Below, piece by piece: positions 1 to 64,000 of a stretch of 64,000 bases of DNA. The position numbers and the translations under genes were made by a program. The DNA comes from an uncultured Fibrobacteria bacterium (GTDB lineage: Bacteria > Fibrobacterota > Fibrobacteria > UBA11236). The stretch is from contig OY970309.1 in NCBI GenBank assembly GCA_963716395.1, forward strand, positions 3,296,001 through 3,360,000, in the 5' to 3' direction. The notes below the pieces were generated by a model. It was given only the letters and a program-made list of their open reading frames with translations, searched no databases and was not told where the DNA came from. How positions within the stretch are numbered: the stretch's first letter is position 1; each line of letters opens with the position of its first letter.

Positions 1-808
1 CTTCTTCCAGCGACATATGCGTCACCTTTTGAAAGGCCTCGCGGATATCGCGATGTCCGGCCAGAGCGTGGATGAACTTGGTCACCGTGCCTTTGCCGTA
101 CACGCTGTCCATGAAGTAGAAGAAGAGCTGGCCGCCTTTATAGGCCATGAAGCCCCCGAAGTTGGTGATCGGCGGAGACACATAGCCGAACGTGGTGGCG
201 TCGATCATGAAGAATTCCGATTCCAAATCCCAGCCAAGCGAGGTATACTCGGCCAAGCCTTCATTGACCCACAGAGGGAATTGCCCCGCCGCCTGACGCT
301 CCGCTGCTTCGCCGGCGCCCCCGCCGTACAGCATGTTGAACACCACGGCATGCGTCATCTCGTGCTGCAAGACGTGGCGGAAATCGGGATAGCTGCCTTC
401 GAAGGGAATGACGATGCGGTCTTTGAACTCTTCGGTAAAGCCTCCCGTGTTTTCGTCGAGCGGCTCCATGGAAACATTGGTCTGTTCAAATTCGGCATGG
501 GAATTGTACAGGATGATGGGAACGCGTTCGGTGAGTTTGTGCCCGACCACTTCCGACACATGCCGATACAATTCTTCCACGTGGCGGGCGGCGAATTGCG
601 CGATGAGTTCGCCCCCTTGCGCATAGTAGATGTCGAAGTGCTCGGTCTGGTAATACGACCAGTGAAAGGGATGGTATTGCACCTTGTTCTGGCCGTAGGG
701 ATCTTGGGTTTGTGCGGCAACCGAAGCGCAGCCGAAACCCAGGGCGAGAACCATTCCCGCGCGGAAAGCACGCCCGGCACGCTGACATGCCTGACGACGA
801 TCAGCCAT
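1..808 (-). CDS. Secreted/outer-membrane protein with N-terminal peptidase MA-like (HExxH) domain; runs off the window start
   Basis: Manually read minus frame from ATG at 808: signal-like MVLALGFGCASVAA, then QDPYGQNKVQYHPFHW..TEHFDIYY, HEMTH motif and FPLWVNEGLAEY. No stop before position 1, so it is absent from the ORF track. Confidence 0.8.
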   Translation of the reverse strand, partial: MADRRQACQRAGRAFRAGMVLALGFGCASVAAQTQDPYGQNKVQYHPFHWSYYQTEHFDIYYAQGGELIAQFAARHVEELYRHVSEVVGHKLTERVPIILYNSHAEFEQTNVSMEPLDENTGGFTEEFKDRIVIPFEGSYPDFRHVLQHEMTHAVVFNMLYGGGAGEAAERQAAGQFPLWVNEGLAEYTSLGWDLESEFFMIDATTFGYVSPPITNFGGFMAYKGGQLFFYFMDSVYGKGTVTKFIHALAGHRDIREAFQKVTHMSLEE

Positions 809-1610
809 ATCCCAATTCCTTCAGCCGGCCTTCGGCCCAGGCGAGTTGCTCGCTTTCCCTAGCCGCGGCCGGCGGAGCGCCGTGGGTGTCGGAGAAAAAG
901 GCCCGCAGCGCCGCTGGCGGCAATTGGCCCGGCGCCACTTCGGCATCGCCCAGATAGGCATAGGTGATGGGGCAGCCGCGCAGCGGGCTCAGCACCCGCG
1001 TACTGCGCCCCACCGGCCCCATGCCGAGGACGCAACTGAAGGGGAATTCATTCGCGATTTGCTCCGCGAAACGAAGCAGGGCTTCGGCTTCGGAGGGGCG
1101 ATGTACGGCGACTGCGAACTTCACGCCCGCGGGATGGTAAGCGCGCATCCGTTGCAGCCAAACTTCCCATGCCGCCGGGTCTTCGCCCTCACAGGCGTGA
1201 TGCGACAGCAAAACCCGGGGACGGTTCGTCAGCGCATTCCACAGGTCGGTGGAAACCGTGGCGGCCGTTTCGATTTCCACATCGAGGTAATCGCACAGCG
1301 GCCGCGTCCCACGGGCCAGGGTTCGCCAGATGGTTTCACGTTCTGCGGCACGTTCCTCGGGCCAGGCGCCGCCATCGCGCCGCAGGCGCAAGGTGAATAT
1401 CACCGGACCCGCGAAACCGCGGTGCGCCCGCAAGTCGTCAAAGGCATGGAGCGCGGGCACGACGGCAGTCTCTTCCAGTCCATCGGCGCGCAATTCCAAT
1501 CCGTCGCAGGTCCAGGCGCTTTCGGGATAACGCTTTTCCTCCAACATCGATGCGGTTAAAATGCCGACGATCAAAGGGGAAAAACGGGTTTTTGTAACTT
1601 GACCCCGCAT
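801..1610 (-). CDS. aroD: Type I 3-dehydroquinate dehydratase
   Basis: LELRAD, IFTLRLRRDGG, YLDVEIE, LSHH, VKFAV, GMGPVGRSTRV and APGQ motifs; start uncertain. Confidence 0.8.
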   Translation of the reverse strand: MRGQVTKTRFSPLIVGILTASMLEEKRYPESAWTCDGLELRADGLEETAVVPALHAFDDLRAHRGFAGPVIFTLRLRRDGGAWPEERAAERETIWRTLARGTRPLCDYLDVEIETAATVSTDLWNALTNRPRVLLSHHACEGEDPAAWEVWLQRMRAYHPAGVKFAVAVHRPSEAEALLRFAEQIANEFPFSCVLGMGPVGRSTRVLSPLRGCPITYAYLGDAEVAPGQLPPAALRAFFSDTHGAPPAAARESEQLAWAEGRLKELGYG

Positions 1611-1711
1611 GCTCAATTTCCGTAATCAGACACCGTTGTCGAAATCGAAGCGACGCGATCAGGCGCCCTCCGTCGGCCCGGCGTCGTCTCGCGCCCCGTG
1701 GTTCCGGCCGG

Positions 1712-2761
1712 TTGTTTGAAATGGGCTCCCCGCACGTGGGCCAAATATCTACTAAATGGAGGTGGTCCAAAGGGCTGGTGTTCTTCGGTCTTGGCTGCGC
1801 TCTCGGCTGCGGCGCCGGCCGTGCGGACTGTTTGCGCGATGCCCGCTATGATGCCGAGATTCGGGCGGCTCTTGAGGCCGTTTTTCACATGCACTATGCC
1901 GCCGCCGAATCGCTGTGTGTCCGCCTCCCCGAACGCGATCCGGCCCGGAATTATTTCGCCGGGCTGGCCGACCTCGATCGTTTTGCCGATCTCGGCGACA
2001 CCGCCGCCTTGCGCCGGGCCGAGCTGAACTGGCTGGCACTCGATACCGACTCCGCCGGCACGTGGCAGGTCGACGCCGCTTCGCGTTCGGTGTATCGCGG
2101 GCTGGCGGAATTTCAGCTTTCCTATATCGCCACACTGCGCGGAGAACGTCTGCGGGCCACGCGCCTGGCCTTCGGCGCGCAGCATCGTCTGGCCCGCGAC
2201 ACGGCCTTTGCCGAAGCCCGCGCAGCCCTGGCCCTCTTCGATTATTACCGCTTGCGTCTGCTGGAACACTTGAACTTTCTCCCCTTCGTCGATGTGCATT
2301 CCGAACTTCCGCTGCACCGACTCGAGGCCGCCGCCGACAGTTCGCGCTATTTGAAAGACGTGCTGATGGCATCGGCCTTCTGGATTCATTTCGATCGCGG
2401 CGAGTTCGATGCCGCGCTGCGCAGCCTCGCAGGATTTTTGACGCGGTACCCGCACAACCGCGTGGTGCGGCAAATGCGCGCCGACGTCTGGTATCGCGCC
2501 GGGCGTTGGGCCGAAGCGCAAGACGAATACCAAAATTTATTGCGGGAGTACGCCCGCTTGCGCGATTCATTGCCGAAAACCTGTTTGCCGTTGGGCTATT
2601 ATTGCGCCGCCGGCAATCTGGCCCGCATCGATGCCGCCATGGGACAGAAAGCATCGGCTGCGCATTATTGGCGCGAATGGCGGCGGGCCGATTCGTTGGG
2701 ACTCGGACCTTGGCTGCCCGCCAGCCTCAAGCGCGCCCTGACGCAAGAACCCGCGCCATGA
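1712..2761 (+). CDS. Exported TPR-like helical repeat protein
   Basis: Hydrophobic N-terminus; TPR-like segments (FLTRYPHN..ADVWYRAGRWAEAQDEY). Confidence 0.55.
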   Translation: MFEMGSPHVGQISTKWRWSKGLVFFGLGCALGCGAGRADCLRDARYDAEIRAALEAVFHMHYAAAESLCVRLPERDPARNYFAGLADLDRFADLGDTAALRRAELNWLALDTDSAGTWQVDAASRSVYRGLAEFQLSYIATLRGERLRATRLAFGAQHRLARDTAFAEARAALALFDYYRLRLLEHLNFLPFVDVHSELPLHRLEAAADSSRYLKDVLMASAFWIHFDRGEFDAALRSLAGFLTRYPHNRVVRQMRADVWYRAGRWAEAQDEYQNLLREYARLRDSLPKTCLPLGYYCAAGNLARIDAAMGQKASAAHYWREWRRADSLGLGPWLPASLKRALTQEPAP

Positions 2762-2841
2762 AGTGCCGTGTTTCCCGCGCGACATCGCTCCCCCATTTTT
2801 GTATCATTACCCTGCCTTCCATTCGAGTTGGAGCTTAGTTC

Positions 2842-4725
2842 ATGACGTCTCCCTCTGCTTCGTCTTCCTCCGCCAAAACCCTGGAAGAAATAGAATCCGT
2901 CACCATTCGCTTTGCGGGTGATTCGGGCGATGGCATGCAATTGACCGGCATGCAATTCACCGATGCTTCCGCGGCCTTCGGCAATGATTTGGCCACCTTG
3001 CCCGATTTTCCTGCGGAGATCCGCGCGCCGGCCGGTACCGTGGCGGGGGTCAGCGCTTTTCAAATCCACTTTTCCGCGCATGACATCAAAACACCGGGGG
3101 ATGATCTCGATGTGCTGGTGGCCATGAATGCCGCGGCGCTCAAAGCCAACATCGCCGATTTGGATCATGGTGGCATGCTGGTGGTCGATCTGGCGGGATT
3201 CACTCCCAAGGATTTGGAAAAAGCCGATTATAAATCCAATCCGCTGGAAGATGGATCGCTGACCGGTTTCCGCGTGGTCTCGGCCGACATCACCGCACTC
3301 ACCGTGAAAGCCGTGGAGCCTTCGGGGCTGAAGGGAAAAGCCGCCGAATTGTGCAAGAACTTCTTCGCCTTAGGCATGATGTTCTGGCTCTATGATCGTC
3401 CGCCCGAGCACACCTTGAAATGGATCGATGAAAAATTCGGACCGAAGTCGAAGTATAAGGAAAAACCCGAGATCGCCACGGCGAACCGGGCGGCTCTGAT
3501 GGCGGGGTCGCACTTTGCCGAAACCATGGAATTGCTCCCCAGCCATTACCGGGTGCGCAAAGCGGATTTACCCAAAGGCAAGTACCGCAAAATTTCAGGT
3601 AATGAAGCCGTGGCCTTCGCATTCGCCGCCGTGACCCAGCTATCCGGCCGCGAAGTTTTCTACGGCAGCTATCCCATCACGCCGGCCTCGGATATTTTGC
3701 ACGGTTTGTCGCGGCAGAAGAATTACGGCATCGTCACCTTTCAGGCCGAAGACGAAATCGCCGCCATCGCCTCGGCGGTGGGTGCCGCTTATGCGGGTGA
3801 CCTGGGCGTTACTGCCACCTCGGGGCCCGGTATCTGCCTTAAAACCGAAGCCATGAACCTGGCGGTGATGACCGAATTGCCGCTGGTCATCATCGACGTG
3901 CAGCGCGGCGGCCCGAGTACGGGCCTGCCGACTAAAACCGAGCAATCCGATTTGCTGCTCAACATGTTCGGCCGCTCCGGCGACAGCCCGGTGCCGATTC
4001 TGGCGGCGCGTTCCCCAGCCGACTGCTTTGCCATGACCCTCGAAGCCGCCCGCATCGCCTTGAAATACATGACCCCCGTCATTCTGCTGACCGACGGATA
4101 CATCGCCAACGGGTCCGAACCCTGGCTCATTCCCAATCCGGCCGCGCTGCCGAAACTGGAAACGCGGTTGGCCCAAGCCGGGGAAGAATACTTTCCCTAC
4201 GAACGCGATCCCGTAACCCTGGCGCGTCGCTGGGCGATACCCGGTACGCCCGGGCTGGAACACCGCATCGGCGGCTTGGAGAAATCGCAGAAAACCGGCA
4301 TGGTCTCCTATGATCCGGATAACCATCAGGCCATGACCTTGGAGCGGCATGCCAAGGTGGCCGGCATCGCCAAAGACATCCCCGCGCAAAAAGTCGAAGG
4401 CAACGTTTCGGCCCAGGTGCTGGTGGTGTCGTGGGGCGGAACCTACGGCGCGGTTTCTACGGCGGTCGATGATTGCAACCGGGCCGGCGTTCCCCTGGCG
4501 CATGCGCATGTGAACTACCTGAATCCGTTTCCCGCCAACCTGGAAGAGATTTTGCACCGGTATCGCAAAGTGGTGGTGCCCGAATTGAACATGGGCCAAT
4601 TGCGGTTGCTTTTATCCGGCACCTTCGGCCTTCCGGTGCTGGGAATCCGACAGGTGCGCGGCAAGCCCTTCCGCGTGTCTTTTCTCGTCGACCAATTGCA
4701 CCGCATCGTAAAGGCCCTGGCATGA
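2842..4725 (+). CDS. korA: 2-oxoacid:ferredoxin oxidoreductase subunit alpha
   Basis: AGDSGDGMQLTG, YPITPAS, QAEDEIAA, TSGPG and QRGGPSTGLPTK motifs. Confidence 0.93.
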   Translation: MTSPSASSSSAKTLEEIESVTIRFAGDSGDGMQLTGMQFTDASAAFGNDLATLPDFPAEIRAPAGTVAGVSAFQIHFSAHDIKTPGDDLDVLVAMNAAALKANIADLDHGGMLVVDLAGFTPKDLEKADYKSNPLEDGSLTGFRVVSADITALTVKAVEPSGLKGKAAELCKNFFALGMMFWLYDRPPEHTLKWIDEKFGPKSKYKEKPEIATANRAALMAGSHFAETMELLPSHYRVRKADLPKGKYRKISGNEAVAFAFAAVTQLSGREVFYGSYPITPASDILHGLSRQKNYGIVTFQAEDEIAAIASAVGAAYAGDLGVTATSGPGICLKTEAMNLAVMTELPLVIIDVQRGGPSTGLPTKTEQSDLLLNMFGRSGDSPVPILAARSPADCFAMTLEAARIALKYMTPVILLTDGYIANGSEPWLIPNPAALPKLETRLAQAGEEYFPYERDPVTLARRWAIPGTPGLEHRIGGLEKSQKTGMVSYDPDNHQAMTLERHAKVAGIAKDIPAQKVEGNVSAQVLVVSWGGTYGAVSTAVDDCNRAGVPLAHAHVNYLNPFPANLEEILHRYRKVVVPELNMGQLRLLLSGTFGLPVLGIRQVRGKPFRVSFLVDQLHRIVKALA

Positions 4726-5732
4726 GCACTGCAACCGAAACTCCCGCCCTGACGCGCAAAGATTTTGCTTCGCCCGTGGCCATCCGCTGGTGCCCGGGAT
4801 GCGGCGACTATTCCATTCTCACCGCCATCCAGGGCGTCTTGCCCACCTTGGGCATCGCGCGCGAGAAATTCGCCTTCATCTCGGGCATCGGCTGTTCCAG
4901 CCGCTTTCCCTATTACATGAACACCTACGGCTTTCACACCATCCACGGCCGGGCCCCGGCGGTGGCCACCGGCGCCAAACTGGCGAATCCCGATCTGCAG
5001 GTGTGGGTGATCACCGGCGACGGCGATGCCTTGAGCATCGGCGGCAACCATTTCATCCACGCCTTGCGCCGCAACGTGGATCTCAAGATCATTTTGTTCA
5101 ACAACAAGATCTACGGCCTGACCAAAGGCCAGTATTCGCCCACCTCAGAGGTGGGCACTGTAAGCCCTTCGACCCCGTTCGGATCGGTGGACACGCCCCT
5201 GTCGCCGCTCAGCCTGGCGCTGGGCGCGGAAGCCGGGTTTGTGGCCCGCACCTCCGACAACGACGTGAAGCATATGAGCGAGGTGATCCGCGCCGCGGCG
5301 GCCTACCGGGGAGCGGCCGTCGTCGAGGTGCTGCAGAACTGTGTCATCTTCGCCGACGACGTACATGAGCCCTATTACGGCCGCGCCACCAAACAAGACA
5401 CGCTGCTGTACCTTTCCCATGGGAAACCTCTGCGTTACGGTAAGGAACAGGAAAAAGGCTTGGTGCCGAAGGGGCACGGACTGGAAGCGCGCCTGAACCC
5501 CGCCGACGAGGCCGTGGCCGTACACGATGAAAAAGACCCCACCGGTTCCTGGGCTTTCACGCTGTCGCGTCTCACCTACCCCGAATTTCCCGTGCCGGTG
5601 GGCGTGTTCCGCAATGTCGACCGGCCCTTGTTTCATGAGGCCGTGCGCGCCCAGGTCGACACCGCGCGCAAAAACAACCCGCCCAATCTGGAAAAGCTGT
5701 TCAATTCCGGCAGCACCTGGGTCGTGGATTAA
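4722..5732 (+). CDS. korB: 2-oxoacid:ferredoxin oxidoreductase subunit beta
   Basis: WCPGCGD, SGIGCSS and TPP-binding GDGD..N..YGLTKGQYSPT; ATG at 4722 overlaps the alpha stop. Confidence 0.93.
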   Translation: MSTATETPALTRKDFASPVAIRWCPGCGDYSILTAIQGVLPTLGIAREKFAFISGIGCSSRFPYYMNTYGFHTIHGRAPAVATGAKLANPDLQVWVITGDGDALSIGGNHFIHALRRNVDLKIILFNNKIYGLTKGQYSPTSEVGTVSPSTPFGSVDTPLSPLSLALGAEAGFVARTSDNDVKHMSEVIRAAAAYRGAAVVEVLQNCVIFADDVHEPYYGRATKQDTLLYLSHGKPLRYGKEQEKGLVPKGHGLEARLNPADEAVAVHDEKDPTGSWAFTLSRLTYPEFPVPVGVFRNVDRPLFHEAVRAQVDTARKNNPPNLEKLFNSGSTWVVD

Positions 5733-5745
5733 GCGCAGGTCCGCC

Positions 5746-6483
5746 GTGAATACGCGCGCCGACATCACGACCCAGGACGGACGGATGGAGGCGCAGGTCT
5801 TCCACCCCGAAGGCCCGGGCCCCTGGCCCGGTGTTCTCTTCTTCATGGACGCCTACGGATTGCGTCCCGATTTGAACGGGATGGCCGAACGTCTGGCGAA
5901 CCGAGGTTATCTGGTCGTGCTGCCGAATCTGTATTACCGCGTGGGCGAATTTCCGCCCTTCAATCCGTTGACCGTCTTCGGCGACCCGGGCGAGCGCGCG
6001 CGCCTCATGGCTTTAGTGCAATCGCTGCGCAATGCCGACGTGATTCGCGACATCGCCGCGGCGCGGGACTTTCTGAAAAGCCAAACGCACGTGCGTCCGG
6101 GGCCGCTGGGTTGCGTGGGCTATTGTATGGGCGGCCGCTTCGCCTTGCTGGCCGCCGGCAGCGGCGGCGAGGATATCGCGGCGGCGGCTTCTTTTCACGG
6201 CGGCAGCCTGGCCACGGAAAAACCCGACAGCCCGCATTTATGGGCCGACCGGATGCGGGCGCGCCTGTATATCGGGGTTGCAGGTCTGGATGCCAATTTC
6301 ACGCCGGAAGAAAAAGCCCGGCTCGAAAATGCTTTGTCGGCGGTAGGGGTGCGGTATACCTTGGAAACCTATCCTGAGGTGCGCCACGGGTTCGCGGTGA
6401 CCGGTTCGGCCGTCTATGATCGCGCGGCCTCGGAGCGCCATTGGGAAGCCCTGTTCGCCTTTTTCCAGGAAACCCTCGGGTAA
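5746..6483 (+). CDS. Dienelactone hydrolase family protein
   Basis: GYCMGG nucleophile motif, DAYGLRP and YPEVRHGF; GTG start at 5746. Confidence 0.88.
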   Translation: MNTRADITTQDGRMEAQVFHPEGPGPWPGVLFFMDAYGLRPDLNGMAERLANRGYLVVLPNLYYRVGEFPPFNPLTVFGDPGERARLMALVQSLRNADVIRDIAAARDFLKSQTHVRPGPLGCVGYCMGGRFALLAAGSGGEDIAAAASFHGGSLATEKPDSPHLWADRMRARLYIGVAGLDANFTPEEKARLENALSAVGVRYTLETYPEVRHGFAVTGSAVYDRAASERHWEALFAFFQETLG

Positions 6484-6549
6484 CCGGAAAGTTTCGGTCG
6501 CCCGACTCGCCGAACATGCGGCAGCCGGGCAGCCCCCGTATCCGGAGCG

Positions 6550-6993
6550 TTAACCCGGAATCTCGGCCTCGACGAGTTGCGCGAAGAGCAGCAGCGATTC
6601 CTGCCAACCGAGATAACAAGCGTCCGGCGGAATCAGGTCGGGCACGCCCGCTTGCACGATGTTCAATTCGGTGCCCACCATGACCTTCGTCAAGGTGATG
6701 GTGACTTTCATCTCGCCGGGCAGATTCGGATCGTCAAACCCATCGGTATGGCAAATGCGCTCGCCCGGCACCAATTCGAGATATTCGCCGCCGAAGGAAT
6801 GGGTGTGGCCCGAGCCGAAATTCGTGAAGGACATTTTGTACGTCCCGCCGACTTTGGCATCGAGGTGGTGGACTTTTCCGGTAAATCCGTGAGGCGGAAG
6901 CCATTTGACCAGTGCTTCGGGGTCTAAAAAAGCCCGGTAGATCTTTTCGGGCGCGGCCCGGATCACGCGGTGCAGGCGGATGGTATTCGGCAT
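6550..6993 (-). CDS. SRPBCC/AHSA1-like (START fold) protein
   Basis: RVIRAAPEKIYRAFLDP..W, GGTYKMSF and CYLGWQESL. Confidence 0.88.
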   Translation of the reverse strand: MPNTIRLHRVIRAAPEKIYRAFLDPEALVKWLPPHGFTGKVHHLDAKVGGTYKMSFTNFGSGHTHSFGGEYLELVPGERICHTDGFDDPNLPGEMKVTITLTKVMVGTELNIVQAGVPDLIPPDACYLGWQESLLLFAQLVEAEIPG

Positions 6994-7059
6994 GGTGGCA
7001 CTTCCTTTCGCACTACGCTTGTAAAAGCGGGATACGAATTCCAGTGGCGAGGGCGCGCG

Positions 7060-8400
7060 TTACTGAATCCCGTACTCTTTGATTTTATACAGCAGGCCGC
7101 GGCGGCTGATGCCCAGATACTCGGCGGCTTGGGTTTTGTTCCAGCGGTTCAATTCCAGGGCTTTGGAAATTTCGTCGCGCTCAACGCCTTGCCGACGCGC
7201 GCGCATCGAGGTCTTGGCGGCGGGCTTCTCGGTTTCGGCCGGTTCCAGTTCGAAGCACAGGTCGGCGCCCGAAGCCAAGACGACGGCCCGTTCCACGGCA
7301 TTGGCCAACTCGCGCACATTGCCGGGCCAAGCGTAACCGCGCAGCAGTTGTTCATGTTCCGCCCCCAGCCGGTGGCGGCAGGAATACCGTTGGTTGAACT
7401 GTTCCAGAAAATACCGGGCCAGCACCAGGATGTCTTCGCCGCGATCGCGCAGCGGCGGCAGCTCGATGGGGATCACATTGAGCCGAAAGTACAGATCTTC
7501 GCGAAAGCGTCCCTGGCGCACGTCTTCGCGCAGATTGCGGTGCGTGGCCGCCACCAGGCGAAAGTCCACCCGCACCGACTCGCGTCCGCCGACGGGATCG
7601 ACGGTGTGCTCCTGCAGTACGCGCAAAAGCTTGACCTGCACCGCGGCCGGCAATTCGCCGATCTCGTCTAGAAACATGGTGCCGCCGTCGGACAACAGGA
7701 ATTTGCCCGGCTTCGCGGTCATGGCGCCGGTGAAGGCCCCCTTTTCATGGCCGAATAATTCCGACTCGATCAACGCTTCGGGGATGGCGCCGCAATTCAC
7801 GGGCACAAAGGGATGCCCGTTGCGCGGCGACGCTTCGTGCAGGGCGCGGGCCAGGCCTTCTTTGCCCGTGCCGCTTTCGCCCAGGATCAAAACCGTGGCA
7901 TCGCCAAACGCAGCTTTGCGCGCTTTGTCGAGACAGGCCAGAAAGGGCGCGCTCTGCCCGATCAGGGCGTGAAAGCCGCGCCCGTCCGGTGCCGGAGGCA
8001 GCGCATTCGCCGGTTGCACATCGGATTCGTGCAAAAGCCGCAGGGTGATTTGTCGCAATTCCTCGTTCTCAAAGGGCTTGGTGAGAAAATCCGAAGCGCC
8101 GAAGCGCAAGGCCTGCACCACGGTGTCGAGCGTGCCATGCGCGGTGATCATCAGAAAGCGCACGCCCGGTTGCTCCTGCTTCACGCGGTGCAAGAACTCC
8201 AGCCCGTCCAGGCCGGGCATGCGGATGTCGGTGATCACCACGTCGATGTTTTCCTCGCGCAGAACATCCAGCGCGGCTTCGGCCGACTCGACGGCGAAAA
8301 CCTTCTCGGCCACCGATCGCAGCGCCGCGGCCGCGATCTCGCGGATATGCTCCTCGTCGTCGACGATCAGCACCGAGCGGCGCAAGGTCGCGGGTTTCAT
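7060..8400 (-). CDS. Sigma54-dependent response regulator (NtrC/AtoC family)
   Basis: Receiver domain (IVDDE, DIRMP), GESGTGKE, GAFTGA, WPGNVREL and C-terminal Fis-type HTH. Confidence 0.95.
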   Translation of the reverse strand: MKPATLRRSVLIVDDEEHIREIAAAALRSVAEKVFAVESAEAALDVLREENIDVVITDIRMPGLDGLEFLHRVKQEQPGVRFLMITAHGTLDTVVQALRFGASDFLTKPFENEELRQITLRLLHESDVQPANALPPAPDGRGFHALIGQSAPFLACLDKARKAAFGDATVLILGESGTGKEGLARALHEASPRNGHPFVPVNCGAIPEALIESELFGHEKGAFTGAMTAKPGKFLLSDGGTMFLDEIGELPAAVQVKLLRVLQEHTVDPVGGRESVRVDFRLVAATHRNLREDVRQGRFREDLYFRLNVIPIELPPLRDRGEDILVLARYFLEQFNQRYSCRHRLGAEHEQLLRGYAWPGNVRELANAVERAVVLASGADLCFELEPAETEKPAAKTSMRARRQGVERDEISKALELNRWNKTQAAEYLGISRRGLLYKIKEYGIQ

Positions 8401-9731
8401 GCTGCCTCCGCGGCGCGCAAATCGCCGATGACCACGGTGAAACGCGAACCTGGTTCGCGCGGTTCGTAGTAGAGGTCGCCGCCCAGTTCGCGCGCTAGTT
8501 TACGCGAAATGGCGAGGCCTAATCCGGTGCCCTTGGCCGAGGTGGTGAAAAAAGGTTCGAACAATTGCGGCCGTTTTTCCGAGGGAACGCCCGCGCCATC
8601 GTCTTCGACCCGAAGCTCGGCCACCTCGCCGCTGGCTTCGAGGTGTACGCGCAAGGGATATCCGGGGGGTTGGAAGCGACGGGCATTCTGCACCAGGTTG
8701 AGCAGGATCTGGCGAATGCCTTCGCGGTCGGAAAACACAGGATAGGCGCCGGTGGTGGAGAACTCCAAGGGATGATCGGGCGCTAACTCGCTTTGCACCC
8801 GGCAAAACTCGGCCGCCCAAGCACACAGGTCGAAGCGTTCGGGCTTGACAACGAAAGGACGGGCGAAGCGCAGAAATTCCTGCACGACTTCGTTCAGCCG
8901 CACTGAATCCTTCAGGATCATGTCGATGAAGCGGGCGTTGCCCAGACCTTCTTCGCGCAAGAGCTGGGCGGCGCCGTAAATCCCTTCCAAGGGATTCTTG
9001 ATTTCATGGGCCACGCCCGCGGCCACCACGGCCCGCTCCTGGGCCTTCATCGCGGCCTCGCTTTCGCGGGCGCGCAATTCCAGCAGGCGCTTGACATTGA
9101 CGGCGGCGACATAGGTCAGAAAGCTGAATACGCCCAGGTACACGAGTTGGAACACGATATAATGCCAGCTCACTTTGGGCGTTGTGGTGTGTTCGATGCT
9201 GGTGCCGTAAGCGATGTGGTAATGCAGGTTGAAATACAGGAACAGCGAGCCGTATAAGATTACGGCCCAGGCTCCACCCCAAATCGCCAGGCCGCGCTTG
9301 TAGCGCAGCGCGGCCAGACCCAGGCAGCAGTAATAATTGAAATAAGTCGGCACCTTGAGGGCATATTCCGGGCCGTCGGTGAACTGGTACAACCAGATCA
9401 TGCTCGTCACGGTGACCATATCGGCGGCCGTGGTCAGAAATTTGTAGGCCGGGCGATAGGGGCGGAAACACAGCCAAAGCTGCACGCCGATGGACCAGGC
9501 GAACCAGATACCGCCTATCCCGAGATTGCTGAGATTCGACCAGTAATAGTTTCCGGGCGCGTGCAGGGCGGTGGAAATCAGCCACGCCAGCACATACACC
9601 ATGCGGATAAAGTTGGAGAGGCGTTCGGCGCGGGCTTCTTCCTGAAACCACAAATCCCGGCCGCGCTCTGCTGGATGCGGCCGCAACAGCCGCTCGTAAA
9701 ATTCCGCCAGCGGCCGAAAGGCGGACAGCAT
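8397..9731 (-). CDS. Multi-pass membrane sensor histidine kinase
   Basis: About 6 hydrophobic segments; AHEIKNPL H-box, N-box, DDGAG, FEPFFTT and GTGLGL. Confidence 0.93.
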   Translation of the reverse strand: MLSAFRPLAEFYERLLRPHPAERGRDLWFQEEARAERLSNFIRMVYVLAWLISTALHAPGNYYWSNLSNLGIGGIWFAWSIGVQLWLCFRPYRPAYKFLTTAADMVTVTSMIWLYQFTDGPEYALKVPTYFNYYCCLGLAALRYKRGLAIWGGAWAVILYGSLFLYFNLHYHIAYGTSIEHTTTPKVSWHYIVFQLVYLGVFSFLTYVAAVNVKRLLELRARESEAAMKAQERAVVAAGVAHEIKNPLEGIYGAAQLLREEGLGNARFIDMILKDSVRLNEVVQEFLRFARPFVVKPERFDLCAWAAEFCRVQSELAPDHPLEFSTTGAYPVFSDREGIRQILLNLVQNARRFQPPGYPLRVHLEASGEVAELRVEDDGAGVPSEKRPQLFEPFFTTSAKGTGLGLAISRKLARELGGDLYYEPREPGSRFTVVIGDLRAAEAA

Positions 9732-9736
9732 GCGGA

Positions 9737-12700
9737 TCAGGCCGCGATGCGCGCGGCTTCGTCGAGTTGCACCGAGACCAGCTTGGAGATGCCTTTGATC
9801 TCCTGCGTAACCCCGTAGAGCATATCAGAAGCGGCCATGGTGCGCTTGTTGTGGGTGACCACGATGAATTGGGTTTGATGGCTGAAGCGCCGGAGCAATT
9901 GCACGAAACGGCCGATATTGGCGTCGTCGAGCGGTCCGTCGACCTCGTCCATGATGCAATACGGCGACGGGCGTACGAGGTACAGCGCGAACAACAGCGA
10001 GATGGCCGTAAGCGCGCGCTCGCCGCCCGACAACAGACCCACGCCGCGCATCTTCTTGCCCGTGGGACGGGCGTTGATCTCGATGCGCGCATCCAGCGGA
10101 TCGACGCCCTCTTCCAGCGCGAGCTGCGCTTCGCCGCCTTCGAACAGCGAAGAGAAGACATCCTGAAAATTGTGGCGCACGGTTTCGAAGGTGGCCAGAA
10201 ATTGCTCGCGGGCCGACTTGTCGAGCCGTTTGATGGCCCGTTCCAATCCCGTGCGGGCCTTTTTCAGGTCATCGAATTGGCGGCTCACCTCTTCGAGGCG
10301 CGCCTTTTCCGCCTCATAGTCTTCTACTGCGCCCGCATTGACGTTACCCACGGCTTTGAGCTTCTCCTTGAGATCGGCGATTTCGGCTTCCACGGTTTCG
10401 GCCTCGTAGTCGACACGCACAAAGTCGGGGACCTCGGCGTCAAAATCGACTTCGTGGATTTCGAACATGCGTTCGCGCACCGATTGCAGCGCGGAGCGCG
10501 TCTGCTCCAGACTCAGCGATTGTTGATGCCCCTGCTCCACCAGCTCGCGCAACGCCTCCTGCCCGCGCCGCATCTGCGCGCGGCGCTCTTCCAGGTGCAA
10601 TACTTTGGCGTCGTATACCGATTTGACGGCGTCATATTCCTTTTCTTCGCCGCTCAGGCGCACGTGCAGTAAAGCCAAATCGGCTTCCACAGCGGCGGCT
10701 TGAGCGCGCAGCATCCCGATTTGGGATTGATCGGCTTCGGATTGGCGGGTGCCGCGGTCCAGCGCCGCGCGCAATTCCGCCGCGCTGCGATCCCAGTATT
10801 CCCGCCGGGCCTGTAAAGCCTTGACCCGGGCCTCGGCGTCCAAGCGCCCCTGTTCGAAACCGCGCCACTCCTGTTCGAGGACGCGGCGCGCCGATTCTTC
10901 GGCCTGCGCCTTTTCCAGGCCCGACTGATAGCGGTTCTCCAAGGTTTGGCGGCCTTCGCCGGCGAAATCCCATTCGGACCGCAGGACTTCCAGATTCCGC
11001 TCCAGTTCGGCGCGGCGTTCGCTGAGCAGGGTGAGTTTCAACCGCGCCTGTTCGGCCTCATGCTCCCTGGGTTCAATCTGCCGCTCCATTTCCCGCGCTT
11101 GGGCGCGCAAGGCGTGAATGCGCTGATCCGCGGCGCGGACGGCGCCTGCGAGTTTCTCGGCCTCAGCCGCATGCGCTGCCCGGCGCGCTTCGATGTGCGG
11201 AAGGCGCGCCGCCATGGCGGCCAAGGATTCGGCCACCTGGGCCAGGCGGGTTTCCGCCTCCTGCAAGTGCGCCTTGCGTTGTAAAAGGCCGCCTTCGGAG
11301 GCCGGCGCACCGCCCTGCAGCAATCCCCCAGCATGGCGCGCGGTTCCCTCCTCGGTCCAGAACCAAAAATCCTGGTCGGCCAGGCGCGCGGCCAAACGTT
11401 CGGCCGTGTCGGCGGAATCGACCCAGGCATGCTGGCCCAAGGCCCATTCCAAAACTCCGGACCATTCGGACGGATATTCGATGCCGTCCAGTAACCAGCC
11501 CCGAAACCCGGGTTCGCCGGCAAGGTCGGGTCGGGGTCGCCGAAAGCCCGTAGCATCGGGAGAGGCCAAGGGAAATGTCGAAGGAAAAGCCAAAGGAAAT
11601 GCGAAGACGGCCTCGCCTTTGCGACCCGCGCGCAGGGCTTCGATCAATTCCAGACCACGGGTGCGATCGGCCACCAGCACGGTTTGCAACGAACGACCCA
11701 AGGCTTTTTCCACCGGCACCAGCAAGGGTTCCGGCACGCGCAATACATCGATGAGCAAGGCGCGCATTTGCTCCCGCGCGTTTTCCAGCAGGTAGCGGAC
11801 GCCCGCCTCCATGCCTTCTCCGGCTTCTTCCCAACCGCGCAAAAGTTTATGCCGGGTTTCCAAGGCCACTTTTTCCCGTTGTCCCCCTTGTTCTTCGGCC
11901 CGGCATCGTTCCAGTTCTTGCGCTTCTGTCTGGGCCGCGGCCACGGCCTGTTGCCAGGCCAGTTGGGAGCGCGTAGTCTCTTCTTCGGCCACGGTCAGTT
12001 CCCGGCGTGCGGTTTCAAGTTCGCGTTTTTCCCCCGCCAGTTTTTCCTCGAGCAGATCGATGTCGGCCCGACCCTCTTCTTCGCGGTTTACCAGATGCTG
12101 CCAGTCGGTTTCGGCCGCAGTCAAACTCTGCCGGCGCGAGGCCAGCTCTTCCATGGCGCCGAGGCGTTCTTCGCCCAGCGCGTCGGCCTGGGCACGGGCT
12201 TCCTGGGCCTGACGCGTTGCGCTTTGCAGCCTATCGACGGCGGCGGCGGTCTGCTGGGCAACCGCGGTGCATTCGTTGCGCAAGCCTTCGGCTTCATCGG
12301 CCGCCGCGGAGCGCTGCGTTTCGATTTCCCGCAGCCGTTCCTGGAAGACGGCGTTTTCGCCGGCCGCGCGTTGCAGCGAATCCTCCAGATAAGCGATGCG
12401 GTCGCGACAGCGGCCGAATTCGGATTCCAGCCGCAACGCTTCGTTGCGGGTGTCGGCGGCGCGTTTCCCCAGCGCCGAAACCTGCTGCTCCTCGGTGATC
12501 AGGACCAGTTTTTCCTCTTCGAAAGAAGCTTCTTCGACCGCGCGCTGCGCTTCCTGTTCGGCCAGGCTGTTTTCGGTACGCGCATGATCGCGTTGCAACG
12601 CCTCCATGCGTTCGCGCAAAAGGCCATAGCCTGCATATTGGTAACTCAATTCCAGAGAACGATATGCTGCTTTCAGTTCGCGCCATTTCTCGGCTTTGCG

Positions 12701-13330
12701 GGCCTGGCGTTCAAACAGGTTCACATTCTGCTGCACGTGGCGCAAACTATCCTCGACCCGGGCCAAATCCTGTGCCGTGCGCTCCAACTGGCGCAGGGTT
12801 TCTTTGCGCTGTTGCTTGTATTTGGAAATGCCGGCCGCCTCTTCGAACATCACCCGCCGCTCCTCGGCTTTGTCAGAGAGAATGGTGTCGATCATCTTGG
12901 CCTCAATGAGGCTGTAAGACGCCGCACCCATGCCCGTGTCGTAAAACAGGTTGTGGATGTCTTTCAAGCGGCAGGGCTGATTGTTGATCAGGTATTCGCT
13001 TTCACCGTCGCGGTAGGCGCGCCGCGTGATCATCACCTGGCTGTAATCCGAAGGGAGAATACCGGCATTGTTGTTGACGATGAGACTGACTTCGGCCAGG
13101 CTCTGGGCCGGTTTATCCACGGTGCCGGAAAAGATCACGTCTTCCATTTTGCTCGAACGCAGCGCGCGGGCTTTCTGCTCGCCCAGCACCCAGCGGATGG
13201 CATCGATGATATTGGATTTTCCGCAGCCGTTCGGACCCACCACCGAGGTGATGCCCTCGCTGGGAAAGTTGACTTCGACCCGGCTGGCAAAGGATTTGAA
13301 GCCGAATAGGCGCAGTTTGGAAAGGTACAT
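9737..13330 (-). CDS. smc: Chromosome segregation protein SMC
   Basis: GFKSF, GPNGCGKSN, long coiled coils with hinge, LSGGE and DEVDGPLD. Confidence 0.97.
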   Translation of the reverse strand: MYLSKLRLFGFKSFASRVEVNFPSEGITSVVGPNGCGKSNIIDAIRWVLGEQKARALRSSKMEDVIFSGTVDKPAQSLAEVSLIVNNNAGILPSDYSQVMITRRAYRDGESEYLINNQPCRLKDIHNLFYDTGMGAASYSLIEAKMIDTILSDKAEERRVMFEEAAGISKYKQQRKETLRQLERTAQDLARVEDSLRHVQQNVNLFERQARKAEKWRELKAAYRSLELSYQYAGYGLLRERMEALQRDHARTENSLAEQEAQRAVEEASFEEEKLVLITEEQQVSALGKRAADTRNEALRLESEFGRCRDRIAYLEDSLQRAAGENAVFQERLREIETQRSAAADEAEGLRNECTAVAQQTAAAVDRLQSATRQAQEARAQADALGEERLGAMEELASRRQSLTAAETDWQHLVNREEEGRADIDLLEEKLAGEKRELETARRELTVAEEETTRSQLAWQQAVAAAQTEAQELERCRAEEQGGQREKVALETRHKLLRGWEEAGEGMEAGVRYLLENAREQMRALLIDVLRVPEPLLVPVEKALGRSLQTVLVADRTRGLELIEALRAGRKGEAVFAFPLAFPSTFPLASPDATGFRRPRPDLAGEPGFRGWLLDGIEYPSEWSGVLEWALGQHAWVDSADTAERLAARLADQDFWFWTEEGTARHAGGLLQGGAPASEGGLLQRKAHLQEAETRLAQVAESLAAMAARLPHIEARRAAHAAEAEKLAGAVRAADQRIHALRAQAREMERQIEPREHEAEQARLKLTLLSERRAELERNLEVLRSEWDFAGEGRQTLENRYQSGLEKAQAEESARRVLEQEWRGFEQGRLDAEARVKALQARREYWDRSAAELRAALDRGTRQSEADQSQIGMLRAQAAAVEADLALLHVRLSGEEKEYDAVKSVYDAKVLHLEERRAQMRRGQEALRELVEQGHQQSLSLEQTRSALQSVRERMFEIHEVDFDAEVPDFVRVDYEAETVEAEIADLKEKLKAVGNVNAGAVEDYEAEKARLEEVSRQFDDLKKARTGLERAIKRLDKSAREQFLATFETVRHNFQDVFSSLFEGGEAQLALEEGVDPLDARIEINARPTGKKMRGVGLLSGGERALTAISLLFALYLVRPSPYCIMDEVDGPLDDANIGRFVQLLRRFSHQTQFIVVTHNKRTMAASDMLYGVTQEIKGISKLVSVQLDEAARIAA

Positions 13331-13536
13331 GTTGCGCTAAAGTTAGCTCCCGCGGCCAAAGCTGCGCAGGGAAAACCTCCCCTGGCCGGCGGAGGCAAAA
13401 ACTCGTTTGGAATCAAAGGGTTATTGCCGGAATGCGCCGCCGGTGCTCAGGAATTTATTGACCCCGTTGCAATTCTTCCTGCGCAAAAAGGGTCTAAATT
13501 TCCCACCGTACAGGTTCACCCCATCCAGGATTTTTT

Positions 13537-14886
13537 ATGAGCGACAAGGTCATGTGGCTGGAAGGCATGGTGCTCTCGCCCCATCACTTCCAGCAAGCCG
13601 AGAACCTTCAAATCCAGGACGCGAACGCGCGGCTGAAGCTCGTCAGCCCGTTTCACTACGGCGTGGCCGCGTTCGAAATCGATCGCGACGCGCTACAAAG
13701 CGGTTTTTTCGCGGTGCGCGAGTGCGCGGGAATTTTTCCCGACGGCACGTGGTTTTCCTATCCCGCCCAGGACGGCAGCCTGGATCAACGGCCTTTCGAG
13801 GCGAACTTTTCCGCGGCGCAGGACAGCCTGGGGGTTTCCCTGGCGGTGGCGGCTCTGCAACCCGGCAACCCGAATTTCGCGGCCGCGAACGATCTCGAAG
13901 GGAAACCGACGCGTTACCTGGGCCAAACCCGGGAAACCACTGATCTCAACAGCGGCGGCAATGCGCGGCCCGTCACCTTCGGCCGCCTCAATCTGCGCAT
14001 TCTTTTCGACGGCGAATCCACGGCCGGCCTGCAGACCTTGAAACTGTGTGAGCTCAAACGCGACGCCCAGGGCCGCGTGCAGCCGGCCGAAGACTTTTTC
14101 CCCGCGTGCCTGCGCCTGTCGGGATCGTCGGCGCTGATGACGCGCCTGAAAAAACTGGCCGACAACGCCCAGCAAAAAAGCGGTTACCTCATGGCGCAGC
14201 GCGCGCAAAAGGCCACGGGCGTGGCGCAATTCAGCGCCGAGTCGCTGACCCAATACCTGCTGCTCGCGGCCGTGAACGCTTCGCTCCCCGATCTGCTGCA
14301 CTTCCTGCAACAGCCTTCGGCGCATCCCGAAACCTTGTACCGGCGGTTGATCGGGTTCGCGGGATCCCTGCTCAGCTTCGGCGCCGAAACCAAGGCCTCG
14401 GATTTGCCGCCCTATTTGCACGGCGATTTGCGCGCCACCTTCCAGCCCCTTTTTCAACTGATCGATTCCTTGCTCGCGGCCAGTGTGCCCACCGGATTCC
14501 GTTTGATTCCGCTGGTGAAAACCAGTCCCATCCAATACCTGGCGAATCTGCGCGAGGTGGATTTGTCCAAGGTGCGCGATTTGTATCTGGGCGTATCGGC
14601 GCAAGCTTCGGACGTGGATATCATCACCGCCATCCAGCGCAAAGCCAAAATGGGACCGGCCGCGCGTTTGGAAACCTTGGTCAGCCATGCCTTGCCGGGC
14701 CTGCCGCTTTTGCCCGAAACCCAGCCGCCGCAGGGCATTCCGGCTAAAGCGGGATTCAAATATTTTCGCGTGCATCAAACCGGGGAATTGTGGGATGGCG
14801 CGCTGCAAGGAAAATCGCTGGCGCTGCATTTGCCCGGTGATCTGCCTGCGGCGCGCCTGGAACTCATCGCCACCTTGGAGTCCTGA
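13537..14886 (+). CDS. tssK: T6SS baseplate subunit TssK
   Basis: KVMWLEGMVLSPHHFQQ N-terminus, HPETLY, YLHGDL and LVSHALPGLPL. Confidence 0.92.
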   Translation: MSDKVMWLEGMVLSPHHFQQAENLQIQDANARLKLVSPFHYGVAAFEIDRDALQSGFFAVRECAGIFPDGTWFSYPAQDGSLDQRPFEANFSAAQDSLGVSLAVAALQPGNPNFAAANDLEGKPTRYLGQTRETTDLNSGGNARPVTFGRLNLRILFDGESTAGLQTLKLCELKRDAQGRVQPAEDFFPACLRLSGSSALMTRLKKLADNAQQKSGYLMAQRAQKATGVAQFSAESLTQYLLLAAVNASLPDLLHFLQQPSAHPETLYRRLIGFAGSLLSFGAETKASDLPPYLHGDLRATFQPLFQLIDSLLAASVPTGFRLIPLVKTSPIQYLANLREVDLSKVRDLYLGVSAQASDVDIITAIQRKAKMGPAARLETLVSHALPGLPLLPETQPPQGIPAKAGFKYFRVHQTGELWDGALQGKSLALHLPGDLPAARLELIATLES

Positions 14887-14888
14887 TT

Positions 14889-15746
14889 ATGATGAAGCCG
14901 GGCGAACGCAAAATTCTCACCCAGCCCATTCCCCCGCCCCAACGCACCGCTTTCGGACAGGGCCGCGGTCTCGATTGGGCCGATGGCGCGGTGCAAACCC
15001 TGTTCGGCCAAAACGGCGCCAGCGCGGGGCAAACATTATTCGGGGCCAAAGCGGCGAGCGCCGCTACCGGACCCTCCCTGCTGACGCTTTCCACCGATCT
15101 TCTGCTCATCGGCGTGAAGATCATGGAGACCTCCGATCTCGGCGACTCCGGTGCCTTACATCGGCTGCTGCTGGCCTATTTCAAAGACTTCGAACGTGCC
15201 TGCCTCACCCATCACAAGCCGCCCGAAGCCGTGGAAGAAGCCAAGTACGCCCTGGCGGCTTTTATCGATGAGACCATCATCAACAGCCCCAATAATTGTC
15301 GTGACGACTGGGTACGCGAGCCGCTGCAAGCGCAGTTTTTCAACGATCACAGCGCCGGCGAGCATTTCTTCACGCGTCTCGAAGGTTTGATTGGCGATTT
15401 GCGCCGCCACTTCGAAGCCGTCGAAGTGTTCTACATGTGCCTGGCGCTGGGGTTCCAGGGACGTTACCGCGTCGAAGGGCAGGAATTGCTGCCCAACGTG
15501 GTGCGCAATCTGTTGCGCCGCATCGAAGCGGTCAAGGGCAAGCCGCCGCAATCGCTGTCGCCGTCGGCCTATGTGCAGGCCGGCCTCGGCGATCGGGGCC
15601 GCGGCGGACGTCCCTTCGTGATCGGCGCCGCGATTTTTCTGGTCGTGGCCATCGCGCTGTTCTTCGTCTTGCAATTCGCCAGCGATGCGCCGCTCGACCT
15701 GGTGCAGAACTCGCTGCAGCACGCTTTGTCCGGAACCGGGCCATGA
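14889..15746 (+). CDS. tssL: T6SS membrane protein TssL (DotU)
   Basis: YALAAFIDE, PLQAQFF..AGEHFF and CLALGFQGRY; C-terminal TM helix; no OmpA domain. Confidence 0.92.
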   Translation: MMKPGERKILTQPIPPPQRTAFGQGRGLDWADGAVQTLFGQNGASAGQTLFGAKAASAATGPSLLTLSTDLLLIGVKIMETSDLGDSGALHRLLLAYFKDFERACLTHHKPPEAVEEAKYALAAFIDETIINSPNNCRDDWVREPLQAQFFNDHSAGEHFFTRLEGLIGDLRRHFEAVEVFYMCLALGFQGRYRVEGQELLPNVVRNLLRRIEAVKGKPPQSLSPSAYVQAGLGDRGRGGRPFVIGAAIFLVVAIALFFVLQFASDAPLDLVQNSLQHALSGTGP

Positions 15747-18700
15747 AAATTTTCTCCTCGGCCGGTTTCTGGATTTCCGTGGCAGGCCTGATCCTGGCCG
15801 TGGCGCTGTTCTTCCTTTTGCCGTTGCTGGGCGTTACGACCGTGGGCATTCGCCTTCTGCTTGCGCTGTTACCTCTGTTGTTGGGTTTGCTGTTGTGGCT
15901 CCTGCTTCGCCTGCTGCGGTTGAAGCGGGCCATCCGCGCCAAGGACTCGACGGGTTTCGAGGGGCAGGCCTTTGCGTCGCAGTTGACCATGCCATGGGCC
16001 GAAGCCTTGCAGCGGCAGACGCGCGAAGCCCTCGAAATTTTGCGTACCTCGGCCAAGAGCAAGGCCGGCGTCGGCCGCAACCCTCTCGATATTTACCGCT
16101 TCTATTTGGTGCTGGGATCGGAAAGCGCGGGAAAATCGACTTTGCTCGAACACTCGGGCATTCACTTTCCCCGCCGCTTTCCCGGCGCCGCCGAACTTGC
16201 GCGCCAAACCCAGACCTTCACCCAATGGTGGTTTTCGGGCCAGGGTATTTTTCTCGAAACGCCCGCGCGCTATGTGACTGGCTCGGAGGGCGATGACGAA
16301 CTTCGGGTTTGGCTGGAACAAATGCGCCGCGAAGGCAAACGCTTGGCCATGGACGCCGTGGTGCTCGCCATCAGTTTGGAAGAACTGTTGGCCGGCGATG
16401 CGGCTGCGCTCGCGGCCCGCCACCGCGAGCGGATCGCGGTCATCCTTTCCACGCTGAAACTGGATTTGCCGGTATACGTGGTGTTCACCCATGCTGATTT
16501 GCTGCCCGGCTTCGGCGACTTCTTCGAAAACCTGCGCGACCCCGACAGCCAGCAGGTGTTCGGCGCCACCTTGGCGCTGAAAGGCAGTCTGGCTTCGGCG
16601 CGCGACCGCTTCGAGCGCGAATACCGCCGGGTGTGGGACACCTTGGCGGCGCGCGTGCCCTATCGCTTGTCGCAACTCAATGACCCGGGTCAAAAGCAGC
16701 GGGTGTTTTCCTTTCCCAATGAATTCGGCGCGGCCCAGGAACGGCTGGCGGCCTTTTGCGAACACCTCTTCAAAGACACCATGGCGCGCGAACGCGCCTT
16801 GTTCCGCGGCTTCTTTTTCACCAGCGTGCGTCAGCCCGAAACGGACGAAAGCGGGGCCTGGGTTGAAAGCGGCGACCCGGCGCTGCATCCGCTGGATGTG
16901 CGCGCCAAGCTGCGATCACCCAGCGGACCGATGCGCCCCGAACCGCAGAAGGCCCGCGCCCTGTTTACTCAGCTCCTGTTCAATGGCGTGCTTAAAAGCG
17001 ATCGCTCGCTGGCCCAGATTCCGGGCTACCGGCTGGGCAGCCTGTCGCGCAAGGCTTTGCTGACCGCCGGCGGCCTTTCTCTCCTGGGTCTGCTCATCAT
17101 CGCCTACGGGGTCACCGGTTACCTCAAGGGAACCGCCCGCTTGCGGCGCCTGGCCACGGCGGCGGAAACCGCGTCGCAAATCCGTTTCGCCAATCCCTCT
17201 TCCTTCGAGCGCGAATTCGCGAACCTCTCGGAACTGGAAGCCCAAATCGATTCGTTGGCATCCGGCCAAAATTCTTCCTGGCTGATCCCGCCGGGCTTCG
17301 GCCACGCGGCCGATGCGGCCGATCAGGCCGGCCGCCTGCACGCAGTGCTGCTCGACCGTCTGGCCCTGCGCGATGTGGTGCGCGATTTGGCGGCCTCGCT
17401 GGAAATCGCCGCCAAGTATTTCAACCCGGCGGATCACGGGACGCTGCATGATAATTTGCGGCTTTATCTGTTGCTCACAACCCAAGGCCAGCCGCATCTG
17501 GAAGATGTGCGCCCCGAGGATTTGACCGCGGCCCTGCAGGCCCCGGTCGCACAGGAAATCACCCGGAAAATGGGGGCCGAAAACTTGCCTCCCAATTTTG
17601 AAGCCGAACTCCAGCCGCATCTGCGTCTGTGGGCCCAGAATTTCATGATCGGGCGCCAGCCGGCTTTGGCCGAAACCGATCCCAACCTCACCCGGGACGT
17701 ACGCGCCGCTTTGCTGGGCAATCCCAGCATCGACGGGCTGTATAACTCCATCGTGGCCGCCGAAGATCCCTCGCTCAACCTCACCCTGGAAACCATGGGG
17801 GTCCCCGCCGACGGAATCTTGAAAAGCAGCGCCCAGGTGCGCGGTTTCTACACTAAGGCGGGCTTTGATCAAGGAGCCCTGCAGGCGCTGGCCGACGGCG
17901 CCGAGCAGCCCTACCGCCGGGACTGGGTGCTGGGCGACTCCGTTACTGCCAAGTTACCCCCGGAAATGCAGGACAAGCAGAAGCTGGCGCATGCCCTCGT
18001 CGACCGCTATTTCGAAGCCTACGCCGAGGAGTGGACGCATTTCCTGCAAAGTCTGTCGGTGCGCGTGCCCCCCGAACCGGGTCCGGCCGCGGGCAAGTTG
18101 GCGGGTTTCGCCTCGGTGAACCAGGGGTTGCCGTTGGTTTTGAACCGTGTACTGACCGAAGTGAATCTGTTCGCACCACCATCGGCAGCGGATTCGTCGG
18201 TGATGAAGCGCGTCAAAGCCAGTAAGTTCAACAAGCTGGCGCAAATGGCGATGGCGGCCCGCGATGCCGACAAGAAGGCTCTGCAGGATAAATTTAATTT
18301 TGTGCAAGATCTAATGGGAACAGGTGGTTCGGGCGGCGCTTTACAGGAATACTTTAACAGCGTGCGCGGCCTTTCCGACGTTTTGAACCGCATCTCGCTT
18401 TCGGGAGACGGATCGGGTGAAAACCTCGACGCGGCTCAACAATTGTTCCAGGGCAAGGTCGACAACCCTCTCAATATCGCGTGGAACGAGGCGTCGAAGG
18501 CCAGTGTTCGCTATGAAACGCAGGCGTGGCTGGGCCCCCTGCTGGAAGAGCCGGTGCGCGATGTGGCCGGCAATCTGATCGCCAGTGCGGGCCGCTATCT
18601 GGAAAGCCTCTACGAGACCAAGGTGGCACCCTTTTACGTGCAAAACCTGAAGGGCCGCTATCCCATCGCACGCACGGCCACGCTGGATGTGAACCTCGAA

Positions 18701-19357
18701 GACTTAAAGGCTTTTTTCGCCGCCGACAATGGCGTCTTTTCCACTTTTCTCAATACCAAACTGGGTCCTTTTTTGCGGCCCGCCGATAACGGCTTCGCCC
18801 TGGCCACCTGGAACGGATTGCGTTTGCCCATGACACCAACGGCTCTGGCCACCTTGAGCCGCGCCCAAACCGTGGGGCAACGCGTGGCGGGTGACACGCC
18901 GGGCGCCTTCCGCGTCAGCACCTTGAACCTGACCCTTCCCGAAGCGCATAACACCACACGCGTCACCCTGCGGCTGGGGGATGATCAGATGAGCGTGAAA
19001 ACGGGCGAAGGCCAGGCACGGCAAACTTTCAAATGGCCTACGGAAACCTCGTACAAAGGCGCTGATATCACGGTGGAAACGCCGGGTGGCGCTGTACAGA
19101 CCAAGCATGCCGACGGCGCCTTCGCCCTGATGAAATTGCTCGATCAAGCGCGCGCGCTGAATGTGCGGCCCGCCGGCTTCACGGCCAAATGGCGCTTTAC
19201 CGTGGCTCAGCGGTATGACGTCGACGTTTCTCTCGACGGCAATTTGCCGGATCGCGAAAACCCCTTCAGCACGCCCGACTACTTTCACTTCGAACTCCCC
19301 GCGAAACTGATGTCCGAATCGGTGCCGGCCGTGGCCGCCGGAACGACCGCACCCTAA
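15743..19357 (+). CDS. tssM: T6SS membrane subunit TssM (IcmF)
   Basis: N-terminal TM helices, Walker A GSESAGKS, WWFS, LPVYVVFTHADLLPGF and FRGFFFTS; ATG at 15743 overlaps the tssL stop. Confidence 0.9.
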   Translation: MKIFSSAGFWISVAGLILAVALFFLLPLLGVTTVGIRLLLALLPLLLGLLLWLLLRLLRLKRAIRAKDSTGFEGQAFASQLTMPWAEALQRQTREALEILRTSAKSKAGVGRNPLDIYRFYLVLGSESAGKSTLLEHSGIHFPRRFPGAAELARQTQTFTQWWFSGQGIFLETPARYVTGSEGDDELRVWLEQMRREGKRLAMDAVVLAISLEELLAGDAAALAARHRERIAVILSTLKLDLPVYVVFTHADLLPGFGDFFENLRDPDSQQVFGATLALKGSLASARDRFEREYRRVWDTLAARVPYRLSQLNDPGQKQRVFSFPNEFGAAQERLAAFCEHLFKDTMARERALFRGFFFTSVRQPETDESGAWVESGDPALHPLDVRAKLRSPSGPMRPEPQKARALFTQLLFNGVLKSDRSLAQIPGYRLGSLSRKALLTAGGLSLLGLLIIAYGVTGYLKGTARLRRLATAAETASQIRFANPSSFEREFANLSELEAQIDSLASGQNSSWLIPPGFGHAADAADQAGRLHAVLLDRLALRDVVRDLAASLEIAAKYFNPADHGTLHDNLRLYLLLTTQGQPHLEDVRPEDLTAALQAPVAQEITRKMGAENLPPNFEAELQPHLRLWAQNFMIGRQPALAETDPNLTRDVRAALLGNPSIDGLYNSIVAAEDPSLNLTLETMGVPADGILKSSAQVRGFYTKAGFDQGALQALADGAEQPYRRDWVLGDSVTAKLPPEMQDKQKLAHALVDRYFEAYAEEWTHFLQSLSVRVPPEPGPAAGKLAGFASVNQGLPLVLNRVLTEVNLFAPPSAADSSVMKRVKASKFNKLAQMAMAARDADKKALQDKFNFVQDLMGTGGSGGALQEYFNSVRGLSDVLNRISLSGDGSGENLDAAQQLFQGKVDNPLNIAWNEASKASVRYETQAWLGPLLEEPVRDVAGNLIASAGRYLESLYETKVAPFYVQNLKGRYPIARTATLDVNLEDLKAFFAADNGVFSTFLNTKLGPFLRPADNGFALATWNGLRLPMTPTALATLSRAQTVGQRVAGDTPGAFRVSTLNLTLPEAHNTTRVTLRLGDDQMSVKTGEGQARQTFKWPTETSYKGADITVETPGGAVQTKHADGAFALMKLLDQARALNVRPAGFTAKWRFTVAQRYDVDVSLDGNLPDRENPFSTPDYFHFELPAKLMSESVPAVAAGTTAP

Positions 19358-19372
19358 CCCTCCGGGAGCCCT

Positions 19373-20911
19373 ATGGCATCGCTGCTCGAAGAATTGCTCC
19401 AACCCATTGCGCCGGAAAGCTTCTGCGGTGAAGACGCGACCTACGAAAGCGAATTCGAAACCGCCAAGGCCGAAGCCGAAAAGTTGTCGGAAAACAATTG
19501 GACCGTGATGGAAGAGGCGGCCCACAAGCTGCTGACCACGAAGTCCAAGGATATGCGCGTGCTGGGATTTCTGGCGCTTTCCACGGCGCTGACCAAGGGG
19601 CTCACGCCTTTTGCCGAAGCCGTGCAGGCCTATGTGAAGCTGGTCATGGAACATTGGGAAGACATCCACCCCAAGCGTCCCAACGGCCGCGCCAACGCGT
19701 TGCGCTGGTTGAACGAAGAGCGCGTATTGTTTCTGCTTTCCGGATTGGGCAAGGCGCGCGGTGATTACGAAGCGCTGAAAGCCGCCGCGGAAGGATTGCA
19801 GCAATTGCAAACCTTCTGCGATGGAAAATTTCCCGGCGGTAGCCCGCCTTTTGTGGGCTTCGCCAAAATCGTGCGGCAATTCGCCGATAATAACCAGCCC
19901 CGCGCCGAACCGACACAGGCCGAAACCGCGGCGGCGGCGGAAAACTCCACCCAGCCCGCGGCCGGCGGCGGCGTGCCGGCAGCCTTGGCGTCGTTCGACG
20001 ATTGCCTGGCGGCCTTGCAAAACGTGGCGGGCTTTCTGTTGGGACAAGACCCCACCAGCGCCCTGGGGTATCGCCTGACGCGGCTCGCCCTGTGGTCCGG
20101 CATTACCGGCAATTTGCCCAGCGAAGACGGCATCACCTTGCTGCCTCCGCCTTACGCCTCGACTATGGAAGGCTTCCGCAACTTTTTCCAACAATCGCAA
20201 TGGGTCGAATTGGTGAAAAGCGGCGAAGAAATGCAGGGCGCAGACGGCATGTTTCTCTGGCTGGACTTGCAGCGCTTTATCTGCACCGCGCTCAAGGGAC
20301 TGGGCGGCAACCATGCAGCCTGCGCCAAGGCCGTGATGCAGGAGCTGGCGCAAATGCTGCTGCATGCTCCGAGCTTGCCCGACCTCAAATTCAATGACGG
20401 TACGCCTTTTGCCGATTCCATGACCAAAGAGTGGATTGAAGCCGAAGTCAAGCCCTCCCTGGGTGGCGGCGGAGGCGGTGGCGGCCTGCCGGCCATCAAA
20501 AAGAAAGGCGACGTGGGCGAAGAGCAGAAGCAGGCCTTTTCCCTCTTGGAAGAAGGCAAATTGGCCGAGGCTTTGAATGTATTGCGTACCGGATTGGCCA
20601 ATGACAGCAGCCGCAAGAACAATTTCGACCGCAAACTGCTTTTGGCCGATTTATGTTACAAGGGAAACAAAGCTCACATCAGCCATGCCCTGTTGGGCGA
20701 ATTGCGGGAGCAAATCCAACATCACGATTTGGAAAACTGGGATCCCGAGTCCTGTTTGCAGGTTTACCGTTTGACCCAAAAGGTTTGTTCGGCGCTGGCG
20801 GATTCGGCCGGCGAAGCGGCCCCCTCGTTGCGAACCTTGGCCCTTGAGGCCCATATCAAAATTTCTAGGTTGGATGCCGTGGCGGCTTTTCAAACCGACC
20901 CACCGGCTTAG
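19373..20911 (+). CDS. tssA: T6SS TssA (ImpA_N domain, VasJ-like)
   Basis: LLQPI..CGED.TY, KSKDMRV, HWEDIHP, FLWLDLQ and LKFNDGTPFAD..TKEW. Confidence 0.9.
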   Translation: MASLLEELLQPIAPESFCGEDATYESEFETAKAEAEKLSENNWTVMEEAAHKLLTTKSKDMRVLGFLALSTALTKGLTPFAEAVQAYVKLVMEHWEDIHPKRPNGRANALRWLNEERVLFLLSGLGKARGDYEALKAAAEGLQQLQTFCDGKFPGGSPPFVGFAKIVRQFADNNQPRAEPTQAETAAAAENSTQPAAGGGVPAALASFDDCLAALQNVAGFLLGQDPTSALGYRLTRLALWSGITGNLPSEDGITLLPPPYASTMEGFRNFFQQSQWVELVKSGEEMQGADGMFLWLDLQRFICTALKGLGGNHAACAKAVMQELAQMLLHAPSLPDLKFNDGTPFADSMTKEWIEAEVKPSLGGGGGGGGLPAIKKKGDVGEEQKQAFSLLEEGKLAEALNVLRTGLANDSSRKNNFDRKLLLADLCYKGNKAHISHALLGELREQIQHHDLENWDPESCLQVYRLTQKVCSALADSAGEAAPSLRTLALEAHIKISRLDAVAAFQTDPPA

Positions 20912-20935
20912 TTAATAGTTTTATTAATAGTTTTA
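20912..20935. repeat. Perfect 12-bp AT-rich tandem repeat (TTAATAGTTTTA)x2 upstream of tssB
   Basis: Seen directly at 20912-20923 and 20924-20935. Confidence 0.85.
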
Positions 20936-20984
20936 GGCGCACGCATGACGATTAATCCACGCATTGCCCACAAGGAGGGTCACC

Positions 20985-21524
20985 ATGGCCAGCGGTAGCA
21001 GTTTTCAAAATGAAATCCCCCCGGCACGCGTCAACATCAAATTGGATTTGGACAAGGGCGGCGCCCAGAAGAAGATGGAATTGCCCTTCAAAATGCTCGT
21101 GCTGGGCGATTTCTCCCAGAAAGGCGACAGCGGCAAGCTGGTGGACAAAGAGAAGATCAATATCAATAAAGACAACTTCAACCAAGTGATGGAGTCCATG
21201 GACCTCGGGCTAAACCTCACCGTGGAGAACAAGCTCAATCCGGCCGGTGGCGATCTCAAGGTCGATCTCAAGTTCAAAAACATGAAGTCTTTCGACCCCA
21301 TGGAAATCGTGAAGCAGGTACCGCAGCTTTCCAAGTTGCTCGCGGCCCGCAACCTGGTGAAAGACCTGAAATCCAACCTTATGGATAACAAAGAGTTCCG
21401 TAAGAAACTTGAAGCCGTTATGCAGGATCAAACGGCCATGGATTCCCTGGTGGCCGAACTCGACAAGATCGTGCCCATGGGTGAAGAAAGCAAAGAAGCG
21501 GGCAAAGAAGAGCCCAAAGCTTAA
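20985..21524 (+). CDS. tssB: T6SS contractile sheath small subunit
   Basis: SFQNEIPPARVNI..ELPFKMLVLGDFS; RBS AAGGAGG upstream. Confidence 0.95.
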   Translation: MASGSSFQNEIPPARVNIKLDLDKGGAQKKMELPFKMLVLGDFSQKGDSGKLVDKEKININKDNFNQVMESMDLGLNLTVENKLNPAGGDLKVDLKFKNMKSFDPMEIVKQVPQLSKLLAARNLVKDLKSNLMDNKEFRKKLEAVMQDQTAMDSLVAELDKIVPMGEESKEAGKEEPKA

Positions 21525-21557
21525 GCAACAGCCACAAGCATTCTCGGGAGGAACGGC

Positions 21558-23048
21558 ATGGCCGAAGAGAAGAAATCGCTGGTCAATGAAATCCTGGAAT
21601 ATATGGATATCAAATCTGCGCCTACGGAAACGGTGGATTTGCTCCAGTTCCGTGAAGAGCAGGACTTGGCTGAAATCGATGCCAACAAACGCATCACCGC
21701 GGCTTTACGCGTTTTTCTGGGCGCCATCACCGAAGGCGCGGCGGTGGAGCGCATCGACAAAGCCGTGCTCGATCAGCAGATCGCGGCTATCGACGAAAAG
21801 ATCTCCTCGCAGCTTGACGAGATCCTGCATCATTCCGATTTCCAGAAATTGGAATCGGCATGGAAGGGTTTGAAATTTCTGGTCGATCGCACCGACTTCC
21901 GCAAGAACATGAAGGTCGAGATCCTCGACGTTTCCAAAGAGGCACTGCAAGAGGACTTCGAAGATTCGCCCGAAACCATTCAAAGCGGGTTGTACAAACA
22001 CGTGTACACCCAGGAATACGACACTCCGGGCGGCGAACCTGTGGGCGCCATCATCGCCAATTACGAATTCACCTCCAAGCCCTTCGACGTATCGCTGTTG
22101 CAAAACGCCGCCAAAATTTCGGCGGCCGCGCATTGCCCCTTCATCAGTTCTGTAGGTCCGGCTTTTTTCAACCGAAAAGACGCCCGTGAACTTCCGGCCA
22201 TCGAAGATCTCGGCACCTATATGGAGCGCGCCGAATATCTCAAATGGAAGGCCTTCCGCGAGTCGGACGATTCGCGTTATGTCGGTCTCACCTTGCCGCG
22301 CTTTCTCCTCCGCCTTCCCTACGGACCCGATACGACTCCCGTCAAAGAATTCGTATACCGCGAACAGGTCACGGGCGCGGAGCATGACAAATACCTGTGG
22401 GGCAATGCCGCCTTTTCCATGGGCGCCAACCTCGCCCGTTCTTTCGCCGACCACGGTTGGTGCGTGCAAATTCGCGGACCCGAAGCCGGCGGTAAGGTGG
22501 AAGACTTGCCCATTCACAACTACGATGTGGGCCGCGGTAACCAAATGAAAATACCCACCGAAATCCTGATTCCGGAAACGCGCGAATTCGAATTTGCCAA
22601 TCAGGGATTCATTCCCCTGTCCTTTTACAAGAACCGGAATTACGCCTGTTTTTTCTCGGCCAACTCCGCGCAAAAAGCGGCCTTGTTCGACGATCCGAAT
22701 ATCACGGCCAACAGCCGCATCAATTCGCGTCTGCCCTACATTTTCTTGACATCGCGTTTAGCCCATTATCTCAAAGTGATCCAACGCGAGAACATCGGCG
22801 CCACCAAGAACGCCTCGGTGCTCGAAGAAGAATTGAACGGCTGGATTCGCAACCTGGTGAGCGAAATGAAGAACCCGTCCCCTACGGTGGCTGCGCAGCG
22901 TCCTTTGAGCGCCGCGCAAATCAAGGTCACGGAATTGGCGGACAACCCGGGATTTTTCCGCGTGGCCATGGCCGTGAGTCCGCATTTTCAAGTCGAGGGT
23001 ATCGACGTGAACCTGCAATTGGTTTCGCAAATGCCCAAGGGCAAATAA
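21558..23048 (+). CDS. tssC: T6SS contractile sheath large subunit
   Basis: FQKLESAWKGL, AAHCPF, PRFLLRLPYG, YLWGN and SRLAHYLKVIQRENIG. Confidence 0.96.
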   Translation: MAEEKKSLVNEILEYMDIKSAPTETVDLLQFREEQDLAEIDANKRITAALRVFLGAITEGAAVERIDKAVLDQQIAAIDEKISSQLDEILHHSDFQKLESAWKGLKFLVDRTDFRKNMKVEILDVSKEALQEDFEDSPETIQSGLYKHVYTQEYDTPGGEPVGAIIANYEFTSKPFDVSLLQNAAKISAAAHCPFISSVGPAFFNRKDARELPAIEDLGTYMERAEYLKWKAFRESDDSRYVGLTLPRFLLRLPYGPDTTPVKEFVYREQVTGAEHDKYLWGNAAFSMGANLARSFADHGWCVQIRGPEAGGKVEDLPIHNYDVGRGNQMKIPTEILIPETREFEFANQGFIPLSFYKNRNYACFFSANSAQKAALFDDPNITANSRINSRLPYIFLTSRLAHYLKVIQRENIGATKNASVLEEELNGWIRNLVSEMKNPSPTVAAQRPLSAAQIKVTELADNPGFFRVAMAVSPHFQVEGIDVNLQLVSQMPKGK

Positions 23049-23099
23049 CCGGTTTCTTTCCGGGTCGTTTGAAGACCTTTTGACATCTTCGCGGACTTG

Positions 23100-23137
23100 G
23101 ACCGAAAATCCCTTAGGGGACGATTTCGGTCTTTTTT
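23100..23137 (+). terminator. Probable Rho-independent terminator after tssC
   Basis: GACCGAAA...TTTCGGTC stem followed by T6. Confidence 0.65.
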
Positions 23138-23276
23138 GTTCCCACCTCGATTTCGGATTCCCTTCAGCGTGACGGCCGTCACAGACAAGGCCGTCCGGAT
23201 ACGATAAATTATGCTCCATGGTACGCGAGTACTATATTTCCAACCACCATTCCCCCGAGCATAAGGAGATGCCAAC

Positions 23277-23783
23277 ATGGCACTAAATGCATACCTCACT
23301 CTCAAAGGCCAGAAATCAGGCGCAATCAAGGGGTCGGTGACCCAGAAGGGCCGTGAAGGCACGATTCAGGTCATCGCCGTGTCGCATGAAATCATTTCGC
23401 CCCGCGATCCGGCCTCGGGCCTGCCCACGGGCAAACGCATGCACAAGCCTCTGGTCATCACCAAGGAACTCGATAAGTCATCGCCGTTGCTGTATAACTT
23501 GATCGTGACCAACGAGAACATCTCGGACTTTGAATTGAAGTTCTATGCCTCCCAACTCAAGGCCAGCGCGGGCATCGGCCAGGAAATCAACCAGTACACC
23601 ATTAAGCTGACCAATGCCAATGTCGCCTCCATCAATTTCAAGATGTTGAACAACCGCAATCCGGACCTTATGAAATACCCGGAATTCGAAGAGGTGGCGT
23701 TCACTTATCAGAAAATCGAATGGACCTGGACCGACGGTGGCATCATGGCGGTGGACGATTGGGAATCCCCGATCACGGGTTAA
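23277..23783 (+). CDS. hcp: T6SS tube protein Hcp
   Basis: AYLTLKGQKSG.IKG, PRDPASGLPTGKRMHKP, KELDKSSPLL and EEVAFTYQKIEW; RBS TAAGGAG. Confidence 0.95.
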   Translation: MALNAYLTLKGQKSGAIKGSVTQKGREGTIQVIAVSHEIISPRDPASGLPTGKRMHKPLVITKELDKSSPLLYNLIVTNENISDFELKFYASQLKASAGIGQEINQYTIKLTNANVASINFKMLNNRNPDLMKYPEFEEVAFTYQKIEWTWTDGGIMAVDDWESPITG

Positions 23784-23809
23784 ACGCAGCGCGTGTGTAC
23801 CGCCTTTTC

Positions 23810-23835
23810 AAGGCCGGGTTTTACCCGGCCTTTTT
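23810..23835 (+). terminator. Rho-independent terminator after hcp
   Basis: AAGGCCGGGT-TTT-ACCCGGCCTT followed by a T run. Confidence 0.75.
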
Positions 23836-23860
23836 CATTCACCCTCCGGTCTGATGCTCC

Positions 23861-23877
23861 GTCCGCCGGAGGCGGAC
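23861..23877. repeat. Solo hairpin GTCCGCC-GGA-GGCGGAC, same stem as the hairpins in the tRNA-Asn arrays
   Basis: Perfect 7-bp stem with GGA triloop in the hcp-tssE intergenic region. Confidence 0.7.
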
Positions 23878-24003
23878 TGCAGGGTAGTTCATTTTTTTCA
23901 GGTCCGAAATCCTCGGATGAACTTGGGGTCGCTCCCATCTCCCACAAACGCGTAAAGATTCGATCAGCCGGCATGACCGTACCTCATTTCTAACTTCTGG
24001 TTT

Positions 24004-24438
24004 ATGTCCGGCCAAACCTTGGGCGAGGGTCTATTCGAAAAACTGTCGGGTCTGTACGCCGATGGAACGCCCGTCGATGCGGTTCCCAAGGAGTATCGAC
24101 GCGCCAAAAGCATCGCCGATCATTTGTGGCGGATGTACAATACGCGCCGCGGGGCGGTGCCGCATTTGCCCGATTACGGATTGCCCGACATCAACGAAAT
24201 TTATCAGCATCTTCCGGGCAGCCTGAAAATGCTGGAGCAGACGATTTTGGAGATCACCGCCAAATATGAACCGCGCCTGGAGCGCGTGCGTATCCGGTCG
24301 GTACCGTCGCCGCAGCAGGAATTCAAACTTTCCTTCGAACTCAGCGCGGCGGTGCGCGGCGCCGAACGCGTGTTATTCCAAACGCATTTCAGTTCCATGG
24401 GTCTGTCGAAAGTCGAAGCCTTGAACCGCCGCGGATAA
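24004..24438 (+). CDS. tssE: T6SS baseplate subunit TssE (gp25-like)
   Basis: HLWRMYNTRRG..LPDYGLPD and KYEPRL. Confidence 0.9.
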   Translation: MSGQTLGEGLFEKLSGLYADGTPVDAVPKEYRRAKSIADHLWRMYNTRRGAVPHLPDYGLPDINEIYQHLPGSLKMLEQTILEITAKYEPRLERVRIRSVPSPQQEFKLSFELSAAVRGAERVLFQTHFSSMGLSKVEALNRRG

Positions 24439-24443
24439 AGCCC

Positions 24444-26186
24444 ATGCCCGGATTCGAAGAGTATTACGAAGAAGAGCTGCGTTATCTGCGCGAGGCCGGA
24501 CAGGAATTCGCCGAAGCCTTTCCGGATCGCGCGCGTTACCTCAATCTGACCACCCTGGAAGATCGCGACCCCTACGTGGAGCGGCTCTTCGAAGGCTTCG
24601 CCTTTCTCTCCGGCCGCATCCGGCAAAAGCTCGACGACGACTTTCCCGAATTCGCCCGCAATCTGCTGGAGATGATCGACCCGTTGTTTCTGCGCGCCAT
24701 CCCTTCGCTGTGCATGGTCGAATTCCGCTTTCAGGAATCGCTGTTGGCGAGGCCGCATGTGCTGCCGCCGGGAACGACCTTGCTCACCAATCCCGTCGGG
24801 CGCGAAATGACGGTGTGCCGCTTTCGTACCACCAAGCCCGTGCGGCTCATGCCCGTGCGCCTCGAAAACGTCGAAGCCGTGCATCATGCGTCTTTGGGCG
24901 ACGGAATGCGCTTCGACTTTCGCATCGACGCGGCCGCCGAATTGGTGCCCGAAGATTGGGGCGAACTCCCCGTGTATTTGCACGGCGAAAGGCCGCTGGC
25001 GTATTTTCTGCATGAATTTCTGACCGCCAAGGTGGCGCAGGTGTTTCTCGAAGTGCCGGGACAGGCCGCGGCCATCGGCGGACCCGAACTCTTGACTCCG
25101 GGCGGATTCGGCGAAGACGAAAACCTGCTGCCGCCCATCGACAGCAGCTTTGAAGGCAGCCGTTTTCTGTTGGAATTCTTCGCCTTCGACGAAAAATTCC
25201 GCTTCGTGAATTTCGATCTCCGGCCTTTGTCCGGCCGGGTCCTGGGAGAAAATTTTACCCTCAAGGTGCATTTCCGCGAAGGCTTGCCCGAAGGCCGTCG
25301 CTTCGGAACCCCGAATTTCCGCCTGCACGCTTCGCCGGCCGTAAACCTCTTTCCCCTGCGCGCCGAACCCATCGTATTGGACCAACATCACTTCGAATAC
25401 TCCGTGACTCCCGAAGCCAACCGCCGCACCGAAACCTATGAAGTGGTGGGCATCACCGGCGTCGACAAAGCCACGGGACGGCACCATCCCTATCACAAGT
25501 TCAGCGACTTTCGCGTGCCGGCCGTGGCCAAGGGCGCCGCCGAAGGGTATTTCCAGGCGCGCCAGGAACCGAATGCCAAAGGCCGCTGGACCACCTATCT
25601 CACCTTGGGCCGTTACGGCGAGCGCAACACCTTCGAAGAGGAATATCTCTCGGTGGAGATTCTGGCCTTTCAAAACGGAGTCCCGCGCGAAGACATGACG
25701 GAAGGCGCTTTGAGTTCCGCCACGCCCGACTTTCCCGCCTTCGCCGAATTTTCCAACTTCACCCGGCCCACGCCGCCCATCTATCCCCCCAAGTACGAGC
25801 ATTCGCTGTGGTACCTGTTGGCCCATCTGAACATGAATTTCCGCTCGCTGTGCCAGCCGGATGTGCTCAAAGAAGTCCTCAGCCTGTATGACTGGACACG
25901 TAGCGCCCCGAACCGGAAAATCCTCGACGGTGTGGTATCGGCCACGGCGCGCAAGCGACACTTTCCCCTGGGCAGCCAATTGACGGCCGGTACGGAAGTC
26001 GTGGTCGAAGTGCGCGACGAAGCCTTTGCCGAAGGCGGGGAGCGATTGTTATTCGGACGCGTGCTGCTCGAATTTCTTTCGCAATACACCTCGATCAACC
26101 ACCGGGTGTCGCTGCGGCTCATTCAGGTGCCTTCGGGCCGCGAAACCGAATTTCAGCCGCGCGACGGACGATGTCATCCCCTGTAA
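24444..26186 (+). CDS. tssF: T6SS baseplate subunit TssF
   Basis: YYEEELRYLRE.G.EFA, DPYVERLFEGFAFL, PAVNLF and YTSIN. Confidence 0.95.
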   Translation: MPGFEEYYEEELRYLREAGQEFAEAFPDRARYLNLTTLEDRDPYVERLFEGFAFLSGRIRQKLDDDFPEFARNLLEMIDPLFLRAIPSLCMVEFRFQESLLARPHVLPPGTTLLTNPVGREMTVCRFRTTKPVRLMPVRLENVEAVHHASLGDGMRFDFRIDAAAELVPEDWGELPVYLHGERPLAYFLHEFLTAKVAQVFLEVPGQAAAIGGPELLTPGGFGEDENLLPPIDSSFEGSRFLLEFFAFDEKFRFVNFDLRPLSGRVLGENFTLKVHFREGLPEGRRFGTPNFRLHASPAVNLFPLRAEPIVLDQHHFEYSVTPEANRRTETYEVVGITGVDKATGRHHPYHKFSDFRVPAVAKGAAEGYFQARQEPNAKGRWTTYLTLGRYGERNTFEEEYLSVEILAFQNGVPREDMTEGALSSATPDFPAFAEFSNFTRPTPPIYPPKYEHSLWYLLAHLNMNFRSLCQPDVLKEVLSLYDWTRSAPNRKILDGVVSATARKRHFPLGSQLTAGTEVVVEVRDEAFAEGGERLLFGRVLLEFLSQYTSINHRVSLRLIQVPSGRETEFQPRDGRCHPL

Positions 26187-27283
26187 TCCAACGCCTGCTG
26201 GAAGGTGCGCCCGACTTCAATTTTTTCCAGGCCGTCCGCATTCTGGAAAGTCTTTTCCCCGGCGCGGCGCGTCCCGGTGAAGGCGACGATTTGGCCCGGG
26301 AAGCTTTTCGCATCGAAACCCTGAACACCCTGGCCTTCCCCGCCTCCGAAATCCATTCGCTGTTGCCTCCCAAAAGCTATGGGGAGCAACGCGATGATCT
26401 GGAAAAAGCGCATGGCAAGGAATTCGATTGGGAGCGGCCGGCGTTCGACCTCGATCTCTTGGCCCTGGTGCAAGAGCGCCGCATTCCGGCTCGGCTGCTG
26501 GTGACCTTCATGGGGCTGTACGGCGTATCCAGCCCGCTGCCCTCCTACTTCATCGATCCTATCACCTTGCGCAAGGTGGAATACTTCGAGTTGAAAAAAT
26601 TCCTCGACTTTTTCGGCCACCGATTTTACTCGCTGTTCTATCGGGCCTGGAAAAAATACCGCCACCCGTTGCACTTCGACCCCGACGGCCCGGACTCCAC
26701 CACGTTGCGCCTTGTGGCCATGACCGGGCAATGGCCCCGCCGCCTGCGGACCGCCGGCCGCGAAGAAAAGCCCGCCTTGGATCTGGCCCGCATTCCTTTC
26801 GCGCGTTTTCTCGGCAGCCGCGTGCGCAGCGCCCGCGGCCTGGAGCAATTGCTGCGGGGGTATTTCCGCTTTCCCCAGGTGCGCGTGCGTTCCTTTGCGC
26901 CGACTTGGTTCGACATTCCCGCAATGACGTGTTTGGGCCGGCCCGGCAACACTCTGGGCGCCGGAGCGCGTCTGGGAATGCGCATGGAAGATCGCGTCTT
27001 CAGTTTCACGGTGGAGATCGGCCCCTTGCCCGAAGCCGAATTCCTGGCGATGCAGATCAGTCTGTGGCGCGCAGGCGAAGCGGCATCAGGGCCGGCTCCG
27101 CTGTGGGAGCGCGTACGCGCAATGGTCGACGCCTATTTGCGCGATCCCCTGTTCTTTGAAGTGCGCGTGCTGCTGGCCTCCGAGGTCGGAGCGGCGCCTC
27201 GGCTCGGATCCGACTCGTTCCGCCTGGGGGGCTATTGCTGGATGGGAAGCGCGCCCCGGCAGACCGTGTCCTTGCGTTTCTGA
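26171..27283 (+). CDS. tssG: T6SS baseplate subunit TssG
   Basis: FNFFQAVRILE, LAFPASEI, FMGLYGVSSPLP, FLDFFGHR and YRAWKKYR. Confidence 0.93.
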   Translation: MSSPVIQRLLEGAPDFNFFQAVRILESLFPGAARPGEGDDLAREAFRIETLNTLAFPASEIHSLLPPKSYGEQRDDLEKAHGKEFDWERPAFDLDLLALVQERRIPARLLVTFMGLYGVSSPLPSYFIDPITLRKVEYFELKKFLDFFGHRFYSLFYRAWKKYRHPLHFDPDGPDSTTLRLVAMTGQWPRRLRTAGREEKPALDLARIPFARFLGSRVRSARGLEQLLRGYFRFPQVRVRSFAPTWFDIPAMTCLGRPGNTLGAGARLGMRMEDRVFSFTVEIGPLPEAEFLAMQISLWRAGEAASGPAPLWERVRAMVDAYLRDPLFFEVRVLLASEVGAAPRLGSDSFRLGGYCWMGSAPRQTVSLRF

Positions 27284-27354
27284 TCCGCAACCGCTGCGCA
27301 TGGAAAGCGGCTGAAGTCGGGACCCGAACGCGGCATTTCGCTATATTACTCCCC

Positions 27355-28638
27355 ATGACTCTAAAATCAGCACTTCTGCCGTGGTTGCTGGGAGCCGCCG
27401 CTTTGGCCGGCGCCGAACCGGCCCCACAACCGATTCAAATCTGGGTGAGCTCGCAAACCGATCTCAAGTATTACCAGGAAATGGTGACCCTTTACCGGGA
27501 GCAGGTCGATAAAAATTTCACCGCCGACGTGCACGCCTATGGCTTCACCGAGATGCCCAACAAACTGGCGGTGGCCATCAAGAGCGGCATCAATACGCCC
27601 GACCTCGTGCAACTCGACGAAATATTCTTCAGCCTTTATCTCCGCGGCGAAGTGCCTTTCGTCGACCTCACCGACCGGCTGCAGCAAAGCCCCATCAGCA
27701 GCGGCATGGTGCCGCAACGCATGAACCTTTTTCGCTGGCAAGGACGCATCTACGGCGTTCCCCAAAGCCTGAGCGCGGTGGTGCTGTGGTATCGCCAGGA
27801 TCTTTTTCAGCAACTGAAAATCAGCCCGGACGACATCAACACCTGGGATAAATTCGAGGCGGTGGGGCGCCGAATCCGATCGGATAACCATAAACTCATC
27901 GCCCTGGATTGGTCGTATCTCGAAATCCTGCTGCGCCAGCGGGGCTATGATTTGTTCGGCCCCGACGGAAAGCTATTCACCGACTCGGCGGTCATCGTCG
28001 ACACCTGGAACAAGCTGCGAACCTGGCAGCAGGACAGCATCGGCTTTGTGCCCGATCGCGCTTCCATTTTCGATCCGGCCTTTTATACCAATTACGCGGC
28101 CAACAATTCGGTGCTGACTTTGATGGGGCCGGATTGGTTCGGACTCGATATTCTGCAAAACATGGACCCGAAACACAAAGGCTTGTGGCGCGCCATGCCT
28201 TTGCCCATCTGGACCGACTCGGTTTCGAAAAGCCGCCGCAATACTTCCTGTTTTTCGGGGCAAGGGCTGATGATTTTCAAAAAAAGCCGTCACATCGACG
28301 CCAGTTGGAAATTCATGGAATGGGTCATGACGGATGTCGACGCCAATGTGCAGCGCTATCTCGAAGGCAATTGCTTTCCCGCCTATAAACCGGCCTGGAC
28401 CGACCTGCGCTTCTCGCGCAAGGACCCTTATTTCGGCAACCAGGATTTGTCGGAGCTGTTCATGGATATATCGTCGAACCTTCCGTCGACGACCCAATCG
28501 CCGCTGCACGCCATGGTGGTGAATATGCTGCGCGAATCGTATTTCATCCCCGTGGTCCGCCAAACCGCCTTACCCTCCGAAGCCATACGAACCATCATCG
28601 ACAAGATCGCCCAAATGTCGGCCGCGAAAAAACCCTGA
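27355..28638 (+). CDS. Carbohydrate ABC transporter substrate-binding protein
   Basis: Signal peptide; PDLVQLD, IYGVP, WYRQDLF and WKFMEW; first gene of the ABC operon. Confidence 0.85.
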   Translation: MTLKSALLPWLLGAAALAGAEPAPQPIQIWVSSQTDLKYYQEMVTLYREQVDKNFTADVHAYGFTEMPNKLAVAIKSGINTPDLVQLDEIFFSLYLRGEVPFVDLTDRLQQSPISSGMVPQRMNLFRWQGRIYGVPQSLSAVVLWYRQDLFQQLKISPDDINTWDKFEAVGRRIRSDNHKLIALDWSYLEILLRQRGYDLFGPDGKLFTDSAVIVDTWNKLRTWQQDSIGFVPDRASIFDPAFYTNYAANNSVLTLMGPDWFGLDILQNMDPKHKGLWRAMPLPIWTDSVSKSRRNTSCFSGQGLMIFKKSRHIDASWKFMEWVMTDVDANVQRYLEGNCFPAYKPAWTDLRFSRKDPYFGNQDLSELFMDISSNLPSTTQSPLHAMVVNMLRESYFIPVVRQTALPSEAIRTIIDKIAQMSAAKKP

Positions 28639-28649
28639 GCGGAACGCCC

Positions 28650-29540
28650 GTGCCCCAACCCCGCCGGGCCCGACCCGTTCCCTATTTGCTCGCGGCGCCG
28701 TTCTTCGCGGCGCTTTTCTGTTTCTGGCTGGTGCCTTTGGTGCGAGGCTTCCACCTCAGCTTTGAAAGCGACACCTTGTACGGCGCTTCGTCTTTCGTGG
28801 GATTCGAGCATTACCGCGCGCTGCTGCATGATCCGCGATTCGGGCACGCCTTGATCAATACTTTGGTGTACTGCGGTCTGGCGTTGCTGCTCATCATTCC
28901 CGCGGCGCTGGGGGTGGCGCATTTGCTCCGACGCGCGCCGGCCCGGTTGCGCGGGCCCTTGCAATTCTGTCTGCTTTTGCCCGGACTCACGCCGCCGCTG
29001 GTGTTGGCTTTACTGTATTTGCTGGTGTTCAACGGACCGCACGGATTGTTGAACCGCGTGTTTCTCCACCCTTTCGGATTTCCGAATATCGACTGGATTC
29101 GCGATCCCCGCTTCATCAAACCCAGCATGGCCATATTGGCATTCTGGCGCTGGACCGGATTTATCGCTTTGATCTTCCTCTCCGCATTGGAAGGAATTCC
29201 CCATGCCGTGGTGGATGCCGCGGCCGTCGAAGGCGCAACCCCCTGGCAAATTTTTCGCCGGGTCACCTTGCCGCTGTTGCGCCCGGTTACGGTCTTTGTA
29301 GCCGCCTTCCTATTTCTCGACGCCTTCGTACTCTTTGAAGGCGCGTACGTGTTGCTGGGCGATTCGGGCGGTGCCCTCGACGCGGGGTTGCTGCTGATTT
29401 CCTATGCCTATATTACCGCCTTCACCTACGGAAATTTCGGAAGCGCGGCGGCCATGTCGTTTACCATGACTCCGGTATTGATGCTGGCCTTGTGGTTCAT
29501 CCTCCTCCGGGGCCGCCGGCCGCGCCCGGCTCGCTCCTGA
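28650..29540 (+). CDS. Carbohydrate ABC transporter permease
   Basis: FVGFEHY and EAA-like loop DAAAVEGATPWQIFRRVTLPLL. Confidence 0.88.
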   Translation: MPQPRRARPVPYLLAAPFFAALFCFWLVPLVRGFHLSFESDTLYGASSFVGFEHYRALLHDPRFGHALINTLVYCGLALLLIIPAALGVAHLLRRAPARLRGPLQFCLLLPGLTPPLVLALLYLLVFNGPHGLLNRVFLHPFGFPNIDWIRDPRFIKPSMAILAFWRWTGFIALIFLSALEGIPHAVVDAAAVEGATPWQIFRRVTLPLLRPVTVFVAAFLFLDAFVLFEGAYVLLGDSGGALDAGLLLISYAYITAFTYGNFGSAAAMSFTMTPVLMLALWFILLRGRRPRPARS

Positions 29541-29544
29541 TCCC

Positions 29545-30372
29545 ATGCGGCGGCGTCGAATTTGGCTTTCGGCCGTGGCCGCCCTGCTGTTGATGGTATT
29601 GGGCATCGCCTTCGCCTTTCCGTTCGCATGGATGTTCTGTGCGGGCTTTAAATCCGACGCCGCTATTTTCTCGACCTTTCCCCTCTTGCCCGAGCATTTC
29701 GACGGGCAATATTACCGCTCTTTGCTCACGGGTGAATGGATTCCCTATGTGCGCCAGTTTTGGAATTCGCTGTTCATCGCGTGCGTGGAAACGGTCCTGG
29801 CCACCGCTTTCGCCTGCGGCGCGGGTTATGTTTTCGCCAAATTCCCTTTCCGTTGGAAGCGCATCTGGTTCGCCCTGGCGATTCTGGCCATACTCGTGCC
29901 GCGCCAAGTCTTGCTGCTGCCCCTGTTCACCTGGATGAACACCTTGTCTTTGCTCGACACGCCCTGGGCCGTGATTTTGCCGGGCGCGGCCAGCGGTATC
30001 GGCGTTCTGTATTTCACCGCCGCCTTCCGCCGTCTGCCCGACGCCTTGCTCGACATGGCGCGCTGCGAAGGCGCCGGAGAATACCGCGCCTTTTTCACAG
30101 CTTTGCCTTTGGTACGGCCGGCCTGGATCGCCTTTGCCTTGATCGAATTCGTGCTGTGCTGGCAGGATCATTTGCTGCCGCTGGTCATGCTGACTTCCAA
30201 TCAAAAACTCACGGTGACCATCGCCCTGGCCAGTCTCGAAGCCGGCAGCATCCGCGTGCATTACGGGCTGCTCATGGCCGGATGTACTTTGACCTTGGTG
30301 CCCACCGCGCTGTTCTTTGTCCTCGCCTACCGCCACTTCCGCACGGCCCTGGCCAACCTCACCGAGATGTGA
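29545..30372 (+). CDS. Carbohydrate ABC transporter permease
   Basis: FWNSLF, GYVFAK and LPDALLDMARCEGA. Confidence 0.88.
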   Translation: MRRRRIWLSAVAALLLMVLGIAFAFPFAWMFCAGFKSDAAIFSTFPLLPEHFDGQYYRSLLTGEWIPYVRQFWNSLFIACVETVLATAFACGAGYVFAKFPFRWKRIWFALAILAILVPRQVLLLPLFTWMNTLSLLDTPWAVILPGAASGIGVLYFTAAFRRLPDALLDMARCEGAGEYRAFFTALPLVRPAWIAFALIEFVLCWQDHLLPLVMLTSNQKLTVTIALASLEAGSIRVHYGLLMAGCTLTLVPTALFFVLAYRHFRTALANLTEM

Positions 30373-30373
30373 C

Positions 30374-31474
30374 ATGGCCGCTTTGCGACTCGAAGCCTTG
30401 AGCAAAACCTTTCCCGGCGGCGTGCAGGCGCTGGGCGATTTTTCCCTGGAGGTGGCGGAAGGAGAATTGGTGGCCATCGTCGGTCCTTCGGGGTGCGGCA
30501 AGTCGACCCTGTTGCGGATCATCGCGGGACTCGAAGAACAGACTTCCGGAAGCGTGTGCCTGGGTGATCGCCCTCTCGACAGACTGCCACCGCGTCGGCG
30601 CGACGTGGCCATTGTGTTCCAGAGCTACACCTTGCTGCCCCATCTCACCGTGGCCGGCAATCTCGGCTTCGGACTCAAATTACGCGGGACACCCAGGGCC
30701 GAATGCGCCGCCCGCGTTCAGGATATGGCCAAAACTCTGGGCATTGTAGAATTGCTGCGCCGTTTTCCCGAAGAGATCAGCGGCGGCGAACGCCAGCGCG
30801 TGGCCTTGGGCCGCGCCATTCTGCGCCGCCCGCAGGTGTTTCTGTTCGACGAGCCGCTTTCCAGCCTCGATGCGCAGATGCGCCTGCAACTGCGCGTGGA
30901 AATCCAGCGCCTGCACCAGCATCAAAGTGCGCCCATGCTCTTCGTGACCCACGATCAAAGCGAAGCGCTCACCTTGGGAGATCGTGTAGTGGTCTTGCAT
31001 CAGGGCCGCATGCGTCAAATCGCGCCGCCCGATCGGCTCTATGCCCGGCCTGCCGACACCGTGGTGGCCGCCTTTATCGGCGCGCCCGGAATGAATCTGT
31101 TTCCGGGTCGGCTGGAGGCGGAAAATGGAACACTGCGTTTTCAATCTCCGGCGCTTGCGTTCACGCCCACGCCGGAACAAGTCAGCCGCCTGGGCGGCCG
31201 CCGCGCCATTATCGCCGGGTTACGACCCGAGCATGTTCGACCGGCGGACGACGTGCGCGCTCTGCGGGGCGAAGTCACGGCCACCGAACGCCAGGCCGGA
31301 CAGGTCTGTCTATATCTGAAAAACGGCGCGACCGCTTTCGCTGTCAAGTTTCCCGGGCCGCATTTCGCCCCGCGCGTGGGCGCGACGCTTGGCTTTGACT
31401 TTCACACCAGCGACGCGTTTTTTTTCGAGGCGGAAACGGGCCGACTTTTGCTTGCCGGGTCGGACCCGGCCTAG
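30374..31474 (+). CDS. Carbohydrate ABC transporter ATPase (MalK/UgpC-like)
   Basis: GPSGCGKST, ISGGERQRVALGRA, DEPLSSLD and VTHDQ. Confidence 0.92.
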   Translation: MAALRLEALSKTFPGGVQALGDFSLEVAEGELVAIVGPSGCGKSTLLRIIAGLEEQTSGSVCLGDRPLDRLPPRRRDVAIVFQSYTLLPHLTVAGNLGFGLKLRGTPRAECAARVQDMAKTLGIVELLRRFPEEISGGERQRVALGRAILRRPQVFLFDEPLSSLDAQMRLQLRVEIQRLHQHQSAPMLFVTHDQSEALTLGDRVVVLHQGRMRQIAPPDRLYARPADTVVAAFIGAPGMNLFPGRLEAENGTLRFQSPALAFTPTPEQVSRLGGRRAIIAGLRPEHVRPADDVRALRGEVTATERQAGQVCLYLKNGATAFAVKFPGPHFAPRVGATLGFDFHTSDAFFFEAETGRLLLAGSDPA

Positions 31475-31476
31475 CG

Positions 31477-31827
31477 TCAGGGTTTCAACAAGTCGTTCAG
31501 ATCCGCATACAGGCTGCGCAGTTCGATTTCAGCCTCACGGATTTTGTCGATCATTTTTTTGGCCTTGTCGAACCGGCCGTCATCCAAGGGCCGCAACGCC
31601 TTGCCGCGCGGCGCCTCGCCCTTAATCTTAGATCCGCGCGTCGGCATCTCTTCGCCGCTCTTTTTCAGCCAATCGCGGATGGCGATATAGGAAACGCCGA
31701 ATTTATCCTGGGCCTGCTTCATCGCGCCCCGGCCGGGATTGGATTTTACAAAGTCCATCACCTCTTGTTTTTGCTCATTGGAATAACGCACGCCCCGACC
31801 TTTTTTGATTTCATTCATTTCGTCCAT
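31477..31827 (-). CDS. Small basic HTH protein with C-terminal coiled coil, function unknown
   Basis: RYSNEQKQEV...KFGVSYIAIRDWLKK HTH-like motif; RBS-like GGAAAGG; AT-rich upstream region. Confidence 0.65.
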   Translation of the reverse strand: MDEMNEIKKGRGVRYSNEQKQEVMDFVKSNPGRGAMKQAQDKFGVSYIAIRDWLKKSGEEMPTRGSKIKGEAPRGKALRPLDDGRFDKAKKMIDKIREAEIELRSLYADLNDLLKP

Positions 31828-31894
31828 AGACCTTTCCGGTATTTGGTAGGAAGCACAAATTTAAAATCAAAATTGAATATTCAAATAATTTTAT

Positions 31895-32623
31895 TTAGCG
31901 GCCTTCGGCCAAGCGGTTGATCAGAAATTCGGCGAAGCCCAGCGCCCGCATGCGCTCCTGGGTTTTGGCCACGTCGTATTCGACGCGCACGATCTCCACG
32001 TGTTGGGCGACGGTATCGCACAGACACCACGCGGCGCGAGGAATGTGATCGCGCGGTTGCCCCACACTGCCCACATTGATCAGCAGGCGTTGGCCGGCAT
32101 CCCAGTCATAACTGGAGGTCTCGGCCACCCAATACGATTGGCTGTTTTCCATCACCACCATGGAGGGAATGTGCGTGTGGCCCAAAAAGCAGATGCGTTC
32201 GGACCAAAAAGAAAACGCGTCGACGGCGTCATCGAAATTGGTGATGTAGAACCAATCGGCCGGAGAGCGCGGGCTGGCATGCACGAAATGCAGGGGCGAC
32301 TCGGTGGCGGTATAGGGCAGGCCATCCAAAAATTCCCGCGCCTCGGGCGCCAGGTTTTCCTGCGTCCATTCGATGGCTTTGCGCGCATAGAGGTTGAAGT
32401 TCTCGGCCGACTCGCGTCCCAACGCCACGCTGTCGTGATTGCCCAGGAGAGCCAAGGCGCTGCGCTCACGGATCAGCTGCACGCATTCATTGGGGTAAGG
32501 GCCGTACCCCACCGCGTCGCCTAGGCAGATGCGGCGTTCGACCTTCTGGTCTTCCATCGATTTGAGCACCGCCTGCAAGGCTTCGAGGTTGCCGTGGATG
32601 TCGGAATAAATGCCGTATCGCAA
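31895..32623 (-). CDS. Metallophosphoesterase (calcineurin-like)
   Basis: SDIHGN, LGDAVGYGP, GNHD, GHTH and NVGSVGQPRD; TTG start near 32623. Confidence 0.9.
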   Translation of the reverse strand: MRYGIYSDIHGNLEALQAVLKSMEDQKVERRICLGDAVGYGPYPNECVQLIRERSALALLGNHDSVALGRESAENFNLYARKAIEWTQENLAPEAREFLDGLPYTATESPLHFVHASPRSPADWFYITNFDDAVDAFSFWSERICFLGHTHIPSMVVMENSQSYWVAETSSYDWDAGQRLLINVGSVGQPRDHIPRAAWCLCDTVAQHVEIVRVEYDVAKTQERMRALGFAEFLINRLAEGR

Positions 32624-32819
32624 ACGATTCGCCTTTCCGTCCGCTTTGGGACGCTGTAGTGTATTACACTTTCGGCCCGAATGCAGGCGCCTTTTACACC
32701 GGACCGTTCCCGGCCAAGCGATCCGGTCCCGTTCGTGAGCGATGGTCGGCTCACCCGGGTATTTTCCCAAGGTCTTTATTACTTTTTGCGGCCCTTGCGG
32801 CTCGGCAAGCGACGAAATT

Positions 32820-32895
32820 GTTCCCATCGTCTAGTGGCCTAGGACATCGCCCTTTCACGGCGGTAACCGGGGTTCAAATCCCCGTGGGAACGCCA
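32820..32895 (+). tRNA. tRNA-Glu (TTC)
   Basis: GTTCCCA/TGGGAAC acceptor stem, anticodon loop CT-TTC-AC, GGTTCAAATCC T-arm and encoded CCA. Confidence 0.96.
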
Positions 32896-32908
32896 TCGCC
32901 AAGGCCCC

Positions 32909-33973
32909 ATGCTCACCTCGGACTTTGATTTTGCCTTTCCCCAGGACCGCATCGCCCTGCGTCCGGTACCGCGCGGTGAAGCGCGGTTGATGGTGGTTGC
33001 CCCCAAAGGATGGCCGGCAAACTTTCCCCTGCCCATTGAGGGCGATTGGGCTTTCGGCCGCGTCGCCGATTTGCCGCGGCTGCTGCGGCCCGGCGACGCC
33101 CTGGCCGTGAACGACACCAAGGTGTTGCGCGCCCGGCTGCACGGGCGCTTGGAAAACGGTTTGGCCTGTGAAGTTTTGCTGCTGAAACCCCGGCCGGAAA
33201 CCCGGCATGCCGATTGGGAATGCCTGGCCAAGCCGGGCCGGAAGCTCGTACCCGGTCGCCATCTCGACTTCAAGGCGGAACTTTCCGCCCGGGTGCTGGA
33301 AACCCTGCCCGACGGAGTCCGGCTCCTGCGCTTTAATCGTGAAGACGCCGTTTTCTTTCGCGCCCTGGAACACGCCGGTGAAACTCCCCTGCCGCCATAT
33401 ATCCGCCGCGCCCCCGAAGCCGAAGACGCCTTATGGTATCAAAGCGTATTCGCGGAACACGCAGGGTCGGTGGCCGCTCCCACGGCTTCGCTGCACTTTT
33501 CCCCGGCCATGCTCGACGCGGCCCGTGCACAAGGTGCGCGCCTGGTCAAACTCACCTTGCACGTGGGTGCGGGCACCTTTCGACCCGTGCAAACCGAACA
33601 CGCCGAAGCGCATTCCATGCACCGCGAGTCTTTCGAGTTGACGGAGGATTCGTCCCAAACTTTCAACGCCACCCATGCGGCGGGCGGCCGCATCCTGGCG
33701 GTGGGAACCACGGCGGCCCGCGTGCTGGAAACCTGCAGCGATGCGCGGGGAATCTTGCACCCGCAAAGCGGGGAAACCGGCATTTTCATCTACCCGGGCT
33801 ATCGCTGGAAAGCCGTCGACGCCTTGTTCACCAATTTTCATTGGCCGCGTTCGACTTTATTCATGCTGGTGTGCAGCCTGCTCGGCCTTGAAGGCGCGCG
33901 TGCGGCTTACGCCGAAGCCCTTCGACGCGGCTTTCGCCTGTTCAGCTACGGCGACGCCATGTTGATTCTCTAA
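32909..33973 (+). CDS. queA: S-adenosylmethionine:tRNA ribosyltransferase-isomerase
   Basis: NDTKVLRARL, PLPPYI, GSVAAPTASLHF, TLHVGAGTF, TNFHWP and FSYGDAM. Confidence 0.96.
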   Translation: MLTSDFDFAFPQDRIALRPVPRGEARLMVVAPKGWPANFPLPIEGDWAFGRVADLPRLLRPGDALAVNDTKVLRARLHGRLENGLACEVLLLKPRPETRHADWECLAKPGRKLVPGRHLDFKAELSARVLETLPDGVRLLRFNREDAVFFRALEHAGETPLPPYIRRAPEAEDALWYQSVFAEHAGSVAAPTASLHFSPAMLDAARAQGARLVKLTLHVGAGTFRPVQTEHAEAHSMHRESFELTEDSSQTFNATHAAGGRILAVGTTAARVLETCSDARGILHPQSGETGIFIYPGYRWKAVDALFTNFHWPRSTLFMLVCSLLGLEGARAAYAEALRRGFRLFSYGDAMLIL

Positions 33974-34034
33974 AGCAGTGCGAATTCCCACCGCGCCACC
34001 GCCCCATGGCCGGAGACTTCGAAAAAAAAAAGCC

Positions 34035-34427
34035 TCAGGCGGTTTGGGGCCGAGGCGTGTACTTCGCCGATCCCAAGGCCAACATAGTGAAGGTGACGGC
34101 AGAGAAAAAAATCGTGGCGATGGCGAAACCAATACCCTTGCCGAACCTCTTGGATAGGTCCAGGCATAACACGACCCAGATCACGAAATTGAGCGCCGGA
34201 ACCAGGAGCAAGAAAATCCACCACTTCGGTCTTCCGCACATGTCCAGGAAGACCAGGAAATTGTAAATCGGGATCCAGGCGGCCCAACCCGGTTTACCGG
34301 TTTTCCGGTAAAGCTTCCAGGAGACCAGCATGGAAAAGGCAATCGCAGCCACGACCACGACGCTTACCAACACGGTTTGCATGGGAGACATGGCGCCCGA
34401 CGAAGAGGAGGAGTAACTGAAACTCAT
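34035..34427 (-). CDS. DUF5684-like small membrane protein
   Basis: WKLYRKTGKPGWAAWIPIYN and LSKRFGKGIGF. Confidence 0.8.
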   Translation of the reverse strand: MSFSYSSSSSGAMSPMQTVLVSVVVVAAIAFSMLVSWKLYRKTGKPGWAAWIPIYNFLVFLDMCGRPKWWIFLLLVPALNFVIWVVLCLDLSKRFGKGIGFAIATIFFSAVTFTMLALGSAKYTPRPQTA

Positions 34428-34677
34428 ACCGGGGTTCCTTCCGCGACCTAGTTGAATTTGCTTCAGGGTATTACGGTCGACAACATATAAAAACGCCGTT
34501 TCACGCGTTCGGCTTTTATCGCTTTCAACCGCAAGTCCAAAAGCAGGATGACGTTCCCATTTGAATTTGAATAAAATTCGCGCTTATAATCACATAATGT
34601 TGCAACCGCAACCGTTTCGCAATCCGGAAATGTGGGGGCCCTTGGCATAGTCGCCCGCGGCGAGGCGAAGGCAAAGG

Positions 34678-35730
34678 TTAAGGGGTTTCATGCACGGCCT
34701 GAACAAAGGCGCGTGCGTGTTCCACCGGCGTATCGGGCAAAATCCCATGGCCCAGATTCCAAACATGGGGACGCTTCCCCACCACCTTTTTCAGTTGCCG
34801 CACCTTGGCGGCGATTTGCTCCGGCGCGGCGAACAAATAGCACGGATCCAAATTGCCTTGAAAAACCTGTCCGGGATGCGCCTGGAAGGCCGCGGCCAAT
34901 TCGCTGCGCCAGTCGAGCCCCACCACATCCGCCCCCAAGGCCGCGAACTCGTCGAGCAAAGCCGCGCCGCCGTTGGCGTAATGGATGATGGGCGTGCCGG
35001 GACATTGTGATTTGACATGGGCGATCACGTTGCGCGTATGGGGAAACACGAATTCGCGGTAATCGGCCGAACCTGTGAAGCCGGCCCAGGAATCCATGAT
35101 GGTTACGGCTTGTGCGCCCTGCCGGATTTGCTCGCACAAATACGACCCGGTGATGGTGGCCAACTTTTCCAGCAACGCATGATAAGCAGCGGGCTGTGAG
35201 AACATCAGAGCTTTCAGCCGAGCCAGTTCCTTTGAGCTTCCGCCTTCGACCATGTAGGATGCCACGGTGAAAGGCCCGCCGGCGAATCCGATCAGGGGCA
35301 CGCTGTCGGCCAACTCATGCCGCGTCAAGCGAATGCCTTGAAAGACGAAATCCAGTTCGGCGTTAAGGTCGCGGCCCGGCAAGGCGTGAATCGAAGCCGC
35401 GTCGCGCAAGGGATTATGCACCACCGGACCTTCGCCCTCGACGAATTCCAGTTGCAAGCCGAGCGGGGGCAACAGCACCAAGATGTCGGAAAATAAGATG
35501 GCGGCGTCGACACCGATTTGCTCCACGGGTTGAATGGTGACTTCGGCCACGTGTTCGGGCGAGCGGCAGAAGTCGAGAAAGCTCGGGAATAATTTCCGTA
35601 CCCGACGGTAATCGGGCAGGTAACGCCCGGCCTGGCGCATGATCCACACCGGCGGACGCGCCGGCGTCCGGCCCATGGCCGCGGCGAGAAAGGCATGCTC
35701 CGCAGCCGGTGCGGGCGAATCGGTGGACAT
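34678..35730 (-). CDS. hemE: Uroporphyrinogen decarboxylase
   Basis: PVWIMRQAGRYLP, DAAILFSDIL, QGNLDP and NLGHGI; likely start ATG at 35730. Confidence 0.96.
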   Translation of the reverse strand: MSTDSPAPAAEHAFLAAAMGRTPARPPVWIMRQAGRYLPDYRRVRKLFPSFLDFCRSPEHVAEVTIQPVEQIGVDAAILFSDILVLLPPLGLQLEFVEGEGPVVHNPLRDAASIHALPGRDLNAELDFVFQGIRLTRHELADSVPLIGFAGGPFTVASYMVEGGSSKELARLKALMFSQPAAYHALLEKLATITGSYLCEQIRQGAQAVTIMDSWAGFTGSADYREFVFPHTRNVIAHVKSQCPGTPIIHYANGGAALLDEFAALGADVVGLDWRSELAAAFQAHPGQVFQGNLDPCYLFAAPEQIAAKVRQLKKVVGKRPHVWNLGHGILPDTPVEHARAFVQAVHETP

Positions 35731-36010
35731 CGGGTTCAATGTAGAACGAGTGGGCCGGTGAAGCGAAGCGGTTGGCGGACTATGGGCGGGCGGCGGTCGC
35801 CCGAAGAAATCCCCCGCAGTCGTATGGTCACCGTTTCGCTCCGGTCCGCCCTGTCGAATCCGGAATGTTACGCAAAGAACGACAATATTTCCGCCATTCC
35901 TTTGGTGATTCCGTGTTCCCCCCCCATCCTGGAGGCAACCATCGTTTGTCGAAAGTGGACAACCGCAGAATCCATGCATAAAATCACGCGGCGGTGTTAT
36001 TCTGCTATAA

Positions 36011-36062
36011 GGCGTCGTCAAGAAATAACCTCGGTGCGTATCGTTTATTTCTTGACGACGCC
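36011..36062. mobile_element. MITE-like miniature element: 18-bp perfect terminal inverted repeats flanked by TAA direct repeats
   Basis: TAA|GGCGTCGTCAAGAAATAA-16nt-TTATTTCTTGACGACGCC|TAA. Confidence 0.55.
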
Positions 36063-36127
36063 TAACCGCCGGAAATAAGCGAAATCATACACGGAATATT
36101 TTTCGTCGCCCTAAATTAACCAGCATT

Positions 36128-38707
36128 ATGGGACCCTCGCATCATCGCCTTCCGGTTGCGGCCGCCGCCTTGATCTGCGGTTTTGCGGCCCAGTTCCTGC
36201 ATGCCCAAACGCCCTGGTATCAATGGCGTAGACAGAAGCAGGCGAATTTCCATGACATTCAAAAAGCGCATGACGCCGAACCAGCCGACGACGCGTCGGC
36301 TGGCGATCGCGATTTGACCCGCATTCTGCAACCCAATCAAATGCCCTTGCGCGAAGGCGAGTCGCCTTTCGAGGACGAAGAAGATTTTCAATACCGGCGC
36401 TGGGCGGCTTTCGTCGCACCGCGCACGGCGCCTTCGGGCGATCTGGCCCTGATCGACAGCGGGCAGCAGACCATCGCGGATTTGGTGCTGGCCAAAACCG
36501 CGGCCGCTCCCGCCTATGGCGCCTGGGAATCGCTGGGGCCCGGCGCCGCCGGCACCTATGGCGCCGGACGCCTGGACTGGATCGCTTTTCATCCCACCGA
36601 TCCCAACACCTTCATGGTGGGATCTCCCAGCGGCGGATTGTGGCTGACCCATGACGGCGGCTCGACCTGGACCACCCCGACCGACGGCATCGCGGTTTTG
36701 GGGGCGGCCTGGGCCGCCTATGATCCGGTGCACCCCGACACGATCTATTTGGCAACGGGTGACGGAGATCATAGTGATACCTACAGCGTCGGCGTTTTGA
36801 AATCCACCGATGGCGGGGCCACCTGGAATACCACCGGGCTCACCTATCCCGTGGCCAATGAAATGGAAATCGAAAAGCTGGAGGTGGATGGAAAAAATCC
36901 GCGCAAGATCTACGTGGCGACGAGCCGGGGGGTGCAGGTTTCCAACGATGCCGGTGCGAGTTTCCAGGCCTCCTCGGGCATCAACGGCCAGGTATGGGAT
37001 GTGGAGATCAATCCCGCCGACTCGAACATCGTCTACGCAACCACCACCTCGCTTTACGTTTCGCATGACGGCGGCGCCAGCTTCATGCGCAACTCCAATC
37101 TCGCGTCGGCCGCCTACCGCATGCAAATCGCCGTAACCGCGGCGCAGCCGGGCTATGTCTATGCCCTGCGCGGCGCCGATACGTCGACCCAGGGGGTGTA
37201 CCTGTCCCAGGATTCGGGGCAAACCTTCACCCAAACCGGCAGCGGCTCGGTCTTGGGCTGCGCGCAAACCTGGTATGACTACGGGTTCGACGCCAACCCC
37301 ACCAATGCCAACCAATTGGCCGCCGGCTGCCTCGAAGCCTATCAATCCAACGACGGCGGGGCCAGTTGGATCCAGTTGGGGTCGAGCTATCATGTCGACG
37401 TGCACGGCACGATGTACCGCAGCGATGGAACCTTGTACAACCTCGACGACGGTGGAATCTTTGTCAGCGCCGGAACCACGCGCTGGACCAACCTGAACAA
37501 CAACCTGATCATCGGCCAGGCCTACCGCGTCGGTATTTATCCCGGGGATTACGATCAATTGTGTTCAGGCCGCCAGGACAATGCCACCGACATTCGCAAC
37601 GCGACCACCGGTACCTGGAAATCGGCGCTGGGCGGCGACGGCTTCGGCTGTTTCTGGAACAATACGGGGACGCGCTGGTACGGCGAATCCGAAGACGGCA
37701 CCGGCGAGGGCTGCAATTACGCCAACGGCCAGGTCAGCGGTTGCCGGAACATCAATATCCAGGCCCCGCTGGGAACCTGGGACAATCCCTGGGCGCCCGA
37801 TCCCAACAGCAGTTCGGGCCTGTTCAATGCCCGCACCACCGACCTGTGGCATTCCACCAACAACGGGTCGAACTGGACGCAAATGGGAACCATCGGCGGA
37901 TCGGGGACCATTCTTAATTTTGTAGTGGCCCCGTCGAACTCCAACGTGTTGTATGTATTCAAAGGCGGCGCGATCTACCAGACCACCGACCAGGGCGGAA
38001 CCTGGAAGAACGTGAAGGGCTCGATTTCGGGTACCGTGGTGAACGGCGACGTATCCGATACCAACCCCGACGACGTGTGGGTCACGGTCAGCGGCTATTC
38101 AGCTACCAGCAAGGTCTACCACTCCACCGATGGTGGAACGAATTGGACCAATGAAACCCGGACCGGGCTTCCCAACCTCCCCGCCAACTGCATCGCCCTC
38201 GACAACCTCGGACACAATGGCCTGTATCTCGGCATGGACGTGGGTGTTTATTTCAAACGCGATTCCATGACGTCCTGGATTAATTATTCGGCGGGTCTGC
38301 CCAATGCCAGCATCCATGACTTGAAAATCGGCAGCAAAGGAACGAGTCTGACCGACCGCCGTTTGGTGGCCGCCACCTTCGGACGCAGCATTTGGCGCAC
38401 CGTGCTGTATGACCAGGCACCCACGGCCGCACGCAACGCCGTGCTGCCCGATCTCAACGCCTTCACCGCCACCTTGAACGGCGCCACCCTGTTGCTGCGC
38501 TTCCAGTTGGCCACGGGTGCCGACGACCCGCAAGCGGTGCGGATACAACTGGTTACGGTCACCGGCGAAACGGTATACCGCGAATCGGTGCCGGCCCGCG
38601 GCCTTTTCCAACGTCAAATCGATTTGTCGCGAAGCGGAAAAGGTTTGTATCTCTTCGTGCTGTCGCGAGACGGCCGGCGCGTGACGCGCCGCATCGCCTA
38701 CGAATAA
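36128..38707 (+). CDS. Secreted BNR/Asp-box (VPS10-like) beta-propeller protein with C-terminal sorting-domain-like tail
   Basis: Signal peptide; repeated S/T-x-D-G-G-x-T-W boxes; C-terminal ..IDLSRSGKGLYLFVL..VTRRI resembles a T9SS-type CTD. Confidence 0.82.
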   Translation: MGPSHHRLPVAAAALICGFAAQFLHAQTPWYQWRRQKQANFHDIQKAHDAEPADDASAGDRDLTRILQPNQMPLREGESPFEDEEDFQYRRWAAFVAPRTAPSGDLALIDSGQQTIADLVLAKTAAAPAYGAWESLGPGAAGTYGAGRLDWIAFHPTDPNTFMVGSPSGGLWLTHDGGSTWTTPTDGIAVLGAAWAAYDPVHPDTIYLATGDGDHSDTYSVGVLKSTDGGATWNTTGLTYPVANEMEIEKLEVDGKNPRKIYVATSRGVQVSNDAGASFQASSGINGQVWDVEINPADSNIVYATTTSLYVSHDGGASFMRNSNLASAAYRMQIAVTAAQPGYVYALRGADTSTQGVYLSQDSGQTFTQTGSGSVLGCAQTWYDYGFDANPTNANQLAAGCLEAYQSNDGGASWIQLGSSYHVDVHGTMYRSDGTLYNLDDGGIFVSAGTTRWTNLNNNLIIGQAYRVGIYPGDYDQLCSGRQDNATDIRNATTGTWKSALGGDGFGCFWNNTGTRWYGESEDGTGEGCNYANGQVSGCRNINIQAPLGTWDNPWAPDPNSSSGLFNARTTDLWHSTNNGSNWTQMGTIGGSGTILNFVVAPSNSNVLYVFKGGAIYQTTDQGGTWKNVKGSISGTVVNGDVSDTNPDDVWVTVSGYSATSKVYHSTDGGTNWTNETRTGLPNLPANCIALDNLGHNGLYLGMDVGVYFKRDSMTSWINYSAGLPNASIHDLKIGSKGTSLTDRRLVAATFGRSIWRTVLYDQAPTAARNAVLPDLNAFTATLNGATLLLRFQLATGADDPQAVRIQLVTVTGETVYRESVPARGLFQRQIDLSRSGKGLYLFVLSRDGRRVTRRIAYE

Positions 38708-38787
38708 GCGGATCCGGCCGCTTGGACACTCGCCCGCTCCCACAGGTGCGGGCCTTGTCGACCGCCGGAGATGGATTCGTAGAGTGT

Positions 38788-38834
38788 TCACGTTTTCAGT
38801 TACGTTTTGTCACGATTTCATTACGCTTTAGTCA
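38788..38834 (+). promoter_or_regulatory. Phased direct repeats (T[C/T]ACG about every 11 bp) upstream of the tolC-macAB operon
   Basis: TCACGttttcagTTACGttttgTCACGatttcaTTACGctttagTCA. Confidence 0.45.
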
Positions 38835-38884
38835 TCACGCGGCCTTGCGGGTATTCGTAAATTTGACAGCGTCAAGGAAGCACC

Positions 38885-40189
38885 ATGGGTATTTTTCTTC
38901 CAAGTCGGCACTTTGTTCTTTTTCCGCGCATCGCGGTCGGCTGCGCTTTGATGGTTGCCACCGTGGCGGCGGACACTCTCACGCCGCAGCAGGTCGTGGG
39001 CCTGGCCCTGGAAAAAAATTTCGCCATCTCGCTAGCGCGGGATCAGACGGCTCAGGCCGGCGTCGATCGCCAATCGGCTTTGGGGGCTTTTCTCCCCAGC
39101 GCGTCCGCCACTGCGACCAATGAAGGCACCTTGACCGACTCCGTCGGCCAAATCACCACGGTGGGCGCGTCGGTAAACTGGCAAATCTTCGATGGATTGC
39201 AATCGGTGCATGCCTACCAACGTTTGAAATCGGCGGAAGAATCCGCGCAACTCCAGGAACGGCTGGCCATCGAATCGACTTTGGAATCCGTACTCGAAGG
39301 GTATTACAACGTGGTTTTGCAAAATCAGCTTTTAGCTGCGTTGCAGGAATTGACCGGAGTGGCCGAAGATCAGGCCAAACTGGCCCAGGCCAAAGCCGAG
39401 GTTGGTTCCGGGGCGAACCTAGACGCCCTGCAAGCCGTGGCCACTTTGCAAGAAGACTCCTCTTCGCTGCTCGCACAGCGCATCACCTTGCGCGAGGCCA
39501 AGGTGCAGCTCAATCAATTGCTGGCACGCGATCCGGCCCTCGATTTCGAGGTGCTCGACACCATTCCGATTGCAAGCGATTTACCGCTGAAAAAATGGCG
39601 CGCCGCATTGCCCGATCAGAACGCCACCATTCTGGAGGCGAAAGCGCAACGCGACGTCAGCGATTACTCCCTGCAAACCGCCCGCGGCCTGTGGTGGCCG
39701 AGCCTCAATGCGGGCCTGGGCTACTCGCAAGCGCCTGCTTTCGTGAATGCCTCCTCCGTCCGCAACGATGCCGAAGTCAACTATCAAATCGCAGTGAGCG
39801 TGCCCATCTTCAGCCAGTTTCAGCACCGCCAGGCCGTGGTCGACGCCAAATTCCAGTTGCACGAAAGCCAAACCTCGCTGCTGCAAGCCGAATCGAACAT
39901 CGACGGCGAATTCGTGCAAGACGCAGAAAAATATCGCGCGGGCTTGGATCAGGTGAGCTTGGCCGCGCGCAATATGCACGTGGCCGAACTCCAGGCCGAC
40001 GCGGCCTACGCCCGCTATAAAGCCGGCACCGGCACGGCCCTGGATTTTCGCGACGCCCAGAGCATTTTGCTCCAGGCCAAAAGCCAGTTGATTACCTCCC
40101 GCCAAAACACCAAGCAAGCCGAATTGGCTTTGAAGCGTCTCGCCGGCATCCTGGTGCAGGCGACTCCGGCGATGCCGGAAGGCCGGTAA
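38885..40189 (+). CDS. TolC family outer membrane efflux protein
   Basis: ALEKNFAI, FLPS, WQIFDG, duplicated OEP repeat and RYKAG. Confidence 0.88.
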   Translation: MGIFLPSRHFVLFPRIAVGCALMVATVAADTLTPQQVVGLALEKNFAISLARDQTAQAGVDRQSALGAFLPSASATATNEGTLTDSVGQITTVGASVNWQIFDGLQSVHAYQRLKSAEESAQLQERLAIESTLESVLEGYYNVVLQNQLLAALQELTGVAEDQAKLAQAKAEVGSGANLDALQAVATLQEDSSSLLAQRITLREAKVQLNQLLARDPALDFEVLDTIPIASDLPLKKWRAALPDQNATILEAKAQRDVSDYSLQTARGLWWPSLNAGLGYSQAPAFVNASSVRNDAEVNYQIAVSVPIFSQFQHRQAVVDAKFQLHESQTSLLQAESNIDGEFVQDAEKYRAGLDQVSLAARNMHVAELQADAAYARYKAGTGTALDFRDAQSILLQAKSQLITSRQNTKQAELALKRLAGILVQATPAMPEGR

Positions 40190-40201
40190 GAAAGGTCTCT
40201 C

Positions 40202-41425
40202 ATGTCGAAAGGAAAAATCGGAATCGCCGTTGCGGTCGTCGTTGTGGCGGCCGGCTTTTATTGGTGGTGGAGCCGCCGCACGCCGGAAATCCACTGGCGC
40301 ACGTCCACGGTGGAACGCGGACCCATTCAAGTGACCGTCACTTCCACCGGCTCGTTGGCGGCCGTCGATACTGTGGACGTGGGCACCCAGGTTTCGGGGA
40401 TCATCTCCGAATTGGACGCCGATTTCAACTCGCATGTCAAGAAAGGGCAGGTCATCGCCCGCATCGACACCACCACACTGCACGCTTCGCTGCAATCCGC
40501 CATCGCGGAGTTGGCCAGCGCCCAGGCGCAGTCGGCCAAGGCCGATTCGGATCTAAACCGGGCCAAGCCGCTGTTTGCCAAAGGGTTGGTCGATCAGGCC
40601 GACCTGGACCAGGCCGTAGCCAATGCCAAGGTCGCCGCCGCCAGCGTGCAATCGGCTCGGGCCGATTTGGAGCGTGCACACATCAATCTGCGCTACGCCA
40701 CCATCACCTCCCCCATCGACGGCATCGTTTTGGATCGGGCCGTGAATCTGGGCCAAACCGTAGCCGCCAGTTTCAATACCCCTACCCTCTTCCTCATCGC
40801 CAAGGATTTGCACCAGATGCAGGTGCTGGCCTCGGTGGATGAAGCCGATATCGGGCAGGTGAAGGTGGGGCAGCATGTCACTTTCACCGTGGACGCCTAT
40901 CCCGACACAGAATTCACCGGGACGGTCAATCAAATCCGTCTGGCGCCGATCGTTTCGTCCAATGTCGTGACCTATAACGTGGTGATCGGAGTGGCCAACC
41001 CGGCGCTCAAACTGATGCAGGGCATGACGGCGAACCTGACCATTGTGGTCAAAGAAAAAAAAGATGTTCTGCTGGTTCCGGCTGCCGCCATGCAATTCCA
41101 GGCGCCGGCCATGTTGCGGAACGCGCGGAGCAAGGCCAAACCGGATTCCACCGGTCGGCATGCCGGCGGTGCCTGGGCCGGTGCCGCGGGCGGGAACGGC
41201 GCGGCTTCGCAACCGGATGAATCCCGCGGACACGTTTTTCTTTTGCAGAACGGCCAATTGAAATTCACTCGCGTGCATACCGGACTCAGCGACGGTACCA
41301 AAACCGAAATCGAAGGCGCGGTGAACGCCGGGGATACCGTGGTGATCGGGGTCGAAACCATCAAGGGCGGTGGTAGCGCCAAACCCTTCGGCATGGAAGG
41401 ACACATGCACGGAGGCTTCCACTAG
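40202..41425 (+). CDS. MacA-like periplasmic adaptor subunit
   Basis: VGTQVSG, VKKGQVIARID, ITSPIDG, GQTVAASFNTPTLF and VDEADIG. Confidence 0.92.
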   Translation: MSKGKIGIAVAVVVVAAGFYWWWSRRTPEIHWRTSTVERGPIQVTVTSTGSLAAVDTVDVGTQVSGIISELDADFNSHVKKGQVIARIDTTTLHASLQSAIAELASAQAQSAKADSDLNRAKPLFAKGLVDQADLDQAVANAKVAAASVQSARADLERAHINLRYATITSPIDGIVLDRAVNLGQTVAASFNTPTLFLIAKDLHQMQVLASVDEADIGQVKVGQHVTFTVDAYPDTEFTGTVNQIRLAPIVSSNVVTYNVVIGVANPALKLMQGMTANLTIVVKEKKDVLLVPAAAMQFQAPAMLRNARSKAKPDSTGRHAGGAWAGAAGGNGAASQPDESRGHVFLLQNGQLKFTRVHTGLSDGTKTEIEGAVNAGDTVVIGVETIKGGGSAKPFGMEGHMHGGFH

Positions 41426-42180
41426 TGCCCAATCCCATTCTTGCGGTGCGCGGACTCACCAAGACGTACCAAATGGGTGAAACCACCGTGCACGCCCTGC
41501 GTGGCGTCGATCTCGACATCTATCCGGCGGAATTCGTGGCGGTGATGGGCCCCAGCGGTTCCGGAAAATCCACCCTGATGAATATTCTGGGGTGCCTCGA
41601 CGTGCCCACCGCGGGCAAATATCTGCTCGACGGCCGCGAAGTGCAAAGCCTGACGCGCGACGATCTCTCCCGTATGCGCAACCGCAAACTCGGTTTCGTA
41701 TTTCAATCCTTCAACCTGCTGACGCGCACCACCGCTCTGGAGAACACCGAATTACCCCTGCTGTATCGGCGCGACGTCGCTCCGGCCCAAATCCAGAAAC
41801 GGGCGTTGGAAGCCCTGGCCTCGGTGGGGTTGGCGGGACGCGCGGGACATTACCCCAACCAACTTTCCGGCGGTCAGCAGCAGCGGGTGGCCATCGCCCG
41901 ATCCATGGTCAATGATCCGGTGGTCATCCTGGCCGATGAACCCACGGGCAATCTCGACACCCGCACCAGCATTGAAATCATGGGACTGTTCCAGGGCCTG
42001 AACCTTCGCGGCATTACCGTGCTGCTCGTCACCCATGAGCCCGACGTGGCGCGGTTTGCCAACCGGCATGTGGTGGTGCGCGACGGCCGCATCGTAAAAG
42101 ACGCGCCCAATTCCAACACCTTGTCGGCCAAAGAGGCGCTGGCCAATTTGCCGCCCGTTTCGGTCGAGGAAGTGATTTAG
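41425..42180 (+). CDS. MacB-type ABC ATP-binding protein
   Basis: GPSGSGKST, LSGGQQQRVAIAR and DEPTGNLD. Confidence 0.93.
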   Translation: MPNPILAVRGLTKTYQMGETTVHALRGVDLDIYPAEFVAVMGPSGSGKSTLMNILGCLDVPTAGKYLLDGREVQSLTRDDLSRMRNRKLGFVFQSFNLLTRTTALENTELPLLYRRDVAPAQIQKRALEALASVGLAGRAGHYPNQLSGGQQQRVAIARSMVNDPVVILADEPTGNLDTRTSIEIMGLFQGLNLRGITVLLVTHEPDVARFANRHVVVRDGRIVKDAPNSNTLSAKEALANLPPVSVEEVI

Positions 42181-42182
42181 CC

Positions 42183-43403
42183 ATGCGCCCCACGGCTTTG
42201 CTCATCATCGCCCTGCGGTCCCTGGCGCGCAACAAGCTGCGCACCATCCTGACCATGCTCGGCATCATCATCGGCGTGGCCGCGGTGATCGCCATGCTGG
42301 CGGTGGGCCAAGGCGCGCGCGCCGCGGTGGAAAGCTCCATCGCCAGTCTTGGCAGCAATGTGATCATCGTCTTTCCCGGCGCCTTGAACCAATCGGGTGT
42401 GCATCTGGAAGCGGGATCCGTGAGCCGTTTCACCGAATCTGATGCCGATTTCATCCGGCGCGGAGCGGATGCGGTGAAATACATCACCCCCATGGTGCGC
42501 ACCGGCGTGCAGTTGAAGGCGGGGAACCAGAATTGGCGCACCAACGTCTATGGAGTATACCCGGAATATCTGCAAATCCGGCTTTGGCCCGTGGTTTCGG
42601 GAGTGCCCTTCACCACTTCGGATGAGCGGGGCGCCACCAAGGTCTGCGTCATCGGCAAAACCGTGTCAGATAATCTTTTCGGCGAAGGTGTGGATCCGGT
42701 GGGGCGCACCATCCGCGTCAAAAATGAACCGTTCAAAGTGATCGGAATATTGGAATCCAAGGGCCAGAATGCTTTGGGCCAGGATCAGGATGATATCGTC
42801 ATCGCCCCCTATTCGACCATTCTGCACAAGGTGCTGGGCGGGATTTATGCGCAGACCTTCTTTGCCTCGGCGGTCTCCGAAGCCGCGATTCCCGAAGCCT
42901 CGGCGGAAATCGAACAGATATTGCGCCAGCACGAACGCATTCCCGAAGGCACGCCGTCGGATTTCACCATCCGCACGCAAACCGACATCGCCCAGGCCGC
43001 CACCTCGACCTCGCAGACGTTGACCGTGCTTTTGGCCAGCATCGCGGCCATCTCCCTGTTGGTGGGCGGCATCGGCATTATGAACATCATGTTGGTTTCC
43101 GTGACCGAACGCACGCGCGAAATCGGCATCCGCCTGGCGGTGGGGGCGTTGGGGCGCGACATCCTGCTCCAATTTCTCGTCGAAGCTCTCGCCATCAGCG
43201 TCATCGGCGGGCTGCTCGGCGTCACCTTTGGGGTGGGCACTTCGACGTTTCTCGCCACCACCCAGGGTTGGGCTGTGCAAATTTCACCGGTTTCGATTGT
43301 CGTGGCCTTCGGATTCTCCGCCGCCACGGGAATTTTCTTCGGCTGGTACCCGGCGCGCAAAGCGGCCGGGCTCAATCCCATCGACGCGCTGCGCTACGAA
43401 TAA
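42183..43403 (+). CDS. MacB-type ABC permease
   Basis: RTILTMLGIIIGV, GGIGIMNIMLVSVTERTREIG and PIDALRYE. Confidence 0.93.
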   Translation: MRPTALLIIALRSLARNKLRTILTMLGIIIGVAAVIAMLAVGQGARAAVESSIASLGSNVIIVFPGALNQSGVHLEAGSVSRFTESDADFIRRGADAVKYITPMVRTGVQLKAGNQNWRTNVYGVYPEYLQIRLWPVVSGVPFTTSDERGATKVCVIGKTVSDNLFGEGVDPVGRTIRVKNEPFKVIGILESKGQNALGQDQDDIVIAPYSTILHKVLGGIYAQTFFASAVSEAAIPEASAEIEQILRQHERIPEGTPSDFTIRTQTDIAQAATSTSQTLTVLLASIAAISLLVGGIGIMNIMLVSVTERTREIGIRLAVGALGRDILLQFLVEALAISVIGGLLGVTFGVGTSTFLATTQGWAVQISPVSIVVAFGFSAATGIFFGWYPARKAAGLNPIDALRYE

Positions 43404-43643
43404 TTTCGTTGCCAAGCAGTTTGCTTTGCGCTGCGGCGATTCCGCCGCTTCCCTAAACCTCGAGCCTTTGTCATTCTGGGTATTTCTTTGGAATAAATGT
43501 CACAGAATTATTGCCGTTACTACAAAATCAGACCTGCTGGGTTAATGGATCGGGATTTCCACAAAATTACCCGTTTCAATTTATGGCAGAAGCTTTGCTT
43601 GTCAATAAAACCAGGAAAAGAAATTTTTTGAAAGGAACCGAAG

Positions 43644-45077
43644 GTGATCGCCAAGTTAGCCAGTCTTCATGTTTCAGGAAAACTTCTCGTGGCCCTATTC
43701 TTCCTGGGCGGAATAGCGGGACACGCCGAAGAACCGTTCAAAGGTCAGGAAGAAGCTGTTTTGACCTCTCCGCCCTTGGTTCCGCCTCCCATTACCCGGA
43801 AATATCGCACGAAAATGATCGTTCACCTCGAAGTGATGGAACGGGTGGGAGAGTTGGCTCCGGGAGTGCAGTACAACTTTTGGACCTTCGGCGGTACCGT
43901 GCCGGGCAAATTCATACGCGTACGCGAAGGCGATGTAGTGGAAATGCATTTGTCCAATAATCCGGCCAATAAAATGCCGCATAACATCGACATGCATGCC
44001 GTCATCGGCCAGGGCGGAGGTGCCAGCTCTTCCATCACGGCTCCGGGGCACAGTTCAACGTTTTCTTTTACGGCCCTGCACCCGGGCCTGTTCGTATACC
44101 ATTGCGCCACCGCGCCCGTGGGCATGCATATCGCCAACGGCATGTACGGCCTCATTCTGGTGCAACCGAAGAACGGCTTGCCCCCTGTGGGTCGGGAGTA
44201 TTACGTCATGCAATCCGAGTTCTACACCAAAGGCCCCTATGGCCAGGAAGGTTTGCAGGGCTTTGACATGAACAAAGCCATTCACGAACAACCCGAATAC
44301 GTGGTGTTCAACGGGGCGGTGGGAGCCTTGACCGGCGACAAAGCGTTAACGGCCAAGGTGGGAGAGAAAGTACGGTTCTACGTCGGCAATATCGGACCCA
44401 ATTTTGTTTCCTCCTTCCACGTCATCGGAGAGATTTTCGATAAGGTGTATCGCGAAGCCGGATTCAAGTCAATCGAAGAAAACGTCCAAACCACCTTGAT
44501 CCCCGCGGGCGGTGCCACGGTGGTGGAACTGAAAATGGCCGAGCCGGGCACCTTTCTCTTGGTCGATCACTCGATCTTTCGGGCCTTCAACCAAGGTTGC
44601 CTGGGCATGGTGAAAGTGACGGGTCCGGAAAACAAGGAGATCTATTCCGGCAAGATCAGCGACGATGTGTACCGGCCCGAAGGCGCGACCATTCAATCCA
44701 TCGGCGCCGCGCCGACTCCGCCGCATGGAATTTGGGACAAAGCCGCTTTGATGGAACGGGGGCAACACGTTTTCGAACAGGTTTGCGCGGCCTGTCATCA
44801 ACCCGACGCCCAGGGAGTTCCCACCGCCTTCCCGCCTTTGGCAAAGTCGGACTTCTTGATGGCAAATAAAAAACGGGCCGTCGACATCGTCATGAACGGC
44901 CATAGCGGCGAAATCACGGTGAACGGAATGAAATTCAACGGCGTCATGCCCAAACTCGAATTGGACGACGCTTCCATTGCCGCCGCTTTAACCTATGTGC
45001 GCAACAGTTTCGGCAATGCGGCCGGAGATTCGGTTTCGGTCGACGAGGTCAAGGCCGAACGGGCCGCGCAAAAATAA
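43644..45077 (+). CDS. nirK: Copper-containing nitrite reductase with C-terminal cytochrome c domain
   Basis: HNIDMH, YHC..H..GM and SSFHVIG copper ligands; C-terminal CAACH and GVMP. Confidence 0.94.
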   Translation: MIAKLASLHVSGKLLVALFFLGGIAGHAEEPFKGQEEAVLTSPPLVPPPITRKYRTKMIVHLEVMERVGELAPGVQYNFWTFGGTVPGKFIRVREGDVVEMHLSNNPANKMPHNIDMHAVIGQGGGASSSITAPGHSSTFSFTALHPGLFVYHCATAPVGMHIANGMYGLILVQPKNGLPPVGREYYVMQSEFYTKGPYGQEGLQGFDMNKAIHEQPEYVVFNGAVGALTGDKALTAKVGEKVRFYVGNIGPNFVSSFHVIGEIFDKVYREAGFKSIEENVQTTLIPAGGATVVELKMAEPGTFLLVDHSIFRAFNQGCLGMVKVTGPENKEIYSGKISDDVYRPEGATIQSIGAAPTPPHGIWDKAALMERGQHVFEQVCAACHQPDAQGVPTAFPPLAKSDFLMANKKRAVDIVMNGHSGEITVNGMKFNGVMPKLELDDASIAAALTYVRNSFGNAAGDSVSVDEVKAERAAQK

Positions 45078-45135
45078 ACCTCCCCGTCCGCAGATGACGG
45101 ACATCGGCAGACGGGATTTCGGCCTGGAGGGGTGA

Positions 45136-45915
45136 TTGAAAACGGCGCGCGTCTTGGTTTTGGTGCTGCTGCCGCTTGGCTTTCGGCTTAGCGGCGCGGC
45201 TTCACGGGATACCAGCGCCATGTCCCTGGTGCCCGGCGGCGTATTCACGTTGCCCTTTCATCGCGACACGGCGGCGGTTACCGTCACCGTGTCCCCTTTT
45301 TACCTCGATGTGCATGCGGTGACGGCCGCGGAATACTCCGCGTTTCTGCAGCGTCATCCCCGCTTCCAACCCGCGCATATCGGCCGCCTTCTCGCCGAGC
45401 AAACCTATTTGCGTGCGTGGAAGAGCGGGCTACCGCCGCAGGCCTTGAAGTCGCCCGTCACCGACATTTCCTGGTACGCCGCCAAAGCCTATTGCGCCGA
45501 TCAAGGCAAACGTTTGCCGACCACGGCCGAATGGGAATGGGCCGCAAAGCCGTTGCCGCTGGGCATGGACAGCGCCGCTTTTCTGCAAGCCGTCATCGAT
45601 TGGTACGGAACGCCCATGCGTACTCCTCCGCCGGCGGTCGGTTCGGGAACCAGGAACCTTTACGGCATCGAGGATCTCTTCGGGGTGATTTGGGAATGGA
45701 CCTCGGATTTCAACGCCTTTGGGTTCACGGGCCTCAATGATCAAAGCGCCGAAAGCCGCGGATTGTTTTGCGGAGCCGGTACCACGAATGCGGCCGGATT
45801 CGCGAACTATGCCACCTATATGCGTTGGGCGTTTCGCTTGAGTTTGCAGCCGGATTACACCGAAGAAAGCCTGGGCTTCCGTTGTGCACGGAACGCCGCT
45901 GCAAACGGAGGTTAA
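45136..45915 (+). CDS. Formylglycine-generating-enzyme family (NirV-like) protein
   Basis: PVTDISWYAAKAYC, KRLPTTAEWEWAA, GVIWEWT and GFRCA; directly follows nirK. Confidence 0.85.
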   Translation: MKTARVLVLVLLPLGFRLSGAASRDTSAMSLVPGGVFTLPFHRDTAAVTVTVSPFYLDVHAVTAAEYSAFLQRHPRFQPAHIGRLLAEQTYLRAWKSGLPPQALKSPVTDISWYAAKAYCADQGKRLPTTAEWEWAAKPLPLGMDSAAFLQAVIDWYGTPMRTPPPAVGSGTRNLYGIEDLFGVIWEWTSDFNAFGFTGLNDQSAESRGLFCGAGTTNAAGFANYATYMRWAFRLSLQPDYTEESLGFRCARNAAANGG

Positions 45916-45917
45916 AC

Positions 45918-46535
45918 ATGCGGCTCGGAATCGCTATAACGGCTTTGGTGATTTCGTCGTCGCCCGCCAGGACTGCGTCAACGCCTGTTCCTGAAACTTC
46001 GATTTACCAGCTCGCCTCGACTTGGCAAAAAGACGATGGCGAAAAAATTCACTTGCAGGATTTGGGCGGCGAGGTGCGGGTGCTGGCTCTGTTTTTCACC
46101 CAATGCAACGGCATCTGCCCGCTCATCGTCTCGCAAATCAAACAGGCGGAGCATGCGCTTCCGCCCCGCCTGCAAGGCAAGGTGGGTTTCACCTTGGTGA
46201 CCTTGGACCCCGAAGAAGACAGCCTTCCGGCATTGACGGCCTATCGGGAAAAAATGGGCCTGTCGCAACCGGAGTGGGTGCTGTTACGCGGTAACCTGGA
46301 TGATACTCGCGAATTGGCCAACCTTCTCGGCGTTTCCATCGGCACCGAAAGCGACGGCCAAATTCCGCATACGGCCCTGATCGTCATTCTTGATCGCGCC
46401 GGCCGCATCGTGGGGAAGTATCCCGGCATTTCCGACCGCCGCGCTTTTCTGCGCCGCTTGCAACAAACCGTAGATCGGAATAAGGCAAGCACCGGCGCCA
46501 CAACTCACAGCCGCGAGATCAGCAACTCGCGCTGA
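45918..46535 (+). CDS. SCO1/SenC copper chaperone family protein
   Basis: FTQCNGICP (CxxxC), TLDPEED and conserved His in IPHTA. Confidence 0.88.
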
Positions 46536-48280
46536 AAGATCAATTCTTTGGGCAGGTGCTCGTACAACTTCACAAAGAGTTCGTCCTGCGAAATAACCTC
46601 GCGTTTCCAAGCGTTCAAATCGATGGCCTGCAAGGCGTCGAACTCGGGCCGGGTGAAATCCATGCCGCGCCAATCCAGGTCCTCGTAAAATGGCATCCAG
46701 CCGAGCGGCGTTTCCAAGGCTCCGCAGCGGCCGCGGCAGCGATCGATGATCCACTTGAGCACGCGCATGTTTTCGCCGAAACCGGGCCACAGAAAACGCC
46801 CCGCCTCTTGCCGGAACCAATTGACGTGGAAGAACCGCGGCGGATTCAGCAGGCGTTTGCGCATCTTAAGCCAATGGGCCAAATACTCGCCCAGGTTATA
46901 ACCGCAGAACGGAAGCATGGCCATGGGGTCGCGACGCAACACGCCGGTGGCGCCGGCCGCCGCGGCCGTGGTTTCCGAGGCCAAGGTGGCGCCGAGGTAT
47001 ACGCCGTGAATCCAATTGAAGGCCTGGCACACCAGGGGCATATTGGTGGGCCGCCGGCCTCCGAACACGATGGCGCTGATAGGCACGCCCTCCGGGGCAT
47101 CCCAAGCCGGATCGCGCGACGGACATTGTTCAATCGGCACCGTGTAACGCGCATTGGGATGGGCTGCCGGGCGGCCGCAGCCCGGAGTCCATTCCTCTCC
47201 GCGCCAATCCAGGATTTTTCCCGCAGGCGGAGCGGATAACCCTTCCCACCACACGTCGCCGTCTTCGGTCATGGCCGTATTCGTGAATATGGCATTGGCC
47301 CGCAACGTCTTCACCGCATTTTGGTTGGTGAGTTCCGAAGTTCCGGGAGCCACCCCGAAAAACCCGGCTTCGGGATTGATGGCGTACAGGCGGCCATCCG
47401 GGCCGGGATGCATCCAGGCGATGTCATCGCCCACGGTCCACACCTTCCAACCCGCCATGGCTTGCGGCGGTGACAGCATGGCGAAATTGGTTTTGCCGCA
47501 TGCGCTGGGGAAGGCCGCCGCCACATACGTCTTCTCCCCTTCCGGCGACTCGGCTCCGAGAATCAGCATGTGCTCGGCCAGCCAGCCTTCTTCACGGCCC
47601 ATGACACTGGCGATGCGGAGCGCGAAACATTTTTTTCCCAGCAAGGCATTGCCGCCATAGCCGCTGCCGTAAGACCAGATTTCGCGGGTCTCGGGAAAAT
47701 GCACGATGTATTTCGTAGTGGGATTGCTCGGCCACGGGACATCGGCCTCGTTATCCCCGAGCGGTTTGCCCACCGAATGCAGGCAGGGAATGATCTCACC
47801 GCCCGCCGGCACCTGTGCTAAGGCAGCGGGACCGGTGCGTGTCATGACATCCATGCAGTACGCCACATAGGGCGAGTCGGTTATTTCTACCCCCACGCGC
47901 GCAGAGGGCGAACCCACTGGCCCCATGCTGAAGGGAATCACGTACATGGTCCGGCCGCGCATGCTGCCTTGGAAAGCATCATGCAGTAATGCGCGCATGC
48001 GCTCCGGCTCCATCCAATTATTGGTGGGCCCGGCTTGCTCCTGGGTACGCGCGCAGATATAGGTGCGATCTTCCAAGCGCGCCACGTCGTCGGGCGTGGA
48101 ACGCGCCAAATAGCATCCGGGTCGCTTGGCGGGATTCAGAGGGAAAAAAGTACCCCGTTGCACCAATTCCGCGGCCAAGGCTTCATGGTCCTCTGTGCTT
48201 CCCGTATACCATTGCACAGCAAGGGGTTGGCACAATGTTTTAATCTTGTCCACCCATCCGGTCAATTCCTCCTTTTTCAC
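46505..48280 (-). CDS. pckG: Phosphoenolpyruvate carboxykinase (GTP)
   Basis: [39 protein letters not shown] and [11 protein letters not shown]. Confidence 0.96.
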
Positions 48281-48354
48281 CGGATCATTCCTTTATTAGT
48301 TTTTTTTCGCCTTTTAAAAATGCTTCGTGTGTCAAATCGGAGGGTACGGGTGAC

Positions 48355-48819
48355 ATGACGCAGGCTCAACTGGAAGATATCCGTAAGGTTTTGGATCGGC
48401 AAGGTACGACCGATCCCTCTTTCGACTGCATTGCCGGCCGCTTGTTGCAAACCTTTGATGTCCAAATGGCGTCCATCCACACCTTGGATCCGGCCACCGG
48501 CATGCTCAAGCTGCGTTGCCAGCGCGGCCTTGACCCCAAGGCGGCGGAAAAAATCCGTTTTTTATGCATGGGTAAAAGCCTGCCGGGTAAAGCCGCCGCG
48601 TTGCGTCAACCTGTACAAGACCATAATACTTCGGTAACGGGAACCTTTTTTCCCGAATACGAGGTGTTCCCCAGCGGCGCCCTCTTCGTACCCATGATCA
48701 ACGCCTCGATCCTGACCGGCGTGCTGGGAATCGCCAAAGGCTTTCATCAACAATTCGCTCCGGATTTCATCGCTTCCCTGACTGCGGTAGCCCGACTCAT
48801 CGCCTCCTATCTTAAATAA
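48355..48819 (+). CDS. Stand-alone GAF domain protein
   Basis: SIHTLD..LKL, GKSLPGKAA..QPV and FVPM..GVLGIA pattern. Confidence 0.7.
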   Translation: MTQAQLEDIRKVLDRQGTTDPSFDCIAGRLLQTFDVQMASIHTLDPATGMLKLRCQRGLDPKAAEKIRFLCMGKSLPGKAAALRQPVQDHNTSVTGTFFPEYEVFPSGALFVPMINASILTGVLGIAKGFHQQFAPDFIASLTAVARLIASYLK

Positions 48820-48827
48820 TCTCCGGC

Positions 48828-50294
48828 ATGTTTTCTGCTTGGGATTGGTTGGTGGTCGCGTCGTATTTCGCGGCCATGGCGGGCATCGGTTTTTATTTCT
48901 CCCGGCGCAACCGCAATTTCGAAGATTTCATGTTCGGCGGGGGCGATATGCCTTGGCTGGCCGTGGGCGTTTCTCTCATCGCCACTTCGGTCAGTGCCAG
49001 CACCTTTCTCGGCTACCCCGCCGATTCCTACGCCCAGGACATGCGGCTGATCATGCTCAATGCGGGATCGCTGTTGGCCATCGGCATCATCGCGATTGTA
49101 TTCATTCCCCGCTTCCGGCGGTCGCACATCGATTCGGCCTACGAGCTGTTGGAGAAACGGTTTTCCCGGCCGGTGCGCAAGCTCGCGGCCGTCTTGTACT
49201 CGCTGCACTTGCTGCTGCGCATGGGTTTGCTCATTTATGTGCCGTCTTTGGTGCTGAAAGACATTCTGCACGCGCCGCTGTGGATTTCGATTTGCATCAT
49301 GTCGGCAGCCGCCATTCTGTACACCTATCACGGTGGTCTCAAGGCCGTGACCTGGACCGACGTGATCCAATTCTTGATCTTCTTCGGCACGGGTTGTCTC
49401 GCCTTGTGGATTTGCGCCCAGCGCATCGGATCGTGGCATGAAGCCTTTCACGCCGCTTCTCTGGCGGGTAAAACGCGCTGGCATGATTTCACCTTTGACC
49501 CTGCGAGCGCGCGCAATTTCTGGAGCGCGGGCGTGGTTTATGCCTGCTTCGAGGTGGCCATTCGCGGCTGCGATCAGCAATTCGTCCAGCGCTATCTTTC
49601 TTGCCGCAATGTGCGCGAAGCCAACTTCTCGTCTTTTCTCTCGGGCCTTTTGGGCATCGCGGTGGGTCTGACTTTTTTTCTGCTGGGCGCATTTCTGTTC
49701 GTTTATTACCAGGTGAAACATGCGGCGCCGCTCCCGGTCCACGATGTGAATCAGGTCTTTCCCTATTTCATTCTGACCACGCTGCCGCCGGGGACGAAAG
49801 GGGTTCTCGTCGCGGCCCTGCTGGCCGCGGCCATGAGTTCGCAGAGCTCGGCGCTGACCGCGCTTTCCAATACCACGGTGATCGATTTTCTTGGCCCCAC
49901 CCGGGAAAGAGGATTGCGGTCGGCACGGAAATGGGTGGTGATTTGGGGAATCCTGGGAGCGCTGGCCGCGTTCATCTGCACCCTGGGCAACATCTCCATT
50001 CTGACCAAGGCCTTATTTTTCACTTCGCTGTTTACCGGCCCTTTGCTCGGACTTTTTCTGCTGGCGTTTTTCCGGCCCGGACTCAATCCTCAAGCCGTGT
50101 TGTATGCGGCGGTGGGTGGAATGCTTTTCCTCTTGTTGTTTTTGAAAATCCCCGTGTTGCCGGCGCAGGCCTGGAAGCCCGTGTACGAGGTTTCGTGGCC
50201 GTGGAATCCGTTGATTTCAACGACGGCCACGGTGGTATTCGCCCAGGTTTTAAATCCGTTTTTCCCGAAGCGAACGGCCCTTCCGGCCGGATGA
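48828..50294 (+). CDS. Sodium:solute symporter family transporter
   Basis: SLIATSVSASTFLG.P, YELLEKRF, GGLKAVTWTD, DQQFVQRYL and AAAMSS. Confidence 0.92.
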   Translation: MFSAWDWLVVASYFAAMAGIGFYFSRRNRNFEDFMFGGGDMPWLAVGVSLIATSVSASTFLGYPADSYAQDMRLIMLNAGSLLAIGIIAIVFIPRFRRSHIDSAYELLEKRFSRPVRKLAAVLYSLHLLLRMGLLIYVPSLVLKDILHAPLWISICIMSAAAILYTYHGGLKAVTWTDVIQFLIFFGTGCLALWICAQRIGSWHEAFHAASLAGKTRWHDFTFDPASARNFWSAGVVYACFEVAIRGCDQQFVQRYLSCRNVREANFSSFLSGLLGIAVGLTFFLLGAFLFVYYQVKHAAPLPVHDVNQVFPYFILTTLPPGTKGVLVAALLAAAMSSQSSALTALSNTTVIDFLGPTRERGLRSARKWVVIWGILGALAAFICTLGNISILTKALFFTSLFTGPLLGLFLLAFFRPGLNPQAVLYAAVGGMLFLLLFLKIPVLPAQAWKPVYEVSWPWNPLISTTATVVFAQVLNPFFPKRTALPAG

Positions 50295-50311
50295 AAATCC
50301 GCGGAAGATCT

Positions 50312-50932
50312 TCACCGCAAGTACCACACGTTGACACAGGCTTGAATCACGCCGATGGCGATGCCCAAGGCTGCGCCGATCCAGGCGATCTCGCCGAACT
50401 CGCGGCGGCCGATCTCTTCGATGATGTCGTTGAGCTGGGTCACGTCGAAAGCCAGGATGTTGCGGCGGATGGTGTCGCGCAAATCGATTTTGTTTTCCAG
50501 CGACAGCACCAGTTGCCGCAAGAAAGCATCGCTTTCCCCGGCCAAGGCTTCGGCGATTTTGTCGCGGATGCCGTGCAATTTTTCCGGGCTGACGAAAGCC
50601 TTGATGAAGGGCATGGAGTCCAGAACTTCGCCCAGCTTCTCCTCCCACTTCTCCATGAGCAAAAGGCGCAGCGCTTCCTTGGGATCGGCCTGGGCCAGGA
50701 AATTCATGATGTCTTGTTCGGTTAAAAATTTTTGCGCGATGGCCGTGGAGATGCGATCGGCCAATTCGGCCTGTCGGCGTGGCAACAGCCCCTGGATTTT
50801 AAGACCCAAAACCCTGACCGGCCGCACCGGCTTCAACAGCAATTTGACCGCCAGCCAATTGGTGAAATAGCCGTGCGCACCGGCCAACAGCATGGGCAGC
50901 AAGATCAACGTCGCAATATGGTCCCAATGCAT
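50312..50932 (-). CDS. DUF445 family membrane-anchored protein
   Basis: GYFTNWLAVKLL.KP, QGLLPRRQ and IGAALGIAIG. Confidence 0.85.
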   Translation of the reverse strand: MHWDHIATLILLPMLLAGAHGYFTNWLAVKLLLKPVRPVRVLGLKIQGLLPRRQAELADRISTAIAQKFLTEQDIMNFLAQADPKEALRLLLMEKWEEKLGEVLDSMPFIKAFVSPEKLHGIRDKIAEALAGESDAFLRQLVLSLENKIDLRDTIRRNILAFDVTQLNDIIEEIGRREFGEIAWIGAALGIAIGVIQACVNVWYLR

Positions 50933-51263
50933 GGTTTCCTCTCGATCTTTGGGGCTGCAAAAATAGCTCGCCGGTCCGCAAACGCGGCTCTGATCACATC
51001 CGAGCTTCGGCGCGGTAACGGAAAGGCTACCCGCCGGCGATCCGCATGGATTCGCGGTTGCCCGGGGGATAACTTGGGAATACCTTGCAATTCGGATCGG
51101 GAATAATTAAAGTTTCCGGACAATCATCCTCTCCCGATTTCCTCGATTTCCGCGAATCGCACTTCTGCTTCGTTGACACCCTTGGACGCCGGGCGGCCGT
51201 TTTCGGGGAAACTCCCCGCGCCCGATAAGGTTTTGATTTAACCGGCAACCCCAAGGAGTCGCC

Positions 51264-52631
51264 ATGCTATTTCGTGAATTGAATTTAATTCCCACCATTT
51301 TATCCGCGCTACAGGCCAAAGGATATGAGACCCCCACGCCTATCCAGGCCGCGGCCATTCCTCCCGTGCTGGAGGGCAAAGATCTGCTGGGTTGCGCGCA
51401 AACCGGCACGGGCAAAACCGCCGCCTTCGCCCTGCCTATCTTGCAAACCTTGGCCGGAAAACCTCCGGCCGACCGCGGGCGTAAATATATCCGCGCCCTC
51501 ATTTTGGCGCCGACGCGCGAGTTGGCGTTGCAAATCGGAGAAAGCTTTCAGGCCTATGGCCGCGATTTGAACCTGCGTCTGGCCGCGGTTTTCGGCGGCG
51601 TCAGCGACTTCGGGCAAAAGCAAAAGCTGCGGCAAGGCGTCGACATTCTCGTGGCCACGCCGGGCCGGCTCATGGACCTACACGCACAACGCGTGTTGTC
51701 GCTGGATCGCGTCGAGATCTTCGTTCTGGACGAAGCCGATCGCATGCTCGATATGGGCTTTGTCCACGATGTGCGCCGTATCGCGGCTTTGCTGCCGGCC
51801 AAGCGCCAAACCCTGTTGTTTTCGGCCACCATGCCGCCGGAGATTCGCTCGCTTTCCCAAAGCCTTTTGCATGCTCCCGTCATGGTCGAGGTGGCGCGCG
51901 TTTCGTCGACCGCGGATAACGTGGATCAAGCCGTCTACCACGTCCCGCGCAATCTCAAGCCCGATTTGCTGCGGCATCTGCTGGCTGATGCGAATGTTCA
52001 GCGGGCCCTGGTTTTCACCCGCACCAAACACGGCGCCGACCGCCTGCACAAAACGCTGGACCGCCATCGCATCGCCGCGGAAGCGTTGCATGGCAATAAA
52101 ACCCAAGGCGCCCGCCAACGGGCCCTGGAAAATTTCAAGCGCGGAAAAACGCGCGTGCTGGTTGCCACCGACATTGCCGCGCGCGGTATTGACGTCACCG
52201 ACATTTCGCATGTCTTCAATTACGATTTGCCCGAAGTGCCGGAAACCTATGTGCATCGCGTGGGCCGTACGGCCCGCGCCGGAGCGACCGGAATGGCCGT
52301 GGCTTTCTGCGACGTGGATGAGCGCGGCTATTTGCACGGCATCGAACGTCTGACACGCAAACGTCTGGATGTGCTGCCGTTGCCGGTGTTCGCTGGCAAC
52401 GCGTCGGGGGCGGCTTCGGAGGTACAGGCCGATCCGCAGGAACGTCCGCTTCACCCGTCTTCCGCATCGCACCGATCGCCCCGATACGAAACCCGAAGCC
52501 AGGAACCGGCCCGGACTCCCCAATCGGAACACCGCGGGCCCGAGCACTCGGCAACCGGCCCGCGCTTTGGCCGTCGCCATGGTTCGAATTTCGAAGGTCG
52601 CGGCAAGGCCCGCAACTTTCGCGGCCGATAG
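51264..52631 (+). CDS. rhlE: DEAD-box RNA helicase (RhlE-like)
   Basis: AQTGTGKT, PTRELA, DEAD, SAT, ARGID and HRVGRTARAG. Confidence 0.92.
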   Translation: MLFRELNLIPTILSALQAKGYETPTPIQAAAIPPVLEGKDLLGCAQTGTGKTAAFALPILQTLAGKPPADRGRKYIRALILAPTRELALQIGESFQAYGRDLNLRLAAVFGGVSDFGQKQKLRQGVDILVATPGRLMDLHAQRVLSLDRVEIFVLDEADRMLDMGFVHDVRRIAALLPAKRQTLLFSATMPPEIRSLSQSLLHAPVMVEVARVSSTADNVDQAVYHVPRNLKPDLLRHLLADANVQRALVFTRTKHGADRLHKTLDRHRIAAEALHGNKTQGARQRALENFKRGKTRVLVATDIAARGIDVTDISHVFNYDLPEVPETYVHRVGRTARAGATGMAVAFCDVDERGYLHGIERLTRKRLDVLPLPVFAGNASGAASEVQADPQERPLHPSSASHRSPRYETRSQEPARTPQSEHRGPEHSATGPRFGRRHGSNFEGRGKARNFRGR

Positions 52632-52743
52632 CGGTTCACTTCCCCACCGATGTCTGGCCGTTTGCGTTGTGCAGAAAATGGCCGATTTATTAACTTTCAT
52701 GTGCTTTGATCCATTTGTGGGTCAGAGCGCTTTGATTTCTGGC

Positions 52744-52985
52744 CTCAGTTGGTAGAGCAAGTCCGCCGCAGGCGGATTAATCGCTCGACGAACTGAGACT
52801 TCAGAGGTTTGATTTGGTGCCTGATAGCTCAGTTGGTAGAGCAAGTCCGCCGCAGGCGGATTAATCGCTCGACGAACTGAGACTTCAGAGGTTTGATTTG
52901 GTGCCTGATAGCTCAGTTGGTAGAGCAAGTCCGCCGCAGGCGGATTAATCGCTCGACGAACTGAGACTTCAGAGGTTTGATTTGG
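52744..52985 (+). repeat. Tandem 84-bp repeats: tRNA-Asn 5' part (nt 1-45, nt 29-34 replaced by a 15-nt hairpin) plus a 30-bp spacer
   Basis: Full units start at 52818 and 52902, a partial unit at 52744 (tRNA nt 11), and the real tRNA follows in register at 52986. The units are identical. Confidence 0.95.
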
Positions 52986-53061
52986 TGCCTGATAGCTCAG
53001 TTGGTAGAGCAAGCGACTGTTAATCGCTCGGTCCCTGGTTCGAGTCCAGGTCAGGCAGCCA
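52986..53061 (+). tRNA. tRNA-Asn (GTT)
   Basis: TGCCTGA/TCAGGCA acceptor stem, AGCTCAGTTGGTAGAGC D-arm, AGCGA-CTGTTAA-TCGCT anticodon arm, GGTTCGAGTCC and CCA. Confidence 0.96.
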
Positions 53062-53075
53062 ACCTTGTATCCCAA

Positions 53076-53363
53076 GTGTTTCAAGCCTACGCACTTCGTT
53101 CTCCTGCTTCCGGCCTATTCTATTTCGGGCATACCAATGATTTGGATCGACGATTACGGGAACATAACGACCCCGCACGCGACTCACGGCATTTCACCCG
53201 AAGACATTTGCCATGGGTGCTCGTTTACTCCGAATCCTTTTTGACCAGGTCCGAAGCCATGAAAAGGGAAAAATTTTTCAAATCGGGCCAAGGAAGGGAA
53301 TGGTTAAAGCAAAAATTGGCCGAAGAAGAGTGTGGTAGAGCAAGTCCGCCGCAGGCGGATTAA
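53076..53363 (+). CDS. Small GIY-YIG nuclease (SLX1/UPF0213-like), copy 1
   Basis: GTG start; AYALRS...FYFGHTNDLDRRLREHN, PWVLVYSE and EAMKREKFFKSGQGR. Confidence 0.85.
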   Translation: MFQAYALRSPASGLFYFGHTNDLDRRLREHNDPARDSRHFTRRHLPWVLVYSESFLTRSEAMKREKFFKSGQGREWLKQKLAEEECGRASPPQAD

Positions 53364-53401
53364 TCGCTCGGTCCCTGGTTCGAGTCCAGGTCAGGCAGCC
53401 A
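53333..53401 (+). pseudogene. tRNA-Asn 3' fragment (nt 17-76) with hairpin-substituted anticodon arm
   Basis: TGGTAGAGCAAG-TCCGCCGCAGGCGGA-TTAATCGCTCGGTCCCTGGTTCGAGTCCAGGTCAGGCAGCCA. Confidence 0.9.
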
Positions 53402-53415
53402 ACCTTGTATCCCAA

Positions 53416-53703
53416 GTGTTTCAAGCCTACGCACTTCGTTCTCCTGCTTCCGGCCTATTCTATTTCGGGCATACCAATGATTTGGATCGACGATTACGGG
53501 AACATAACGACCCCGCACGCGACTCACGGCATTTCACCCGAAGACATTTGCCATGGGTGCTCGTTTACTCCGAATCCTTTTTGACCAGGTCCGAAGCCAT
53601 GAAAAGGGAAAAATTTTTCAAATCGGGCCAAGGAAGGGAATGGTTAAAGCAAAAATTGGCCGAAGAAGAGTGTGGTAGAGCAAGTCCGCCGCAGGCGGAT
53701 TAA
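53416..53703 (+). CDS. Small GIY-YIG nuclease, copy 2 (same protein as copy 1)
   Basis: Same translation, 340 bp downstream of copy 1. Confidence 0.85.
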   Translation: MFQAYALRSPASGLFYFGHTNDLDRRLREHNDPARDSRHFTRRHLPWVLVYSESFLTRSEAMKREKFFKSGQGREWLKQKLAEEECGRASPPQAD

Positions 53704-53741
53704 TCGCTCGGTCCCTGGTTCGAGTCCAGGTCAGGCAGCCA
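53673..53741 (+). pseudogene. tRNA-Asn 3' fragment with hairpin-substituted anticodon arm, second copy
   Basis: Identical to 53333-53401. Confidence 0.9.
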
Positions 53742-53755
53742 ACCTTGTATCCCAA

Positions 53756-53890
53756 GTGTTTCAAGCCTACGCACTTCGTTCTCCTGCTTCCGGCCTATTC
53801 TATTTCGGGCATACCGATGATTTGGATCGACGATTACGGGAACATAACGACCCCGCACGCGACTCACGGCATTTCACCCGAAGACATTTG
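53756..53890 (+). pseudogene. Truncated GIY-YIG copy 3
   Basis: Matches copy 1 to ...RRHL with one A>G change at 53816 (N>D), then runs into unrelated sequence. Confidence 0.85.
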
Positions 53891-54162
53891 AGCCCAATCG
53901 CCATCCTCGTGCCGAACCCGAGCAATGAAGGTTTTTGCCGACGCGCTACACTCGGATATGGACATGCGAAAGAATGCATGGCGAAATTCCTGGAACCAGA
54001 GTGAGTCAGGTTCGCAAGCGGGTGCATTTTCGTCGTGGGAGTTGCAGCCATAACCCGCCGATTTGATCAAAAGCGACCGGCCGGTTTTTCCACGCCCAAC
54101 CAAGACACTACTGCGCAAATGCAGTATTCTTTGTTGGGACAACTGGCTTTGCCTAGGATCAC

Positions 54163-56091
54163 ATGCGTTGGAAAATTATTTTCGTCTTCGGACTGCCTTT
54201 GTGGGCTGTGGCCGCTTCCCCACCTGCGGATTCCGTGGGTTCCGCCGAGCAGACGCAGGCGCGGGTGTATTTGAAGCAGCGTTTGCTGCAACTCAATCTG
54301 GAATTTCCATTCTCGACGTGGGCCCGGCGCCTCGATTCCCTGAACAATGAAATCGACGGCTTTCTAGCCCACCATCAACCCATGCGCTATGATCCGGCGT
54401 TGCGACCGGAGTTGCTGCGTTTTTCCGCAGCCTTGGATTCGGCGCGCGCCGAACGGCCCCAGGTGCAATCCCTCATCCATGAGATGTACGTGCAAATCAT
54501 GGTGGGGCGTATCCAAGAAGCTTTCCGCCGCGACGGCAAGACGCTGAGTCCGCAGGGGCGCGACGCACTGTATCGCGCCCTCAAGCCCTATGAGGCCGGC
54601 AGCCTGCGCCCTAAAACCGACTTTCTGGCCCAACTAGTTTCTTTGGATAGGAAATTTTCCCATGCCTACTCAACCTGGCTGTTCGAATGGGCCGGGGCCT
54701 GGTTTCCTCATTTATTGGCGACGCAATCGCAAGACACCGGTTTCGCCGCCGAAGAAGCCCAGCGGCAGGATCTGGCGCTGCAACTCGAATATTGGACGCG
54801 GCAAATCGACTCGGGCGGGGCAGCCCAGGCTGTGACCCATTTTCGGCAATTGCAGACCGAATTGCTGCAGGAAAGGCCGAGGGCGCTGGCCGACTTGCGC
54901 AGCATGGAAGCCAATCTCGATCCCGACATGTTGCTGAGCGACTTGTTGGAAGAGGCTCAGAAAGAAGGGCTTTCCTTCACCGTAGAGGCCGAAGAGCGGG
55001 TCGAAGCGGCGCTGGATGCGCGCGGACAATCCGTGCTGCTTCCCATGCGGGACAAAATCGACACCTGGATGCGTTTTGACCAAGCCCTGCAAAACGCCTT
55101 GACGCGCGCGCAGGCCACGGTGGATCGGAATCAACAGGCGATCACGGCGCATGCTGCCGAAGAACAGCAAGAACAGCAAGCGCAGCAGGAATTGGCCGCC
55201 CGCACCGAACAGGAGCAATGGGAACAACAGCGCCAGGCGGAAGAGCAGCGTGAACGCGAAGAACAGCAGCAACAACAAGAACAAGCGCGGCTGGCGGCTT
55301 TGGCCGCCGAGCAGGACTCGGCCGATGCGGCGGAGCGGGAACAGGCCGAACAAACCTTGGCGGAATGGAAAAGTTTGCAAGCCGGCGGCGCGCTGGCAGG
55401 GTTGGACGGGGCTACCGACAGCGCACTTGCCGTACACGCCGGAACTTTGAAAACCAGCACCGTGGCCAGCGGACGGACGCGGTTGCAGGTCGCGTCCCGA
55501 AAGTTTTCCGATACGCTGGCCTTTGTGGAAAAATTCACCGTGGACGAAAGCCACATCGATTTGTCCAAACTCAGCCTCGATCAAAAAGCTTCGCAATCGG
55601 CCTATGTCTACACCTCGCCGACCGGGCGCACCAACCCGCGCGATCTGGATCAATTCGTGCAGAACGTGGCGCTGGGATCTTTTAACACCGAATACCGTTT
55701 CCTTTCCTACCTGGTTCCGGAACGTCTGCGGTGCGGCCGCGATCTGGCTTGGGAATTCGATCGATCTTCCCAACCCGTTGTTCACGACCGGGTTTTCAGC
55801 TATGTCGATTTGGTGGACGACGCGCATCACAAACACGCTAAAGGCACCGGGACGCCGGCCGAGGGAGCGGAGATGAATCTGCCCGCGAATTTAATCGTTA
55901 TTTTCGACGCCCAAGGCGGCATTATGCGCTATCAATCCTTCGGCCATCCGGACCAAATATTCATCCGCCCGCAAGACCTGGTCGACGGGCGGCTGCATTA
56001 CAAGTTTTTAAACTACAGCGTCGATCGCGAAAACATCTATCTCAACGGGATCGATCCCGAGATAAAGGTCAGCGCGCCCGCCTCGGGCTGA
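54163..56091 (+). CDS. Hypothetical exported protein with Q/E-rich coiled coil
   Basis: Signal peptide MRWKIIFVFGLPLWAVAA; central EQQEQQAQQE..EEQQQQQEQ segment. Confidence 0.65.
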   Translation: MRWKIIFVFGLPLWAVAASPPADSVGSAEQTQARVYLKQRLLQLNLEFPFSTWARRLDSLNNEIDGFLAHHQPMRYDPALRPELLRFSAALDSARAERPQVQSLIHEMYVQIMVGRIQEAFRRDGKTLSPQGRDALYRALKPYEAGSLRPKTDFLAQLVSLDRKFSHAYSTWLFEWAGAWFPHLLATQSQDTGFAAEEAQRQDLALQLEYWTRQIDSGGAAQAVTHFRQLQTELLQERPRALADLRSMEANLDPDMLLSDLLEEAQKEGLSFTVEAEERVEAALDARGQSVLLPMRDKIDTWMRFDQALQNALTRAQATVDRNQQAITAHAAEEQQEQQAQQELAARTEQEQWEQQRQAEEQREREEQQQQQEQARLAALAAEQDSADAAEREQAEQTLAEWKSLQAGGALAGLDGATDSALAVHAGTLKTSTVASGRTRLQVASRKFSDTLAFVEKFTVDESHIDLSKLSLDQKASQSAYVYTSPTGRTNPRDLDQFVQNVALGSFNTEYRFLSYLVPERLRCGRDLAWEFDRSSQPVVHDRVFSYVDLVDDAHHKHAKGTGTPAEGAEMNLPANLIVIFDAQGGIMRYQSFGHPDQIFIRPQDLVDGRLHYKFLNYSVDRENIYLNGIDPEIKVSAPASG

Positions 56092-56093
56092 AA

Positions 56094-56879
56094 CTAGAGT
56101 CGTTTGCGCAGGAAAACCGCCACGCCCGAAACCAGCGAAGCCGCGGTCCAGACGATCACATTGAGTACGGAAGCGATGGGTACCACCACCGTCGGGTGCA
56201 CGGCGTTCAAAGCCCAGGCGTGCAGGACGCCGAATTGCGGCAGCCACAGAAACACCCGCATGCCGGTTTGCAACGGCTCCAGATAGGCGTGCCACAGCCC
56301 GGCGAGGAACAAGACCGGCAAGGCCAGCAGCCACACAAAAAAAATCAGGAAATTTCCGAACAGGTTTCGCAGGGTGAAATAGACGGCGATGAGGCAGGCC
56401 AAGGTCAGGCCCATGGAAAAAAGCAGCACCAGCAGGCGCCACGATTCGGAAGCGCCGATGTGCGCCAACTCTTCCCACAGCCAGAAGAAACCAATCAGGC
56501 CGTAGAGCAGGGCGTTGAGATACACCCCCGTCAACTTGGCCGCGTAAAACGGAAGGCGGCCCACGGAGCGCGCCAGGATCAGCAAATCATTGCTGCGTAG
56601 ATAATGCGATCCGGTCCGTTCCAGGCACAGGCAAAGCGCATACAGGGTGGCGAAGAAAAGCAGCAGCGAATACCCGCCTCCCAGGGCCACGGCCAACCGC
56701 GAAGTGTCGCTGACGGGCCGGCCCATGATGACGATGTCGCCGCCATAGGCCATGCGCACCGGCAACGGCAAGGCCAGCAGACAGGCAACGGCGATCCAGA
56801 ACAGCGGCCCGCGGAACCCGGCCAGAAATTCGCGCCAGGTCAGCACGGCGAAGATGCGCAGCGGGCTCAACGAACGCAT
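56094..56879 (-). CDS. ABC-2 type permease-like membrane protein
   Basis: About 6 TM segments, LTWREF and ILARSVGR..FYAAKL; overlaps the ATPase gene. Confidence 0.72.
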   Translation of the reverse strand: MRSLSPLRIFAVLTWREFLAGFRGPLFWIAVACLLALPLPVRMAYGGDIVIMGRPVSDTSRLAVALGGGYSLLLFFATLYALCLCLERTGSHYLRSNDLLILARSVGRLPFYAAKLTGVYLNALLYGLIGFFWLWEELAHIGASESWRLLVLLFSMGLTLACLIAVYFTLRNLFGNFLIFFVWLLALPVLFLAGLWHAYLEPLQTGMRVFLWLPQFGVLHAWALNAVHPTVVVPIASVLNVIVWTAASLVSGVAVFLRKRL

Positions 56880-57571
56880 ACCAGAAAAAACCTTTCCAAC
56901 GCATCAAAGTCTGCGAATTCAGCCATAGGTTTATCGCCCACCACGCGGCCGCGGTGGATTACGATCAGGCGATCGGCCATCTGCATGACTTCGGCCAGCC
57001 GGTGCGTCGAGAGCAAGAGCGAACTGCCGGCGCGTTTGGTCTCTTCGAGTTTGGATCGCAAAGTGGCGATGCCCACCGGATCCAGGCCGGAGTTGGGTTC
57101 GTCGAGAATCAAGAGCCGTCCGCAATCGAGCATGGCCAGGGCCAGGGCCAAGCGCTGCTTCATGCCCTTGCTGTAAATGCGCAAGGGATTGCGGCTCCAT
57201 TCCAACCCGAAGCTTTCCAAATAGGCCTCGAGCGCTTTGCGGTTCCCGCCCTGGAAGGCTCCGGTCAACCGGCAATGCACGCGCAGCAAATCGTCGGCGC
57301 GGGCGCGGTCGGAAAACGACACGGCCTCCTGCAAATAACCGACGCCGCGCCGCGCGAGGGGCAAATCGGCCGGCTCTCCGTGAATGAAAGCGCGGCCGCT
57401 GGTGGGGCGGCGCAGGCCGAGAATCATGTGCAGCAACGAGGATTTTCCGGCACCATTGGGTCCGACGACGGCCACGCAAGTGCCAGGCGCCACTTCCAGC
57501 GAAATGGGCCCAACCACCGTGCCATTGCCGTAGTCGAGAACCAAATCGCGGCACTCAAGCGCGGGAGTCAC
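56867..57571 (-). CDS. ABC transporter ATP-binding protein
   Basis: GPNGAGKS, YSKGMKQRL, LDEPNSGLDP and STH. Confidence 0.92.
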   Translation of the reverse strand: MTPALECRDLVLDYGNGTVVGPISLEVAPGTCVAVVGPNGAGKSSLLHMILGLRRPTSGRAFIHGEPADLPLARRGVGYLQEAVSFSDRARADDLLRVHCRLTGAFQGGNRKALEAYLESFGLEWSRNPLRIYSKGMKQRLALALAMLDCGRLLILDEPNSGLDPVGIATLRSKLEETKRAGSSLLLSTHRLAEVMQMADRLIVIHRGRVVGDKPMAEFADFDALERFFLVCVR

Positions 57572-58236
57572 GGTGCCGTCACCTTACGCCACCAGCGCGC
57601 TGGCTGACCGCCGGCCGGGAATTGCGTCCATTGCCCAACAGCCTGCACCAGGCCGCTGCGGCCGAACCAGGAATACGTCACGGCCACCGCGTGGCCGGCG
57701 TAATAGGTGCTCTCGGCGAACTTCCAGGTCTCGACCAGGCCTTCGGAGCGGCTCAAGGTATCGATGCCCTGCAATTGGTTCACGAAGCTCAAGTCGCCCA
57801 CTGCGGTGTCGCGCCGCCAGCCGATTTGCGGCGAGGCCGGCAAATCCGCATCGGCTCCGGGATCGGCCAGGGAGGCGGTGTCCCAAATCGATTGCGAGGC
57901 GTTGAATCCCAAGGTCGACAGAATACCGGCGGGAGCCGGCGCCCCATCATCGGTGGCGAAAACCAGCCGCGGCAACTCCTCCCCGCCACGCGTCGAGTCA
58001 CCGGTATGCGTCACGGTGATCTGCCGTGAAACCGAAACCGAGTCGTTGGGCGCGGCGCCCATGCCCTCGGTCCACAGATAGGTGCGCGTCGCGCCTACGG
58101 CAAAGGCGTCTTGCGCCGGTGCCAGCACCTCGGGTCTGGGCTCGAAGTCGCGCACCGCGAATAAATCGCACCCGCACAGATACCAACCGGCCGCGCAAAC
58201 CGCGACCGCCGTTTTCCACAGGAACCTCCCCACCAT
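57568..58236 (-). CDS. Hypothetical lipoprotein
   Basis: Lipobox-like LCGC after a hydrophobic stretch; coupled to the ABC genes. Confidence 0.6.
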   Translation of the reverse strand: MVGRFLWKTAVAVCAAGWYLCGCDLFAVRDFEPRPEVLAPAQDAFAVGATRTYLWTEGMGAAPNDSVSVSRQITVTHTGDSTRGGEELPRLVFATDDGAPAPAGILSTLGFNASQSIWDTASLADPGADADLPASPQIGWRRDTAVGDLSFVNQLQGIDTLSRSEGLVETWKFAESTYYAGHAVAVTYSWFGRSGLVQAVGQWTQFPAGGQPARWWRKVTAP

Positions 58237-58314
58237 CTGGAATATACTTTCGGCGCCGGCGCGAAGATAGCCCGGACGGAAAAGCGCTAAGGCGGGGTTC
58301 TACATTATTCGTCC

Positions 58315-59238
58315 GTGAGTTTCCGCACCGCGCTGTATACCACGATTTTCACCTTGGCCATCGTCATGGTCATCACGCTCATCGTCTTTTGGAACATCTA
58401 CATCATCAGCGACTACCGCACCATCAAAGAACTTTACGAAGCCGTCGATAGCGGCCACCAGGTACCCGCGGTCGGCCGGTGGACGGTCTTGGTGCTGGGC
58501 ATCACCTTTCTCAGCCTGCTCATCGTGGTGCTTTCGGTGTTCTTCGCCAACTTACTTCGCGGCAATCGTTTCAAACGGCAGCAACGCGATTTCGTCAATA
58601 TGGTCACACATGAATTGCGGCTGCCGCTCTCTTCCATCCAGGTCTTCGCCCAGACCCTGCATCAGCGTCCCGTCAACGCCGAGGCCAAAGAAAAATTTGT
58701 CGACGGCATCCTTTCCGAATGCGGGCGGCTGGGGTTGCTCATCGATCAATTGCTGAAGCTGCAGCAAATCGAGCACGGCAAACTCCCGGTGCACAAGGCG
58801 CCGCTCGATGCGGGCGTCTTTCTGCGCGACTTCGCGGATCGGTGGCCCCGGCCGCTGAATATTCAGGCCGGAGCCAGCGCCCGGATCGAGGCCGATCCGG
58901 TGCTGCTCGAGTTGGCCCTCGCCAATCTCGTGAACAATGCCGAGAAATACGGGCGGGGCGGCATGCCCGAAGTGACGCTCACCCATGCGGGCCGCGAAGT
59001 GCAATTCGCGGTGCGCGATCAGGGCCGGCCGCTGAGCAAGCAAGAAGGTAAGCGGATATTCCGCAAGTTCTACCGGCTTTCCAACTCCGACACCAAGCGC
59101 CAATCCGGCGTCGGGCTCGGCCTGTACATCGTGAAGTACATCGCCTCGCTGCACAAAGGCACGGTGCGCCTGGCGTCGGCCGCCGAAGCCGGGCCCGCTG
59201 GCAACGAATTTCGACTGCGCCTGCCCGAGGCCGCATGA
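58315..59238 (+). CDS. Sensor histidine kinase
   Basis: Two TM helices, THELRLPL, NLVNNAEKY and GVGLGL. Confidence 0.92.
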   Translation: MSFRTALYTTIFTLAIVMVITLIVFWNIYIISDYRTIKELYEAVDSGHQVPAVGRWTVLVLGITFLSLLIVVLSVFFANLLRGNRFKRQQRDFVNMVTHELRLPLSSIQVFAQTLHQRPVNAEAKEKFVDGILSECGRLGLLIDQLLKLQQIEHGKLPVHKAPLDAGVFLRDFADRWPRPLNIQAGASARIEADPVLLELALANLVNNAEKYGRGGMPEVTLTHAGREVQFAVRDQGRPLSKQEGKRIFRKFYRLSNSDTKRQSGVGLGLYIVKYIASLHKGTVRLASAAEAGPAGNEFRLRLPEAA

Positions 59239-59939
59239 GCCGCATTCTCCTGATCGAAGACGATCGCAGCCTAGCCCTGGGCCTGGAATTCAATCTGCGA
59301 TCCGAAGGCTATGAAGTACGGGTATGCGCCGATGCCGAAAGCGCCTTGGAGGCCCTGGCTTCCGATCCCGAATTCGACCTCATTTTGCTGGACTGGATGC
59401 TGCCGGGACAGGACGGGTTGCAAACCCTGCGGCAACTGCGGGCCGGCAACAACCGCATTCCCGCCCTCCTGCTTACGGCCCGTGACGGCAAAGAGGATAT
59501 CATCGAAGGCCTGGATAGCGGGGCCGACGACTATCTCACCAAGCCCTTTGATCTGAACATCCTGATGGCCCGCATCCGCAATCTTCTGCGCAGCGGGTCC
59601 TGGCGGACGCCAGCCGGCGGCGCTCCCGACGAAGCGCGTTTCGACGCCGTGCACATCGACTTCAACGCGCTAACGGCCACGGTGCGCGGCAAAACCAGCC
59701 GGCTCACCTATAAGGAGGCGCAAATTCTCAAGCTGCTTTGGGAAAGGCGCAATCAAATCGTGACGCGCGAGGAGTTGCTGCAAAAAATCTGGGGCGTCAG
59801 CGGTTATATCCAAAGTCGCACGGTGGACAACCATATCGTGCAATTGCGAAAACTTTTGGAAGAAAACCCCAAACGCCCGAAGTACATCGCCTCCATCCAC
59901 GGGTCGGGCTACAAATTCGTAGCGCCCCCGAATCTCTGA
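59235..59939 (+). CDS. OmpR/PhoB family response regulator
   Basis: LIEDD, LDWMLP, GADDYLTKPF and RTVDNHIVQLRK. Confidence 0.94.
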   Translation: MSRILLIEDDRSLALGLEFNLRSEGYEVRVCADAESALEALASDPEFDLILLDWMLPGQDGLQTLRQLRAGNNRIPALLLTARDGKEDIIEGLDSGADDYLTKPFDLNILMARIRNLLRSGSWRTPAGGAPDEARFDAVHIDFNALTATVRGKTSRLTYKEAQILKLLWERRNQIVTREELLQKIWGVSGYIQSRTVDNHIVQLRKLLEENPKRPKYIASIHGSGYKFVAPPNL

Positions 59940-59988
59940 CGTACGCCAAGCCGTCGAATAACGCCGGGTCGTTTGCGAGACCGGACCT

Positions 59989-60741
59989 TCAGCGTCGGTG
60001 ACGCACCGGTTGCGGCGCGGGTTTTACCGTCCGCGGCAGAACTTCGTTTAACCGGCGGGTCAGGGTCGGTTCGCCCGGCGACCGTTGCAATCCGCGTCTC
60101 CAGGTCGCCACCGCATCGTCGGGGCGATGGAGTTTCCAATACACATTGCCCAGGTTGAAATAAGCGCTGAGAAAATCCGGGTCCAGAGTCAGCAGGTATT
60201 GGAACAAATCCCGGGCTTCTTGGTATTTGCCCAGGTTGAAGGCCACCACACCGGCCAGATTCAAGGTGTATTTGTCGCCGGGTTGCAGTTTGCGCGCTTC
60301 TTGCAGGTAATCACTGGCCGCGGCGTATTTTTGCTCCTGGTATAGCTTGTTGGCCAGATGGAACAAAGCAAAAGCGTAGTTCTGAGCGAACAGCGAATTG
60401 TCACCACCGAGGTGCGTGCAGATTTGATAGGCGTTGACGACCTCGGACCAGTCTTCGGCTTTGTCTTCGTCCAGCGCCTTTTTCTGCAAGCTGGTTTCCT
60501 GTAATACCAGCGCCAACCCGTAGCGCGCGTCAAACGAGAGCGGATCGACGTCAATTGCCTTTTCGAACAGGGTGCGGGCGCGATCGTAATCGCCGACGCG
60601 ATAGCAAGCCTTGGCGAGCTCCAAGTCGCTGCGGCAACCCGCCAGTAGCAAAACCGCCGCCCAAGCGCTCAGGCCGAAAATTGTCCTGCCGACGTGAGCC
60701 GGCGCAAGCCTCAACGCGTCCTCCTTGTCATAAATCATCAC
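59989..60741 (-). CDS. TPR repeat lipoprotein
   Basis: LAGC lipobox; several TPRs (AYFNLGNVY..A). Confidence 0.78.
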   Translation of the reverse strand: MMIYDKEDALRLAPAHVGRTIFGLSAWAAVLLLAGCRSDLELAKACYRVGDYDRARTLFEKAIDVDPLSFDARYGLALVLQETSLQKKALDEDKAEDWSEVVNAYQICTHLGGDNSLFAQNYAFALFHLANKLYQEQKYAAASDYLQEARKLQPGDKYTLNLAGVVAFNLGKYQEARDLFQYLLTLDPDFLSAYFNLGNVYWKLHRPDDAVATWRRGLQRSPGEPTLTRRLNEVLPRTVKPAPQPVRHRR

Positions 60742-62974
60742 GCCCCAAGGCTCGGCGCAACCGTTCCTCCCCGAGTCGGCGCTTATCCGCCGCTACCGCT
60801 GCAGTCGCAGCGTCGACAAAAGACTGGATTTCGGTGAAGCGCGCGAGCAGGCGCGTTTCGAATTCGCCGGAAGGCGCGCCCCAGCTCTCGATCACCTCTT
60901 GCATGAATCCCCGTTCGCAGCCGCCGCTCCAACCCGCACGCAAGGCAACACTTCCCAGCCGGGGTAATTCCGGAGCCGCCCACGATTTCGCCAGGCGAAT
61001 ACGGTGCCGCGCCCAGATCGCGACGGCGTCGCTGGGCATGGCCCAGAGCAGGCGGTGGGCGGTTTCCACATCTTGCCGTACCGGGCGCCGCTCTTTGACG
61101 GCGGCGATTTGCAAAAAGGCGGCGTAAGCCAACAGCGGATCTTCATGCGCTCCGGGCTCGCGGGGGGGCAGCGGAGTCGGCGACGCGTCCAGGGCCGGGA
61201 AAAGATCGAGTTCCAGCAGCAGAACTCCCACCAACAGCCCGATCACGCTTTCGTCAAAGGCCCCGCTGTGCGCGAAAGCATCGCCGGCTTCGTCCTCGCC
61301 CGCCGGCTCGTCCTGCCAAATGCGATCGCGGTAGCGGTATTGCACCTCTTCAAGATTGGGACGGAAACCGTAAACGGCCGACACCAGCGATTCCAGGGAG
61401 GCCAGAAATACCGTGGGACGGCCCACCAAAGCCGATTCCAATTGTTCCCAGGTCGCGGCCGGCAGCGGAAGCGGCCGGCGCACATCGTCGTTCTGCAGGA
61501 GCCGCATCAGCCTTCCCAGGCTGCGGCTGCCGGCGGGAGTCAACCCGAACGCCAAGGCGGTGTCGAGCGCGCGCACGCGCGCCAAAAGCGCGATGAAGGC
61601 CCGGAAGACCGGCGATTGCGAAGAAAAGTTGCGGCGCAGGCTTTGCAGAATTTCGTCCCACTCGCGCAATTGGGCGCGCGAGGGCGGATGGATGCTCGCG
61701 GCCGCGGGTTCAAAGGCCAACTCCGACTCGGCGCCCGAGGTCGGCTTGAGCACGGGGAAGGTGCCCGTTGCCATTTCGCGCGCGGCTTCGCCGGCGCGGC
61801 GGATGGCTTGCATATAGTCGAAGCGCGCCTGTTGCCGATCTTCGCGCGCACGCGCCGCCGAACGGCGCTCGGCCTGCAGCAAACCGTTGAAATGCCTGAG
61901 CAACGATTGGATCTGGTAATCCTTATGCATGTCCTGGCGTTGGATGCGGTGGATCATGGCGTCGCCCAAGGTGTTGATTCCCGCGGCGGCCTGCGTCGGC
62001 GATTGCACCAAGCGGGCGCCGCCGGCGCATACCAGTTCCAACGCCGAGAATTTCCGACCGTACAGCGCAAACCCTTCTTCGGAAAGCCGCGCCGGCAGCA
62101 ACACGGTAAGATCGGACCCGAACAGGCCCACGTTCTGCAGCCATTCGGCGAGATCGTCATGGTACAGGCCGCCCGGGTCCAGCACCAATTCGCGAATCAT
62201 GGAGAAGGTCGGATTTCCCACGCTGCGGTTGAACAGCACGGAACGCGCGGCCAAAAACACATCCAGCGGGCTGACCGTGAATTCCAGGCGGCCGGCTCCG
62301 GCCCGATTGAAGCGGGCGGCCAAATCCACGGTTTCCAGAAAAGTGGAAAGGCAGAGCGAGGGCGCTTCATGCATGCTGCCTAACAAGGGCAAACGCGCGG
62401 CCCGGGCCATGAAGCGCAGAAGATCGGCCATGCCGCGGCTGACCAGCGGTTCGCCGCCATGCAGCAATTGCAGAAAAAGTTCGGTTTGGCGGGGATCGAA
62501 GTGTTCGTCCTCACGCCGCGACGAGGTCAAACGCCGGGCCAAGGCGAAAAATCCGTTATGCTCCGAAGCCGTCACCAAGGTGCGCCGCGTATCATCGAGA
62601 TCGGCGGCCAGGCGCACCAGACCCAGAAAGGTTCCGGGATCGTAGTCACGGCGCGTGCCGACGAATTGGGTTTCGACTTCCATGATGAACTGGTGCGAGG
62701 GCGCTTCGAGGTGATCGGCGAATTGGGGCCGGCGCACCTGCAGAAATTTGTACACGTCATCGTCGAGACGCTGCCAGGTATCCGCCGATGCGAGGGCGGG
62801 CGAAACGTATTCAGGCATCATGCCGGGACGCATGAAGCTGCGACGACGGATACGGGGACCGGTGGCCATTCCCGCTTCCTGCGGGTCGAGTTGCACCGGT
62901 TCGGTCAATTCTTTATTGCTCTCGGCCGCAATGCGCCGGATCAAATCTTGGGTGTCTTTGACGCCGATTTGCAC
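60728..62974 (-). CDS. Large hypothetical protein
   Basis: 748-aa ORF overlapping the start of the TPR gene; no motif recognised. Confidence 0.6.
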   Translation of the reverse strand: MQIGVKDTQDLIRRIAAESNKELTEPVQLDPQEAGMATGPRIRRRSFMRPGMMPEYVSPALASADTWQRLDDDVYKFLQVRRPQFADHLEAPSHQFIMEVETQFVGTRRDYDPGTFLGLVRLAADLDDTRRTLVTASEHNGFFALARRLTSSRREDEHFDPRQTELFLQLLHGGEPLVSRGMADLLRFMARAARLPLLGSMHEAPSLCLSTFLETVDLAARFNRAGAGRLEFTVSPLDVFLAARSVLFNRSVGNPTFSMIRELVLDPGGLYHDDLAEWLQNVGLFGSDLTVLLPARLSEEGFALYGRKFSALELVCAGGARLVQSPTQAAAGINTLGDAMIHRIQRQDMHKDYQIQSLLRHFNGLLQAERRSAARAREDRQQARFDYMQAIRRAGEAAREMATGTFPVLKPTSGAESELAFEPAAASIHPPSRAQLREWDEILQSLRRNFSSQSPVFRAFIALLARVRALDTALAFGLTPAGSRSLGRLMRLLQNDDVRRPLPLPAATWEQLESALVGRPTVFLASLESLVSAVYGFRPNLEEVQYRYRDRIWQDEPAGEDEAGDAFAHSGAFDESVIGLLVGVLLLELDLFPALDASPTPLPPREPGAHEDPLLAYAAFLQIAAVKERRPVRQDVETAHRLLWAMPSDAVAIWARHRIRLAKSWAAPELPRLGSVALRAGWSGGCERGFMQEVIESWGAPSGEFETRLLARFTEIQSFVDAATAAVAADKRRLGEERLRRALGRDDL

Positions 62975-63147
62975 GATGATGGTTTCCGCTCTGGCTCCGA
63001 GCCCGGAGACAAATAGTAGCTGATTCCTGCGCCGCCTGCGATCCGCAAACCCGCGCGCACCGGGAAGTCCATGGAAACGCCGGGTTTAAGCGTCGTCTGA
63101 GAATGGTTAGCTTCTCCCCTCCGAATCGAGACACCCCGGCGCTGGCT

Positions 63148-64000
63148 ATGATCATTCCGCTGCATCCCCGGCTTTCCGACGTCGAAGAACGCGAACTCGT
63201 TGAAATCGCTGCCGAATTCGGCGTGCGCGTGCAACCGATTCATGGCACCGAACGCTCGATATACGCCCTGCTCGGCGACGAGACTTCGACGGAACTGATT
63301 AACCGCATCGAAGGTCTGGCTTATGTCGATCGCGTCGATCGCATCCAAGCCCCGTTCAAGTTGATGGCGCGCGAAAGCAAACTGGCGCAGCACCGCATCA
63401 CGATAGGCCGCCGGCGATTACCCGGCGATTTCGCCGTGGTGGCTGGCCCCTGCACCATCGATCCCAACAACAAAAACCTGTTCCTGGAAACCGCGCACGC
63501 GGCCAAGGAAGGCGGCGCCGACATGCTGCGCGGCGGCGTCTGGAAGCCGCGCACCTCTCCCCACTCCTTTCAGGGCGACGGCAAAAGTTTGGAAATCCTG
63601 CTCGAAGCCCGCATGCGCACGGGCCTTCCGGTCAACACCGAAGTCATGGACCATGAGCAGGCGAAGCTTTGCGTCGAGGCCGGCGTCGATTGCCTGCAAA
63701 TCGGAGCGCGCAGCGCGCTGAATTACCGCTTGTTGCAAGACGTCGGCCGCCTGACCAAGGACACTTCCATCCGGGTTCTGCTCAAACGCGGAATGCACAT
63801 GGGCCCGGTTTCGGAATTCATTCTCGCGGCCGAATATGTGGTGGCGCAGGGCAATCCCAACATCCTCTTGTGCCCCCGCGGAACCATGCCGCCGCTCGAA
63901 GGTTATCGCAATCATCCCGACGAAAGCATCACCCCCCTGCTCAAGGAAAAAACCTGGGCGCCGGTGGTGGTCGATCCTTCACACAGCGTAGGTAAGGCGG
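63148..64000 (+). CDS. aroF: DAHP synthase (type I-beta, N-terminal regulatory domain); runs off the window end
   Basis: Manually read from ATG at 63148: VVAGPC, LRGGVWKPRTSPHSFQG, QIGAR, LLKRG and VVVDPSHS. Confidence 0.9.
   Translation, partial: MIIPLHPRLSDVEERELVEIAAEFGVRVQPIHGTERSIYALLGDETSTELINRIEGLAYVDRVDRIQAPFKLMARESKLAQHRITIGRRRLPGDFAVVAGPCTIDPNNKNLFLETAHAAKEGGADMLRGGVWKPRTSPHSFQGDGKSLEILLEARMRTGLPVNTEVMDHEQAKLCVEAGVDCLQIGARSALNYRLLQDVGRLTKDTSIRVLLKRGMHMGPVSEFILAAEYVVAQGNPNILLCPRGTMPPLEGYRNHPDESITPLLKEKTWAPVVVDPSHSVGKA

What the first reader, a model, noticed from the sequence alone, without database searches (positions are those of the whole stretch)
52762..53699. Precise replacement of the anticodon arm by a GNA-triloop hairpin in every pseudo-tRNA
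Seen: CGACTG (tRNA nt 29-34, ending at wobble G34) is replaced by TCCGCC-GCA-GGCGGA at 52762, 52846, 52930, 53345 and 53685, with both flanks unchanged. The same edit in both arrays is not expected from simple slippage of the tRNA gene. Established: C-GNA-G mini-hairpins are exceptionally stable in single-stranded DNA. Inference: the hairpin is a nuclease recognition or nicking signal, a scar left at the cut site, or an immunity mark that removes the target.
Basis: partly seen in the sequence, partly recalled or inferred. Interest (0 to 1): 0.82.

Follow-up and report, generated by a model that had tools for sequence, protein, structure and literature searches.

The report
Nuclease-linked hairpin in pseudo-tRNA copies
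A short DNA hairpin that replaces part of the anticodon arm in every extra copy of a tRNA gene here belongs to a widespread, apparently undescribed selfish cassette built around a tiny GIY-YIG nuclease gene that lives beside tRNA genes in many bacterial phyla.

Summary
TCCGCCGCAGGCGGA replaces tRNA-Asn nt 29-34 in all 5 partial tRNA copies, with identical flanks.

It is not a local oddity.
- The copies flank one intact tRNA-Asn and a tandemly amplified gene for a 95-aa stand-alone GIY-YIG nuclease of the UPF0213/Slx1-like kind.
- Of 58 homologous loci from many phyla, 40 sit directly beside a same-strand tRNA of varied isotype. 43 carry perfect TCC...GGA hairpins within 400 nt, mostly replacing whole cloverleaf modules of partial tRNA copies.
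- A Phycisphaerales locus has the identical 15-mer at the identical position.
- Hairpin stem type follows the nuclease tree across host phyla.
- The same hairpin is dispersed genome-wide: 64 copies here against 3 for the control.
- A same-genus relative has the plain tRNA-Asn, with no nuclease gene, partial copies or hairpin beside it.

The GNA loop and the insertion position are not conserved.

Best reading (confidence 0.5): the hairpin is the cassette's own cis-site for the nuclease. Nuclease-stimulated unequal recombination built both arrays. Whether the hairpin is a recognition site or only an immunity mark remains open.

The parts
52733..52761 (+). Degenerate first 5' pseudo-tRNA fragment. 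It has leader-like sequence and a shortened 5' part ending in ...gtagagcaag.
   Evidence: sequence read; the 84-bp array starts at 52744
52762..52776 (+). Hairpin copy 1, TCCGCC-GCA-GGCGGA. It is followed at 52777-52787 by a copy of tRNA nt 35-45 and at 52788-52817 by a 30-nt leader copy.
52818..52871 (+). Upstream unit 2: tRNA nt 1-28 (52818-52845), hairpin copy 2 (52846-52860) and tRNA nt 35-45 (52861-52871). A leader copy follows at 52872-52901.
   Evidence: nt 1-28 at 100% identity
52902..52955 (+). Upstream unit 3: tRNA nt 1-28 (52902-52929), hairpin copy 3 (52930-52944) and tRNA nt 35-45 (52945-52955). The leader of the intact gene follows at 52956-52985.
52986..53061 (+). Intact tRNA-Asn(GTT), the only tRNA-Asn gene in the genome.
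   Evidence: 46 tRNAs, one Asn; Rfam tRNA, 69.3 bits
53076..53363 (+). GIY-YIG gene copy 1, 95 aa counted from a GTG (the start is inferred). Its last 10 codons read through tRNA nt 17-28 and the hairpin. Its stop codon is the TAA of the old anticodon loop.
   Evidence: ORF; PF01541, E 8.6e-15; UPF0213 structure 1YWL, 2.9e-8; catalytic residues
53333..53401 (+). Downstream pseudo-tRNA 1: nt 17-28 (53333-53344), hairpin copy 4 (53345-53359) and nt 35-76 (53360-53401).
   Evidence: nt 35-76 at 100% identity
53416..53703 (+). GIY-YIG gene copy 2. Its protein is identical to that of copy 1.
53673..53741 (+). Downstream pseudo-tRNA 2: nt 17-28, hairpin copy 5 (53685-53699) and nt 35-76 (53700-53741).
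53756..53890 (+). GIY-YIG gene copy 3, cut off after about 45 codons where the 340-bp array ends. It lacks the conserved E53, R64, E65 and K69, so it is probably inactive. It differs from the other copies by one base at 53817 (A to G).
   Evidence: (only profile positions 5-50 of 78 matched)
23862..23876 (.). A sixth member of the hairpin family in the window, TCCGCC-GGA-GGCGGA. It lies in another repeat context, not at a tRNA.

Best explanation
The hairpin is the cis-element of a small selfish cassette. The only gene of this cassette is a 95-aa stand-alone GIY-YIG nuclease of the UPF0213/YhbQ/Slx1-like kind.

The cassette sits directly beside an essential tRNA gene on the same strand. Inferred: it is transcribed with the tRNA. 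It keeps one tRNA copy intact. It is bordered by partial copies of the same tRNA, in which a cloverleaf module is replaced by a perfect GC-rich palindrome with a TCC...GGA foot. Here that module is nt 29-34 of the anticodon arm.

Shown:
- Hairpin and nuclease gene travel together across phyla and across tRNA isotypes.
- The stem type follows the nuclease clade.
- The same hairpin is spread over the genomes that carry the cassette.
- A same-genus relative has the plain tRNA.

Inferred:
- The nuclease binds the palindrome, or its extruded hairpin, and probably cuts at or near it.
- The breaks are repaired by out-of-register homologous recombination between tRNA copies. Only products that keep one intact tRNA-Asn survive.
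- This repair amplified one hairpin-bearing progenitor into both arrays: the 84-bp units upstream and the 340-bp nuclease-gene units downstream. That explains why both arrays carry the same edit.
- The substitution also makes the surplus copies useless as tRNAs and unlike the native site.
For: Local anatomy. Five identical hairpins flank one intact tRNA-Asn and 2.6 copies of a GIY-YIG gene. Array units are 99-100% identical, which points to recent amplification. The active-site residues Y5, Y16, R26, H30 and E53 are invariant in 28 homologues.

Generality.
- Of 58 loci found with the protein alone, 28 have an intact same-strand tRNA just before the gene and 12 just after it. Of the 18 with neither, 12 lie at a locus edge.
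- 43 of 58 loci have at least one perfect TCC...GGA hairpin within 400 nt. Density is 2.32/kb near the gene and 0.42/kb far from it. A control foot gives 0.56/kb and 0.32/kb.
- The identical 15-mer lies at the identical position in a Phycisphaerales locus. A sister locus has loop GGG there. A relative from another family of the same order has the same architecture with TCCGCCGAAGGCGCA, also ending at nt 34.
- In a second sample not chosen by hairpin, 9 of 12 loci are tRNA-linked with such hairpins. 2 of 12 have no tRNA but carry a palindrome directly upstream of the gene.

Co-inheritance. Hairpin class needs 8 changes on the nuclease tree, against 16.6 in shuffles (0 of 200 as low). Clades cross host phyla.

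Dispersal.
- TCCGCC-N3-GGCGGA occurs 64 times here against 3 for the control. Among 41 relatives not chosen by hairpin, the two highest counts (64 and 27) are the two genomes with a close nuclease homologue.
- Three further carriers from other phyla have 53, 14 and 11 copies against 0 for the control.
- Stems are kept while loops vary: 64 perfect copies, 88 with one mismatch against a background of 54-77, and 26 different loop triplets.

Controls and context.
- The one partial tRNA in this genome not linked to the nuclease gene has no hairpin.
- A same-genus relative has the same upstream helicase gene and a plain tRNA-Asn.
- Replaced segments end at cloverleaf module borders: 26/27, 34|35, 37/38, 43/44, 48 and 64/65. 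This fits a structure-selective nuclease.
- Precedent: the GIY-YIG enzyme SegB cuts inside phage tRNA genes and drives recombination-dependent segmental amplification that includes truncated segB copies (PMC13096335, sections 9 and 10 read).
- Slx1, of the same family as YhbQ/YazA, is a structure-selective nuclease (PMC7017083, passage).
Against: - No cleavage or binding was tested. Recognition site and immunity mark are not separated by any result here.
- If the nuclease cut all 64 hairpins, the genome would be at risk, so activity must be weak, regulated or limited to nicking.
- Hairpin counts do not scale with gene copies: 1 locus with 53-64 hairpins, against 7 gene copies with 14 hairpins.
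- Same-genus relatives without a close homologue still show a mild excess, a summed 59 against 15 for the control.
- G031 has 13 hairpins but only a weak nuclease hit at E 2.8e-4. It is 66% complete.
- 4 of 58 loci showed no hairpin on reading (L045, which runs into N; L074; L089; L090).
- The tree rests on 81 columns and many forks are unresolved. Kin share labels, so clustering alone does not prove co-evolution.
- The three genomes were chosen because their locus carries this hairpin. They show dispersal, not an independent association.
- Persistent cutting near an essential single-copy tRNA would be costly.
Confidence: 0.5

Rival explanations
1. Immunity mark only. The nuclease cuts the native anticodon region of the tRNA gene, like a homing endonuclease. 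The hairpin merely removes that target from the extra copies, so they survive as stable repair templates and homology arms. The palindrome itself is not recognised.
For: - No partial copy at any locus examined keeps a complete anticodon arm. Either the 5' strand, the 3' strand or the whole arm is replaced or missing.
- The border 34|35 recurs in Asn, Tyr, Ser(GCT) and Lys(CTT) copies.
- Recurrent cuts in the intact copy, repaired out of register from uncuttable copies, would expand both arrays.
- SegB cuts inside tRNA genes.
- A same-genus empty site exists.
Against: - It does not explain why the replacement is always a perfect palindrome of a clade-specific stem.
- It does not explain why that stem is conserved across phyla.
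- It does not explain why the hairpin is dispersed genome-wide.
- It does not explain why fragments that already lack the anticodon arm carry a hairpin in the D arm, as in L044, L052, L066 and L081.
- It does not explain why gene copies away from tRNAs still have a palindrome upstream, as in L110 and L117.
- The intact tRNA would remain cuttable.
Confidence: 0.2
2. RNA-level role. The hairpin protects the ends of the nuclease mRNA, which is cut out of a tRNA precursor, or it stops the partial tRNA transcripts from folding and being processed or charged.
For: - The hairpin lies at the very 3' end of the ORF when the intact tRNA is upstream. Here the stop codon follows it directly.
- It lies 20-50 nt before the start codon when the intact tRNA is downstream.
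- No sigma-70-like promoter was found in 52550-54200. This fits co-transcription with the tRNA.
Against: - The upstream 84-bp units carry the hairpin but no ORF.
- Some partial tRNAs hold two or three hairpins.
- GNA triloops closed by C-G are enriched in this genome. From recall, these are extra stable in DNA rather than in RNA.
- The hairpins are not terminators: no T run follows, and the scan did not call them.
- Where the intact tRNA is downstream, transcription must read through the hairpin.
Confidence: 0.1
3. Passive colonisation. The hairpin is a host REP-like repeat spread by some other mechanism. It accumulates in the partial tRNA copies only because they are dispensable DNA.
For: - 59 of the 64 hairpins in this genome are not at this locus. 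Several sit inside about 57-nt elements with inverted ends or in composite repeats.
- Same-genus relatives show a mild excess without a close nuclease homologue.
Against: - Nearly all nuclease-linked partial tRNAs are occupied: 5 of 5 here and 43 of 58 loci by the strict TCC...GGA rule. The one integrase-type partial tRNA here is not.
- The hairpins replace whole modules precisely rather than inserting at random.
- Stem type follows the nuclease clade, not the host phylum.
- No Y1 (REP-associated) transposase was found in G000, G028 or G299.
Confidence: 0.1
4. Repair scar. The palindrome is made anew at each break, for example by fold-back synthesis or hairpin-end processing.
For: - Loops vary in sequence among copies with the same stem, even within one locus, as in L040, L041, L063, L079 and L083.
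- Loop length also differs between loci.
Against: - The same 6-bp stem recurs in at least 5 phyla, and the full 15-mer is identical in two of them.
- The stem is not an inverted copy of the flanking tRNA sequence.
Confidence: 0.05

Closest known systems
SegB, the free-standing GIY-YIG homing endonuclease of T-even phages
   Same: - It has a GIY-YIG catalytic domain.
- Its gene sits among tRNA genes.
- It cuts inside tRNA genes.
- Its breaks plus homologous recombination give tandem segmental amplification of tRNA plus nuclease gene, including truncated nuclease copies.
- It is associated with many tRNA isotypes.
Source: PMC13096335, sections 9 and 10 read.
   Different: - SegB is a phage protein, and from recall it is longer, with a DNA-binding part. 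The protein here has 95 aa and only the catalytic domain matches Pfam.
- This family is chromosomal: no phage or plasmid match at E 1e-6.
- No palindrome substitution of tRNA copies is described in the sections read.
REP elements and their RAYT transposases (recalled, not read here)
   Same: - A single nuclease gene is flanked by short palindromes.
- The same palindromes are dispersed in tens of copies over the genome, singly and in composite clusters.
   Different: - RAYTs are HUH Y1 enzymes that form covalent intermediates. No Y1 transposase was found in G000, G028 or G299, and the enzyme here is a GIY-YIG nuclease.
- The hairpin is only 15 nt.
- The gene sits in a tRNA unit with partial tRNA copies.
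Mobile endonuclease ORFs of fungal mitochondria that carry a duplicate of the 3' end of the invaded gene (recalled: Allomyces atp6; arbuscular mycorrhizal fungi)
   Same: - An endonuclease ORF is inserted in or beside an essential gene.
- The gene stays whole because part of it is duplicated.
- The displaced part remains next to the ORF as a fragment.
   Different: - Those cases involve protein-coding genes in organelles.
- No palindrome replaces part of the displaced fragment.
- No dispersed hairpin family is involved.
UPF0213 / YhbQ / YazA, the prokaryotic Slx1-like stand-alone GIY-YIG proteins
   Same: - Sequence membership: PDB 1YWL at 2.9e-8 and 1ZG2 at 1e-4.
- These are the minimal stand-alone form of the domain (PMC1564403, passage).
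- Slx1 is structure-selective (PMC7017083, passage).
   Different: - No function, tRNA-gene linkage or hairpin partner is given for the prokaryotic members in the passages read.
- Database names of the relatives are generic: 'GIY-YIG nuclease family protein', 'putative endonuclease'.
Partial tRNA copies left by integrase-mediated insertion at tRNA genes
   Same: A direct repeat of part of a tRNA gene borders inserted DNA.
   Different: - Such remnants keep the native sequence. The tRNA-Arg nt 30-77 copy in this genome does, and it has no hairpin.
- Here the repeats are 84-340 bp apart with no integrase gene between them.
- They lie on both sides of the intact gene and carry the palindrome.

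Membership tests
GIY-YIG superfamily, UPF0213/Slx1-like stand-alone branch | Match to the GIY-YIG catalytic domain profile | tested here: met
   PF01541 at E 8.6e-15, 55.2 bits (cut-off 22.6), for copies 1 and 2. PDB UPF0213 chains 1YWL at 2.9e-8 and 1ZG2 at 1e-4. No NCBIfam model matched.
GIY-YIG superfamily, UPF0213/Slx1-like stand-alone branch | Conserved catalytic Tyr, Tyr, Arg, His and Glu | tested here: met
   Y5, Y16, G18, R26, H30, E53 and E65 are invariant in 28 aligned homologues. Assigning these residues to catalysis rests on recall.
GIY-YIG superfamily, UPF0213/Slx1-like stand-alone branch | Nuclease activity | not testable with these tools
   Needs purified protein.
Free-standing homing endonuclease (SegB-like) | Separate DNA-binding domain joined to the catalytic domain | tested here: not met
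   The protein has 95 aa. Pfam matches only residues 8-73 of the 98 submitted, to PF01541. The alignment shows no further conserved domain.
Free-standing homing endonuclease (SegB-like) | Presence/absence polymorphism at a conserved target gene | tested here: met
   G005, of the same genus, has the syntenic helicase gene (71% nt identity) and a tRNA-Asn at 96% identity. It has no partial copies, hairpin or nuclease gene there. 0 of 11 same-genus genomes have a homologue at E 1e-10.
Free-standing homing endonuclease (SegB-like) | Cuts the allele that lacks the gene | not testable with these tools
   Needs a cleavage assay on the native tRNA-Asn gene.
REP/RAYT system | Dispersed short palindromes, also flanking the nuclease gene | tested here: met
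   64 copies against 3 for the control in G000. Hairpins lie on both sides of gene copies 1 and 2.
REP/RAYT system | HUH Y1 transposase | tested here: not met
   PF01797 was not found in G000 (99% complete), G028 or G299. It is present in G296 and G298.
Intrinsic terminator | GC-rich stem-loop followed by a T run | tested here: not met
   The hairpins are followed by ttaatcgc. The scan of 52550-54200 called two other sites and none of the five hairpins.
C-GNA-G DNA mini-hairpin | GNA triloop closed by a C-G pair, conserved among relatives | tested here: inconclusive
   - Met in this window: loop GCA closed by C-G.
- In G000, 32 of 59 other family members have a GNA or TNC loop, against 12% expected.
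- At homologous loci only 12 of 35 3-nt loops are GNA or TNC, although 31 of 35 are closed by C-G.
- Loops of 2 and 4-7 nt also occur.

The most novel reading that the evidence does not exclude
A new kind of two-part mobile system. A minimal 95-aa GIY-YIG nuclease and a cognate hairpin of 11-21 nt form a REP/RAYT-like pair without an HUH enzyme. The nuclease recognises the hairpin by structure plus its TCC...GGA foot. It excises stem-loop modules of tRNA genes in single-stranded or cruciform DNA and swaps hairpins in. It also seeds hairpins across the genome. The gene survives by lodging in the transcription unit of an essential tRNA, which it keeps whole through duplication. This would give the widespread UPF0213 family a function.
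Probability: 0.25. Interest if true: 0.9.

Novelty: new variant of a known kind. Interest (0 to 1): 0.8.

Why it matters
- It would give a role to a large, cross-phylum family of tiny GIY-YIG proteins that databases name only generically.
- It would add bacterial chromosomes to the places where GIY-YIG nucleases reshape tRNA loci. So far this has been shown for phage SegB.
- It points to a short, sequence-defined DNA hairpin with a candidate cognate nuclease. That pair can be tested directly at the bench and could be useful as a structure-specific cutter.
- It matters for annotation and assembly. Hairpin-bearing partial tRNAs can be called as odd tRNAs: ARAGORN named one 'tRNA-???(taaa)' in L078.
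- Many family members lie at contig ends or on very short contigs. Repeats of this kind may be what breaks the assemblies there.

Tried and rejected
- Rfam, E up to 1 on 52500-54100: only the intact tRNA, plus a chance-level YrlA match at 19 bits against a gathering score of 69. No known RNA family covers the hairpin units.

- Pattern scan of 296 same-phylum genomes for a D-arm motif followed by the hairpin. Only G000 and G028 gave tRNA-linked hits. Five hits in another genus lay away from any tRNA gene that ARAGORN could find and were dropped.

- Replication-strand bias of the GNA-bearing strand: 18 leading against 14 lagging, so none.

- Homodimer prediction for the nuclease: no verdict. It is not used as evidence either way.

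- Sequencing runs. No RNA holder was listed. All four runs laid were Logan contigs from metagenomes.
  - Two short contigs from one study match 53117-53478 and 53626-53781 without differences and so span hairpin junctions.
  - They may come from the source sample and are not independent.
  - Copy number, circles and expression could not be read from them.

- Phage and plasmid collections: no protein match at E 1e-6.

- NCBIfam: no model matched.

- Literature. Six full-text searches found no paper describing small GIY-YIG genes beside bacterial tRNA genes with hairpin-bearing partial tRNAs.
  - The preprint 10.1101/2022.07.05.498093 on tRNA gene fragments has no occurrence of GIY, hairpin, tandem, endonuclease or palindrom- (term search only).
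  - Subscription journals and supplementary files were not searchable, so prior description cannot be excluded.

- Ideas considered and dropped:
  - P-nucleotide-type palindromes: the stem is not an inverted copy of the flanks.
  - A transposon with hairpin halves as its ends: the nuclease-gene segment has no TCC...GGA termini.
  - Simple slippage: it cannot create the substitution.

- Rows dropped before the tree: 12 whose matched stretch ran past a stop codon and 5 shorter than 180 nt. That left 44 of 61 rows.

This call repeats it with that field added.
Full report
**What is in the window**

The 15-mer TCCGCCGCAGGCGGA occurs exactly five times, at 52762, 52846, 52930, 53345 and 53685. An intact tRNA-Asn(GTT) lies at 52986-53061. 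It is the only tRNA-Asn among the 46 tRNA genes of the 3.75-Mb, single-contig genome.

Its nt 29-34 (cgactg, ending at wobble G34) are what the 15-mer replaces. The flanks gtagagcaag and ttaatcgctcg are unchanged in all five copies.

Upstream of the intact gene there are three 84-bp units, 100% identical by Tandem Repeats Finder. Each unit holds:
- a 30-nt leader;
- tRNA nt 1-28;
- the hairpin;
- tRNA nt 35-45.

The first unit has a degenerate 5' part.

Downstream there are 2.6 units of 340 bp, 99% identical. Each unit holds:
- tRNA nt 35-76;
- a short spacer;
- a GIY-YIG ORF;
- tRNA nt 17-28;
- the hairpin.

The third ORF copy is cut off at about 53890, where the array ends.

The ORF reads through the tRNA fragment and the hairpin. 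It stops at the TAA of the old anticodon loop. The substitution adds 9 nt, so the frame is kept.

As single-stranded DNA the 15-mer folds into a 6-bp stem with a GCA loop at -5.9 kcal/mol.

**The gene**

The ORF matches PF01541 at E 8.6e-15. It also matches two solved 'UPF0213' proteins, 1YWL at 2.9e-8 and 1ZG2 at 1e-4. In an alignment of 28 homologues, Y5, Y16, G18, R26, H30, E53, A61, E65 and K69 are invariant. The family therefore looks enzymatically active.

The protein has about 95 aa and no second domain. A 2006 survey calls the prokaryotic Slx1-like proteins the minimal stand-alone form of the domain (PMC1564403, passage). A review places YhbQ and YazA with Slx1, the catalytic subunit of the structure-selective Slx1-Slx4 nuclease (PMC7017083, passage).

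Database names of the 42 relatives at E 1e-10 or better are generic. The genome has no other small member. The one further PF01541 match lies in a 711-aa frame.

**The architecture is general**

A scan of one genome per species with the protein alone returned 58 loci. They come from Planctomycetota, Verrucomicrobiota, Bacteroidota, Ignavibacteriota, Acidobacteriota, several candidate phyla and others.

- In 28 loci an intact same-strand tRNA ends within 200 nt before the gene.
- In 12 loci one starts within 80 nt after it.
- 18 loci have neither, and in 12 of those the gene lies within 330 nt of the locus start.

Isotypes include Asn, Tyr, Ser, Lys, Trp, Gln, Asp, Arg, Phe, Cys, Ile, Val, Met and Pro.

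Partial copies of the neighbouring tRNA, identical to it over the stretches they keep, lie on the other side of the gene. They often also form arrays upstream, for example ten 74-bp units in L083.

In these copies a stretch of the tRNA is replaced by a perfect GC-rich hairpin.
- By a strict rule (perfect stem of at least 4, starting TCC and ending GGA, within 400 nt, outside intact tRNAs and the ORF interior), 43 of 58 loci have at least one.
- Density is 2.32/kb near the gene against 0.42/kb far from it. A control foot gives 0.56/kb and 0.32/kb.
- Others carry CCCGCC/GGCGGG or CCTGCC/GGCAGG types.
- On reading, I saw none at L045 (runs into N), L074, L089 and L090.

The closest cases are striking.
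- A Phycisphaerales locus (L034, 57% protein identity) has the identical 15-mer replacing nt 29-34 of its own tRNA-Asn.
- Its sister locus L035 has loop GGG at the same place.
- A relative from another family of the same order (G028, low G+C) has two upstream partial copies, the intact tRNA-Asn, the nuclease gene and a downstream partial copy. There TCCGCCGAAGGCGCA replaces nt 25-34.

In a second sample drawn from the window's own phylum by protein similarity only, 15 of 296 genomes have a homologue at E 1e-10. I read the stand-alone loci of 11 of them, 12 loci in all:
- 9 are tRNA-linked with such hairpins;
- 2 have no tRNA but carry a palindrome directly upstream of the gene;
- 1 is unclear.

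Stem covariation: yes. The arms are always complementary while their sequence changes between loci.

Conserved GNA loop: no.
- Of 35 distinct 3-nt loops next to tRNA-derived flanks, 12 are GNA or its complement, though 31 are closed by C-G.
- Loops of 2 and 4-7 nt also occur.
- Within this genome GNA is favoured: 32 of 59 family members outside the locus, against 12% expected.

Constant position: no. Counting the first anticodon base as 34, the replaced stretch is one of the following:
- nt 25/29 to 34: this window, G028, L034, L035, L037, L039 and L043, also seen by eye in Lys(CTT) and Asn copies of L111-L115 and L118;
- the whole arm 27-43: eight loci;
- nt 38 to 48-56: five or more loci;
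- the T arm;
- or the hairpin sits in the D arm, where the intact tRNA is downstream.

The borders fall at cloverleaf module limits.

**The hairpin is a dispersed family tied to the cassette**

- The exact 15-mer occurs 18 times in the genome, 13 of them away from this locus.
- TCCGCC-N3-GGCGGA occurs 64 times with 26 different loops. Eleven of the twelve other palindromes tried occur 0-5 times; GCCGCC/GGCGGC occurs 20 times.
- Perfect copies number 64. One-mismatch copies number 88, against a background of 54-77 for other loop lengths. So the stems are kept while the loops are free.
- Some copies sit in about 57-nt elements with inverted ends, one starting 10 nt after tRNA-Leu. Others sit in composite repeats.
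- Among 41 relatives not chosen by hairpin, the counts are 64 (control 3) for G000, 27 (control 0) for G028 and 13 (control 1) for G031. The other 38 have at most 11, with controls of 0-13.
- G000 and G028 are the two relatives with a close nuclease homologue. G031 has only a weak hit and is 66% complete.
- Three carriers from other phyla, chosen because their locus has this stem, hold 53, 14 and 11 copies against 0 for the control. One of them is a 0.9-Mb genome. Some of these copies lie at other tRNAs, at partial tRNA-Ser copies, or at a second cassette.
- Two carriers whose locus hairpins have other loop lengths hold 0 and 1 copies.
- On a tree of 44 nuclease sequences, hairpin class needs 8 changes against 16.6 in shuffles (0 of 200 as low).
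- The TCC-C class is one starred clade on tRNA-Ser genes of Bacteroidota and Ignavibacteriota. The CCTGCC class is another starred clade. TCCGCC is spread along the backbone over at least five phyla. The tree is short and kin share labels, so this shows co-inheritance, not proof of co-evolution.
- No Y1 transposase was found in G000, G028 or G299.

**Controls at home**

- The only partial tRNA in this genome that is not next to the nuclease gene is tRNA-Arg nt 30-77, 11 kb from its parent. It looks like an integration remnant. It keeps the native anticodon region and has no hairpin.
- A same-genus genome (G005) has the same helicase gene upstream (71% nt identity) and a single plain tRNA-Asn (96% identity), with no partial copies, hairpin or nuclease gene there.
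- None of the 11 same-genus genomes has a homologue at E 1e-10.

The complex was therefore probably gained in this lineage. Loss in the relatives is not excluded.

**How it most likely works**

Shown: the hairpin, the nuclease gene and the partial tRNA copies form one unit that recurs across phyla and isotypes.

Inferred:
- The palindrome is the nuclease's own site, bound and probably cut.
- The arrays arise from breaks repaired by out-of-register homologous recombination between tRNA copies, with selection keeping one intact tRNA-Asn.
- One hairpin-bearing progenitor copied in this way explains the same edit in both arrays and the near-identity of the units.

The phage enzyme SegB gives an experimental precedent for the second half. 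It cuts inside tRNA genes, and recombination then yields ladders of tRNA plus segB units, including truncated segB copies (PMC13096335, sections 9 and 10).

From recall only: the I-TevI catalytic domain prefers a C-N3-G cut motif. That is what the hairpin apex spells in 31 of 35 cases. If cuts fall there, error-prone repair would explain free loops on fixed stems.

The main rival is that the native anticodon region is the target and the hairpin only removes it. This fits the fact that no partial copy keeps a whole anticodon arm. It does not explain:
- the conserved palindromes;
- their dispersal;
- the D-arm hairpins in fragments that already lack the arm;
- the palindromes beside gene copies away from tRNAs.

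Both readings may hold at once.

**Novelty**

Six full-text searches found no description of this arrangement. Subscription journals and supplementary files could not be searched.

I rate it a new variant of known kinds, namely free-standing GIY-YIG endonuclease cassettes and REP-like palindromes. There is a fair chance that it is a new two-part system.

Noticed in passing
window 23862-23876: Another member of the hairpin family (TCCGCC-GGA-GGCGGA), followed by ctgcagggtagttcatt. Similar right flanks recur at several other genome sites, which suggests a further repeat family built around the hairpin.
   Followed up: partly
G000:C1:1244549-1244605 (outside the window): An element of about 57 nt with inverted ends (gggtacctctaataatcg...) and the hairpin at its centre. 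It starts 10 nt after tRNA-Leu(TAA). Of the 19 end pairs listed genome-wide, 10 hold 1-3 perfect hairpins; the other 9 hold none, and several of those are chance pairs or degenerate copies.
   Followed up: partly
G000:C1:1053967-1054014 (outside the window): A 48-nt exact copy of tRNA-Arg(TCG) nt 30-77, 11.4 kb from the intact gene. It is probably the far end of an integrated island. The island's content was not examined.
   Followed up: no
L078:2383-2456: ARAGORN calls a hairpin-bearing partial tRNA-Val a 'tRNA-???' with the four-base anticodon taaa. Such copies can be mis-annotated as unusual tRNAs.
   Followed up: no
L110 and L117 (G246:C72, G227:C19): Nuclease homologues that are not beside tRNAs. 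Each has a long CCTGCC...GGCAGG palindrome directly upstream of its start, and both sit in what looks like another operon.
   Followed up: no
G033:C2:17146-17352 and G195:C119:8281-8490: The GIY-YIG domain lies inside open frames of 934 and 653 aa, so fused forms of this branch exist. They were not examined.
   Followed up: no
L092-L099 (G296): In the Phycisphaerales carrier the hairpins are nested in larger repeats with further complementary arms (ccctcc...gggagg). These form multi-hairpin clusters.
   Followed up: no
window 52977-53282: A metagenome contig of run X3 carries the tRNA-Asn, followed by 25 other letters and then sequence like 53224-53282 with 5 differences. This may be a related strain with a differently built cassette.
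   Followed up: no
G000 whole genome: Cumulative GC skew has its minimum near 1.18 Mb and its maximum near 3.25 Mb. The locus lies about 100 kb past the skew maximum.
   Followed up: no
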